From positions 1 to 58,348 of the IMG/VR virus record IMGVR_UViG_3300044641_001300: a DNA stretch of 58,348 nt; one strand, written 5' to 3'. A program made the position numbers and the translations under genes. The notes under the pieces are model-generated. The model ran no database searches and had not been told where the DNA came from. It worked only from the letters and a program-made list of their open reading frames with translations. This document shows positions 1-58,348 of the stretch, one piece after another; position 1 is the stretch's first letter; every line of letters starts with the position of its first letter. The stretch comes from a virus. Its lineage: Duplodnaviria; Caudoviricetes.

Positions 1-20
1 TCCCCACCCGTCTGAATTAT
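1..20. repeat. Terminal overlap, identical to 58329-58348 (circular assembly overlap)
   Basis: tccccacccgtctgaattat at both ends; a minus-strand ORF reads in frame across the join. Confidence 0.95.
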
Positions 21-348
21 CGGCTTGGAAAGAAACATAGGTGTTCGTATCTTTTGTAACTGTGAGGGCGCTAGTTCGGTAAGCAACTGGGGCAAGAGTT
101 CTATCTGCGCCAGCAACCATTCCAATAGCAAGCAAGTCTGCACCCGAATTTATTAACCATGTTTGGTCATCAGGTTTTGGAGCGTAGTTGCTTAGGTATC
201 GAACTGAAGGCAAGGTATTCGTATCTCCAGCAATTTGAACATCTATGGTTCTATCAGCATTGACTGTGATTACCTTGCCCTGGCGCACTCGCAAGGTTGG
301 GGCAATAATGTCACCCTTGATTTGACTGACTAAATAACTCAAGTCCAT
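1..348 (-). CDS. Tail-tip/spike-like protein, 5' part (continues at 58328 down to 57987)
   Basis: Hand translation MDLSYLVSQIKGDIIAPTLRVRQGKVITVNADRTIDVQIAG...; ATG overlaps the TGA of the upstream gene; OB-fold-like N-terminus; missed by the ORF track because it spans the junction. Confidence 0.7.
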   Translation of the reverse strand, partial: MDLSYLVSQIKGDIIAPTLRVRQGKVITVNADRTIDVQIAGDTNTLPSVRYLSNYAPKPDDQTWLINSGADLLAIGMVAGADRTLAPVAYRTSALTVTKDTNTYVSFQADNSDGWG

Positions 349-1466
349 CAGAATCTCCTACTTCTTCCGATTGCGTTCATTGTGCCAGTTGCCGCTAAAG
401 GGATTGAGATGGCATCCAACATTAGAATTTTATCTACTCCAACTGGCGAGCGCGTAACCTTAACTAAATCAAAAACATCATGGGCAGGGTTTACCAACTG
501 GTCCCATGTAATTTTTTCTGAGGCGCCGATGACTTTCTTTAATTCCGCCGCCGCCGCTTCTTGAGCCTCGCCAACTGTCAAGATTGTAGGAGATGACTTA
601 AAGAGGGGAACTTCTCCGTAGGTCTTTCGGTAGGTAGGTGAACTCGGGTTGTCGTCCCAAGCCTCACCGATAACTCCAATACTTAGATTGGTTCCCTCGC
701 CTGTGTAGATAACTCCGTTATAGGACTCATCGATTGAAAGAGAACGAGCAATCTGAACAAGGACTGAATCGCTTCCATCTGTATAGGTAGCAACCGCGGT
801 TCCCTTATCAGGGTCAGGGATTGGTCTCATGCGAGCAATGCCGTTTTCATCAAAGTACAAATCCATAGACGCGGACTCAGCAATCTTTAGAGCCTCGCGC
901 CAAGGGTCACTTGATTGGTCAAGGGTTGGATATAACAAAGTTGTTACTTGGTTTGTGGCAGGAAAGATAGTTTTAACTTTTGGATAGCGGTACTTGAGAA
1001 TGTTCTCAATGGCTGTTTCTTTTGCCGTACCAGCCTCAATATAAAACTCATGGTTGGTGAACTTAGCCCTAGCCAAAATAAGACTTCTATCTGAGCCTTT
1101 GATTGAAACCTTAACGCCTTGAGCGGATTCGGTTATATCGACGCTCGTAATAATAAATACGCCAAGGGGAACTAATTCCTCTGTTCCGTCAGGGAAAGCA
1201 ATTCCTCGGTAAATCTTTACCTCACGGTTATATGGCAGAAGAATTGAAGAAATGTTATTTGTGGGAACTAAGGTTCCATCTGTATCTACGAACTCCAAAG
1301 TACATTCACGGCGAATTGACCGACGGTTATCAATGGTTACATCTCCGCTTATAGGGGAGGCTGTACTCAAGATGGTTCCGTTAGCCATATCGTAAATCTC
1401 AACTTTGACTGTTGTTGAATGAGATTTCCGAACTGCCTCTTTGAAGTCAGCCGAGACTGGATACAT
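348..1466 (-). CDS. Minor tail / baseplate hub protein (DUF5047-like)
   Basis: 372 aa after the tape-measure block; motifs LLPYNREVKIYRGI..DGTEELVPLGVF and YGEVPLFKSSP typical of actinophage minor tail proteins. Confidence 0.75.
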   Translation of the reverse strand: MYPVSADFKEAVRKSHSTTVKVEIYDMANGTILSTASPISGDVTIDNRRSIRRECTLEFVDTDGTLVPTNNISSILLPYNREVKIYRGIAFPDGTEELVPLGVFIITSVDITESAQGVKVSIKGSDRSLILARAKFTNHEFYIEAGTAKETAIENILKYRYPKVKTIFPATNQVTTLLYPTLDQSSDPWREALKIAESASMDLYFDENGIARMRPIPDPDKGTAVATYTDGSDSVLVQIARSLSIDESYNGVIYTGEGTNLSIGVIGEAWDDNPSSPTYRKTYGEVPLFKSSPTILTVGEAQEAAAAELKKVIGASEKITWDQLVNPAHDVFDLVKVTRSPVGVDKILMLDAISIPLAATGTMNAIGRSRRF

Positions 1467-1891
1467 TACGGCGCTCCGACCTCGAAGTAAGTAACCTTAA
1501 CTCTACGAACTAGAGAGTTAATGTTTCCTGATTCCACCCAGTTTCTATCTACAAAGCGAACATACTTTTGGCGACCTAGAGGGTCATGGACATGAAGTGT
1601 TCCTTGATAAGTTAGGACTGGATATAACGCATCCCACTCGGTCTTGCCAGTAGTAACAAACTCATAAGTGCCATCAACTCCATAAATGGATTGAGACACA
1701 ATTACAGTCTTAGACGCGCCAAGGGGTTTGAATACTCCATACGCCTCAACAATGGTTGAGTTCAAAGGTTGTAAAACTTTGATACCAACAACTTTGACAG
1801 TTGGCTTTTGTGGTGCAGTAAATGACCAAGTTTCAGGATTGGTAATTTGAATTGGTACGGTAGTTGTATACCCCGAGGAGATTGTTGCCAT
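1466..1891 (-). CDS. Minor tail protein (distal-tail-like)
   Basis: 141 aa, translationally coupled, in tail-tip position. Confidence 0.55.
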   Translation of the reverse strand: MATISSGYTTTVPIQITNPETWSFTAPQKPTVKVVGIKVLQPLNSTIVEAYGVFKPLGASKTVIVSQSIYGVDGTYEFVTTGKTEWDALYPVLTYQGTLHVHDPLGRQKYVRFVDRNWVESGNINSLVRRVKVTYFEVGAP

Positions 1892-3459
1892 TAGATGTCA
1901 GCCCTCGCTTTCGCACGATAAGTAACGGTTTTATCAAGAGGAACTTCATAATCATTAAGTTCAGCAATCTGTGTAGCGGTAGCGGTTACTGGACTATTTC
2001 TGATTGCTGTATATGTAATCGCATCATCGGAGCGCTCAATATCAAAGACGAAAGAACTGAAGCCGCCGCGGGTAAAGACTGCCTCATCTCCAGCATGGAA
2101 AGCAATCTTGTCTACATAATGAACTCCGCCTGAACTTGCGCTTACTATCTTAACAAATACTTGAGCGTGTGTTGCAGTAGGTGGAGCCAATACTGTCGCA
2201 CTCGCAGTAACAAAGGCTGAACTCGTTGCGCTAACTGCTGTTCCAAAAGTTGTACTGATTGTTGTACCAGTTGTTGTTAGGTATCGAATACCAACTTGGC
2301 ATGAACGAGTAGTGCTACCTGCCCTGAAATCGGCGATGGCTGAAAACTCTTGGTTTGCTGTTACTAAAAACTTTGTTCCAATAGTAGTTGATGCAACTGC
2401 ATCACCAGCGGCACTAGCAGTTACTTCTAAAGAAGCGCTACCGATTGATGCTTGAGCGGTTGAGCGAGCAATCGCGCAGTTAGTTGTTGCTTCCCATCCC
2501 GTTGTGTTTGTTTCGAGGGATGCTTGGTTTGGGGATAAAACATTAGTTCTTCCGAATACAGTTACAGTTACAGCCCCCTCAGTAGAATCATAAAACGCAG
2601 TAATCAAAGGCGTTGCTGGAGCATCAACATCAATAGTGAACTGACTGTAAGCCCAGTCGCTAAAGTAGTTTGAGCCATTAACTAACTGAGCAACTCGAAC
2701 ATAAGCGCGATAGGTTGTTCCGTCTGCTAAGTCTGCTTCAAGAGTTTGACCATTATTGCTTGATGTAACAATGCCAGTTGTTACCGTTGGCGTTGATGTA
2801 TCCTCGTCAAAACTTGCGCCACCGTAAGTTACGGAGTCAAAGACTTTAATCTCATAAGCGTTTTGTGGGTCTCCATCTGCGTCTGCATAAGTCCAAACAA
2901 CTGATGGGAATGTTGTATCTGTAATTGTGCTAGTAGGAGCAGTCACGGTAACTGTTGGTTGAGTAGTTGTAACTACATCGATAAACAACTCATAGAGACC
3001 AGCACGGTCAGCGCTTAGTATTGCGTTATCAGCAAACTTAACTACAAGATTATCAATTAGGGTTTGAGTCCACGCCTCACCATTAGGGGCTGTTGTAAGT
3101 TTGAGAGCAGTATCAAGGGTAGTCAAAGCAAGAGTGTTTGCTTTCGAGAAAGGAACTGAGTAACTCACGGTACGACCATTTCGGTCTGTGATAACTCCAA
3201 GGCTCAACTCAATAGAACCTGTTGTTCCAATAGTTGCTTTCGCCCGAAGATTGACATAGGCAACCCTCTCGGTAGCCGCCAAAGTTTGTGTGCCGAACTC
3301 GGCTTCGTAGGAGGCTGGAACTGTTGTACTGGTACGGGTTATGAAAGTTGAATCGCTGTCATCAGCAAGCGCCGCATGAACTGAAGCCGAACCGCCTGAG
3401 ATAGTAAAAGCCGAGGCGTTGTTCCAGTTTGCGTTAGGGCGAAGTACATAAGTAGCCAT
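1891..3459 (-). CDS. Minor tail protein with Ig/FN3-like and carbohydrate-binding-like beta domains
   Basis: 522 aa, Thr/Ala-rich, DADGDPQ..YEIKV and NQASLETNTTGW motifs, directly after the tape measure. Confidence 0.65.
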   Translation of the reverse strand: MATYVLRPNANWNNASAFTISGGSASVHAALADDSDSTFITRTSTTVPASYEAEFGTQTLAATERVAYVNLRAKATIGTTGSIELSLGVITDRNGRTVSYSVPFSKANTLALTTLDTALKLTTAPNGEAWTQTLIDNLVVKFADNAILSADRAGLYELFIDVVTTTQPTVTVTAPTSTITDTTFPSVVWTYADADGDPQNAYEIKVFDSVTYGGASFDEDTSTPTVTTGIVTSSNNGQTLEADLADGTTYRAYVRVAQLVNGSNYFSDWAYSQFTIDVDAPATPLITAFYDSTEGAVTVTVFGRTNVLSPNQASLETNTTGWEATTNCAIARSTAQASIGSASLEVTASAAGDAVASTTIGTKFLVTANQEFSAIADFRAGSTTRSCQVGIRYLTTTGTTISTTFGTAVSATSSAFVTASATVLAPPTATHAQVFVKIVSASSGGVHYVDKIAFHAGDEAVFTRGGFSSFVFDIERSDDAITYTAIRNSPVTATATQIAELNDYEVPLDKTVTYRAKARADI

Positions 3460-6400
3460 TATTTGTTAGCCAACTCCTTTGCCAATATAGCGAATGTTTC
3501 TTGAATTCGTTGGGTAATGATGTCACCCTTTTCATCAATGTCTTTTGCTCCAGTTGTATCGACATTCACAACAAAAGCGCCTTGTTCAATAACAATGTTG
3601 TTTCCGCTGACGCCGCTGATTCGTGCTTGCTCATCGACAACCTTAGCGATACCTAATTGAGCATTAGCAATCTGTTGCCCGAACGCCGCTTCAGAACCGA
3701 ACTTACCAATCGAGGCACCAGTAAAACCAATCTGCTTTTGAAGTTCATTGATTTGACTAATAGCATCGGCACCGCCACCAAGAATTGACGCCGCAAGTTG
3801 AGCGCCCTTGATTGGTCCTGATTCAACTAAATCTTTAATAGCACCTGCATCAAGACCCAAGCCCTGAAGTGTAAGAATTTGGTTTGCAAACTGATTGCTC
3901 TTATCCAAACGCATCCGCATATTTTCAATAAGGGACTTAGCCTTTGGAATAAACCCATCAGGTAACTCAACTCCCTTAAGACCAGCAAAACTTAGGATGG
4001 TGTCTTTAAGTGAATCAGCAAACTGTTTAGCCGCATCTTGTAAATCTGTAAGCACATCACGCATTGACTCAATACCAGCGGTCATTGCATCACGAATTTT
4101 CTTCATCAAGTCCGCTGAGTTTTGAAGTTCGTTAAGGGTGGCATCATCTTCGCCGTTCATACCCTCTAAAGCCTTGGCTCGCTTTCTTTCCTCTTCAAGC
4201 ACATCGCCAAAACCTAAGCCTTTTTTAAGCATTTCTCCAAGGTCACCAAAGGCATCAGTTACTTTCCCAAGGACATTGCCAGTAGTGAATGACTTAACTG
4301 CTGAGGCAAAGCCAAGAATTGTTTCTCCAGCCTTAAGGCTAAGTGAACTTAGGTTCTCAACTAAGAACTTACCGACCTCAACATCTTTGAGACCTTCCAT
4401 AACATTAACTAATTTTTCAAGTTGAGGAATAGCAAAATCAACTACCTTCTCAACCATGTCCCCAAGGATGTCGCCTACTTCAAACTGCTTGAGTTCATAA
4501 ACAAATGAACCAACCTTGCTGACCGCCCCGCCAATAATTTTAGAAGCGTCGGAAAGTAACTGAACTAACTCAGTTCCTAATTTAATATCGCCAGCCTCAA
4601 TAATTGTTTCGCCAGCCATCTTAGCGAAACCACCCACTTTTGTTAAGGCATCAGAAACGGATTGAACTAAAGCCTCAGCAATAGGAACCTTGGTGACAGC
4701 AAGAATTGTGTCACCAATCTTCTTGGAAGTGTCTCCAATTTTTTTCAACCCGCCTGAAACAAAATTAACTAAATCAGTTCCAAATTCTTTTTCGCTTAAA
4801 GTGCTTGCAGTTTTTGAAACCCCGACTAAAGTGCTTTGGAAAACTTTTACTTTTGCTATAACTTCGTCAAGTGCCTTATCGCTTATTACTTGTTTTGTTG
4901 CGTTAGTAATACTTGTAGCAAAATTACGGATTGGCTTTGCTAGGTTGTTGAAAGTTTCTCCAACTGACTCGCCCATAGTTGTAAATTTTTCAGAGAGACT
5001 ATCTAACGGTCCTGCGAGCGCTCTTGTTAAGATACTGCTCCGCGCCGCGTTTGCCGCATCCTTAAAAAATGTAGCAATTTTTTCAGAAGCGGCTTTAACA
5101 AAAGAACCAATTTTTTCTAAAATAGAGGCTAGTGAATTTGGAATGAGAGCAAGGGCTTTTCCAACTCCCTCAGCAAAATTGTTAAACAAACCGATTGCTA
5201 TATTAAGACTTTCGCGGTTACCTTTAACCCAGTCAATTAGAGCGCCTATTATTTTTGCCAAGAATCCTGATACCTTGCTTACAAGATTGAAATAAACTTC
5301 GGCAATAAAGTTGATGACTTTGGATATGCCCTTACCAACAAATGAATTGGCATCAAGCAACTCACCAAGGAAACCAATAAAAATTCCAATATATTTGAAG
5401 ATGCCGCCAAATACTGTGGCAAAGGCATCAATCAAGAAGTCAAGAACCTTGGCGATTAAATCACCTACGATGTTGTTTGTATCAAGAAGGTTACCTAGGA
5501 ACTCAATAAACATTCCGATGTACTTGATGATTCCACCGATAACCGTAGCGAAGGCTTTCCATAGGAAATCAAGAATCATTCCAATAATCTTGCCTACTGT
5601 TCCGTGAGTATCAAGCAACATTCCAAGACCCTCTAGGAAGAAGCCGATGAACTTAAGGATGCCACCGACAACCACGGCAAAGGCTTTGAACACAAAGTTG
5701 AGGACTGCTCGAACTACTTTGCCAAAGGCTGTCTGTCCGCTGGTTACATATTTCAAGGCGCTGAGTAACATAATAAGAGTTTTGACTACGCCCGTGATTG
5801 CTGTAAGTGTGGCTGTATAAATAAACTGAAATACAGAAATCATGGTCTGACCAAAAGATGTTGCTGGGGACATTGTTGTGCCGAAAGCAATAAGCAAGTT
5901 GCCGAGTCCTGTCATAATCCAAGCCAAGGCAGAACCAACTACTTGAGCAACTGAATTAAATACATTTGTAAATACTTCTCGGAATGTTTCGCTGTTCTTC
6001 CACGCGTAGACAAACGCCGCAACAAGGGCGGCGATAGCGACTACATACAAAAAGATTGTGCTTTTCAAAATAAGCATGGCTTTATTAAGAGCATTTACCC
6101 CGTTCTTTTTAAGAAGTGTAGCCGCGGCGGCAAGTTTTGTTTGAATTATGTAAGCCATAACACCAAGAGTTACTGCGCCTAAAGCGGTGGCTACAACATA
6201 AAGAATAGTTTTATGGTCTCTAAAAAATTTAGTTGCTCTCTCAACAAGGGCGGCAACTCCAGTAATCGCCTTAGCAAAAATCATTACTGCTACTGCCATT
6301 ACCTTACTAAATACATCGCCGATATTTTTAGCCACATCTAACAAAGGTCTAAGCGCTGTAAGCAAGCGCACCATTGCAGTTTGAACTTGAGTTGAGGTCA

Positions 6401-7499
6401 TAGCCATGGCTACAAATGCCGCCGCAATCGGATTTATTCTTTGGAGAAGTTGTCCAAAGATAGGCACATTTTGGAATACAGCCTTACCAGCCTTGGTTGC
6501 AAAGTATGTTCCAAATGCCGCTATGACGGGAAGAATCATTTCAAATTTACCAGCAAGGTCCTCTACTTTAGTACCAGTCAAATCCATGCCGTCAATAAAC
6601 TCTGTAAATTTATCTACAACAGTAGAGATAGGGGTTGTAAGTTTTACTAATACTTTTCCAATAGCCTCGACTACTTTTTCTAATTTTCCCCCTGAGCCAA
6701 CGGCTCTAACGATTGCCGCTTGAAAACCGTATGCTGATTTAATAATTGGGCTAAAACCTTTAAGAAGCGCACCGCCCATGGTTACTTGTAATTCTTTATT
6801 TAGTTGGCTAAATTCCTCAACTAATTTTGCTGGTGATGTTAAAGATAAAGCAAAAGCACCCGCCGCTTTACTTCCTTCTTTAAGTACAAGATTCATAACC
6901 GCTTGACGGCGTTCACCCATAGTCAAATCTTTAGCCGCTTTTCCTATTGAACTGGCATATCGTCCATAGGCTGTACCTGCGTCTGTTGTAATACCAACTT
7001 GACGCAAAATTCTTGTGTTACCAGTTGTTATAGCCATGGTTAAAGAACTAAGCGCTTCTTCACCACTCATTGAAGATGCTACTGATAAATCTTGAGCGAC
7101 CCTAGCAATATCAGCAGATTTAGATAAATCTATATTTGATTGAGCAAACTTTAATGTTGTCTTTTGTGCTTGAGCCGCTTGGATGCCGACTGTTCGCATT
7201 GAATCAGATGCTTGCTTTAGAGCGTCATAACCTTTACCGCTGGACGCTCCAACCGCTTCAAGTGCTAAATCTAAGCGTTCAACTTCCGCCGCCGCTTTGA
7301 AAGATTTAACTCCAAAAGCAATAAGTCCAGCAATCGCCGCGCCCGAAGCAACGCCGATTGCCGTTAATGAACCTTGTAATTTAGATGAAGCCTGTTGGAA
7401 CTCATTAGCCGATTTAACGGCTTTATCCATACCTTGAGTAAACTGGGCTGAGTCCGCCGATAACCGAGCGCGGACTTCCATGGTTGGTGATTCAGCCAT
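3459..7499 (-). CDS. Tail tape measure protein
   Basis: 1346 aa, Ala/Gly-rich helical with periodic hydrophobic repeats; follows the tail assembly chaperone. Confidence 0.93.
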   Translation of the reverse strand: MAESPTMEVRARLSADSAQFTQGMDKAVKSANEFQQASSKLQGSLTAIGVASGAAIAGLIAFGVKSFKAAAEVERLDLALEAVGASSGKGYDALKQASDSMRTVGIQAAQAQKTTLKFAQSNIDLSKSADIARVAQDLSVASSMSGEEALSSLTMAITTGNTRILRQVGITTDAGTAYGRYASSIGKAAKDLTMGERRQAVMNLVLKEGSKAAGAFALSLTSPAKLVEEFSQLNKELQVTMGGALLKGFSPIIKSAYGFQAAIVRAVGSGGKLEKVVEAIGKVLVKLTTPISTVVDKFTEFIDGMDLTGTKVEDLAGKFEMILPVIAAFGTYFATKAGKAVFQNVPIFGQLLQRINPIAAAFVAMAMTSTQVQTAMVRLLTALRPLLDVAKNIGDVFSKVMAVAVMIFAKAITGVAALVERATKFFRDHKTILYVVATALGAVTLGVMAYIIQTKLAAAATLLKKNGVNALNKAMLILKSTIFLYVVAIAALVAAFVYAWKNSETFREVFTNVFNSVAQVVGSALAWIMTGLGNLLIAFGTTMSPATSFGQTMISVFQFIYTATLTAITGVVKTLIMLLSALKYVTSGQTAFGKVVRAVLNFVFKAFAVVVGGILKFIGFFLEGLGMLLDTHGTVGKIIGMILDFLWKAFATVIGGIIKYIGMFIEFLGNLLDTNNIVGDLIAKVLDFLIDAFATVFGGIFKYIGIFIGFLGELLDANSFVGKGISKVINFIAEVYFNLVSKVSGFLAKIIGALIDWVKGNRESLNIAIGLFNNFAEGVGKALALIPNSLASILEKIGSFVKAASEKIATFFKDAANAARSSILTRALAGPLDSLSEKFTTMGESVGETFNNLAKPIRNFATSITNATKQVISDKALDEVIAKVKVFQSTLVGVSKTASTLSEKEFGTDLVNFVSGGLKKIGDTSKKIGDTILAVTKVPIAEALVQSVSDALTKVGGFAKMAGETIIEAGDIKLGTELVQLLSDASKIIGGAVSKVGSFVYELKQFEVGDILGDMVEKVVDFAIPQLEKLVNVMEGLKDVEVGKFLVENLSSLSLKAGETILGFASAVKSFTTGNVLGKVTDAFGDLGEMLKKGLGFGDVLEEERKRAKALEGMNGEDDATLNELQNSADLMKKIRDAMTAGIESMRDVLTDLQDAAKQFADSLKDTILSFAGLKGVELPDGFIPKAKSLIENMRMRLDKSNQFANQILTLQGLGLDAGAIKDLVESGPIKGAQLAASILGGGADAISQINELQKQIGFTGASIGKFGSEAAFGQQIANAQLGIAKVVDEQARISGVSGNNIVIEQGAFVVNVDTTGAKDIDEKGDIITQRIQETFAILAKELANK

Positions 7500-7694
7500 T
7501 TATCTCCTAGCCTTCGCTCTTCTCTCGGCTTTCTCGCGCTCTTTTTCTTTAAGAAGGTAGAACGCGTTCCACTCAGTCAATTCCATACTGCTAAGTGGGC
7601 GGTGGGATTCACTTCCGTAAAGAAGTTCTCCCACCGTCCGACCTAACTTTTCTGCTAGTTCAAAAAGAAACCGTCTTTCAGGATTCTTGAGGAA
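7500..7694 (-). CDS. Tail assembly chaperone, frameshift extension (gpT-like)
   Basis: Open frame FLKNPERRFLFELAEKLGRTVGELLYG...ELTEWNAFY..., no convincing start at its 5' end, overlaps the 3' end of 7678-8040 in the +1 frame. Confidence 0.75.
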   Translation of the reverse strand, partial: FLKNPERRFLFELAEKLGRTVGELLYGSESHRPLSSMELTEWNAFYLLKEKEREKAERRAKARR

Positions 7695-8040
7695 ATCGTG
7701 CCTGTGATTCTTCTACCGCCTTTTCGCCAAGACCTGAACTGCCAAGAGCCTTTGTTGCCAAACGCTCAATGACTGCGCCATTCTTTGAAAGAATCGCTTC
7801 ACGGTCTTGCTCGGTAAAGACTGGTAGACCCGTTTCAGGGTCAAACACAGTTGCGATAACAGTCTTTGCGTACATATTAGAAACATCTACCTTATCTGCC
7901 GAGGTTGCCCCCTCAGTAAGTGTTGCTCTTTGTCCTGCTGTCATAGAACGAATTTCTACTGAAACTCCCCATTCAGGGACTACCAATAATTCCTTCGTAA
8001 TATCGTCAGCCGAAAATATCTTTCCGCGTAAATCTGCCAT
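7678..8040 (-). CDS. Tail assembly chaperone (gpG-like)
   Basis: 120 aa between tail tube and tape measure; VPEWG..V.IRSMT motif. Confidence 0.85.
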   Translation of the reverse strand: MADLRGKIFSADDITKELLVVPEWGVSVEIRSMTAGQRATLTEGATSADKVDVSNMYAKTVIATVFDPETGLPVFTEQDREAILSKNGAVIERLATKALGSSGLGEKAVEESQARFPQES

Positions 8041-8105
8041 TTTGTTCTCCTTGGGACACTAGGTTGGTCACGATAAATTATTAAGTTTTTTTGAATCAAT
8101 TCCTA

Positions 8106-8522
8106 TTATGAATAGGTACCGCGAGTAATAGCACCTGTTACTTGGAACTCTGCTGAGTATGACACTACATCTCCGATAGCACCACTCTTCTCGTAAGAAG
8201 TCATTAGTGCCTCTCCTGTGTACTTGACAAACCCTGCTGTTGAACCTTCAGGACCGTACTCGAATGAAACTGACGCTGACTGACCAAGAATTCCAGCCAA
8301 GTGAGCATCAACTGTTGCATCAAAGTTTCCTGAAACGCTAAGTGATGAATCTGTTAGACCGACTACATAAGACTTTGCTGATGAACCAAAAGTGCTGGTC
8401 TCGGCTGTGTCTACTGTTTGTGGGAATCCAACATCTGTTAGTGTGTTTGAAATATCGGTAAGTGAGCCAGCCGCATTGTCTACCTTGAATACGGTGGATT
8501 TACCATGACGAAATGTAGGCAT
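8106..8522 (-). CDS. Major tail tube protein
   Basis: 138 aa; DTAETSTFG..KSYVVGL.D.S.SVSG motif; position before the chaperone. Confidence 0.85.
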   Translation of the reverse strand: MPTFRHGKSTVFKVDNAAGSLTDISNTLTDVGFPQTVDTAETSTFGSSAKSYVVGLTDSSLSVSGNFDATVDAHLAGILGQSASVSFEYGPEGSTAGFVKYTGEALMTSYEKSGAIGDVVSYSAEFQVTGAITRGTYS

Positions 8523-8527
8523 TTTTT

Positions 8528-9259
8528 TTACCTCCTAGTAAAAGCCACCACAGGGGTAGCCGAGCCTGACGAACCTGCAACCGTGTAGTTCACGCGTAGG
8601 TATCTGTTTACTGTTGTACCGCTTGCAACCTCGACTCTTTGTGAAGTCTTAGTTGTACTGCTCACCACGGTAAAAGTAATCAAGTCAGCAAAAGTTGAAT
8701 TATCTGCTGAGTGTTGAATCTTTACTGTGATGTTTCCGTTACGGGTATTTACTGGAACTGACAAGAATCCCGCTCCGCCATTTAAGGAAGAAGTGGTGTT
8801 ATCTACGCCTGTTCCATTTCCAGTCGCAGTTACAGTCGAACCTGAAGAAAGAATCTTCCCGTGTTCTACGGCATCTGTTGATTGGAATTCTGCGCTTGCT
8901 TGGACAATATCCGCGATGGCACTTGAGACCTCGTAGGATGTATCGTCTGCTTGTAACAAGATTGCTCCAGCGCCATTTGAATGACCTTCAGGAGCAACGA
9001 TTACTTTAATTTTTGTGGCTGAACCAAGAGCAGTTGCAAAGAATTGGTCAGTACCAACTGATTCTGTTGCTTCGAACATACCTGATAGCGAGACTGTTCC
9101 ATCTCGATGACCTACAACATAGGACTTTGCGGATGTACCGAAGGCACTTGTCTCGGCGGTATCAATACTTGTTGAAGCGCTGACACTATTGAAATAGGTT
9201 GAAAAGTCATATTCATCTAAAAAGACATTGACATTTTTACCGTGGCGGAATGTAGGCAT
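8528..9259 (-). CDS. Tail tube paralogue with extra C-terminal beta domain
   Basis: Same MPTFRHGK start and DTAETS.FG.SAKSYVVG motif as 8106-8522, plus ~110 extra residues. Confidence 0.75.
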   Translation of the reverse strand: MPTFRHGKNVNVFLDEYDFSTYFNSVSASTSIDTAETSAFGTSAKSYVVGHRDGTVSLSGMFEATESVGTDQFFATALGSATKIKVIVAPEGHSNGAGAILLQADDTSYEVSSAIADIVQASAEFQSTDAVEHGKILSSGSTVTATGNGTGVDNTTSSLNGGAGFLSVPVNTRNGNITVKIQHSADNSTFADLITFTVVSSTTKTSQRVEVASGTTVNRYLRVNYTVAGSSGSATPVVAFTRR

Positions 9260-9570
9260 TATTTCTCCTCAACTGGGCGTTGATGTGGGGTGCCGTCTTG
9301 AACAAAACCATCGCCATCGCCATCTTCGGCATCGGCATCAAAACCTTCTTCAACAGCAGGTTCTACTACAACCTCTGCAACGGGTTCAACTTTAGGTTCT
9401 TCAACAACAGACTTTTCGATTTTCTTTGCTGGCTTATCTGTATCTTCAATGATTTCTGAATCTAAAAGCCACTTGACTGATTGTGCTGGAATATCCTCAA
9501 CAATATCGCCAACCTCAGCGCGTTTGTTGGGTGGGTAATCAATACCCTGTAAGACTCTATACCGAGCCAT
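9259..9570 (-). CDS. Small acidic virion-associated protein with a DGDGDG..DGT motif
   Basis: 103 aa, strong SD (GGAGG), first gene of the tail-tube operon. Confidence 0.6.
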   Translation of the reverse strand: MARYRVLQGIDYPPNKRAEVGDIVEDIPAQSVKWLLDSEIIEDTDKPAKKIEKSVVEEPKVEPVAEVVVEPAVEEGFDADAEDGDGDGFVQDGTPHQRPVEEK

Positions 9571-9702
9571 TCAAACCTCCTCCGATACGGCACATGGGTA
9601 ACCCAAGTAACCGTCAGGTCACTCGGACACGGAAGAGACGAAAAACTCGGGCGACTAGCGCACAGTATATTTAGTATAGCGTATGCAATTTTTTACTTTT
9701 AG

Positions 9703-9987
9703 TTAAGTATTATCTCTTCTTAAGCGCTCTTCTTGAATCATTCCAAGAGTTAAGAAGTAGCCAATCCCATCCACCACGGTGTCGGGTTTGGTTTGATTGA
9801 TTTCACGGGCAATCTTCATGCCTACCATGCAGAGGCTTACTTGCTCGGCAGAAACCTCACAGCCGAGGATTACAGACCATATCTTTGATGCCCTAGTAAA
9901 GTTATCAAGGGGATGTCCGTACGCGTCCTGACGCTCTCCTGAGACCAACTCAGCGGCATATAAAGCGATGTCCCTTGGGTCGTTCAT
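9703..9987 (-). CDS. DUF6378-like phage protein
   Basis: Start reassigned to MNDPRD (ATGA overlap); A.ELVSGERQDAYGHP.DNF.R..KIWS..L...D..GY motif. Confidence 0.7.
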   Translation of the reverse strand: MNDPRDIALYAAELVSGERQDAYGHPLDNFTRASKIWSVILGCEVSAEQVSLCMVGMKIAREINQTKPDTVVDGIGYFLTLGMIQEERLRRDNT

Positions 9988-11177
9988 AATACTTGGATGT
10001 CCGAGACTCCCTCGCTGGTCACTAGGAATGTCAGCACTCCCACAGCCGCAACTTCCCCCTTGGACTGTCTCCACCAAACGCTTCCCCCGTCGAGGGCTGG
10101 TGCTTGTAGCCATTTGACTCCTCCCCAATCTGCTAGACGAAACGAATGATAATGACCCGAGACCAAAATGTCACAATCGCCTATCGACTGACGCCCGAGA
10201 GTTTGGTCAGCAATCCATCTGCGAAGTTTTGCTTCAGGGCTTCCCGCGCTACGAGCAAGGTGTCCGTGAGTAATCCCGATAATCTTTCCATTGACTTCAA
10301 CTGTAAGACTCAACTCATCTGTTGGAATAGCAAAACGGATATGACCGTAGGCTTCAGGGTTGGCTTGGAAGATTTCTGCTACTGATTCGACTAGGGCTAC
10401 ATCGTCATTGTCATTAAGAGTCGTGAAGGCTTTTCCGTTTTTACGGTTCTCACCGTGGTTTCCACCAATCGCGGCAACGGTGATATTAGGGACAACCTTT
10501 GACCAGCGGATAAGAGCATCTCTTAGGAGACGACGAGCAATTTTTACTTGGTCTCTTCTATCGACTTCAACTGTAAAGGTCTGAATGTCGTAGTGACCAT
10601 CGCATCCTTCAACTAAATCACCTAGGCATAGAACGGTGATTGAATCAATCGGACGACCTATCTTTTTTAATTCTTTAATTCTAAACTCAACATCATCAAC
10701 TGCTTGAAGCCATCTACCAACTAAACCTTTTAGACCGTCGCCATCTCTTTTACCTGTCTGCCAGTCTGCGGCACATACGACAAGGCTTGCTCCACCTGTA
10801 ATTGGTTTGCGCTCTCGGGGTTTGTGTTTCTTTATCTCTTCAATTAAGGCTTCAATATCGGCAACTTCTTGCTTGCCCTTTCGAACTACTTTGCCCTTCC
10901 ATTGGCGATTAAGAACTCCTAGAGTATCGCCCCACACATTGAAAAGGACTGGTTCTACTACTTGAAAATGCTCGGGGTCTAATCCCCACATTCGAAGAAC
11001 TCCCGACCAATCGGGCGCGGTGTCGCCCTCCATTGGTTGAGTAGTGACCATTCCTTCTTCGCCTTGCCAAGTAACCCCAGGCATCCACTCTGCTTGTCTT
11101 TGACGAGGTTCAGTTTTTTGAACTGAATTCATCTCGCTTGTTTTAAGCAGATTATCTAAAGCATCATCAAGACTCAT
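9984..11177 (-). CDS. Calcineurin-like metallophosphoesterase
   Basis: ADWQ.GK, GDLVEG, GNHGE, HGH and GHYH metal-binding motifs; start reassigned to MSLDDAL. Confidence 0.88.
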   Translation of the reverse strand: MSLDDALDNLLKTSEMNSVQKTEPRQRQAEWMPGVTWQGEEGMVTTQPMEGDTAPDWSGVLRMWGLDPEHFQVVEPVLFNVWGDTLGVLNRQWKGKVVRKGKQEVADIEALIEEIKKHKPRERKPITGGASLVVCAADWQTGKRDGDGLKGLVGRWLQAVDDVEFRIKELKKIGRPIDSITVLCLGDLVEGCDGHYDIQTFTVEVDRRDQVKIARRLLRDALIRWSKVVPNITVAAIGGNHGENRKNGKAFTTLNDNDDVALVESVAEIFQANPEAYGHIRFAIPTDELSLTVEVNGKIIGITHGHLARSAGSPEAKLRRWIADQTLGRQSIGDCDILVSGHYHSFRLADWGGVKWLQAPALDGGSVWWRQSKGEVAAVGVLTFLVTSEGVSDIQVL

Positions 11178-11550
11178 TCGGACACTTACACCCATCTTTG
11201 CCAAGTAACCTTCTACGATGTCTACGCATAACATCAGAGCCTACCGTAATGCCAAAAGTTGCTAAGACTTCTACCAAGCGAGCAGAATTAACTTTTTCAT
11301 TCCGAAGTGTTTCTTTGAACTTAGTCTGTATAGGTTCAGGTAGTTCTCTTGTAATTCTTCCTACCGAACAACCTTCTTGTACTTTCCAAACCCCAACTAA
11401 ATTATCTAGGGCAGAAGAAAACTCATCCTGATTTATTTTTGGATTTACAACGGGGACAGCGGATACTCCACGGGCGCGTTGCGCTTTCGAAGAGGAGCCT
11501 GTCACATTTCCAGCATCGCTGGAACTCATCGGTTGTTGCGTTTCTGCCAT
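11167..11550 (-). CDS. Small helical (HTH-like) protein with C-terminal RRHRR..CKC; start uncertain
   Basis: ORF track; of the type commonly found upstream of actinophage phosphoesterases. Confidence 0.5.
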   Translation of the reverse strand: MAETQQPMSSSDAGNVTGSSSKAQRARGVSAVPVVNPKINQDEFSSALDNLVGVWKVQEGCSVGRITRELPEPIQTKFKETLRNEKVNSARLVEVLATFGITVGSDVMRRHRRRLLGKDGCKCPNES

Positions 11551-11611
11551 ACGGGTCTACCACTCTCTCTTGTGGAGCCGTTGGCTCCTCGATTACATTC
11601 TCACTAGACAT
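11423..11611 (-). CDS. Mu Com-like zinc-ribbon regulator
   Basis: RCWKCDRLLFE...IRCPRCKSKN. Confidence 0.7.
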   Translation of the reverse strand: MSSENVIEEPTAPQERVVDPYGRNATTDEFQRCWKCDRLLFESATRPWSIRCPRCKSKNKSG

Positions 11612-12018
11612 CGGAAATTCACCGAGATTAGTGGACGGTACTTCGGGTCTACTCCTAACAAGTTTACTGAACCCATCGGTTCAATCCTCATAATATGCAC
11701 CCCCGAGACGGTCTTTTCAAGCACCGACGCGAGCAACACGCGAATATCTTCTGCCTTATCTCTAGCGGTTGGATAGTCCTCTCGACCCGCTCTAGTAATA
11801 ATTTGAAGCATTGGGTAATCAATTTGGATACCGCCTGAACCCATAGTAAATGTTGGAGAACTTCCAGCGTTTTCGTATACGGCTACGCAAGCATCGGGAG
11901 TTTCAGGGAGTGTTCCAAGAAAGATAGATGTACCAAGGGTGCCTTGACTGGCATGAGCGCCAAAAGCGCTTGAAGTATTTTGTAGGTAGTCACCTACTGA
12001 TTCAAGAATAGTTGCCAT
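11593..12018 (-). CDS. Tail terminator / minor capsid-3-like protein
   Basis: IFLG.LPETPD, P.LQI..R, LG.D...RP..S.NF motifs; position. Confidence 0.75.
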   Translation of the reverse strand: MATILESVGDYLQNTSSAFGAHASQGTLGTSIFLGTLPETPDACVAVYENAGSSPTFTMGSGGIQIDYPMLQIITRAGREDYPTARDKAEDIRVLLASVLEKTVSGVHIMRIEPMGSVNLLGVDPKYRPLISVNFRCLVRM

Positions 12019-12428
12019 TAGCCTCTATGCCCTTTCTGTATGATGTCGATAATTCTACCCTTTATGTTTTGCTGGATTGTGGACATCGCTTCCATGACGG
12101 GTTGCTCAAGATATTTAGCCTGTGTCGGTGGATTGTGATAGTTGCCGATAATCTCATGGACATAAAGAGCATAAGAGGCGGCAGGACCACCATAAAAAAT
12201 ATCCACAAAATAGCCTTGGCTTCCCATTTGTGGAGCAGAAACTCCGCCTGAGCCACGAAGAACTCCAGTATCTACTGGAACAAGAACCTGAGACTTAGCA
12301 AAAATAACATTGGCTTCTTCATAAATCGCTTGGGCTATTGCTTGAGGGGTATCTTCTTTACCAGCCTTAAGAGCATTAACTAATTCTTTATCGCCGAATA
12401 AATCGAGTTTGAAAGACGCCTTCGCCAT
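12018..12428 (-). CDS. HK97 gp10-like tail completion protein
   Basis: VPVDTG.LR.S, YALYVHE, QAKYLE.P. Confidence 0.85.
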   Translation of the reverse strand: MAKASFKLDLFGDKELVNALKAGKEDTPQAIAQAIYEEANVIFAKSQVLVPVDTGVLRGSGGVSAPQMGSQGYFVDIFYGGPAASYALYVHEIIGNYHNPPTQAKYLEQPVMEAMSTIQQNIKGRIIDIIQKGHRG

Positions 12429-12430
12429 AA

Positions 12431-12766
12431 CTAACGCCCAAATCTGATGACGGTGTGATGCGCTCCGTTTTCGTCTGCGATGTTGTCTACTGCATTTATC
12501 GTAAAGGTGTCCGCCCCGACGACCATCCTATGAGCAACCGTGATTGATGTCGCGGGACCCTTTGTGATGAATCGTCCAATATCAACAATTTCGATACCTT
12601 GAACATCTTTAGATTTTGTAGTTTCGTAAATTAAACGACCAGTAACAGTTACATTTGTATTAGAAGCACCAAAAGTAGTTTTATTGTATTTATCAACCGA
12701 TGATTTTGGTGTGAAAACAACAGAGTCAGTCATGAACTCCGCTACTTTGTTATAGATAGCATCCAT
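12431..12766 (-). CDS. Head closure / head-tail adaptor
   Basis: 111 aa beta-rich, D.Y.K motif, position. Confidence 0.65.
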   Translation of the reverse strand: MDAIYNKVAEFMTDSVVFTPKSSVDKYNKTTFGASNTNVTVTGRLIYETTKSKDVQGIEIVDIGRFITKGPATSITVAHRMVVGADTFTINAVDNIADENGAHHTVIRFGR

Positions 12767-12775
12767 TGGCTACCC

Positions 12776-13222
12776 CTATTCAACTATACGATGGTCGTAG
12801 ACATTGTTAGGGTTATCGTGAATTCCAGCATAAGCATCGGTGTTGTAGTCATCGACAATTCTGTCATTTGTAGATTTAAGTGCCTGAGCGTTTGCGAATG
12901 GACGAGGAGGAGCCTTACGCATATTTCTAAGCAAGAATGAAGCGGCTAGTTCTTTATACTGTTGAGCCTTGGCTGTATAGGACTCAGATACAGAAATATC
13001 TCCAACGCTCTTAGAAGTTGAATCTGAAAGGCGAACAAAGCGAGATACTAAAGTCTCACACGCCGCACGGCAGATTTCATAAACATTTGTACCCCACTCG
13101 GTAATTAAATAATCTAATTCCTCGTCAGTAAATAGAACATCGGTTGAATCCGTATCGTTGATAAGGAAGCGAACTTTATTCCGTGTAGAGGTAGTCGGGT
13201 CTCCCGAGTAGGTAAATGTCAT
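12776..13222 (-). CDS. Head-tail connector protein
   Basis: TYSGDP....VRFLI.DTD...F.DEE..YL motif; position. Confidence 0.75.
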   Translation of the reverse strand: MTFTYSGDPTTSTRNKVRFLINDTDSTDVLFTDEELDYLITEWGTNVYEICRAACETLVSRFVRLSDSTSKSVGDISVSESYTAKAQQYKELAASFLLRNMRKAPPRPFANAQALKSTNDRIVDDYNTDAYAGIHDNPNNVYDHRIVE

Positions 13223-13764
13223 TACATTCCACCAAGCAAAAGCATTTGAGTACGAGCAAGATTTAAGGCTTGCTTAACATTGACGGCATCGGTATCTGTT
13301 GATTCAGAGGCATCGCCTAAATCTGTAATCTTAAAACTTCCAGCCGCGAGAGCGTTGCCTAAAGTACCGCTAGTGATTGTGGCACTTGTTAGCGTTCCCC
13401 CGCTAATTGTTCCTGTAAGGGTTGCGGCATTGATGGTTGGAGAAGTCAAAGTCTTGTTAGTTAAAGTATCAGTTGTAGCCCGTCCAACTAAAGTATCGGT
13501 TGCGTTAGGAAGAGTTACAACTCGGTCAGCCGTTGGGTCTGTAACCGTTAAGGTAGTTTCAAAACCATCATTAGTAGTACCTTCAAAAATAATGTCGGCG
13601 CCAGCACCAAGGGTTACTGTTGAGGTAAACGCTGGAGCAGATTTAAGAATGTAATCATCTAACTCTGTGTCTACATCTGTTGCTAAATTAAGGAAATCAG
13701 TATGAACGGCAGGGTTGTCTCCCGCTGTTGGATAGCGTAGACCCTTAGTTGTTGTACCTGCCAT
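13222..13764 (-). CDS. Fibre-like virion protein
   Basis: TLTNKTLTSP repeat, TTKGLRYP start, DAVNVKQ motif. Confidence 0.6.
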   Translation of the reverse strand: MAGTTTKGLRYPTAGDNPAVHTDFLNLATDVDTELDDYILKSAPAFTSTVTLGAGADIIFEGTTNDGFETTLTVTDPTADRVVTLPNATDTLVGRATTDTLTNKTLTSPTINAATLTGTISGGTLTSATITSGTLGNALAAGSFKITDLGDASESTDTDAVNVKQALNLARTQMLLLGGM

Positions 13765-13787
13765 TTTATACTCCTATTGGATAATAA

Positions 13788-14024
13788 TTAGATTACGAGA
13801 ACTGCGGCTTCTTCTGCCGTAAGAGGTTCGCCAGCAACTAATTTTGCTTTAGCAGATGTTTTAAGAGTTTCTAACGCTAAACGCTCAATTTCTTGCTGTG
13901 CAACAAAAGCATCTAACTCAATCTTTGCTTGTTCCCGAGCCGAAATTTCTGCCTCGGTAAGCGGAATCTGTTGCGCGATACCAGTAGAACAATCTACGAC
14001 GGTATGAATAAGTTGTTCGGTCAT
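13788..14024 (-). CDS. Small fibre-associated protein
   Basis: Start reassigned to MTEQLIHTVVDCSTG; coupled to the upstream stop. Confidence 0.55.
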   Translation of the reverse strand: MTEQLIHTVVDCSTGIAQQIPLTEAEISAREQAKIELDAFVAQQEIERLALETLKTSAKAKLVAGEPLTAEEAAVLVI

Positions 14025-14383
14025 TACATTTCCTTCCAATTTGTAGGTATTTCTACCCAAGATGTAGTTTCTTCGTTCCAAGTAAATAGTTTACCTTCTA
14101 CAACTGGTTCAGGAGTTGGGGCTTCCCATTGACAGGTATCCTCGTTTAGCACCCACGAAGGAAACGGACTATCAGTTATGAAAGCATCAAGCCGTGAATC
14201 ATACTTTGAACCAATTCCAGCAAAATTTTTGCGGATTGTGCCATTGTAAGATGTTTGAATCCAAGTGCCACCAAGCCCTAAATCATTGGCTAAGTAATCT
14301 TGAACTCTTGCTTCTTCGCTATCGGGTATAACAAGAACGCGCAAAACTACGCCTTCGTTATCTATTTCTGCCGCGTGTGCCAT
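14024..14383 (-). CDS. Putative fibre assembly protein
   Basis: MAHAAEID, WIQTSYNG..RKNFAGIG, PFPSW.L.E.TC.WEAP motifs, typically found after glycine-rich fibre genes. Confidence 0.6.
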   Translation of the reverse strand: MAHAAEIDNEGVVLRVLVIPDSEEARVQDYLANDLGLGGTWIQTSYNGTIRKNFAGIGSKYDSRLDAFITDSPFPSWVLNEDTCQWEAPTPEPVVEGKLFTWNEETTSWVEIPTNWKEM

Positions 14384-14393
14384 TTTTATCTCC

Positions 14394-15737
14394 TTATATT
14401 TCGTATCTTACAATAATGATTCCTGAACCACCTGAACCTTCGAAACCAGTAGAGCCACTAGTCCAATTAGTTCCACCACCTGAACCAGTATTGCGAGTTC
14501 CAGGAGTGGCGTTACCTCCGCCACCACCGTCTCCACCTGCACCTGTGTTGTTGAGGTTATTTGAACCACCACCACCACCACCTGCATAAAAACCATTTAC
14601 TCCTGTGCGTGTAGCAGAAGCCCAAGATGAATAAGCGTTTGTTCCATCTCCGCCTTGAGAACCACCGTCGGTATTTCCTGCCTCGCCAGCACCACCACCG
14701 CCACCGCCCGAGTTAGAAACAACATAAGCACCGCCAGCAAAACCTTGACCTGCTGTTCCAGCACCAGGTCCAGGTGTATTTTCCGCCGCACCTGCACCGC
14801 CACCTGAACCACCAGCGTTACCACCGACACTTCCTACATTTGAACCACCACCGCCACCCCCAACTGATGCAGTTAGAGAAGCGAACTGAGAGTTAGAGCC
14901 GTTGAGACCTCGATTGCTCTTTTGGGTTATTCCGCCAGCACCAACTACTGCTGTGTAAGACTGTTGCGTAAGAGACTGACTGCTGTGAAGAAGAACACCA
15001 CCAGCGCCACCGCCACCGCCGCCGTTATTTCCAGCGCCACCGCCACCAGCAATTACAAGAACATCTGCTGTCAAATCTTGAATTGGTGTAAACAAGCCTG
15101 ACTTTAAGAAAGCATGATAGTAATAAGTAGAATCACGACTAATAATATCTCCACCCGTAGCGTACGGAGCGATTGAAGGAGTTTGATTTTCTCCAGCAAT
15201 TCCATAAACAGAAACAGATGTTCCTTGAACAAAATTTGCCGCGCCATTTCCGTTTGAAAAAGCATCAAGCGTAATTGTATTCACAGCGGTAGAGTCTGAC
15301 CATAAGCCCCCAATCGCCATAATTGTTCCGAAACCACCAAAGTTACCACCAGTACCTTCAGACATTACTGCCTTTGAATCAGATGATGTGTAATTTGTTA
15401 TCCAAAACTCGGTATTTCCATAAGTGTTTGCCGTCCAATCACTAGGCACGGCACCGCCTAAAGGAATAGCAGAGGTGCGCGAGTAATAATTATTTGCATC
15501 AGAATTTATGGAAGTTGAGCCTTCATATTGAAGAAATAAATGTGTGTAATTTGAAGTTGCACCATTTAATGTAAGCCAAAAACCATTTTGGTATCCGCCG
15601 TTGGCTTCATCTGCTCTACCGCTTAAAAGAACGCGCAAGTGCTTGTATCCAGTCTGCGGTAAATTAGCGATTGAGATGGTTGCAGAAGTTTCACTTAAAA
15701 CAATTCGCCGCAAAAGAACATGATTATTAGTAGGCAT
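14394..15737 (-). CDS. Glycine-rich fibre/receptor-binding protein
   Basis: 447 aa; VIAGGGG...GGSGIIIVRY glycine-rich domain. Confidence 0.8.
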   Translation of the reverse strand: MPTNNHVLLRRIVLSETSATISIANLPQTGYKHLRVLLSGRADEANGGYQNGFWLTLNGATSNYTHLFLQYEGSTSINSDANNYYSRTSAIPLGGAVPSDWTANTYGNTEFWITNYTSSDSKAVMSEGTGGNFGGFGTIMAIGGLWSDSTAVNTITLDAFSNGNGAANFVQGTSVSVYGIAGENQTPSIAPYATGGDIISRDSTYYYHAFLKSGLFTPIQDLTADVLVIAGGGGAGNNGGGGGGAGGVLLHSSQSLTQQSYTAVVGAGGITQKSNRGLNGSNSQFASLTASVGGGGGGSNVGSVGGNAGGSGGGAGAAENTPGPGAGTAGQGFAGGAYVVSNSGGGGGGAGEAGNTDGGSQGGDGTNAYSSWASATRTGVNGFYAGGGGGGSNNLNNTGAGGDGGGGGNATPGTRNTGSGGGTNWTSGSTGFEGSGGSGIIIVRYEI

Positions 15738-15746
15738 TATTTATCC

Positions 15747-17099
15747 TCACACTTTCGCATATCTAACAATAACAATTCCTGAGCCACCTTGACCACCATC
15801 TTCACCAAAACTTGAGCCACTTGCAGTTCCACCAGCGCCACCGCCACCAGTTGCAGGAAGCCCTTGACCAACAAAACTATAACCTGCATACATACTGCTA
15901 CCACCACCGCCAAAAGCGGGGTTAAGCGCATTATCTTGTGCGGAGTCTGCCGCAGAACCACCACCCGCAAAGTAAACATTTCCTTGTCTTACATCACCTT
16001 GACCAGTAGCACGACCCATAGCGTTAATTAGAGAACTTGTTGCTCCGATTCCGCCAGCACCGCCACCGATTGCCGCTACTCCTGCATAACCAACAGCGCC
16101 AGCACCACCACCACCACCGCCGTTATATGCCTGAATTCCTTGACCACCAGCGAAACCTTGTCCTGCGGTTCCAGCACCGCCAGCAGGTGAAGCGTTGTTA
16201 ATACCACCACCACCACCGCCTGAGCCACCAGCATTACCAGTATTTGATGATGAACCACCACCACCGCCACCAATACATTCTGTCAAAGCACCAAATCTTG
16301 AGTTTGAACCATTTGAGCCGTTTGCTACGGCGGGACCATTTCCACCAGCGCCACCAGCACCTACGGTTACTGTGTAACTAGTAGCGCTAAGAGATTGAGA
16401 TGCAAAAGTTAATAGACCACCAGCGCCACCGCCGCCTGAGTAGTGTTGTCCTGCCTGACCAGCACCACCACCGCCACCACCTGCGACAACAAGAATGTCA
16501 GCAGTCAAAGATTGCAAGGGAGTAAATGTTCCTGTCCTTCCAAAAACATGATAGAAATAATCGGCATCCGAGTAAATATCTCCACCGTTTGCTTTGGTAG
16601 TTGCAACAGTTGATTCAGCCTTTATACCCATTAAACTAAATGTTGAACCAACAGCAAACTGTCCACTACTTGCAGAAATAGTAATTGAAGTAATTGCACT
16701 TGTGCTATCAAAAGAAGATACAGCAATAACAACGGCTGAGTTTACTATACCACCGCGAGAAATAAAAGATTTTTTTCCAAAAGTATTTGCATAATTTAAG
16801 AAGCGTATAACATGAATACTTGGAGAACCGCTAACATCTCCGACAAATCCTCTTGTTAATCTATCTGCTCCTTTATTATTGCCAGTCAAGGCATAAATGC
16901 GAGAAGTAGAATAGTTTGAACCTGTACTCGATACACCATTCAAAGTGACTAAAACTTCAGCAACGGCAGTAGTAGAAAGTTTTGAGTTAATAATTAAATC
17001 AAGGTCTGTATAACCTGAGTCAAAACCACTAAGGGTTACAGATGAAGTAGCAGTTGGAACTGAATACTCTGAAATTGCATAATATGTGTCGGTAGCCAT
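15747..17099 (-). CDS. Glycine-rich fibre/receptor-binding protein (paralogue)
   Basis: 450 aa; same architecture as 14394-15737. Confidence 0.8.
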   Translation of the reverse strand: MATDTYYAISEYSVPTATSSVTLSGFDSGYTDLDLIINSKLSTTAVAEVLVTLNGVSSTGSNYSTSRIYALTGNNKGADRLTRGFVGDVSGSPSIHVIRFLNYANTFGKKSFISRGGIVNSAVVIAVSSFDSTSAITSITISASSGQFAVGSTFSLMGIKAESTVATTKANGGDIYSDADYFYHVFGRTGTFTPLQSLTADILVVAGGGGGGAGQAGQHYSGGGGAGGLLTFASQSLSATSYTVTVGAGGAGGNGPAVANGSNGSNSRFGALTECIGGGGGGSSSNTGNAGGSGGGGGGINNASPAGGAGTAGQGFAGGQGIQAYNGGGGGGAGAVGYAGVAAIGGGAGGIGATSSLINAMGRATGQGDVRQGNVYFAGGGSAADSAQDNALNPAFGGGGSSMYAGYSFVGQGLPATGGGGAGGTASGSSFGEDGGQGGSGIVIVRYAKV

Positions 17100-17711
17100 T
17101 TATCGAATCCCATACAAAGCGAAGTGAGAAGATGCGCCGTAGTTAGCCTGATTTGGGAAAATCGTAATACTTCGGACACCATCAGTAGAGTTATACATTC
17201 CTGACCACATACTTACTTTACCGCTAGAACCGTCAGTAGCATCAAATCCTCCAATAACTTTTAGAGTTTTCTTTTTTGTCAAAATTGAATAATCTTCAAT
17301 AAGAGCAATTTGTACTCCGTAATAATTTGGAAACGAACCACCGCGAGGATAGTCAGGACCGTACATTGGGTCGGTATTTGTTATACTGGATGCCGCAAGC
17401 GCTGAACTTCCACCGCCTAAAGTGTGCTTATTGTAAGTGTATGAAGGTCGTACAGGATATTCGTCATTAAATGTCCAAGCAGTTTCTCCAAAACCAGTAG
17501 CCTCACCAGTTCCTCCACGCATATAACAACGCAATTCTAAGTGATTGTAATTTTGCGGAATCGCATCAAAAGTAATTGAAGAAGTATTACCTGCCAAAGT
17601 AAAAGTTGCAATAGACTGATATGCACCAACGGGGGTAAAAGAACTTCCCGAGGGCGCTTTACCAAATCCAGCACCATACGCCGCAGAAGCGCGACCAGCA
17701 ATAATTGGCAT
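17100..17711 (-). CDS. Fibre-associated protein (N-terminal-domain-only paralogue of the Gly-rich proteins)
   Basis: SITF..IPQ.Y.HL.LR and SITI......F.LYGI motifs shared with the two downstream genes. Confidence 0.6.
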   Translation of the reverse strand: MPIIAGRASAAYGAGFGKAPSGSSFTPVGAYQSIATFTLAGNTSSITFDAIPQNYNHLELRCYMRGGTGEATGFGETAWTFNDEYPVRPSYTYNKHTLGGGSSALAASSITNTDPMYGPDYPRGGSFPNYYGVQIALIEDYSILTKKKTLKVIGGFDATDGSSGKVSMWSGMYNSTDGVRSITIFPNQANYGASSHFALYGIR

Positions 17712-17722
17712 GAGCCGTCTCC

Positions 17723-18922
17723 TTATGCGAACTTAGTTTGTGAGGCTAGTACCGTAAAGGTAGCGCTTCCTGTCTTAATAATAGTGTAGACATACGAATC
17801 AATCGAAGATGCGTTTCCAGCGGAGAAGGCTGTTCCTGTTATGTACTTGGGAGTAACTGCGTTTCCGTCAATAGTTAGAGCAGAACCGTAATAAGCAGTT
17901 GCGCCTTGAGTAACCAAGAAAACGATAGTGATTGAATCGTTTGTGGCTAAAGAATCATTGAGCGTAGTTGAACCATCTCCACGAACATTGAGAGTCCAGT
18001 TAGCAGAAGCGTTTGATGTGTAGTAGAGAACGCCCTGTGTAAGAGCATCGTAGTTTACTGTTCCTGTTGCCGCTGTTGCAGATACGGTCAAACGCTCTTC
18101 AGGTGATTTAAGAATTGCAGTATTCAAAACTGGGCTAGTCAAAGTCTTGTTTGTAAGAGTTTCTGAGCCAGCCAATGACGCAACATCAGCATCAGATACA
18201 GCAGTATTTAACTCAGCAAGAGTGGCTGTAACTGTATTTGTGGCAAGACTGACTGACTTATTTGTGAGCGTCGTAGTAGAAGAAGCCGTAACGGTAATAT
18301 CTGATGTGAGCGCAACCGTACCTGTTGAATCAGGGAATGTGATTGTTCTATCCGCTGTTGGGTCTGTAATTGCTAAAGTTGTTTCAAAGTCGTTTGCTGT
18401 TGCACCTTCAAAAACTACTGAGCCATCATTAAAAATTGCTCCAGTTATTGTCGGGGTTGTAAGAGTTTTGTTTGTAAGAGTTTGTGTATCTGTTGTTCCA
18501 ACGATTGTTCCGCTTGGGACTGCTTTACCAAGAACCTCTGTTGAGGACAATACTACTGAGCCAGCAATCTCATAACTTTTGCCAGTTAGCAGGTTAAAAT
18601 CTTCTGAAGAAGTCCACGCATCTGTGGCATCTACCCAGTTAAGACTTTTATCTGTTGCACCCTTAAGCGTGATACCGCCACCATCGGCTGTTACATCAGT
18701 TGGAGTTGCTACATCTGCAAGAACAATGTTCTTATCTTCAACTACGAGGTTAGTCGTGTTGATGTTTGTTGTTGTACCAGTAACGGTCAAATCGCCAGCG
18801 ATTGTTGTTGTACCAGTAATGCCAACTCCACCAGTAATAACTGGAGCGGCTAAAGTTTTGTTTGAAAGTGTTACTACTGCATCTGCGGTGACTCCAGCGC
18901 CACCATTAGTGGTAATTGCCAT
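17723..18922 (-). CDS. Fibre shaft protein
   Basis: 399 aa, several TLTNKTL repeats, NL.VEDKNI.L...ADGGGI.LKG module. Confidence 0.7.
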   Translation of the reverse strand: MAITTNGGAGVTADAVVTLSNKTLAAPVITGGVGITGTTTIAGDLTVTGTTTNINTTNLVVEDKNIVLADVATPTDVTADGGGITLKGATDKSLNWVDATDAWTSSEDFNLLTGKSYEIAGSVVLSSTEVLGKAVPSGTIVGTTDTQTLTNKTLTTPTITGAIFNDGSVVFEGATANDFETTLAITDPTADRTITFPDSTGTVALTSDITVTASSTTTLTNKSVSLATNTVTATLAELNTAVSDADVASLAGSETLTNKTLTSPVLNTAILKSPEERLTVSATAATGTVNYDALTQGVLYYTSNASANWTLNVRGDGSTTLNDSLATNDSITIVFLVTQGATAYYGSALTIDGNAVTPKYITGTAFSAGNASSIDSYVYTIIKTGSATFTVLASQTKFA

Positions 18923-19254
18923 TATGCTGTTATCTCGCTTCCAAAGGCGTTGAATGACATAGTTGATGCTGATGCGTAGATAGTTAAAACATCTGAAGCA
19001 TCAATGGTTAGACCTAGTGTGTAAGCCGCTGTGGTATTGGCTTGAATTGTTGCGTCGTACACAACATAGTGTTCAGGAGCGATTGCCGCTCCGTTTGGAC
19101 GAACAGCAATTCTGTATGTTCCTTGACTTGCCGCTTGGTTACAAATTGTGACTGTTGAGATAACCGTTTGTGTTGCGGCAGGGCAGGTGTACAGAGTGGT
19201 GTTCGTCGTGGCTGAGGGATTGGATTGACCCAATACCTTATAGGTTGTTGCCAT
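18922..19254 (-). CDS. Small structural/adaptor protein (MATTYKVLGQ family)
   Basis: 110 aa beta-rich ending FNAFGSEI. Confidence 0.6.
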   Translation of the reverse strand: MATTYKVLGQSNPSATTNTTLYTCPAATQTVISTVTICNQAASQGTYRIAVRPNGAAIAPEHYVVYDATIQANTTAAYTLGLTIDASDVLTIYASASTMSFNAFGSEITA

Positions 19255-19258
19255 ACGG

Positions 19259-19936
19259 TTATCCTCCGATTAGAAGTAATGGACTGATTGTACCAGTCGC
19301 GTTATTTGTGGCTGTTGTTGCGCTTGCTGAAGCACTTGACGCTGAGGCTTGAGCCAAGGTGACGAAGGCAGAAACATCTGCGCCATCCAAACTGTACTCA
19401 CTAGCGGTTAATGCGGTATAAGTTGCAAACGCAGTATCTAACGCCGTGTATGTGGCGTATGTACTAGGGATGTACCAATACTTTCCTGAAGCAAGAATCT
19501 TATCTGTTGTCTGATTGATTAAGACATCTAAGGCGGTAATGTTGGTTTCAAGAGTTGTAAAACTTGTTTCGTCGATAGCCTGTACGAAGTTCTCACTAAG
19601 GGTAGGGGTAGGGCTAAGGTCGGCTAAATCTAGTGAGCCAGCAGTCGTATAAGGCACCGAAATCGTGTATGTACGCCCTCCAGCAAAGGATTCTTCAACG
19701 GTATAGACAAAAGGGTTAGGTATGACATCAGGGTCGTTTGTAGCGGGTAGAGTGACCGAAAAAGCACCAGCGCTTAGAGGAACTACGATGCTTGAGGGAG
19801 CGACCATTTGGTCATCTGTACCGTTACGAAGAACATCACCAAGGGTAAATCGAACCTGTCCAGCAATAGCCGCACCTTCAAAATTTACATAATTACCTGT
19901 AATAGTTACCGTTGTCAGAGTTGCGGCGAGTGCCAT
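19259..19936 (-). CDS. Structural protein (Ig-like anchor plus coiled segment)
   Basis: Paralogous to 20135-20680 (G.YV...G....G; F.V.LP.T.D.DV.P.PF.YT.EE.F.GGRT). Confidence 0.6.
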   Translation of the reverse strand: MALAATLTTVTITGNYVNFEGAAIAGQVRFTLGDVLRNGTDDQMVAPSSIVVPLSAGAFSVTLPATNDPDVIPNPFVYTVEESFAGGRTYTISVPYTTAGSLDLADLSPTPTLSENFVQAIDETSFTTLETNITALDVLINQTTDKILASGKYWYIPSTYATYTALDTAFATYTALTASEYSLDGADVSAFVTLAQASASSASASATTATNNATGTISPLLLIGG

Positions 19937-20133
19937 TACGCACCAACCAAAAAGAATAAATCAAATCCTGAACCAAGAACATTTTCTGCCGTCTGTTTAG
20001 ATGTTAAAGCACTACTAACCGCGGTTGATAATAAAGTAGTATTAGTTGAAGCCTCGGTTGTTGCAACTTCTAAATCTGTTAATAAAGTATTCGCTGTGTT
20101 GTATCGGGCAATGGGTACATACGGCTCAGCCAT
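19936..20133 (-). CDS. Small structural protein
   Basis: 65 aa coupled ORF ending FFLVGA. Confidence 0.5.
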   Translation of the reverse strand: MAEPYVPIARYNTANTLLTDLEVATTEASTNTTLLSTAVSSALTSKQTAENVLGSGFDLFFLVGA

Positions 20134-20134
20134 T

Positions 20135-20680
20135 TTAGACTCCCATCATCATCAACTGGTTAGTGTTGTAATTGGCTAAAGCGGCGGCGGCTGAGGCGGC
20201 GGCTGAGGCGTGAGAATTAGCATCATCGGCTTTTTCATCTGCGTCTACAACTAGAACACGGATAGTCTCAGAAGTGTTGTAACGGGTCAATAGAGCCTGA
20301 TAAGCGTCCACAGATACAAAAGCGGCGGCATCTGCCGCATCCAAGGCTGGAAGAAGGTCAGCAAGATTTTGAGTGGTACCTGCTACCGATAGCGGTAGCG
20401 CCAATTCAATCGTGCGTCCGCCCGTGAAATTCTCTTCAAAAGTATAAATAAAAGGTTGAGGTGTTACATCTGTATCGCTAGTTACAGGAAGGACAACAGT
20501 AAAAGAACCCGTGGCATCAAAAGTTTTTTGTATTACAACAGGCATGATAATAAAATTCTGCGTAACTTCTTTTAGAATCGTTTGCGGGGTGATATTGATT
20601 GAGCCACGAACAGGGTTACCGCTCAAATCTACATAAGTCCCAACAACCGTACAGGTAGATAATGTTGTCGGTAGAGCCAT
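20135..20680 (-). CDS. Structural protein (paralogue of 19259-19936)
   Basis: See paralogue. Confidence 0.6.
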   Translation of the reverse strand: MALPTTLSTCTVVGTYVDLSGNPVRGSINITPQTILKEVTQNFIIMPVVIQKTFDATGSFTVVLPVTSDTDVTPQPFIYTFEENFTGGRTIELALPLSVAGTTQNLADLLPALDAADAAAFVSVDAYQALLTRYNTSETIRVLVVDADEKADDANSHASAAASAAAALANYNTNQLMMMGV

Positions 20681-20683
20681 TTA

Positions 20684-20956
20684 TCATGCGCCTTGGCGAA
20701 GGATATTTACAGTCTGTGTTGATGTAGTGACAACGGCATAGAGTTTTTCATCGTCTTGAAGTTCTACCGAGAAACTAATACCTGCGCCTAGCAAAAATCC
20801 ATAACTTGTTGTGGTGACGCCTTCTCCGCCTAGGTAGACATCTACTCCACCTGCGGGGTTTTGAACATTGATGGTCTGACCGTCTTTGCCATCATAATCT
20901 GAAGTTAGTTTAGTTGCAGTAGTTCCTACTGAAACTCTTTGGTGTGATACAGCCAT
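20684..20956 (-). CDS. Small beta-rich structural protein
   Basis: 90 aa, VQN.....VYLGG..VTT..YG motif. Confidence 0.55.
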   Translation of the reverse strand: MAVSHQRVSVGTTATKLTSDYDGKDGQTINVQNPAGGVDVYLGGEGVTTTSYGFLLGAGISFSVELQDDEKLYAVVTTSTQTVNILRQGA

Positions 20957-20965
20957 ATAAACTCC

Positions 20966-21008
20966 TAAGAAAGAGAAGGGCGACCCATTTTAGCGAATCG
21001 CCCTCCGT
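20966..21008 (-). terminator. Intrinsic terminator
   Basis: GGAGGGCGATTC-loop-GGGTCGCCCTTC followed by TCTTTCTT on the minus strand. Confidence 0.65.
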
Positions 21009-21009
21009 G

Positions 21010-21213
21010 CTATTTAGCGACTTCTTTTGTTTTCTTTGTAACCTTTGGCTTTTCAGCCTGTTTTTTTTCTTCTAAAACTACATCTTCAATCAGTTTGATA
21101 TAGCGATTTGAGACAAGGTTTTTTGTATGACGCCATCCTGAGACATCAACGATGTCCCCAGGCTTAAGAGTCTTACCGTCTGAAATCATTACCTTCATAA
21201 CTGTGGCTTTCAT
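21010..21213 (-). CDS. Small basic virion-associated protein
   Basis: MKATVMK...LKPGDIVDV, Lys-rich tail. Confidence 0.5.
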   Translation of the reverse strand: MKATVMKVMISDGKTLKPGDIVDVSGWRHTKNLVSNRYIKLIEDVVLEEKKQAEKPKVTKKTKEVAK

Positions 21214-21214
21214 A

Positions 21215-21559
21215 TTACGCAGTTGTATCAATCCAGCAGTATGAGAAGGTTGCTGACGCTTGGTCAATACTTCCTGCTGTTGGGTTGTAGATATAGATGG
21301 TTACTGTGTCTGCCGCTGTTACTGCGGCTCCAGCGAAGATTAAATCATCGTTGAGAGTTGAAGGTGGATTTACAATAATGATGTCAGTTGTAGCCGCACC
21401 AGTTAGTGTAAAGGTTGTTGCACCTCTTGTTGTTGCTCCTAATGAAGTAGGGTCGATTGCTACTGTGCCGAACTCAATACCGTAAACAGTATCGTTGTCG
21501 CCAATTTGTAGTGCGCCGACTGCCGCTTCACCGCGAGTAAGTCTATTTACCTGTGGCAT
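21215..21559 (-). CDS. Capsid decoration/fibre-like protein
   Basis: 114 aa immediately after the major capsid gene. Confidence 0.55.
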   Translation of the reverse strand: MPQVNRLTRGEAAVGALQIGDNDTVYGIEFGTVAIDPTSLGATTRGATTFTLTGAATTDIIIVNPPSTLNDDLIFAGAAVTAADTVTIYIYNPTAGSIDQASATFSYCWIDTTA

Positions 21560-21588
21560 TTATTTTCCTTTTCTAAAATTAGATTTAT

Positions 21589-21628
21589 TAAGAAAGAAAG
21601 GGAGAGCCAATTAAGACTCTCCCTCCCT
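21589..21628 (-). terminator. Intrinsic terminator after the major capsid gene
   Basis: GGGAGAGTC-TTAATT-GGCTCTCCC then TTTCTTTCTT. Confidence 0.75.
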
Positions 21629-21638
21629 TTTAACTTAA

Positions 21639-22616
21639 TTAAGCGACGATTGTATTCCAGAAATAACCTAGGTCAGACGCAATAACCTTGTTATCGAAAG
21701 CCATTTCTGCTTCCACGCGGTCTGACTTGATTGATTCCATACGGAACTGTGAAGTTCCGATAGTTGCACCTAGTCCGCCTGAAACACCTGTCCATGAGAA
21801 CTGGTATCCAGCAGAAGGTGTAAGTAGTCCTGGCTGTGGAGCAACATGGGTTAGTAGAGCGCCCTTGCCATAAGCAAAGCCGTATGCCTCTGTGGCACCC
21901 TCGTTGTTTGTAGCCTTAACTGCCTTTGCAACCATTACGCGAGGAATGTCAAACATTGCCGCGAGCATATCGGTTGTAATTGTCTGTGAAGATGTGTACT
22001 TGATACGGTCTACCAAGTCAGGGTGATTCTTTAACTGACGGAATGTTTCGTAGCCAAGTACAAGAGTATTGGCTTCCATTCCTGTGTTTCCAAGAATCTC
22101 GCTCTTTCCCGCTTCAATATCATTGATTGGGTCAGATGAAGTGTAATCACTCCATTGCTTTGTTTCTCCTGCTGATGGAGCGCCAGCAACACCTGTTACA
22201 TCGTCAGCCCATACACCTGTTGTGAAGAAATCAGTTACAAACTGAAGTTCACGACGAAGTAGTAGACGGCGAGTAACGAACTCTGTTGCCTCACGAAGAG
22301 GGTTTAGAGGAGCGTCTGCGTTAGCAACAGTTTGGTCATCAACATCCTTGTGGAAAGCATATACATCTGTTGAGTATGTTGCTGTTGATAGATTGTAACC
22401 GCCACCAGCAGATTCAGTTCCAGGCGCACGGCGTTGAGCCTCATCGCGGAACCAATCGTTCTTGGTGTATAGGAAGTATTTATCGCTCTTCTTATCGACA
22501 GGGATTACTGGGAATACCTTGTCAGCGATAAAGTTATCTTGGTTCTGTAAATAAGCAACCGAGATGTTTGTGAGAATCGCGTCCACATGGACGGAGTTAA
22601 TATGTGGCTGTGGCAT
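21639..22616 (-). CDS. Major capsid protein (lambda gpE-like family, HK97 fold)
   Basis: HVDAILTNISVAY.Q..FIADKVFP.IPV, PSAGY.F.W motifs; follows scaffold and cement genes. Confidence 0.92.
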   Translation of the reverse strand: MPQPHINSVHVDAILTNISVAYLQNQDNFIADKVFPVIPVDKKSDKYFLYTKNDWFRDEAQRRAPGTESAGGGYNLSTATYSTDVYAFHKDVDDQTVANADAPLNPLREATEFVTRRLLLRRELQFVTDFFTTGVWADDVTGVAGAPSAGETKQWSDYTSSDPINDIEAGKSEILGNTGMEANTLVLGYETFRQLKNHPDLVDRIKYTSSQTITTDMLAAMFDIPRVMVAKAVKATNNEGATEAYGFAYGKGALLTHVAPQPGLLTPSAGYQFSWTGVSGGLGATIGTSQFRMESIKSDRVEAEMAFDNKVIASDLGYFWNTIVA

Positions 22617-22629
22617 TTATTTTTCCCCC

Positions 22630-23025
22630 TTATGCCGCTCTGCCTGGATTAGCGCAGTTGATAACGGCTGTAACGATGTTTCCATCTGCCGCAGATTCGG
22701 TCAGAAGAGTTCCAACAACATACTTAGTGGTATCAGTACCAGCAACTAAGGCAACTGCCTTACCTGCGGCAGATGTACCAACAAGTGCGCCTTCGCCGAT
22801 TGCCGCTCCCGCAACAATCTTTGTTCCACCGACAATAAGCACTTCTGCTTCCTGTCCTGAAGTTGGAGCATTTTGTAGTACGCCAACTGGAATATCAGTA
22901 GCGCCTGATGCGGCAACTGCTTGTCCTGATGAATCCAATTTAACGAATGTGTACTGCTTTGTGGAAAGGTCGGCACCTGCAACGAGGGTGACCTTTACCG
23001 AGTAATTACTTATTTCATACGCCAT
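22630..23025 (-). CDS. Capsid cement/decoration protein (DUF2190-like)
   Basis: AGADLS.KQY.FVK, GVLQNAP.SG.EA.V. Confidence 0.8.
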   Translation of the reverse strand: MAYEISNYSVKVTLVAGADLSTKQYTFVKLDSSGQAVAASGATDIPVGVLQNAPTSGQEAEVLIVGGTKIVAGAAIGEGALVGTSAAGKAVALVAGTDTTKYVVGTLLTESAADGNIVTAVINCANPGRAA

Positions 23026-23027
23026 GG

Positions 23028-23861
23028 TTAGGCACCCTTCTCGGATAGGTATTGGCTATAAAGGTCAGGGTTTTTTGAAGCAACATCGGCAATGGCTTGT
23101 GCCATTGACTTTGATACACCCTCATCAACGGCAGACTTAGCAAGCGCAGTCATGCGCTCATAAGCATTGCCTGACTTGAAGTCCGCAGACTTGCCGATTT
23201 CTGCAAAAATTGATGCTGATTCAGCCTGAGCATTAACTGAAGAAAGAATTTCTTCAACACTCTTTGCTAGTTCTGAATCTGTCTCAGACAAGCGACGGAG
23301 CGCTGGTCCAACTTTTTCAGCATTGAGATTGAGATTTCCCCAACCCTTTGCCTTCTCTACTGATTGAGCATCAGCACGGGCAATACGCTCTTTACGAAGT
23401 TCAGCGGTTGCTTCCTCTGCTTGCTTTTTCAGGCTTGTAATCATTTTAACAACTGAGCGAGGAGCGGATTTCATATATTCCTCTTCCTCTTTTTCGGAAT
23501 CCATTTTCATGGTTTCTTCTTCAGGCTTCTTTGAGTCCTCGTCCATCGCCATTACAACTTCCTCTTCAGGCTTCATTTCCTTTTCGGCGAGTTTGGCTTC
23601 GAGTTCAGCGATACGGGCTTGCGCCATCGCTAATTCTTCCTCAACGGTTTTTTCAACCTTATCTTCAGTTGCCTCGGTAGTTTTCATATCCTCCATAGTG
23701 GAGTCCTCCTTGGTCAGCGATTTGTCGAGAACCCTCTGAACTTCAGATTCGGATGCTGACTTCATAACAAGCCAACCTTCATGTAAGTGCGCTGGATGGT
23801 CTACGCCACTCGTTTCCTCAATGGCAAGATTCACCATTTTGCGGGTACGGGGTTTTGCCAA
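23028..23861 (-). CDS. Capsid scaffolding protein
   Basis: Acidic coiled coil; N-terminal ETSGVDHPAH motif; upstream of cement and capsid genes. Confidence 0.8.
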   Translation of the reverse strand: MAKPRTRKMVNLAIEETSGVDHPAHLHEGWLVMKSASESEVQRVLDKSLTKEDSTMEDMKTTEATEDKVEKTVEEELAMAQARIAELEAKLAEKEMKPEEEVVMAMDEDSKKPEEETMKMDSEKEEEEYMKSAPRSVVKMITSLKKQAEEATAELRKERIARADAQSVEKAKGWGNLNLNAEKVGPALRRLSETDSELAKSVEEILSSVNAQAESASIFAEIGKSADFKSGNAYERMTALAKSAVDEGVSKSMAQAIADVASKNPDLYSQYLSEKGA

Positions 23862-23967
23862 TTTATGCTCCTAACAAACTAGAGGTAAGTTTTTTTAGCA
23901 TAGGGCTAATAAAACTAACCTCGGGTCTTGACACACGAAGAATACCATAGGTGTAATTCGAGCCTAT

Positions 23968-24234
23968 TTATTGGTTTGCTAAAACTCTCGTCTTAGCCAA
24001 GGCTTCGATTAGGTTTGGTGAAACCCACATTGAGAAGGGGTTTTCGTCAGCCCAAAATCGAGCCAACCTAAAGTGAAAGTCAGTTTGGTCTATTTTTGTC
24101 CAAACAAAAAATGCTTGGGAATCATTAGGTAGGTCTACTTGAATTCCTGCATACCCAGGCGGGGTTGAAACTCGATAAGAAGAAATGCCCATAGATTTAA
24201 GAACTTGCATTGTGTCATCTATAACGCTTGGCAT
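23968..24234 (-). CDS. Hypothetical protein
   Basis: MPSVIDD... start just after the stop of the frameshift extension. Confidence 0.55.
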   Translation of the reverse strand: MPSVIDDTMQVLKSMGISSYRVSTPPGYAGIQVDLPNDSQAFFVWTKIDQTDFHFRLARFWADENPFSMWVSPNLIEALAKTRVLANQ

Positions 24235-24239
24235 AAACC

Positions 24240-24452
24240 TTAATTCTTCTTCCTTGGATAATCCATTGTGTCCATCCATTTTGGGTCATCTGCGTCTAAC
24301 TCTTCGAACTCTTCTTCAGAGTCGTCTTTGTAAGGAACAAAATTTGGCTTTGAATTCTTAGGCTCTGAAGAATCTTCGCCTTCGGAATCATCCTCGCCAT
24401 TGCCTGAACCATGACTTGATTGGTCGTGGTCGCCGTGCTTTTCAAGTATTAC
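24240..24452 (-). CDS. -1 frame extension of 24449-24883 carrying the His tag and an acidic tail
   Basis: VILEKHGDHDQSSHGSGNGEDDSEGEDSSEPKNSKPNFVPYKDDSEEEFEELDADDPKWMDTMDYPRKKN*, entered at CTA-AAA-AAA-AAG-TAA. Confidence 0.8.
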   Translation of the reverse strand, partial: VILEKHGDHDQSSHGSGNGEDDSEGEDSSEPKNSKPNFVPYKDDSEEEFEELDADDPKWMDTMDYPRKKN

Positions 24453-24883
24453 TTTTTTTTTAGCGTTGCAACCTTGTGTCCAACTTTTGTATCTGTTGGC
24501 TTTCCATCACGATAAAGAACGATTAGCGCCGCAGGGTCATCCTCTGTGCCTTCAATTTCAAATGATGAATCAGGAACATTGATTTTTCCTGCGCGTTCAA
24601 TTCTTAAAATTTTACCTTCTGCTGTTCCGCCTGAAGCGTCCCAAGTAACCATATCTCCAACTGAAGCGCTCTTTTGAAACTCTTTTAGTTTGGCTTCTAC
24701 TGCCTTGTTAATCTCGCCACCCATCATACGCATTGCTCGCATAACTGTTGATTTTGCGTAACCACTAAGTCCTTTGAAACCGAACTTGCGAACATCTTCT
24801 TCAATCATCTTAAATTCATCTTCGTCCATACCAGCCAAAGGTCCCTTGCGAAGTTCCGCTAACATTCGTGAATCTTTTTTCAT
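24449..24883 (-). CDS. Protein with C-terminal HVA1/DUF2945-like Tudor domain
   Basis: VGDMV.W..SGG.A.GKI..I...G.I.VP...DDPA.LI...VGHK..TL. Confidence 0.6.
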   Translation of the reverse strand: MKKDSRMLAELRKGPLAGMDEDEFKMIEEDVRKFGFKGLSGYAKSTVMRAMRMMGGEINKAVEAKLKEFQKSASVGDMVTWDASGGTAEGKILRIERAGKINVPDSSFEIEGTEDDPAALIVLYRDGKPTDTKVGHKVATLKKK

Positions 24884-25611
24884 ACAGTCTCTTCCTTCTT
24901 GGGTTTTTTCTTTGACGGGGACATTATTGTATCAACATGAACATCGGACACAGTTGGGTCGTTCTTTTCTAAGTCTATATCAACGAATAAACGCTCGGCT
25001 TTACCACCGATTGAGTAGCCGCGAATCTTTCCGTCAGTAACCATACTCCATGCCCAAGGCTCCCAAATTACACCGAGGAATACGGTGTTGGGTGGGTATG
25101 TGTGTTCTAAATCTTCGCCTTCAGGTGTCTTGATTGGAACTGTTAGAGAATATGGGAAAGCCATAACTTCTACCCATTCTCCAGCAACTACATCTCGATT
25201 ATGTTGTAAACGGATACGGCGGTCATTACTTCGAACATAATCCCAAACCGCTCTTTGTAATTCTTCTGAATCTGTCCACTCTCCGTGAGCATCTTCCATA
25301 TCAGGGATATACATTGCTCCAAGCGTGTAACGCTTTTCGCCTTCGGCTTTCTGTAAGTCAAACTTACCTAAAGCCTTTGTTGCGCTTTCAGTAAAGACAT
25401 CAGGAAAAATCTGTCGGGCAACATCTTCGGTTACCTCTTGGAACTCACCTTCGCCTTGAGTCAAATAGCGCACTACATCAGCGTCGGGATTCTCAACCCA
25501 ACTCTTAGTACGAATATCCCATCTGTCCTCGACCATGGCTGTTTCCCCGCGCTCAAAACGATAAATGTTTATCGCTTGATTGTCTGCGCCTAGTTTTGCA
25601 AAATACCGCAT
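24880..25611 (-). CDS. XkdF-like prohead serine protease with an extra ~80 aa N-terminal domain
   Basis: KAE.EKRY.LG..Y.P..EDAHGE, LQH, W..V.DG.I.GYSIGG motifs; start MRYFAKL after SD GAGAGGAGG. Confidence 0.85.
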   Translation of the reverse strand: MRYFAKLGADNQAINIYRFERGETAMVEDRWDIRTKSWVENPDADVVRYLTQGEGEFQEVTEDVARQIFPDVFTESATKALGKFDLQKAEGEKRYTLGAMYIPDMEDAHGEWTDSEELQRAVWDYVRSNDRRIRLQHNRDVVAGEWVEVMAFPYSLTVPIKTPEGEDLEHTYPPNTVFLGVIWEPWAWSMVTDGKIRGYSIGGKAERLFVDIDLEKNDPTVSDVHVDTIMSPSKKKPKKEETV

Positions 25612-27107
25612 ACGGCTATACCTCCTCTCGTTATTGTCCACATAATATCAACCCCCGTTGATTTAGTCAATCCCGCTTGTTGTGCAGTCTCAAAAGTCTG
25701 TGTTACTAGCGTTCCAAGGGTCAATAGTTTGCCCATGTTGGCTGGACGAGGGATTGCCTTAGCCTTATCAACCATTCTGTCCCAAATGGCTTGGCGCTCT
25801 GTATTGTCTTTAGAAGTACGGTAAGTCTCATAGTCAGTATGTAAATCAACTTCCTTAACTCTATGAGAGTTTGGAGTGTGAAGTTGTAGTTCAACCTTTA
25901 CCCCGTCCTTGCTTATCTTGATATTGGTGCCGTCGTAAGGGTCACCTGCTTGCCAAAAGTTTTTAACCGATTCAACTTTCCAACCAGTTTTTTCTAAAGC
26001 GTCTACTGTCTTTTCAACGCCGTCTGTGTAATTCGCTTCATCAACATTAAGTGTGTAGCGGACACCATCAGAGATTGCTCTAGCCGCCGCTTCTCTATCT
26101 CCGCCGTGGTCTTTCTCGGCATCCGCATCAATCTTGCGAGCAAGAGAATCCGTAGACTTTAATCTTTGTTCAAGAGAACTCTTGCCATCTAGTTCAGCAA
26201 AATCAGCATCAATAGTTTTAGCAATGCCCTCCATCAAACTTGTAATTACTGGTTCTACTGCTTGGGCGTCTCTTCTAAGTCTTTCGGCTTCTTTAACCGC
26301 GGCAGGGCTTCGCTCTGCTGATGCTGGTTTATCAGGTGCCATAGCGGGGCGACCAGTCGAACCCTTATCTTCTCCAGCACTATCTCCGCCGTCCCGATTT
26401 CCATGGTCGGCTTGGTCGTGGTCTCCGTGTTTTTCCATTTCATTTTCATTTCGCTCCACCATTGATTCTGCCCAAGCGAATCCAGCATCTCCGCCCCAAG
26501 CATCCCAAGCAACTCTCCCACCGCTAGGAAAACCTTTTTCCCCACGGCTAAAGCCAAGCGCTGTTTTATCTCCTTGATGTCGAGAGAAAAAAGATTTCAT
26601 TCGCTTTAATGTTTCAATAGAAACACTTTCGCCTCGGGCTAATTGACCCGCTCTTGTTCTTCCAACTCTTGTAAATCCACCGCCAGCAAGTCCAGCATCA
26701 ATCCATTCGATTGCTCTTTGCGCCGCATCCCTTACTGATTGAGGAGGAGCAAAACTATCCTCGGCTTTTGCAACTGATTCAATCCGCATCTGATAGCCAT
26801 TGACGGTAAAGAAAGTTTTAATGTTGCCTACGGTCTCACCCGTGGACTTAATGACTTCTAGGACAGTCTCGGCTGGTAATCCAGCGATTGAGGTTAGGTC
26901 TACATCATCGATTGAATCTATAAGAATCTCGTACTTATCCCAGTCATCCTTTGGGCGTTCCATTTTGCGTCGAGCCATCTCATTGAGAACGGTGTGATGA
27001 ACCTCGATTTCAGCCGAGGAGGGAGACGCTGATTTATGGACATTCGCATGGAGCGCGAGTAGTTCCTCAGCGCTTAGATGAATTAGTTTGGGTGCAATAT
27101 CCGCCAT
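25590..27107 (-). CDS. Multidomain cargo protein with C-terminal RelA/SpoT-like nucleotidyltransferase
   Basis: RLKS.DSL.RKI, D.VRYT, KNFW, Y.G.N, ELQLHT..S synthetase motifs; central SFFSRH...AWDAWGGDAG..WA phage domain; KHGDHDQADHG tag before the synthetase. Confidence 0.8.
   Translation of the reverse strand: MADIAPKLIHLSAEELLALHANVHKSASPSSAEIEVHHTVLNEMARRKMERPKDDWDKYEILIDSIDDVDLTSIAGLPAETVLEVIKSTGETVGNIKTFFTVNGYQMRIESVAKAEDSFAPPQSVRDAAQRAIEWIDAGLAGGGFTRVGRTRAGQLARGESVSIETLKRMKSFFSRHQGDKTALGFSRGEKGFPSGGRVAWDAWGGDAGFAWAESMVERNENEMEKHGDHDQADHGNRDGGDSAGEDKGSTGRPAMAPDKPASAERSPAAVKEAERLRRDAQAVEPVITSLMEGIAKTIDADFAELDGKSSLEQRLKSTDSLARKIDADAEKDHGGDREAAARAISDGVRYTLNVDEANYTDGVEKTVDALEKTGWKVESVKNFWQAGDPYDGTNIKISKDGVKVELQLHTPNSHRVKEVDLHTDYETYRTSKDNTERQAIWDRMVDKAKAIPRPANMGKLLTLGTLVTQTFETAQQAGLTKSTGVDIMWTITRGGIAVCGILQN
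25642..25670 (-). promoter_or_regulatory. SigA-type promoter inside the 3' end of the RelA/SpoT gene
   Basis: TTGACT-17 nt (AAATCAACGGGGGTTGA)-TATTAT. Confidence 0.7.
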
Positions 27108-27132
27108 GTTCTAAGAGTAGCGGATGGTATTA

Positions 27133-27288
27133 CTACTCGGGTTTATTTCCTTTAAGTATGGTTGAAATTTCATCCATAACCTTTGCCTCATCCTCATCGG
27201 AGGCACCAGTCTCAGAGGTGAACTTAACTCCCTCTTCCCACTTGGAGTAAGCCTCTTGGATGGCTTTTATTTTATCGCGTCTGCTCAT
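27133..27288 (-). CDS. 51-aa protein, leaderless; candidate immunity protein for the upstream GNAT domain
   Basis: MSRRDKIKAIQEAYSKWEEGVKFTSETGASDEDEAKVMDEISTILKGNKPE*; TATAAT 6 nt before the ATG; not in the ORF track. Confidence 0.65.
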   Translation of the reverse strand: MSRRDKIKAIQEAYSKWEEGVKFTSETGASDEDEAKVMDEISTILKGNKPE

Positions 27289-27307
27289 AGTTTAATTATA
27301 CCCCCGT

Positions 27308-35954: not shown

Positions 35955-36153
35955 TTCCGTTCCCTTTCTCTCGGTTACAGGATAAGTATATCCTACTGGG
36001 GTTAGGAATTCAACTTAAACCGCGCCAATTTTCTAGCCTTAGCCGATTCAGCCTGTTCTGCGAGCGCTTTGTCCAACTGCGCCCTGCGGATAGCCCGTAA
36101 TGAGCCTTCAGAGACCCGTAGGGGCTTGTTACGCCTTAGCCATGATGGAAGTA

Positions 36154-36333
36154 TCACCCGAACCACCTACCGCTCTCTATTGACCCTACAATCCCGAAAA
36201 TAAGCAGGATGCCTCCCAGGAACACGCAAGCCTCAAGATTCTCCGCCCAACTGCGTCCCTTGGAACTCAATCGGATTCCCTTCTTGAGCAATCGACCTTC
36301 TATGAAACCGATGTCCTCATTGATAGTTTTCAT
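36154..36333 (-). CDS. Small membrane protein
   Basis: MKTINEDIG...CVFLGGILLIFGIVG...; SD present. Confidence 0.5.
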   Translation of the reverse strand: MKTINEDIGFIEGRLLKKGIRLSSKGRSWAENLEACVFLGGILLIFGIVGSIESGRWFG

Positions 36334-36460
36334 GCTGTCCTCTCTTTGATTTGTCGAACTACACCGAAAGCCTGAAGTGAAGCATCAGCCTCACACCTAA
36401 AGCAATAGGTTTTTCCTTTAACCATCGTCAGTCTTAACTCGCTACCGCAAGTGAAGCATT

Positions 36461-37114
36461 TCATTTTTTCTCCTCCCATATAACTTCTGTCTCACCGCGG
36501 ACTGTAAGTAGTGCCACGATGTCTGACTTAGGAATCTTCCTCTCCAAGATGATTCCCTTCTTGCCAAATCGATTGGCAAAGAATTCTGCTTTGGATTTAT
36601 CTAGTGTCCAAGATAATCCGTTCTCGTTTAAGAATTCTTGGCAACCTCTGTAAATAGTTACCTCTTCAGGAAGCAAGCGCAAGGATTCTTTATCCTCGTC
36701 ATTCATCATGTCGTTACGGTCTCCACGGTCAGCGGAAAGTAATTTCTTCCAATCCTTTAGATAGGCATACTGGTTTTCTGTATCTATCCAAACCTGAGTA
36801 AGTAGTTGCCAGTAATTAACAATCCCTAATTGCTTCTCGATTTTCTTGAACGCTTCAACTCTGTATGGGCGCTCATGTAAAAATACATACTGGCTGTAAT
36901 TCCAAGACCCAAGCGCTTCTTTAACTGCTTTTAACTTCTGAGCATATTGAGCATTGGCGCTACCGTTGGAACGAAATGGCACTTGATAGACAAGTGGATG
37001 GCGCAACATTTCCCATTCGCCTGTGCTTTTTTCAAAGTATGGAAGCAGGTCAGAATGAAGTGGCTCGCTATGTTCAGCGACCAACTGTGCCATTAAATCT
37101 TCTACTTGACTCAT
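36461..37114 (-). CDS. Putative ART-fold protein
   Basis: IYRG...GLSWTL...AEFFA...RGETEVI resembles an R-S-E ADP-ribosyltransferase core. Confidence 0.5.
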   Translation of the reverse strand: MSQVEDLMAQLVAEHSEPLHSDLLPYFEKSTGEWEMLRHPLVYQVPFRSNGSANAQYAQKLKAVKEALGSWNYSQYVFLHERPYRVEAFKKIEKQLGIVNYWQLLTQVWIDTENQYAYLKDWKKLLSADRGDRNDMMNDEDKESLRLLPEEVTIYRGCQEFLNENGLSWTLDKSKAEFFANRFGKKGIILERKIPKSDIVALLTVRGETEVIWEEKK

Positions 37115-37956
37115 TAGTTCCCCCTCTTCTTGTACTTAGTTTCCAGTATTTTCAACTGCTGGTCAAATGACACGCCGTACTTCTCTGCAAGACTTTGGCA
37201 GATGATGTTCGCCTTCTCTTTGTTCTTTGCATTGTGTTGTTCTTGCTCCAAGATTGATTCAGCGGTGTGTGGTGTTCCGTCGTAGTAGTGAGTTACAACT
37301 TCTCTGTTCCATTGAAGATTGAACCACTCTGTTACCGCTGAACGCTCTGTCTTGATGACCTCTGTGTATTTTCCGTTTTTGAAGTAAAGGAACTCACCGC
37401 TCTTTGTTGGAGCGTTTGCTTTTTCCTTTGCAATCTTCTCAGCCTTTTTTGCATCTCTCCAAGCCTTTGCTTCAGCCTTGGCAATTTTGTCGGCTGTCAC
37501 GATTCTTGATGGACGATTCAAAACTTCTGCTGGAGCGCTTGGGTAACAAATTGTGCAAGCATCCTGACCAGCATCCTCGACGATTGTGTTCTCGTCGTCG
37601 TTGCTGTACTGAACTAACCAGTTGTATCTAGTTGTTGGAAAACAAGTATTGCAATCCATTGAACTGTGAACATGACCATTGCTGGCAAGAACTAAGAACG
37701 CTCTTGTCCATGGGTCTTGGTTGTAAATCTTGTTTAACTTTGCAATCTCAACATTGACTGCGCTGATTTCAGATTCAATAACAGCAATCTTTCCAATCGC
37801 TTTCTCAATCTCATCAACTCTAGTTGGGTAATGCTTCTCATAAAACTTCTTTGTATCTTCAGCAACATCTAACTTGCTGGATAAATCCCAACGCTTGTGA
37901 TACCAAGATGATAACTCTGTATCAATCTTGACTGCGAACTCTTTTGTGACTGACAT
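37114..37956 (-). CDS. Hypothetical protein with Zn-binding motif
   Basis: [11 protein letters not shown]...ACT.CYP.AP. Confidence 0.65.
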
Positions 37957-38067
37957 GGTTTCCCCTCTCGTATTTACAACCCCAGTTTAGCATGGATTGT
38001 CCACAAGGTACAATTAACCCTAGTTTGTGTCCCCCGTGTCCCCGTGACCCCTGTTCTAAGGGTCAAA

Positions 38068-40341
38068 ATGCGCCTGTTTCGTATCCTCGCTATCTGCTCG
38101 CTGGTCTTTTGGTGGACTTTCCTGCCTACCGACTCAGCCTCGGCGAATGGCACGATTTCAGGGACCGTAAACGAAAATGGGACTTTGACCCTTGCCCCTC
38201 CACAGGGCTACAAAATTGGTGGGATTCAGTTTGCCTCTTATGGAACGCCCGTCGATTTTGCAATCGGGTCATGCCATGCAAGTAATTCAACTGCAAAAGT
38301 AGAAGCGGCGATAAATAACAATTCATTATCGATAGCCGCGACCAACGATGTATTCGGCGACCCTTGTTCGGGTGTAGGTAAAAGACTTAGTGTGATTCTT
38401 ACAGTCGAACCAATAGTTGTTCAACGGTCACTAGCCGCACCATCAGGACTTCAAGGACAGTTAGACGGTTCAACAGCAACGGTTAGTTGGAGCGCACCAG
38501 CGGAGGGCAATACTCCAGTAGAGCGATACGCAATTTTTTGGTCTTACGATAATTGGGCAAGCGGATGGGCTATTGCTTCAACAACTCTTAGCGCATCAAT
38601 CTCAGGTATTCCCGCGGGAGCGCAAGTACAAATAAAAGTTCGTGCCGATAATGATTCACTAGCGGTTTATTCAGGTTGGTCAAACGAAATCAATTTACAA
38701 ACAACACCTAGTCCCGAGCCTTCTCCAACTCCGACAGCCTCTCCTGAATCGAACGAAGCATCACCTTCACCAACAGAAAGTCCAACGCCAAGCCCAAGCC
38801 CAACCCCAACAGAAACCACAACGCCTGAGCCATCTCCTAGTCCCTCCACGGTTCCAACACCTCAACCAACTCCTCAGCCAACTGCAAGTCCTGAGCCTTC
38901 TGTAAGTCCGTCACCTGAACCATCGGCGAATCCTTCACCAACACCGTCGGAACCATCGCCCACTCCTTCTCCGACACCTCAACCAACATCGGAACCAACG
39001 GCTTCACCATCTCCAAGCCCTGAACCTTCCGTAACTCCGACTCCTCAACCTGAACCGACCCCGCAACCTTCGCCGTCCACAACTGAACCCACACCCTCGC
39101 CATCACCATCTCCTTCCGTTGAACCAACACCAACTCCGCAACCTACACCCGAACCTTCACCATCTCCAACACCTAGCCCAACTCCATCTCCGCAACCTGA
39201 ACCGATTCCCAATCCCGAACCAACCCCTGCTCCGAATCCAAACGGTACCCCCGCGGTAGAGCCGACTCCATCTCCGCAACCTGAACCTTCACCTGTTCCT
39301 GTTCCTGAACCCACTCCCATTCCGTCCCCTGAACCTGAGCCAAATCCAAATCCTGTAACGCCAATCGAACCTGCCCCTGAACCACAACCGCTCCCCGAGC
39401 CTGAGCCAACTCCTCAGCCCGTTGAACCACCTGTGACTGAACCCGTTGAACCCCCAACGGATACTGCCCCGATAAATCCCATACCCGAACCACTACCACC
39501 TATTGACCCCGAACCATTAGAACCATTGCCACCAATAGAAGAACCATTAGAACCTCCAGCGCTCGAACCAATCGAGCCACCTGTCGAGGAAGTTCCTGTC
39601 GAGGAACCACCAATCGAAATCCCAGTAGAACCAATCCCAGTAGAGCCACCGCAAGAAAATCCGTCCATAGAACCATTGGAAACCTCCGAGATTATTGATG
39701 ATGTTTTATCGGATGGAAAGATTACACCCGCTGATGCTGAAGCGGTAGTTGATTCATTGATGGAAGATGGACAAGTTACTGAAGCCGAAGCAACTGCCTT
39801 GATTGAAACTCTTACAGATGGTGGCGCTTTAACTCAAGCCGAAGAGGGTTTAATTATCGATGCTCTTTCAGCAGATGGTGAGATTACTCAGAGCGAAGTA
39901 AACAATCTTTCAGAGACTCTTTCTCAAGATGGAAAATTTACTGCCGCTGAAAAGGAACTTGTTGCTGAAGCCCTTATTGAATCTGCTCAAGGCGAAGCGA
40001 TAACTGTTGAATCTATCGCCGAGGCTGGAATCACCTTAGAAGATTTACCTCCTGAGCAACCTGTTGAAGTTCGTCAAGATGAGAATGGCAACGAGGTTGT
40101 TATTACAGCCGAAGTCGCTGTCGCTTTAGAACTGCTCACCTCGGCTGGAGATATTGTCTCAGCCATCTTTGAAAGCCCCGCACAACTTCTCTTCGCTATC
40201 GGAAACCTTGGAGCAGATATGTCTCCTGAAGAACGCGAGGAGGCAAGTAAAACAGTTATTGCCGCGACAATCGTTGGCAATATCGCTACGACTACAATGG
40301 CTACCGCAATCGGTAGTATTGGATATAGGAGACCAAATTGA
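38068..40341 (+). CDS. Cell-surface protein: signal peptide, SUEL/Gal-lectin-like domain, FN3, Pro-rich stalk, acidic domain, C-terminal hydrophobic segment
   Basis: FASYGTP...GSCHA.NS...N.VFGDPC.G..K.L.V lectin signature; AP.GL...W.AP....Y...Y/V.VRA.N FN3; ~330 aa PTP/PEP repeats. Confidence 0.8.
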
Positions 40342-40508
40342 AAGACTTCTTAAATGACCTCATCGGTCAAATATGGACAATGCTCGGAATGTTTGTTGCT
40401 TGGATTCTTGTTGATGGTGTTGCTAAAAATATCGTGGGCTATGCAATCCTAATTACTTTTGGCGTTTGGGTTCTGACTTATCCTCTTCGTCGGAAGAAAG
40501 AGGACTAA
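40338..40508 (+). CDS. 56-aa two-TM membrane protein coupled to the surface protein
   Basis: [25 protein letters not shown]...YPLRRKKED*; TTGA overlap; not in the ORF track. Confidence 0.65.
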
Positions 40509-40746
40509 ACTCCTCCGACTTAGCGAATGGACTAAACGCTCCATTGATTTCATCGAGAGTTAGTTTCCCGTCGTCAAGATATTCACGGGCTAATCTTTCT
40601 GCCACGGATGCGACTGCTAACAATCCAGCCATGGATAGCGATACCCAAGTATCAATCCCAACAATCGCCCCTGCACCTAAAGTGCCAAGTGCGCCAACGG
40701 TAAACACCGCAACCATTCGACGCAATATGTCTTGGACTTTTTTCAT
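40453..40746 (-). CDS. Two-TM membrane protein with DDGKLT.DEI motif
   Basis: Hydrophobic helices; leaderless TAGACT-6nt-ATG. Confidence 0.6.
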   Translation of the reverse strand: MKKVQDILRRMVAVFTVGALGTLGAGAIVGIDTWVSLSMAGLLAVASVAERLAREYLDDGKLTLDEINGAFSPFAKSEEFSPLSSDEEDKSEPKRQK

Positions 40747-41264
40747 GCGACAAGTCTAGCGGATTCAATTTCCCGCTTTCTTGGCACTCTCGCTTTCTTA
40801 GTCTTGGTCATCACCCGAACTCTTTTCTCGTTGAAGGCGTTTGCCAATTTATCGGCATCGGGCTTTCCGAGATACCTCGTAGTGAATTGCAGTAAGACAT
40901 CGGCGAACTCTGCTCCATGGGATTCTCTGCCCCAAGTTATGTGATGGGCAATCTCATGAAGGACGATGAATTTATTTCTGCCCCATTTATTTAATCGAAT
41001 CAATCGGACGGTCTCCCAGTTCCGAGTTCTCATCGTGGCATGGTTTCCGTTACCAGCCTCGACCAATATCTTTGACGGATATGTGCTGAACTGGAATCGA
41101 TACTGCTCATGAAGTTTCTTAGTCCTCTGATGAGATAGCACCTGATTGACGAATTTCTGCGCCTCTTTGATTGTCATGAGTTCGCCCGTGTCATAGAACC
41201 CTGCGAGCCTCTGAGCATCGTATAGCCGTTGTTTCTGACTGTCCCTAGGTTTTGTACCTGCCAT
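40743..41264 (-). CDS. SprT-like zinc metallopeptidase
   Basis: VLHEIAHH...SHG.EF. Confidence 0.75.
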   Translation of the reverse strand: MAGTKPRDSQKQRLYDAQRLAGFYDTGELMTIKEAQKFVNQVLSHQRTKKLHEQYRFQFSTYPSKILVEAGNGNHATMRTRNWETVRLIRLNKWGRNKFIVLHEIAHHITWGRESHGAEFADVLLQFTTRYLGKPDADKLANAFNEKRVRVMTKTKKARVPRKREIESARLVA

Positions 41265-41580
41265 GGGTATTCCTTTCTCTTAAGGACCATTATACCAAAT
41301 GGGGGTTATGAAATATCCCTAAACTTGAGTCGGCTCCGCTCAACTTTTCCCCGACACGCCGCGATTAGGTGCCTGAAACCGCCTTTCTTGATTGGCTTTA
41401 TTAACCCCCGTTTGGTATACTCAGAGATGTCCGAGAGGAGGACAAGATGGAAAAGTGTGTGAAGTGCGGGGTCGCTGTTGAAAAGATGGAAGTCTTTCAA
41501 GGTGGCGTTTGCTTGGCTTGTTACGCGGTGGAATTCGAAAAGGAATTTCAAAGCGCTTTGAAGATAGCGAGGTTCAAATA

Positions 41581-41895
41581 ATGGCTCTTGACTACAAAGG
41601 TTTTGAGTGGGGAAATCGAATTTCCTCCGATGAGGATTCAGTCGATAGATTCCTTCACGAAGGTTTAGTCCCACAATCACCATCTGTCGGAGATTTACAT
41701 GGTGCCGCTGAATGGTTGGCAACTTATGGTGCTGAAAATTCTGAGGATGCTCAAGGATGGGCGAATGTCGTTGCGTTCTTGATTTTGACTGCGGAATCTA
41801 AAGAGAAGCGTTCGGTCTTGGCTCAGGCAAAAAAGAAGTTTGCCGAGGCTAACGGAATTCCTGTGTCACAAGTAAGAATTAACAGGAATAACTAA
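41581..41895 (+). CDS. Hypothetical early protein
   Basis: MALDYK start after a short CxxC ORF beginning at 41447. Confidence 0.6.
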   Translation: MALDYKGFEWGNRISSDEDSVDRFLHEGLVPQSPSVGDLHGAAEWLATYGAENSEDAQGWANVVAFLILTAESKEKRSVLAQAKKKFAEANGIPVSQVRINRNN

Positions 41896-41938
41896 CCCGA
41901 GTTATGTTATACTCAGATTGTCTTAGAGAGGAGACAAA

Positions 41939-42274
41939 ATGACAAAGCAAGAAGGTCGTCCGTTTAATGAGGATGAACTCATTAACCAAATAGGTCGCAT
42001 GAATGTTTTTGCTATCTCAGGTGGTCGCGTCGGAGTTATTGTAAATAACGAAGGCGAGACTGTTGAGGTTCAATTACCAGTATCAAACGGATACAGAGTT
42101 TCAATCGCTTTAGGTTGGAACGATACATGGACAGTAAGCCGTCAGTTCGTCCGTAAGGGCGTTGTATCTGACAAAGGCACTTTAGAAAATGTTTACTGCG
42201 AGCAGGTCGGCGAGATTGCTTACAAAGCATCTTGCTTCAGAAATGTTCAATTCGGAGAGAAGGAGAGCGCATAA
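41939..42274 (+). CDS. Hypothetical early protein
   Basis: 111 aa; promoter and SD upstream. Confidence 0.7.
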   Translation: MTKQEGRPFNEDELINQIGRMNVFAISGGRVGVIVNNEGETVEVQLPVSNGYRVSIALGWNDTWTVSRQFVRKGVVSDKGTLENVYCEQVGEIAYKASCFRNVQFGEKESA

Positions 42275-42600
42275 TGACTAAAATCAAAATCACTTGGAAA
42301 GCGTTTGGCGACCAGCCACAGCGCGGACGCTTCATTAGTAGCGTCGAAGTAGAACTAGCAAAGCAGGTCAGCGATGACTTTAGAATCTGCAATGCAATCT
42401 ATAAGGTGACAAACCTTCAGGGTGAACTTGCTGACTTCGGTGCTTCACTAGCGGAAATCAATCTATGGGAAACAATCGAATCAAAGTTGTCTCCAACTAG
42501 AACTCACACATCCCTTTCAGTAGGCGATGAGGTTGAGATTGATGGTCGCGCTTATGTCTGCAAAGACCTTGGCTTCCAAAGAGTCGAGGTAAGCGCATGA
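42274..42600 (+). CDS. Hypothetical early protein
   Basis: SLSVGD.V.IDG..Y.C...GF C-terminal motif (YodL-like). Confidence 0.6.
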
Positions 42601-42788
42601 ATCTCATTGAAGCAAAAAAGATTGTTGGCAACCAGCCAACTTGGGCTTTGAAGAATATGGTCAAGGCTCTTAAGATGTTGCCAGCAATGAACACCGCGGA
42701 GGATGAACTAAATCTGCAAGCGGCGAAGATTGTGCTTAAAGATAGAAAGTAGTTTATACTGGGGTTTAATATAGAGAGAGAAGGAAAT

Positions 42789-43712
42789 ATGGAACACGCA
42801 ATTTTAGTTCATTCGCCCGAGTATGCGAATTGGGTCTTTGACCCTACGCATCCAACTCAAGGGCGTCGGTTCCTTCATGCCCGTAATCAATTCCTTTTGC
42901 GAGCGCAAGAGCGTCATTTGAATGTGTATGAGATTGAACCTCAGATACCACACACCGATGACCTTCATTTAGTTCACGATATGGAATATGTCTACGATGT
43001 AACCGTTCGCGGGGAATCGGCAGAATGGGATGGACAACGCCACGACTTAGGCGAACTAGCCAAGTTATTCGCTGGCGGGACTTTGACTGCCCTAGATTCT
43101 TTGATTGATTACAAAACTAGATTGGCTGTTCACTTCGCAGGTGCAAAGCATCACGCGATGCGTGACTACTCAAGCGGATTCTGTATCTTCAATGACTTTG
43201 CTATCGCCGCTACCAAGGCGACTGAAGAGTATGACCAGCGCGTAGCCATCTTTGATTGCGATGCTCACCATGGTGACGGTACTGAAATGCTGTTGAAGAA
43301 GAATAAGAATGTTATGACTTATTCAGTTCATGAGTATGGAATTTTTCCAGGCACGGGTTTGATGAGCGATTGGAAACACCGCGCTTACAACTTCCCGCTT
43401 GCATCTAAGTCGGGCGATGAAGCCTTGCTATCTGCTACCGAGGGATTCCTTCAGGCTTGCGATGAATTCAAACCTACAATGATTTTCGTTGCCTGTGGTG
43501 CCGATGCTTTGAAGAATGACCCGCTCTCATCTCTTGAGTTCACCAAAGAGGGTTACTTCGAATCCATGCGGATGATTAGGGAGCAATACTTCGACCATCC
43601 AATTCTCCTAGGCGGAGCAGGTGGTTACCAGCCTGACACGGAAACCCCTGACCTATGGGCGACAGTTGCTCTAGGACTTATGGCGGTTCAAACCGAGGTT
43701 GTAAAACCCTAA
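42789..43712 (+). CDS. Zn-dependent deacetylase (HDAC/AcuC family)
   Basis: HHA....SGFC.FND.AIA, D.DAHHGDGT, S.H, GAD....DPL, GGY. Confidence 0.93.
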   Translation: MEHAILVHSPEYANWVFDPTHPTQGRRFLHARNQFLLRAQERHLNVYEIEPQIPHTDDLHLVHDMEYVYDVTVRGESAEWDGQRHDLGELAKLFAGGTLTALDSLIDYKTRLAVHFAGAKHHAMRDYSSGFCIFNDFAIAATKATEEYDQRVAIFDCDAHHGDGTEMLLKKNKNVMTYSVHEYGIFPGTGLMSDWKHRAYNFPLASKSGDEALLSATEGFLQACDEFKPTMIFVACGADALKNDPLSSLEFTKEGYFESMRMIREQYFDHPILLGGAGGYQPDTETPDLWATVALGLMAVQTEVVKP

Positions 43713-43729
43713 CCGTTACGATTGGTGCC

Positions 43730-44452
43730 ATGAACCCACCAAAAAAACTGCTGACACAAAACAGCGAGTTAAAGCCTGACGGAATCTTTAACTGGACTCT
43801 ACCTGCCTTTGCAATAAAATTAACAGATGGAAGTAATTTTAATGTTTGTCCGCAAGCAGGAGCCTGTGCAAGTTTTTGTTATGCAAGAAATGGGACTTAT
43901 CTGTTTAGCAATGTGCGCTCGCGCCATGTCTTAAATCTTGAATATGTAATGCACTATCCCGAGCAATGGTTTGAGCAGATGTTGGCTGAGGTGCAAAAGC
44001 CGAAGATGATTGGCAAGCACATTCGAATTCACGATGCTGGAGATTTCTTCTCTGAAGATTATCTCAACCTATGGTTGAAGATTGCTAGGGCAACTCCCGA
44101 TGTAACTTTCTATTGCTACACAAAGGAAGTCGCTCTATTCAAGAAAGTCGTTGAGCCTGATTGCCCTGCGAACTTTCGTTACCTTTACAGTATGGGCGGA
44201 AAGCAAGACCATCTGATTAACAAAGAGACTGACCGCCATGCTGAAGTCTTTCCCGATGATGTCGCTATTTTGGATGCAGGTTATATGAGCCAAGATGCAA
44301 GCGACTTATTGGCTATTACTTTACCGAGTAACAAAATCGGCATACCCGCTAATAACATCCGCCACTTTAATAAAAAATTGGCTGGTCGTACCTTCGGCGA
44401 TGTGCAAGATGAGATTGACCAAAAGCGCAAAGTAAAACTAAGCGGGGCATAA
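43730..44452 (+). CDS. Gp88-like (radical-SAM-related) protein
   Basis: CP.AG.C...CYA, RIHDAGDF, Y.YTK. Confidence 0.75.
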   Translation: MNPPKKLLTQNSELKPDGIFNWTLPAFAIKLTDGSNFNVCPQAGACASFCYARNGTYLFSNVRSRHVLNLEYVMHYPEQWFEQMLAEVQKPKMIGKHIRIHDAGDFFSEDYLNLWLKIARATPDVTFYCYTKEVALFKKVVEPDCPANFRYLYSMGGKQDHLINKETDRHAEVFPDDVAILDAGYMSQDASDLLAITLPSNKIGIPANNIRHFNKKLAGRTFGDVQDEIDQKRKVKLSGA

Positions 44453-45012
44453 TGACAACAATCCTTGCCGTTCAACATCCCGATAAAGTCTCTCTAGGCG
44501 CGGACTCACAGGTAACTGCTGGCAATGGAAGAACTGCTAACCATCCTCAGATGGTGAAGATAAGTCAGAAGGGTGATTACATAATCGCGGGTGCTGGAGA
44601 ATGTGCGCCTTGCGATATTGCTCAACATATATGGATTCCTCCAACTCCTACCGCTAAAGACTGGAATAACCTTTATCACTTTATGATTGCCAAGGTTGTC
44701 CCCTCACTTAAAGCCTCTTTCAAAGAGAACGAATACAAGTGGGATACCGACGATGACGAAGCAAAGTTTTCTTTTCTTATCGCATTAGGCGGAGAGATAT
44801 TTGAAATAGCCGATGACTTCTCGGTGTGCCTGGACTCAAAGGGTTTCTACGGTGTTGGCTCGGGTTCTAGTTATGGAATCGGTGCGCTATCGGCTGGAGC
44901 ATCACTACCCAAGGCGCTCAAGATAAGTTCGGATAACGACGCCTACACATCCGCCCCATTTATTTATTTCCATCAGACAAAGCGAAAGGTTGCATCCTCC
45001 ACTAAAAAGTAG
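44452..45012 (+). CDS. Ntn-hydrolase, HslV/proteasome-beta-like peptidase
   Basis: N-terminal M-T-T, ADSQ, conserved Lys, GSGS. Confidence 0.8.
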   Translation: MTTILAVQHPDKVSLGADSQVTAGNGRTANHPQMVKISQKGDYIIAGAGECAPCDIAQHIWIPPTPTAKDWNNLYHFMIAKVVPSLKASFKENEYKWDTDDDEAKFSFLIALGGEIFEIADDFSVCLDSKGFYGVGSGSSYGIGALSAGASLPKALKISSDNDAYTSAPFIYFHQTKRKVASSTKK

Positions 45013-45056
45013 TATCCTAACCCCAGTTGTATATCCTTACAACAAGAGAGGAATCT

Positions 45057-45242
45057 ATGGAGAATCAACAAGAACTGATTGACCAAAAGTTCAGTCAGAT
45101 TGTAAACAAGCCAACAATCAAGATGAAGCGTCCACCATCAAAGTTCCCTGAACTACGCTATCTATGGGGCGCTACTTTGTTAGGAAGTTTTATCCTGATT
45201 GTCATTAGTTCGGTAGTTACTACGATTATCGAAGCCCTGTAA
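45057..45242 (+). CDS. Small membrane protein
   Basis: SD GAGAGG, C-terminal TM. Confidence 0.55.
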   Translation: MENQQELIDQKFSQIVNKPTIKMKRPPSKFPELRYLWGATLLGSFILIVISSVVTTIIEAL

Positions 45243-45309
45243 TCCGCACACGCAGATTACGCGGGACTCAAAGTAAGTTGGATTAGGAACGGGAATCACT
45301 CGGTAGCAA

Positions 45310-45516
45310 TCAGCCAAGTGGTTCTCGTTTTTCCATATATCGTTCGGGGTCATAAATAGTTAGAGCCTTTGCTATTAAGTGAGGTTGTAAAGTCTTTGCA
45401 TGATGTCCGCAAAAGTAAAGGTCACCATTTAGAAACGAGGCTCCGACCTTTGCCTTGGCTCCGCATCTATCGCAATTCTCGAACACCTCAAGAGGCGCTT
45501 GAACCATTGCGGTCAT
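45310..45516 (-). CDS. Small actinobacterial zinc-finger protein
   Basis: CDRCGA.A...L.FCGHH. Confidence 0.7.
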   Translation of the reverse strand: MTAMVQAPLEVFENCDRCGAKAKVGASFLNGDLYFCGHHAKTLQPHLIAKALTIYDPERYMEKREPLG

Positions 45517-45652
45517 TTCTTTTTTTTCGACTCAGGTGGATATTTCTCAATCCACTCTTTGATTCTTCCGTCTTTGTGAAGTCGCACTATCCATCCATCC
45601 TTTATCTGCATTGGATTAAATGGGTGTTTTGTTTTAGCGCTTCCTTTTGCCA

Positions 45653-46081
45653 TTACTTAAGGCGCCCTGCATTTGTATCTGTGACTGGACCTCCGACAAT
45701 CCAAGCACGGCAAGTTCTAGCGCTCGCACATTTGAAATCGAAAGCCTCGCAATATCCCAACTCACCTGCATCGGTTACATCCCAAGCGGTCTCGCGGTTA
45801 TCTCCTTGGGCTAATCCGCCCTCGATACATTGGAGCATCGCTGAGGTTTGGATAAACGCGGCACAGTTGCCACATCTTTGTTTCATGGCTTCCTCGGCGC
45901 TTACGCCCCATTCAGCCCCTATCTTCGCCCAGTAGTCATCATTAGGCTCGGACGGGTTCAAAGGACCGTACATAGCCGTCTGAATGGCTTTGGCACGGTT
46001 CTCAAGGTTGGCTCTTACATCCTGCGTCGCTGTTGGGCATGAAGCCTTCAATAGAGCGGAGACTGCTGGTGTAAGAGACAT
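45653..46081 (-). CDS. Cys-rich protein with HiPIP-like spacing
   Basis: QRCGNCAAF...GYC..F.F.C...RTC.AW; leaderless start. Confidence 0.6.
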   Translation of the reverse strand: MSLTPAVSALLKASCPTATQDVRANLENRAKAIQTAMYGPLNPSEPNDDYWAKIGAEWGVSAEEAMKQRCGNCAAFIQTSAMLQCIEGGLAQGDNRETAWDVTDAGELGYCEAFDFKCASARTCRAWIVGGPVTDTNAGRLK

Positions 46082-46214
46082 GAGCCAAGGGTATCAGGCG
46101 AACAGATGTTCGAATTGTGTGGCACAAAAATACTTTAGAAATATCCTTGTTTCGGGATGATTATTAACCCCCGTTGTGTTACACTTGATGTACGAGGTAA
46201 AGAGAGGAAATAAA

Positions 46215-46724
46215 ATGGCTAAAAGAAGTCAGTTAGAGGTGGGTCAAGAATGGGCTTACCACAGAGAGCGCAAGCACGGACACATTGCTTACGGCGGTTA
46301 TTACAAAGTCGTTATTGAATCTGTCGAGCCACATGAGCAAAGTAGATACGGTGGCGCAGTCAGAAAAAGCAACAGCGGTTTAGGCGTCTTAGTTTCTGTC
46401 CACGAAAAATGGCAAGGCGAAATTAGGGTTCATCAAAAGGTTGTTCAGTTGAGCCAGTTATGGAAGCCATGGGCTGAATATGAAGTTGCTCAGGCTGAGT
46501 ACCTAGTTCAATACAAAATCTCTCAAGAAAAGGCGAAGGTCGCTAAGGCTGAGGGAGAAAAGTATAAGCAAGAAGTTTACAACCCTGCTTACAAAGAGTT
46601 CATCAAATTGATTGCAGAACTTAGCGGTGGCAAGTATGTCAGCGGTTGGACAAGACTTGAAGAGTTACCAATCGAAGTATTACAGGGCATCGTAAAGTTG
46701 GCTCAAGAAAAGGCGGTGGCGTAA
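46215..46724 (+). CDS. Hypothetical early protein
   Basis: SD AGAGAGG; promoter upstream. Confidence 0.65.
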   Translation: MAKRSQLEVGQEWAYHRERKHGHIAYGGYYKVVIESVEPHEQSRYGGAVRKSNSGLGVLVSVHEKWQGEIRVHQKVVQLSQLWKPWAEYEVAQAEYLVQYKISQEKAKVAKAEGEKYKQEVYNPAYKEFIKLIAELSGGKYVSGWTRLEELPIEVLQGIVKLAQEKAVA

Positions 46725-47134
46725 TGACTACAAGTGATTATCTAAACGAAGGCGGTTCAATAGTTGTTGAGCCTGAAAAGCGAGAAGTCAAAGTAGGAGA
46801 CATCTTCTACACATCATGGGGCTACGACCAAACGAATGTCGAGTTCTACAAAGTAGTTCGCGCTACAAAGTCATCTGTATGGATTCAGCAAACAGGTCAG
46901 ACTCGAGAAGATGCGACTTACGGCGGTGGCGATTACTGGACAACTAAATCAACAGGTGAGGTCAAGGGTCGTGCGGTTTACAACAGCGAGACAGGCGACT
47001 ACGACATCAAGTTCCCGCCAATCACTCAGCACCGTATTCAGTATGGCTACGGCGAACCTGCCATCAGAATCAATTCTGTGGTGAACGGATGGTTATGGGA
47101 CGGTCAGCCAAAACAGGCTTCAACTGGTCACTAA
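46724..47134 (+). CDS. Hypothetical early protein
   Basis: VGDIFY.SWGYDQTNV.FY.VV motif. Confidence 0.7.
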   Translation: MTTSDYLNEGGSIVVEPEKREVKVGDIFYTSWGYDQTNVEFYKVVRATKSSVWIQQTGQTREDATYGGGDYWTTKSTGEVKGRAVYNSETGDYDIKFPPITQHRIQYGYGEPAIRINSVVNGWLWDGQPKQASTGH

Positions 47135-47148
47135 TAGATTAGATTATT

Positions 47149-47174
47149 AACCCCAGTAGTGATATACTGGGGTT
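47149..47174. promoter_or_regulatory. Palindromic operator overlapping a TATACT -10 box
   Basis: AACCCCAGTA-N6-TACTGGGGTT perfect inverted repeat. Confidence 0.7.
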
Positions 47175-47195
47175 GTTCTCAGAGAGGGGAATCAA

Positions 47196-47408
47196 ATGGC
47201 TCAGAAAGCAGTCAAGAAGATTGGTCAGTATCGCCTTTACAAAGTAGAGGGATACGGAATTTACGAAATCTACTACGGCACAAAGGCAACTGGTGTTCAT
47301 GTAGAAAACATCGCTCACAAAGAAAACTTTGAGTGGGCTGTTAGAGAAATCAAGAGAGGCGTTCAACAGGCTGTTAGAGAAGGCTACGGAATAGGGGTAA
47401 GCAACTAA
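47196..47408 (+). CDS. Hypothetical early protein
   Basis: 70 aa with SD. Confidence 0.6.
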   Translation: MAQKAVKKIGQYRLYKVEGYGIYEIYYGTKATGVHVENIAHKENFEWAVREIKRGVQQAVREGYGIGVSN

Positions 47409-47773
47409 TGAGTAAATATGAAATCGAATCAAGTGGCAAAACTGTCACAACTGTTCATCACGAAGCAAGCACTTTCCTTAGTTTTTCTGAGGAAAATCCA
47501 GTCAAGGTAACAATCTTCAACAAGGAGTATTTCTTAAACTGGGCTTCAATTCACACCGTTTGGGATTCAGAATACATTCCTGAAGCAATCTTAAAGGTAA
47601 GTTTTGTAACTATCTTAAAGAGCGGTTCGGCTGGAGAGAAGTACGACAAAAGAGAATTCAGCCTTCGTGACATCGGGAAATATATCGTGGGCGAGGAAGA
47701 GACATTCAAGTCAATTTTCAAGCAACACGAAGAAACTATTCAAAAGATTACTAAGGAATTAGTTAGTGCCTAA
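47408..47773 (+). CDS. Hypothetical early protein
   Basis: 121 aa coupled ORF. Confidence 0.6.
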   Translation: MSKYEIESSGKTVTTVHHEASTFLSFSEENPVKVTIFNKEYFLNWASIHTVWDSEYIPEAILKVSFVTILKSGSAGEKYDKREFSLRDIGKYIVGEEETFKSIFKQHEETIQKITKELVSA

Positions 47774-47829
47774 TTGATTTCTAAACCCCAGTAGGTTATA
47801 CTGGACTTGTTCTTAGAGAGGAGAACATA

Positions 47830-48039
47830 ATGACTCAAGGCATCAAAGACCCAATCACAGGTAAGACCTACATCTTCAAAGGTCTTACACCTCAGCGCCG
47901 TATCGCAGAGCCTTGCGCTCACGGCTCTCACAATGCTTGCAAGTCTGCACCTCAAGACTTGATTCAAACATTCGGTTTCGAATTCACTAAAACAGTTTGT
48001 TGCTTATGCCAATGCCACTTTGAAGGGGAGGTTCAATAA
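47830..48039 (+). CDS. Cys/His-rich small protein
   Basis: C.HG.H..C...C.C.CH. Confidence 0.6.
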   Translation: MTQGIKDPITGKTYIFKGLTPQRRIAEPCAHGSHNACKSAPQDLIQTFGFEFTKTVCCLCQCHFEGEVQ

Positions 48040-48419
48040 TGGGGTGGGATGTAACTCAGGTCGGTAGCAATATCACAACTCGCAAGTTCGTCGAGCATGA
48101 AATCAAACTTTCATACGACGGAGTTTACGAGGCAATCAAAATTGTCGAGGGCAAGAATCAATACGGGCAAAAGGCTTTCTATGTCGCACTCAGGAAACTT
48201 GAGGACGGCAAGGTCGTGGCGCTTGTTTATCTAACTCGGCGCAAGAATGGTGCAATCGCCATCAAGGTAATTGGAGAATCATCAGGTCCAGCACAAATCG
48301 AGGCTCCAGCATCTTTCATCAGGTTGCTATCACCAACTCAAGATGAATGGGCATCGCAATGGCGAGCAGACTGCATCAATCACTACATATCAACTAAAAT
48401 CCTAAAGGGGGTTTCATAA
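48039..48419 (+). CDS. DUF6927-like protein
   Basis: MGW start, K...ES.GP....AP...I..LS......WR..C. Confidence 0.6.
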   Translation: MGWDVTQVGSNITTRKFVEHEIKLSYDGVYEAIKIVEGKNQYGQKAFYVALRKLEDGKVVALVYLTRRKNGAIAIKVIGESSGPAQIEAPASFIRLLSPTQDEWASQWRADCINHYISTKILKGVS

Positions 48420-48420
48420 A

Positions 48421-48822
48421 ATGGGGTACACACATTACTGGACAACAAAAAGCGAGCCGCTACCTTCAGACTGGCAAAAGTTCTTTGAGGGTGCAATCGC
48501 AATTATCGAGACAGCAAAAGAGGCTGGCATCGACCTCGAGGACAACTCAGACAAAGCAGGATGGGTAATTAACATCAACGGAGTCGGAGCCAATGCTCAC
48601 GAATCTTTTGTACTTGATTCGGGCGATGAACTTGGCTTTAACTTCTGCAAGACTGCGGAGAAGCCTTACGACGCTGTTGTAACTGCAATCCTTATCCACG
48701 CCAAGGCAATCCTCGGCGATGCTATCGAAATCAAATCAGACGGCAACTGGGATGAATGGGACAGCGGGAAAGTTCTTTACGAGACAGTCTTTGACTCTCA
48801 GCCTGAAAGTGTCTTAGCGTGA
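48421..48822 (+). CDS. Conserved hypothetical phage protein
   Basis: MGYTHYW...HE.F...FCKT..KPYD.VV...SDG. Confidence 0.7.
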   Translation: MGYTHYWTTKSEPLPSDWQKFFEGAIAIIETAKEAGIDLEDNSDKAGWVININGVGANAHESFVLDSGDELGFNFCKTAEKPYDAVVTAILIHAKAILGDAIEIKSDGNWDEWDSGKVLYETVFDSQPESVLA

Positions 48823-49004
48823 GCGACGAGATACTAGCCGAATTGGTGGATGAGTTTGGCACGGGGATTCTCTCGTCATCTCATCCACACACGGGTTTAA
48901 CTTTGAGGCAATGTCAGATTTTGTATAACAAGTACGGACTTGAAAAAGGTACTGAGATAGTGAAAAGGTGGAAGAAGTTAAACGCTTTGAGGGACCTTAA
49001 GTAA
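48819..49004 (+). CDS. Hypothetical protein
   Basis: 61 aa, GTGA overlap. Confidence 0.45.
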   Translation: MSDEILAELVDEFGTGILSSSHPHTGLTLRQCQILYNKYGLEKGTEIVKRWKKLNALRDLK

Positions 49005-49355
49005 ATCTGCAACTGTGATTGTAAATCCTTTTGTTGAATACTCGGGGCGATTCATCTCACGCCTTATTCCGTAAAACGCTATCGCCTTACTTACTTTGGC
49101 GGTAGGAACTGTCAGCACGGAATCTTCAAGGATAAATGACCAATGGCTTGCCTTGGTCGTACTGATGCCCGATGCGTACCAGCAATCAAGAACATCTGAC
49201 CAGCACTCTGTTTCAACATAGAGATTGCCTGTTTCTTTCCAGCGTCTATCGCGCTTGACCTCAACTGTTTCAATCGGTGCGGTCAATAGTGAATTGACCA
49301 TAACCTCGCCTTGTTGCCCGAAGCGTAAATCTAAATCCCAATCAGAGCGACTCAT
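48978..49355 (-). CDS. PD-(D/E)xK nuclease-like protein
   Basis: EVK.DR....TGNL.VE...SGI.TT.A..W; coupled to TerL. Confidence 0.6.
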   Translation of the reverse strand: MSRSDWDLDLRFGQQGEVMVNSLLTAPIETVEVKRDRRWKETGNLYVETECWSDVLDCWYASGISTTKASHWSFILEDSVLTVPTAKVSKAIAFYGIRREMNRPEYSTKGFTITVADLLKVPQSV

Positions 49356-50953
49356 AGTGTTCCCCATTGATTTGTTTGTCCGATAGATATTGGCGCAATG
49401 CTTTGAATGACTGAGCGGTTCTCGTAGAGCGCTAATAGTATTGCTTCAGCGCGGTCAGGGGAAGCGACGCCCCGTTTCTTCATATCTATCTTTGACTCAA
49501 TAACAACTCGACCCGACGCATCCGATGTATATGTTGGACCTGCCATTTGAGATAGCACGAACCTATCTACATTTAATCTAATGTCCTGTTTGCCGTCTTT
49601 AGGTTGAACCATCTGCCGAGCGTTCCACCACATCTCTGCTCTTTGATTCTTGAACTTGGCTTGGTCTTTAGGCTTCTCGGCTACATTGACTGCGATGATG
49701 TCAGCGGCGAGCGCTCGCTCTTTGCACCATCTATCCAACATGGAGACAACGCCCCAACCTAATCCGATGGTATCGACCTTAACTCTAATCCTGTCTCGTA
49801 CTGCTCTCTCTTCGTGCATCTTGATACAGGCTTCAATCTCTCGCATGACCACACCTGCGACATCAACTGCGTTAGCATTTTGCTTACCCGATGAGCGATG
49901 AACAATGCTTACCGCTCCGCCATCTAATCGAGCAATAACGAATTCATCTCCGCCATCTGATGCAATATCAACACCAAGTTTAATTATCTTAGATTCAATC
50001 GGCTCTTCATTCTCTGTTGCTAACTCAGCCCATGCAAAAGGAATTACCTTGCCTGTACTTGACTTAGGGAACTGAGCATTAACACGGGCTTCAACGAATG
50101 GAGAATCCTCACCGAACTCGGAGATAACATCATTAACCCAAGTTTGGTCTACGAGGTGCGTCTTAACTTCGTGGGCTTCTATGTAATCAGGACATGAGCG
50201 GCATCTGCCAGTTTCCTCACCCGTAAAGTTTGGAGTGTCATAGGCACTAATTGGAATGATGTTGTATAGCGGACTCGAGCAGATTCTTTCGAACCATGTC
50301 TGCTCTGTATCTGTTGGGGGGTTACCGAGGACAAGTAGTTTCGTATTACCACCCGTCATAAGCGACTCAAGGGCTGTACCGATTGTGTCGGATAAACCTC
50401 CAGCCTCATCAACTACTACGAGCAAGTTAGGTGCGTGGATACCCTGAATCGCTGTTTCATCATGAGCGGCTGGACTAAATCCATATCCAACTACGGTGCC
50501 ATTGATTTTCCATTGAACGGTGTCGGCTTCTCCAGGTAGATTGTTCTTTGAATGAACTCTTCGGATTGCCGCCCACATAATGTTTCTAACCTGTCGGTGT
50601 GTGGTCGCTGTTGTAATTGCTACCGCTGTTCCAGGTGCGTGACAAGATAACCACCAAGCAACGGCTCTCGCGGCTAAGTGAGATTTTCCTGGAGCGTGAC
50701 AAGCGGGAACTACTGTTCTTTTATTTGTCAGCACAGAATTAAGAATCTCTTTTTGTTTACTCCATAGGGTTTCATTCAACCCTTGCTCAACAAATCCAAC
50801 TGGGTCGTTCTGCCATCTAGCCCACGGGTTATCTAATTCAGCATCAAGGATTACCAATAAGGCATGACGCTCATCAGGTGTAAGCATTGCGAGCAACTCA
50901 GCCTGTTTGTTTGAATCGCTTTCGAGGAACTTATCAAGAAGTCTCTCGGTCAT
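49352..50953 (-). CDS. terL: Terminase large subunit
   Basis: W.KQ, Walker A variant ACHAPGKS, VVVDEA, GNP, GVDIA..G.D, SPD.A.A. Confidence 0.95.
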   Translation of the reverse strand: MTERLLDKFLESDSNKQAELLAMLTPDERHALLVILDAELDNPWARWQNDPVGFVEQGLNETLWSKQKEILNSVLTNKRTVVPACHAPGKSHLAARAVAWWLSCHAPGTAVAITTATTHRQVRNIMWAAIRRVHSKNNLPGEADTVQWKINGTVVGYGFSPAAHDETAIQGIHAPNLLVVVDEAGGLSDTIGTALESLMTGGNTKLLVLGNPPTDTEQTWFERICSSPLYNIIPISAYDTPNFTGEETGRCRSCPDYIEAHEVKTHLVDQTWVNDVISEFGEDSPFVEARVNAQFPKSSTGKVIPFAWAELATENEEPIESKIIKLGVDIASDGGDEFVIARLDGGAVSIVHRSSGKQNANAVDVAGVVMREIEACIKMHEERAVRDRIRVKVDTIGLGWGVVSMLDRWCKERALAADIIAVNVAEKPKDQAKFKNQRAEMWWNARQMVQPKDGKQDIRLNVDRFVLSQMAGPTYTSDASGRVVIESKIDMKKRGVASPDRAEAILLALYENRSVIQSIAPISIGQTNQWGTL

Positions 50954-50956
50954 AAG

Positions 50957-51475
50957 TTAAGCGCTCTTCGTTTTACGGGACTCGAGAACCTTGGCTATCT
51001 TCTCTTGTAGTTCTCCCATGGTGACTGTAACTCTAACCTCTGACACAGAATGGCTCAAGACTTCTTGCTTATCAACTCGACCAAAATCTTCAGGGACTTG
51101 ACGCTCTAACCACCAAGCCGATGCTTTCCAATCTCCTTGACTAGCCGCGCTGGATATAACTGCAACCTTTTTAGCGATTGCCTCTGCTCGCGCCCGTGTG
51201 AGAGACTCCAAAAAATTCAAATATATTTTCTCCTCGGGTTTAGGTTTAGCATCAATTAGGGTTGCCAACCTGTCTCGCTCTACCATTCCACGGCTCATCC
51301 AGTTATAGAAAGTGGACTCAGAGATGTTTACCATCGCTACCGCTTTGTTTACTGGCATACCAAGGACAATGAGATTGATTAACTCCTCGCGTTTAATATC
51401 ATCGAGGAGAACTGTTGTTCCTTTAGGTCGCCCCTTTGGTTTAGCGGGTTGCTTCTTTACTACTGCCGTTGCCAC
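50957..51475 (-). CDS. terS: Terminase small subunit
   Basis: GRP, HTH (IS.STFY.W), DWKA.AW.LER; directly upstream of TerL. Confidence 0.8.
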   Translation of the reverse strand: MATAVVKKQPAKPKGRPKGTTVLLDDIKREELINLIVLGMPVNKAVAMVNISESTFYNWMSRGMVERDRLATLIDAKPKPEEKIYLNFLESLTRARAEAIAKKVAVISSAASQGDWKASAWWLERQVPEDFGRVDKQEVLSHSVSEVRVTVTMGELQEKIAKVLESRKTKSA

Positions 51476-51607
51476 TAGAACTCCTGCCCTATGTACCAAA
51501 ATCCTAAGTCAATATCCCAACCGTACTTACTGATATTGAAGCCAATACCGAATCCACTTTTGCGTCCCCAAGCGAACCAGTATCGTCCTATCTTCTTTTC
51601 CATGTCT

Positions 51608-52795
51608 TTATTCTACCTCGGTTGTACAAGCCTCAATAGGCATAAATAATAACTCAGCGATGTCTTTCCATCCATTGATTGTGTTCGCCCATTCATTCAG
51701 GTCCTCGCTATGAACTCTCATATTGTGGTCACCAACTCGAATGGTGGTGCGACCCACAGGAATATGTCCAGGCTTTGATTTTCCCCCTGCAAGAATCTCT
51801 GCCACTTCTTCAGAACTAAAGCCTGTTCCCCGCAAGCCCGTACTCATAAGAAGTTTGTTCAACTCCTGTGGGTCGTATGTTGCCAAGTCAGAGGTTCGAT
51901 TATCGACGATGAGGATTTTGATTTCCTCTATCTCATCAACATCAACCCAATGAACGGCAATTTTCTCCCACCCTAACTGAAGCGCACCTTGATAGGTGTG
52001 ATTGCCTGAAAGAATATGTTTGGTTGCTTTATTAACTACGATAGGTCGGTACTGCCCCATGTGTGTAAGGGACTCAATGATTGCACCGATGTCGCCTTCT
52101 CTTGGGTTAAGCGGATGAATCTTAATCTCGTTTATAGGAACTGTCTCTATATCCGTGGCACTAACTTCAGAGCGCTCGCCGCTTGGCTCAGCCTCAACTG
52201 GTTGCCGCTCGGGTAATCCCAATCGGGTTTTGATTGCCTTGAGGGCTTTTTGTTTCGTCGGGAACTCTTCGTATAACTGCTCACGCCAAGCCTTGTAGAC
52301 CGTACTCTCAACCGTAAACCGCCAAGCGCTAACCTTTACTTCAGGGTCGCTAGGTAAAGGCTTAGAACCGCCCACAGGGTCTTTGTCTTGACCATTCATC
52401 AGCCTATCTAAAGTCTCAACCTCGGCTTGAGTGAAGCCCGTCCCCTCGAGTTCAGGAAGTGTGGTCAATAGACTCTTGAGTAACGGTTCGTTATATGTTG
52501 CAAGGTCGGTCAAACGATTATCAGCCAACACAATCCTGCGAGCGCTCTCTTCATCTACTTCGATATAAGTTATCTTGATTTTTTTCCAGCCGAGTTTCTT
52601 TGCCGCTTTGTAAGTGTGGTTACCAGCCAAGATGAAGTTCGTGCCGTACTGAACAACAATCGGGCGATATTGACCATGGGCTTTGAGTGACTGAGCAATC
52701 GCTTCGATGTCACCCCTGCGTGGATTCGTCGGGTAACTCTCAAGCGTGTTGAGTGCTACTGAAGCAACTTGTCCAACCTTTATGTTTGCTTTCAC
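51608..52795 (-). CDS. Protein with two tandem ParB/Srx-like N-terminal domains
   Basis: NPR.GD..AI..SL...GQYRPIVV...IL.GNHTY.....LGW occurs twice. Confidence 0.88.
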   Translation of the reverse strand: MKANIKVGQVASVALNTLESYPTNPRRGDIEAIAQSLKAHGQYRPIVVQYGTNFILAGNHTYKAAKKLGWKKIKITYIEVDEESARRIVLADNRLTDLATYNEPLLKSLLTTLPELEGTGFTQAEVETLDRLMNGQDKDPVGGSKPLPSDPEVKVSAWRFTVESTVYKAWREQLYEEFPTKQKALKAIKTRLGLPERQPVEAEPSGERSEVSATDIETVPINEIKIHPLNPREGDIGAIIESLTHMGQYRPIVVNKATKHILSGNHTYQGALQLGWEKIAVHWVDVDEIEEIKILIVDNRTSDLATYDPQELNKLLMSTGLRGTGFSSEEVAEILAGGKSKPGHIPVGRTTIRVGDHNMRVHSEDLNEWANTINGWKDIAELLFMPIEACTTEVE

Positions 52796-53094
52796 TAAAC
52801 AGTAGGTTTCGCTGGTCGTCCTCGTCTGCGAATTAGTTTGCCTTGAGCGTCGTACTCAGGTGTACGAGAAATATCATTGCGGATGATTTTGTAAATCAAC
52901 TGCTCGGATACTCCCATTGCTTCAGCAATTTCACGATAGGTGATGCGTTGTTTACGAAGTCGAAGAATTAACTGCTTACGGCGTTTGCCTAAGTCTTGAA
53001 TCTGTACCTGATGGGTACGGATAGCGTCGGTAAGTAACTTAACCTCGTCAAGTCCTTTGCCGTCTAACTCCGTTGCTTCCATTACTGTACTCAT
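52795..53094 (-). CDS. HTH DNA-binding protein with AT-hook-like RRGRP
   Basis: TYREIAEAMGVSEQLIYKII. Confidence 0.8.
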   Translation of the reverse strand: MSTVMEATELDGKGLDEVKLLTDAIRTHQVQIQDLGKRRKQLILRLRKQRITYREIAEAMGVSEQLIYKIIRNDISRTPEYDAQGKLIRRRGRPAKPTV

Positions 53095-53297
53095 ATAACT
53101 TCTCCCTCTTCGAACAGGCGTTCGACAGCATCATCAAACTTAACTTTCTTTTGGATGGAGTTTGCTGTTGCAACAAATTCCAATTCAATTTTCATAATAG
53201 ACTTCTTGTACGCAATTAACATTGCGAGATAAAACGGCAGTATAAAAAAACTAGCAATCGCTAATCCAACTACTGTCCACATTAAATCCCAGTTCAT
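53091..53297 (-). CDS. Small membrane protein
   Basis: N-terminal TM helix. Confidence 0.55.
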   Translation of the reverse strand: MNWDLMWTVVGLAIASFFILPFYLAMLIAYKKSIMKIELEFVATANSIQKKVKFDDAVERLFEEGEVI

Positions 53298-53701
53298 ATT
53301 GTCCTCTCCTTCTTAACTCCTCGTATGTAAATGACTAACGAATTCTTATCGTTCTTTGGTGGCAGAAAAATTAACGACTTTACGAACTTTGAAGAATCAT
53401 CGGGAAGAACTCCCGCGTCTACAAGTCCGTCAATCGCCGCCTTCGCTGAGGGATTACACGCCCCTACATCTTGTAAGCGACCACCCTTCTGATGTGGCTC
53501 CACCGTAACGGTAATCCACGCCATAGGAGGTATCTTCTCATATTTAGCCAAGAGTTGAAAACCCGCTCGCCAAGCCTTTGTTTGTGCCGCTTGCTCCCAC
53601 CGATTGCCAGCGCGTTCAGCGTTTGTGAGCCAAGGTCGCTGATTGAACTCAAGACGATAAATCGTCTGCTCGGCTTCATCCATCTGACAGAAACATTCCA
53701 T
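53294..53701 (-). CDS. RusA-like Holliday junction resolvase
   Basis: D......K..IDGLVDAGVL.DD. Confidence 0.75.
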   Translation of the reverse strand: MECFCQMDEAEQTIYRLEFNQRPWLTNAERAGNRWEQAAQTKAWRAGFQLLAKYEKIPPMAWITVTVEPHQKGGRLQDVGACNPSAKAAIDGLVDAGVLPDDSSKFVKSLIFLPPKNDKNSLVIYIRGVKKERTI

Positions 53702-53704
53702 GAC

Positions 53705-54094
53705 TCAAGCATGAGGGTTTGTCCTAGTCATGTCCAGTTGGGTTTTCTGTCCGTAGTTATCGATATTCCACCAAGCACCAGTTTCATCTTGAAATGGAAT
53801 CTCTTCAGCCGACTCAACCTTTTGAATTAGGTAACCAAGTTCACGGGCTTTGGCTCGATTAGATTCAACCCAACCATGACACCCGCTAGTTCCAGTACCG
53901 CAAAGAACAATTAGATTCGCTGATTCATGAAGCATCTCATTCTTTGAGCCGCCCATCATTCGAGGTCGTCGGTGATGAACTGACATTGGATAACCTAAGA
54001 AATCTCGATTACATCTTTCGCACTTATAGAAAGAACGGGCTAGGACTGCCCATCGAGTTTCTTCAGATACTCGGTTAGGTTTAGACTTTGCCAT
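53705..54094 (-). CDS. HNH endonuclease
   Basis: CERC...HHRR.R..GG...NL..LCG.GT.GCH. Confidence 0.88.
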   Translation of the reverse strand: MAKSKPNRVSEETRWAVLARSFYKCERCNRDFLGYPMSVHHRRPRMMGGSKNEMLHESANLIVLCGTGTSGCHGWVESNRAKARELGYLIQKVESAEEIPFQDETGAWWNIDNYGQKTQLDMTRTNPHA

Positions 54095-54193
54095 TGGAGT
54101 CTTTCATCTGCGATGGCGTCCAAGCAAGCAGGGCATACCTCTGAGTTCGTTTGAACCGCCACCTGCTGTACCAGCCTACAAATCGAAACATCC

Positions 54194-54586
54194 TCATGAG
54201 TCAGGTGCCACCGTTCCATTATCATTTTCCAACGGAGCATCTCCACCTCTGTTCCACTTTTCAAGTAATTCTTTTTTAACTTGTGCTACAAATTCAGGTG
54301 AGGCTTTTTTCTTTTCTAACTCTTGGTACTCAAGAGACATCAGCCTTCCGCGCTCGCGCTCTCTCGAGTCGGCTAGTCTACGACGCCATTCCCGATTTAT
54401 GTGTGCTGGAGTAATGGCTGTGTCAAGGTTTGAATAATGCCAAGAAACAATTTTCTTTGCTTCATCCAAAGGTACATCTGAATCAAGGGACTCAGCCCAT
54501 GCACGAACCTTTAACTCATCGACCTGAATTCGTAGGTCATAGATTCCAATAAATCCTAAAAGGATTGCGAGGTCAGAGAGATTCAT
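54194..54586 (-). CDS. Putative helicase loader / replication accessory protein
   Basis: D.R......V.AW...L......A...V..HY......PA.I motif; follows the replication initiator. Confidence 0.6.
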   Translation of the reverse strand: MNLSDLAILLGFIGIYDLRIQVDELKVRAWAESLDSDVPLDEAKKIVSWHYSNLDTAITPAHINREWRRRLADSRERERGRLMSLEYQELEKKKASPEFVAQVKKELLEKWNRGGDAPLENDNGTVAPDS

Positions 54587-55289
54587 TGCGGAACTTCTCT
54601 GCCAAGTCGATTGCTCTAATTGCTGATTGCTCATGTTTTGTTTTAACCCCTACTCCCCTGAGAACTAAATCCATTTGACGCATTGAAGGAACTGTCCCGA
54701 TGTAATCTAAAGCCTGTTCAATCTGTTCGGCTGTGTAATCGCGCTTCTCCGCGGCTTGGCAGATTGCTAATAAAGAGTGCCACGCACTTTTGCCCAACGG
54801 TTTAACTCTTTGCTTCTCCCACCATTTTCGAGCAACTGCTTCAGAGAGCGGGATAACTGCGATAGCAGTTTCATCGCTCTTTGTTGTAGATAGGACGGAT
54901 GTATAGGACGGATGGTACGGAGTGGAGTTGGGGAGTGAGGGGGTCAGAGTTGGGGAGATGGGGGTATCTGAGTTGGGGAGTTCTATGTCTCCTAAACTTT
55001 GTTCCTCCCCAACAGAGTTGGGTAGTTTCTTCCATATCAACTGATAGACAGTTGCGTTACCTCGGGAGTTTCCCTTAGTAATAATCTTCAAGTGTCCATC
55101 AGCAATCATCTCGTTAATAACTTTTCGGACATACTCAACAGAGCATCGACCCTTGGTTGAGAGATTCGATTGAGATGCAAAGAAGCGACCATCATCATGA
55201 GAAATATCTGCGAGCGCTAGGTGGATGAGTAGGCGAGTCCCGTCATAAGGCGAGTCCGACCAAACTTTTGTTATCCACCTGATACTCAC
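54573..55289 (-). CDS. Replication initiator (N-terminal winged HTH)
   Basis: MSI.....VW...L...LAD..DDG..F.S. Confidence 0.75.
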   Translation of the reverse strand: MSIRWITKVWSDSPYDGTRLLIHLALADISHDDGRFFASQSNLSTKGRCSVEYVRKVINEMIADGHLKIITKGNSRGNATVYQLIWKKLPNSVGEEQSLGDIELPNSDTPISPTLTPSLPNSTPYHPSYTSVLSTTKSDETAIAVIPLSEAVARKWWEKQRVKPLGKSAWHSLLAICQAAEKRDYTAEQIEQALDYIGTVPSMRQMDLVLRGVGVKTKHEQSAIRAIDLAEKFRNESL

Positions 55290-55663
55290 AAATTACCTCC
55301 ACAATGCGGACAACATTTTTTGCGTCCTTGTTTTTCAATGACCCGACCTTGTACACAAAACACATCCACATAAACCTTACAGCCGTTACGAGTTTCTTTT
55401 AACCTCGCTATGCGTCCAGTTTTATGAAGAACGGACAATACACCCGAAGCCGTTCCATGGTGAAGTCCAGTTATCTCTGAGAACTCTTTCCAAGTTAAAC
55501 CTGCCATCTCTCGTTGAGATAGAAGGTTCAAGGCTTGCGCTTGACGCAGGGCGGTCTTACCTGACCTATCCGCGTGAAGCGCTCGCTCCCTCGAAGTATC
55601 TGTTCCGCTGTGTCCCGAAGTTTGGTTATACGGTAACTCGGGCTGGTTCAATAATGCTGACAT
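55286..55663 (-). CDS. Winged-HTH DNA-binding protein
   Basis: GLTW.E.....GLHHG.ASG.LS.LH; C-terminal CPHCG. Confidence 0.65.
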   Translation of the reverse strand: MSALLNQPELPYNQTSGHSGTDTSRERALHADRSGKTALRQAQALNLLSQREMAGLTWKEFSEITGLHHGTASGVLSVLHKTGRIARLKETRNGCKVYVDVFCVQGRVIEKQGRKKCCPHCGGNL

Positions 55664-56297
55664 CTTCAATTTCCTCTTCCAACTTTGTTGGTGTCAATTT
55701 AGTTTGTTGCTCTTTGAACTTGGCACGGAATTGGTCGAGAAGCCCAACTGGGTAAGAGTCCTTGTTCGCAGTTATGTACTGACCGACTTCAGATAAAGAT
55801 TCAATCGTGGTCGATTGGTTAATTTTTGCTATGACTGCCTCGGGCGCTAAAACATCTTCAGCGCTTGAGCGTTCATAGGAATGTGCATCAGGGTCCACCT
55901 CATCGGTTGGAAGTGATAGCGATTGCAGTAGCGCAGTACGGAAAGCAACTGACATGGCTTTGGCTGTTGCCTTATCGCCTGAGTCCATCGCTTCGCCAAC
56001 TACCGTCGCCTTAATTGCATCACCGTTTGCTCCGATGAATGTGTAAGTCACTTTGACTCTGACATGACCCATAGCAGTTCGGTTCCGTCCAATCTCAACT
56101 GTTTGATAGTCATACTCTTCAACTGAAGGCACGATGACTACACCAAACTTTTGAAGTGCTGGCGATACAGCATTGACAACAGAATCAATTCCTCGGAAGT
56201 TAAATCCTTGGGCTGTGTTCTTGTCCTTCTTTGCGATTGCTCCAACTGCTTTCATGATTTCATTTAGCGCTTGCGCTATTGGTAATTTGTTTTCCAT
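55626..56297 (-). CDS. ERF-family single-strand annealing protein
   Basis: N..QG.NFRGID.V, GEA.DSGDKA..KAMS.A.R..L. Confidence 0.9.
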   Translation of the reverse strand: MENKLPIAQALNEIMKAVGAIAKKDKNTAQGFNFRGIDSVVNAVSPALQKFGVVIVPSVEEYDYQTVEIGRNRTAMGHVRVKVTYTFIGANGDAIKATVVGEAMDSGDKATAKAMSVAFRTALLQSLSLPTDEVDPDAHSYERSSAEDVLAPEAVIAKINQSTTIESLSEVGQYITANKDSYPVGLLDQFRAKFKEQQTKLTPTKLEEEIEDVSIIEPARVTV

Positions 56298-56308
56298 GTT
56301 CCCTCTCT

Positions 56309-56851
56309 CTATTCTGCTATTACGAACGAGACTGAAACTTCAGCGGCTACAACTTTGACTGAAGGAACAATTTCGCCTTGGGTTGATATTACTTTATCTT
56401 CGGACTGATTCAAAGCACCTAGGGCTTTTTTATCGATTTCTTTTTTGATTCGAACCAACTCAGGGGCATTTGTCTCAGCCCACTCGAGGAACTTAGATTC
56501 ATCCTCAATATCGAACTTGACTCGACCTGAGATAGTTTTGATGGTGCCGTGGGGCAGGACTATGCTTTTACGGTCTTTAGAGCGCTCTGTAAGGGCGTAA
56601 GGGCGTAGGTTCGCCTCAAACCATTCAGCGTCTCTTTCGAGGTCTGTATTGACCTTCTCTAGCCATTCTGCGACCCTTTTGATTTCTCGGTCAAAGATGG
56701 CTTTGTTATCTGATTGCTTGCGTCGAATAGAGGCAAGTTTTCTCATTGCCCAATCAGCCTTTGAATCGTCATCTACGACGAATGGCTCACGGGCTGGTTC
56801 CTCAATGATTTCAAAATCATCAACTGGTCTTACTGATATTGCGTTGTCCAT
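56309..56851 (-). CDS. Mu Gam-like DNA end-protection protein
   Basis: F.V.D...ADWA.RK, KS..LP.G.I, K.E.DK.AL, GE.VP.V; start MDNAIS. Confidence 0.8.
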   Translation of the reverse strand: MDNAISVRPVDDFEIIEEPAREPFVVDDDSKADWAMRKLASIRRKQSDNKAIFDREIKRVAEWLEKVNTDLERDAEWFEANLRPYALTERSKDRKSIVLPHGTIKTISGRVKFDIEDESKFLEWAETNAPELVRIKKEIDKKALGALNQSEDKVISTQGEIVPSVKVVAAEVSVSFVIAE

Positions 56852-56907
56852 GCGGACTCCTCTCGTTATAGGAGAGGGTACTAAACGGGGGTTTAGTTTG
56901 TCAAGCC

Positions 56908-57189
56908 CTACAACCCGATAACTTGTCCAACATACATTGAGGCACCGACAACCGTACAGATGAAGAGCGCTCCGACGGTACGAATGACCCATTCGGAGCG
57001 ACTCTCCATCTTTTCAAGACGGTCTGTAATGTGTTCCATGGCTTGCGTGACTCTTTCAGAATCAGAGTCGTAAACATCTTTGCGAAGATAGGTTTGGCTA
57101 ACATTTAGATTCATCTGCTTGACTTCCATAGTTAGGTCATCAAGCCGACGCATAATCTCTCCTAAACTTGGCTTTACCTCTTCGCTCAT
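56908..57189 (-). CDS. Coiled-coil membrane protein of the lysis cassette
   Basis: C-terminal TM; follows the endolysin. Confidence 0.6.
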   Translation of the reverse strand: MSEEVKPSLGEIMRRLDDLTMEVKQMNLNVSQTYLRKDVYDSDSERVTQAMEHITDRLEKMESRSEWVIRTVGALFICTVVGASMYVGQVIGL

Positions 57190-57192
57190 GTT

Positions 57193-57675
57193 TTATGCCT
57201 CGTACTTCGGACGGACGACAGCCATGATTAGTTTGTAATTTCTTTTCTTTAAGAAAGCGCCATCTCCGTTTGATTGACTGCCCTTTCCATCACCGCTTGT
57301 ATTGCCTTCGTAAACTTGTAGATACTTTAAGGTTGTGTTGTTCCATTTTACAATACCAACATGGTCTGCCTGAGCATCATCGTCGAACTGAAAAAATGCA
57401 ATATCTCCAGCCTTTGCTTGCCCAACTGGAACCAACTGACCTTTACCTGCAAACCATTTCAAACCAGCATCGCATGAAGCAAAACCTTTTTTAGATTGAG
57501 CCGCGATTAGGTCAGATAGACCTGCCTCCTTGAAGCACCATGAAACATACATGGCGCACCAAGGTTGGTTATTGAGTCCATACCACTTACCGAACTTAGT
57601 GTCGTTATTGGTACCTTCTCGATAACCCGCATCAACCTCCGCTTTTGCGGATGCTAGGACTTTTTGAACTGACAT
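57193..57675 (-). CDS. Endolysin, CHAP domain
   Basis: PWCAMYVSW, GD..FF, DHVGIV, EGNT. Confidence 0.92.
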   Translation of the reverse strand: MSVQKVLASAKAEVDAGYREGTNNDTKFGKWYGLNNQPWCAMYVSWCFKEAGLSDLIAAQSKKGFASCDAGLKWFAGKGQLVPVGQAKAGDIAFFQFDDDAQADHVGIVKWNNTTLKYLQVYEGNTSGDGKGSQSNGDGAFLKKRNYKLIMAVVRPKYEA

Positions 57676-57944
57676 TATTTTTTCTTCACCGACTTCTTGG
57701 CTGTAATCTTTTTTACAACTGCATCGGTTACTCCGTCGGCAATCTTGCCAAACGCAGGGTCCTTCGGATTAGCCGCTCTGATTGCGACGGGGAGGACGGC
57801 TGAAACGCCAGCCGCTAAAATTGCCTTAAGTGCATCGCCATCAAGGGCAAGGATGTCCCCGCCTGTAATCATGAAGGCTGTTGTTACTGCCGCTAGGAAT
57901 GACCGTCCATACGAAGCGAGCATTGCTTTAGTTTTGCTGTCCAT
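57675..57944 (-). CDS. Holin
   Basis: Two TM helices, NP.D.AFG, basic C-terminus; upstream of the endolysin. Confidence 0.75.
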   Translation of the reverse strand: MDSKTKAMLASYGRSFLAAVTTAFMITGGDILALDGDALKAILAAGVSAVLPVAIRAANPKDPAFGKIADGVTDAVVKKITAKKSVKKK

Positions 57945-57986
57945 TGTTTCTCCTAAATGTAGGTAGGTAAATAATAACCTATGGTT

Positions 57987-58348
57987 TTATGAACCAAGGT
58001 AGATTAAAGATAGCGCATTAAAATAACCTGTGTGGTCTACTCCCCCGACACTCAGAATTAAATCATTATCAGGGTTATGGTCATGATGGACTCCCATACG
58101 AACATATTCACCTTTTGTAAAAGTTATGGGTATTGAGGTAACACTCATGTGATGACCATGTTGTTTTGTGGTCAGGTCACCATCTTGCCTAGCAATCTCT
58201 TGAGTTCCTTTTTCAATAAAGACCGCGCAATAGCCGCTATTTTGCCCTTCCCATAAAACTGATGCGGTGGCAATGTAACGACCAGTAACAGGGATTGTAA
58301 GTTTTGTAGGGTCGCTGACTGTCCAGCATCCCCACCCGTCTGAATTAT
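57987..58348 (-). CDS. Tail-tip/spike-like protein, 3' part (beta-sandwich, His-rich)
   Basis: In-frame continuation ...DGWGCWTVSDPTKLTIPVTGRYIATASVLW...HGHHMSV...HHDH...SLIYLGS*. Confidence 0.7.
   Translation of the reverse strand, partial: NSDGWGCWTVSDPTKLTIPVTGRYIATASVLWEGQNSGYCAVFIEKGTQEIARQDGDLTTKQHGHHMSVTSIPITFTKGEYVRMGVHHDHNPDNDLILSVGGVDHTGYFNALSLIYLGS
58329..58348. repeat. Terminal overlap, identical to 1-20
   Basis: Exact 20-nt match to the window start. Confidence 0.95.

Follow-up and report, generated by a model that had tools for sequence, protein, structure and literature searches.

The locus examined here raises the question of whether a run of adenines at the end of a small phage gene causes that gene to encode two proteins. 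The window, a single contig of 58,348 bases comprising the complete phage-like genome of an uncultured lake phage, carries on its minus strand a gene (24449-24883, including the stop TAA at 24449-24451) for a 144-aa protein with a helical N-domain and a Tudor/SH3-like barrel. The 3' end of this zero-frame ORF reads GCA ACG CTA AAA AAA AAG TAA on the minus strand. The A9 run (24453-24461; T9 on the plus strand) is the only homopolymer of nine or more bases in the genome, the runners-up being three T8 runs, and contains the heptamer A_AAA_AAG (24452-24458) together with A_AAA_AAA one codon upstream, both in phase with the zero frame. From GTA at 24452 the -1 frame stays open for 70 codons to a TAA at 24240-24242 (extension 24240-24452, minus strand), translating across the run as KKK-VILEKHGDHDQSSHGSGNGEDDSEGEDSSEPKNSKPNFVPYKDDSEEEFEELDADDPKWMDTMDYPRKKN, that is, VILE-KHGDHDQSSHG followed by an acidic tail (extension pI 4.2, with 22 D/E and 8 K/R in 70 residues). 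The extension has no start codon of its own: upstream of the run the -1 frame is open for only 19 codons, back to the previous -1 stop, and from that stop onward no ATG, GTG or TTG occurs before the WMD near the tail end. The tail stop lies 5 nt from ATG 24234 of the next gene. The sequence-only reading had described an ORF ending in CTA-AAA-AAA-AAG-TAA, its 70-codon -1 continuation lacking a start codon before a "His tag", a very acidic tail and a stop just before the next gene, all of which the minus-strand sequence bears out.

We put at roughly 85% the probability that the A9 run at the end of this Tudor-like gene of the head module serves as a programmed site of recoding, which, judging from sequence comparison, would yield a short protein and a rarer tailed one. 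The main product would stop at the TAA to give the 144-aa basic protein (15.8 kDa, pI 9.0), and a -1 shift would give a minority product of 214 aa (...TLKKK-VILEKHGDHDQSSHG...) with a 70-residue acidic disordered tail.

An assembly or sequencing indel would explain the same arrangement if the true genome held A10 and a single 214-aa ORF. Homopolymers are error-prone, and among relatives (see below) three have an in-frame A10 and two have A8. Independent assemblies speak against such an error. Eight public sequencing runs matched half or more of the words sampled from the window and six RNA-library runs matched part of it; contigs, which drop rare variants, were compared for four runs. In DNA run X2 a contig covering 24150-24523 spans the A9 run with 0 differences and no indel, a second, diverged X2 contig likewise spans it, and in DNA run X3 a contig covering 24250-24757 does so with 0 differences and no indel. 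A contig from RNA-library run X16 (24269-24537) has 19 differences and A9 without an indel, although a contig cannot reveal minority mRNA lengths, and the coverage of X15 (24683-24943) leaves the slip site outside. The contigs of X2, X3 and X16 thus confirm nine adenines.

Relatives provide further evidence on the same point. A protein search returned 252 relatives of the 144-aa protein at E <= 0.001, and the best 120 of these fall into 89 of 119-146 aa and 31 of 205-222 aa. Among 24 of the 31 long relatives that were examined, 6 are in-frame fusions of the Tudor-like protein, the KHGDHDQ motif and the acidic tail; 9 have the zero-frame stop replaced by CAA or CAG and read through in the zero frame, the motif frame still being -1; and 9 carry an additional insert with the motif, placed between N-domain and barrel, and end in ...STLKKK or ...NKI/RKI. 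The stop beside the run is therefore not universal, since 9 of these 24 long database proteins lack it. At the DNA level 80 IMG/VR loci and the window were compared, and after the loss of 4 loci to contig ends 77 sites remained (76 loci plus the window; 64 distinct 320-nt segments). A -1 shift at the A-run is required to reach the tail in 65 of the 77 sites, comprising 46 A9G (including the window), 11 A9T, 2 A10T and 6 A7G, so that the run is A9 or A10 in 59 and A7 in 6. The A9G sites read CTA/TTA-A8-G-TAR and the zero frame ends elsewhere as KKN* (A9T), KKK* (A10T) or KKA* (A7-GCC-TAA), with the zero-frame stop no more than one codon past the run in 65/65. The flanking codons vary at synonymous positions in the alignment and the run itself is constant. 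Two of the 77 sites (L065, L070) have A8 and need a +1 shift, and ten are in frame at the Tudor/tail junction, three with A10 (L017, L023, L078) and seven without a run; the A10 and A8 loci represent either real length variation or homopolymer errors. A blastn search of the region against the phage collection gave no match.

The run types are followed by different bases, yet the -1 relation is kept each time, which is not what random homopolymer error would leave. The indel explanation, opposed by this -1 relation in 65/77 sites over A9G, A9T, A10T and A7G with differing neighbour bases, by the contigs that bridge the site and by five loci that place the frameshift at another boundary, is largely refuted, and we leave it hardly any chance. 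The slippery run and both frames, whose conservation in related phages the sequence-only reading had named as a check, are kept in the same 65 of 77. The comparison indicates a real and conserved recoding site and predicts a C-terminally extended isoform of a head-module protein.

The five loci are found among the seven run-less junctions (L075, L076, L077, L079, L080). In these the Tudor-like barrel and tail are in frame, and a slip run with its stop lies at the N-domain/Tudor boundary instead, as GAA-AAA-AAA-AAT-TAG (A10T) or CTA-AAA-AAA-AAC-TAG (A9C). At the relocated sites the zero frame halts (…EKKN*) and the -1 frame reads KKKLE[IL]SKAISVGD… through barrel, motif and tail. Their tails are similar to those of different boundary-2 clades and there are two kinds of run, so that the relocation arose more than once or moves by recombination. 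Counting them, an in-phase A_AAA_AAA is present in 70/70 of the -1 sites of the family (65 + 5 relocated). The clade around L024 has an additional in-frame A9 at this first boundary (N-domain/barrel). In a lineage without the slip site (L201, L202) a 141-aa tail-less Tudor gene (ending STLNKI*) and a 322-aa tailed paralogue follow the protease; the paralogue comprises N-domain, barrel, DUF5824, in-frame motif and tail, and is followed by the 88-aa gene. Tudor, motif and tail form one continuous ORF in L068, L069 and L078, and also in P0042, P0059, P0068, P0076, P0083 and P0120. L068, L069 and L078 are distant relatives (51-55% identity) with one continuous long ORF; P0083 and the distant relatives lack any slip site. 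These continuous ORFs argue that the long product is a real protein, and to judge by gene layout most family members are arranged for a shorter form too. The two-gene lineage suggests that both forms are wanted together.

The length variation among relatives could also be read as variation in the DNA itself, with A9/A10 subpopulations supplying the long form in a manner resembling phase variation, and no slippage during expression. Long A tracts mutate fast, and A10 does occur in close relatives of A9 loci (L017, L023; P0059/P0068 vs P0038/P0073). Against this, a mixed population would ill serve an assembly protein needed in two forms per infected cell, the two-gene lineage suggests a joint requirement for both forms, and no indel variants were seen among the compared contigs, though contigs drop rare variants. 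We consider this explanation quite unlikely.

Selection on the tail was assessed in a codon alignment of 49 unique tails from 64 -1 loci with complete tails. The pN/pS ratio is 0.25 in the -1 frame (pS 0.65, pN 0.16) vs 1.44 and 1.14 in the other frames, and entropy by codon position is 31.6, 29.6 and 71.9. An alignment of 33 tails with identities as low as 51% has 18 invariant columns, which lie in three conserved blocks: KH-G.HDQ..HG, DDSEGEDSSEPKN and DDSEGEF…DDPKWMD[TD]MD. Purifying selection on the tail is seen in the -1 frame only. Both the strong selection and the invariant columns oppose a decaying gene fusion, in which the frameshift would be a tolerated lesion and the tail no longer made; nothing specific favours decay, and it is exceedingly improbable.

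The tail could instead be translated on its own as a separate 8-kDa acidic peptide, with ribosomes starting at a non-canonical codon or re-initiating once past the TAA. The zero-frame stop adjoins the opening of the -1 frame, where terminating ribosomes are well placed to do so. However, the frame offers no ATG, GTG or TTG and no conserved near-cognate codon, the first tail codons varying among GTA ATA CTT, GTA GTT CTT, GTA GAG ATT, TTA GAT ATT, ATA GAT ATT and AGC CTA AGC; no start codon before the motif is conserved among relatives; what precedes the frame is the A-run, with no Shine-Dalgarno; and relatives encode both parts as one continuous protein. A separate peptide is thus very improbable. 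The claim that recoding yields tagged and untagged forms gains support from the conservation of the slip site, the natural in-frame fusions, the selection in the -1 frame and the lack of a conserved start, and we infer that both isoforms are made and needed.

Two routes would lead from the A9 run to the long form. RNA polymerase may insert one extra A on the A9/T9 tract, restoring the frame, or the ribosome may slip by -1 on A_AAA_AAA/A_AAA_AAG; both predict the identical protein (...TLKKK-VILEK...). The sequence-only reading had named both. According to passages in Atkins et al. (PMC5009743), nine A or T are enough for efficient slippage of bacterial RNA polymerase, and Thermus dnaX makes use of it. 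The heptamer, which the sequence-only reading had called slippery, is in phase with the zero frame, and A_AAA_AAG is named a highly efficient -1 motif in a passage of PMC4066793. Runs of at least 9 are present in 64 of the 70 -1 sites vs a final AAG in phase in 46/70, and the shared run length, set beside the slippage threshold given in the cited part of PMC5009743, leans towards transcriptional slippage. The Leu codon before the run always ends in A (CTA or TTA), which the classic heptamer does not need. If RNA polymerase slips it would be the host enzyme, since no phage RNA polymerase was found among the ten large ORFs scanned.

A stimulatory element is common, though not obligatory, for -1 frameshift sites. 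RNAalifold on 41 distinct sequences gave -0.09 kcal/mol with 0 compensatory pairs, and thus no stimulatory structure; the single-sequence fold of the window site was no better than shuffles (z -0.65), and Rfam had no match in 23800-25000. The upstream Shine-Dalgarno-like AAGG is not conserved and falls in a variable Lys-Val codon pair. As no stimulatory structure was found, ribosomal efficiency may be low. The A7 clade and the in-phase A_AAA_AAG keep ribosomal -1 frameshifting viable, and the adjacent stop would give a ribosomal slip extra time. We give about even odds to a mainly transcriptional shift and a lesser though appreciable chance to a mainly ribosomal one, the rest going to both routes acting or not being separable.

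The predicted structure of the long form was examined through an in-frame relative and through database folds. Pfam Hva1_TUDOR (PF11160) matches the window protein marginally (24.3 bits vs a gathering cut-off of 24.1) and relatives at 27.1-37.5 bits. In the AF2 model of the in-frame relative P0068 a helical N-domain (residues 2-73) is followed by a small β-barrel (79-145), both with pLDDT of ~80-90, and in the tail pLDDT is below 50 for residues 149-196 and 201-213, so that the tail is predicted to be disordered. Foldseek comparison of the long-form model with the PDB gave weak small-barrel matches only, none at E <= 0.001. Only two cultured phages match the 144-aa protein in tblastn, and the barrel alone aligns. 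In Limnohabitans phage DC31 the reading frame continues past the barrel into an acidic coiled-coil, scaffold-like region; this Tudor-scaffold fusion has no significant similarity to the 277-aa scaffold-like protein of the window. In Roseobacter phage CRP-811 the barrel lies inside an 816-aa polyprotein, flanked on one side by a domain homologous to the 505-aa protein of the window (48% identity, E 2e-27) and on the other by a protease-scaffold-capsid part. By these alignments the barrel in cultured phages is part of head-internal fusion proteins. Complex prediction of the major capsid protein with the tail scored 0.00 in both runs; the controls did not fold, and the score weighs neither for nor against an interaction.

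The window gene itself sits among head genes. On the minus strand a Mu-type portal, MuF, a 305-aa ADP-ribosyltransferase-like protein, a 616-aa protein and a 505-aa head-morphogenesis protein are followed by an XkdF-type head maturation protease (Peptidase_S78_2; 24880-25641), the Tudor gene and a conserved 88-aa gene (23968-24234, starting 5 nt past the tail stop), and then by a 277-aa acidic protein, a 131-aa phrog_673 protein and a gpE-type major capsid protein. The Tudor-like protein is thus encoded between the protease and the scaffold-like gene. A 103-aa ORF from ATG 24279 is an over-extension of the 88-aa gene, since the homologues are all 88-90 aa, and the true start is ATG 24234. The AF2 model of the 88-aa protein (pLDDT 83) has an alpha-4 beta-alpha topology with no Foldseek match in the PDB at E <= 0.001, and in the ESM Atlas the protein falls in a viral cluster of its own kind only. 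A role for this neighbour as a secretion-chaperone-like partner of the tail was considered and rejected, the PDB giving no fold support. Neither the Tudor protein nor the tail nor the 88-aa protein belongs to a PHROGs family.

The head module also connects the extension to its neighbours through the motif with which it opens. KHGDHDQSSHG (24408-24440, minus strand), whose K, H, H, D, Q and H are invariant in 33 aligned tails, is one of five copies of H.HDQ..H in the genome, all within the head module. A motif scan placed the other four, also on the minus strand, in the middle of the 505-aa head-morphogenesis protein (copy at 26403-26429 in gene 25590-27107), at residues ~230 and ~33 of the 616-aa protein (28475-28501 and 29066-29092 in gene 27308-29158) and near the N-terminus of the 305-aa ADP-ribosyltransferase-like protein directly after MuF (29998-30024 in gene 29155-30072). 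What had been called a His tag is therefore a real repeated motif, found five times in this head module and in many other phage head proteins. A scan of IMG/VR with back-translated KHGDHDQ found at least 120 stretches, and 118 new loci were analysed. Among the matches listed, these loci contain 232 motif copies, whose 191 unique contexts comprise 29 Tudor tails without a start codon, 7 such tails lying in frame with a longer ORF, 55 copies no more than 60 residues from the frame start, 96 internal copies and 4 chance-like ones. The consensus, again among the matches listed, is ..K.V[LEK]-KHGDHDQS[SDE]HG[NSA]WA.G. A profile search with the tail matched 159 cluster representatives at E <= 0.001. 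In these the complete tail is confined to the C-terminus of the Tudor-like protein family, whose middle domains vary, and the motif part alone occurs as 3-20 repeats in proteins of up to 7059 aa. The repeat proteins scanned are chains of ADP-ribosyltransferase or NUDIX modules with the motif ahead of each. As the motif precedes cargo modules, the tail starts with a junction or header signal of head-cargo modules, which may act in cleavage, metal binding or docking. A literature search for the motif peptide found nothing, though supplements of papers may hold relevant tables, and the searched part of the text of Iyer et al. 2017 (PMC5512222) makes no mention of the motif, Tudor domains or frameshifting.

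The other end of the tail resembles the end of the protease. The conserved C-terminal block of the aligned tails, MDTMDYPRKK with DDPKW just before (24246-24275, minus strand), and the C-terminus of the protease, VDTIMSPSKK (24907-24936), share the pattern [VMIL]DT[IMLV]..P.KK, of which the six-frame translation of the genome has exactly two copies, at the last residues of the protease (…NDPTVSDVHVDTIMSPSKKKPKKEETV) and at the tail end (…DDPKWMDTMDYPRKKN). In 200 codon-shuffled genomes the pattern gave 0 matches; because it was defined after both sequences had been seen, it is a lead and not a test. All clades examined conserve both C-terminal ends. Prohead proteases and scaffolds (the HK97 protease; lambda C/Nu3) are docked inside the procapsid through their C-terminal peptides. 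By analogy, the frameshift may supply some copies of the Tudor protein with a tail that docks in the procapsid and can be processed by the protease, with the KHGDHDQ..HG header and the DP...[VM]DT[IM]..P.KK end tying only a set fraction of the protein into the procapsid interior. An acidic tail acting as a DNA mimic or protein decoy, as proposed by the sequence-only reading, found no support; the protease-like C-terminus points rather to a docking or assembly tail, and we infer that the extension serves as an assembly, docking or processing module.

A broader reading, which we offer tentatively and hold to be doubtful as a whole, would join these observations. Poly-A slip sites would be movable valves at either domain boundary of a head-assembly protein, replaceable by gene duplication, and the valve would dose an undescribed address module. 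The KHGDHDQ..HGxW header, of which one 7059-aa protein has as many as 20 copies, would mark and separate head-packaged cargo modules across hundreds of uncultured phages, probably as a cut or recognition site of the head protease, and the acidic tail end would mimic the protease's procapsid-docking end, the frameshift setting the copy number of an internal head protein. Apart from that reading, the family amounts to a clean experiment of nature: the need for tail-less and tailed forms is met by a slip site at either boundary or by two genes, so that the stoichiometry hypothesis can be tested directly. Gene callers break the gene up or cut it short, and databases contain three artefactual versions of it, namely the 144-aa form, read-throughs in the wrong frame and orphan tail ORFs; once the slip site is recognised, the correct long product can be assigned across a widespread group of freshwater phages. 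If the very common header motif acts in processing or packaging, it could account for the loading and separation of multi-enzyme cargo proteins.

Recoding of this kind is already known, and the gene family and tail module were not found described; a literature search for transcriptional slippage or A AAA AAG frameshifting in phage scaffold or head genes also found nothing. The closest parallel for the header is with polyvalent proteins and MuF-linked cargo (Iyer et al., 2017; PMC5512222), as the ART-like and other modules encoded behind MuF in this genome carry the tail's opening motif at their head, and in giant multi-ART proteins it sets apart up to 20 modules. Polyvalent proteins combine several effector or enzymatic domains in one chain, usually fused to MuF or the portal. 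The Tudor protein lacks such a fusion, consists of a single helical domain, a single barrel and a disordered tail, and shares only the header motif with them.

For the slip site itself, E. coli dnaX has the same A_AAA_AAG heptamer, which here is in phase with the zero frame. E. coli dnaX also has a Shine-Dalgarno-like element upstream of the heptamer and a stem-loop downstream of it; at the Tudor site neither is conserved, and the final G in phase is missing from the 11 A9T, 2 A10T and 6 A7G relatives. Thermus thermophilus dnaX is similar in using a nine-base A/T coding tract to make two forms without an RNA structure, as described in part of PMC5009743, with runs of at least 9 in 64/70 sites here; it differs in gene and role, and its slipped mRNAs give shorter forms whereas a longer product is predicted here. 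In the lambda G/GT system, conserved across dsDNA phages, it is the extension that binds a structural partner, and the proportion of the two forms is important, according to a passage of the same review (PMC5009743). The likeness lies in an abundant short and a rare C-terminally extended form, predicted for the Tudor protein; G/GT belongs to the tail module whereas this gene lies in the head module, and the two differ in slippery sequence and have no sequence relation. T7 10A/10B is a head protein made in normal and frameshift-extended forms. The major head protein of Lactobacillus phage A2 likewise has a -1 frameshift-extended form (PMC5009743, in the section cited). Although A2 and T7 extend their major capsid proteins and the present case concerns a small Tudor-like protein, all three would share a head component made in a normal and an extended form.

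The tract at the end of the Tudor-like gene, or the stop after it, is altered in some relatives. In two loci, L070 and L065 (the latter a terminal stretch of a contig of 58,158 bases), the junction run is A8, placing the tail in the +1 frame and reflecting either true variation in tract length or a homopolymer error. In nine database proteins of 211-222 aa (P0044, P0047, P0048, P0056, P0058, P0061, P0077, P0082 and P0099) CAA or CAG replaces the stop after the run, so that gene callers add about 75 out-of-frame residues; the real tail remains in the -1 frame. Separately, in one clade (L024-L039 and others) there is a second, in-frame A9 run where the helical N-terminal domain meets the Tudor-like barrel; it precedes the junction run by about 235 nt. 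L023 has A11 at this boundary position. Slippage at the second A9 run of the clade would yield a product consisting of the N-domain only.

The -1 tail opens with a motif, KHGDHDQ[ST].HG.WA.G, that stands at the head of modules, or between them, in many head proteins of uncultured phages. Four further copies lie on the minus strand of the window (26403-26429, 28475-28501, 29066-29092 and 29998-30024), and a survey beyond it found the motif in loci L083-L200, among the matches listed, and in proteins P0129, P0134, P0135 and P0138. The highest count is 20 copies, in a single 7059-aa protein, and in proteins of 1880 and 2201 aa every ADP-ribosyltransferase module is preceded by the motif. No publication on this peptide came up in searches of the literature. 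At its other end the tail shares a peptide, DP...[VM]DT[IM]..P.KK, with the C-terminus of the XkdF-type protease encoded upstream (minus strand, 24246-24275 in the tail and 24907-24936 in the protease). Genome-wide this pattern, which was drawn up post hoc, matches these two C-termini only, and each peptide is kept across clades.

Directly after the tail lies a highly conserved 88-aa gene (23968-24234, minus strand), given as 103 aa in the automated ORF list, which starts it at an upstream ATG. The protein is confidently predicted (pLDDT 83) to adopt an alpha-4 beta-alpha topology, and matched nothing in PDB, Pfam or PHROG. Elsewhere the phage encodes a histone-deacetylase-family protein (42789-43712, plus strand; E 2e-57) and a GP88 family protein (43655-44452, plus strand), together with a ParB_N protein (51608-52795), an ERF recombinase (55626-56297) and a Mu Gam-like protein (56309-56992), all three on the minus strand.

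In Roseobacter phage CRP-811 an 816-aa ORF (L081, 4559-7009) is a polyprotein, despite its annotation as 'major capsid protein': a domain like the 505-aa head-morphogenesis protein of the window is followed by an acidic linker and a Tudor-like barrel, after which come parts resembling a protease, a scaffold and a capsid protein.
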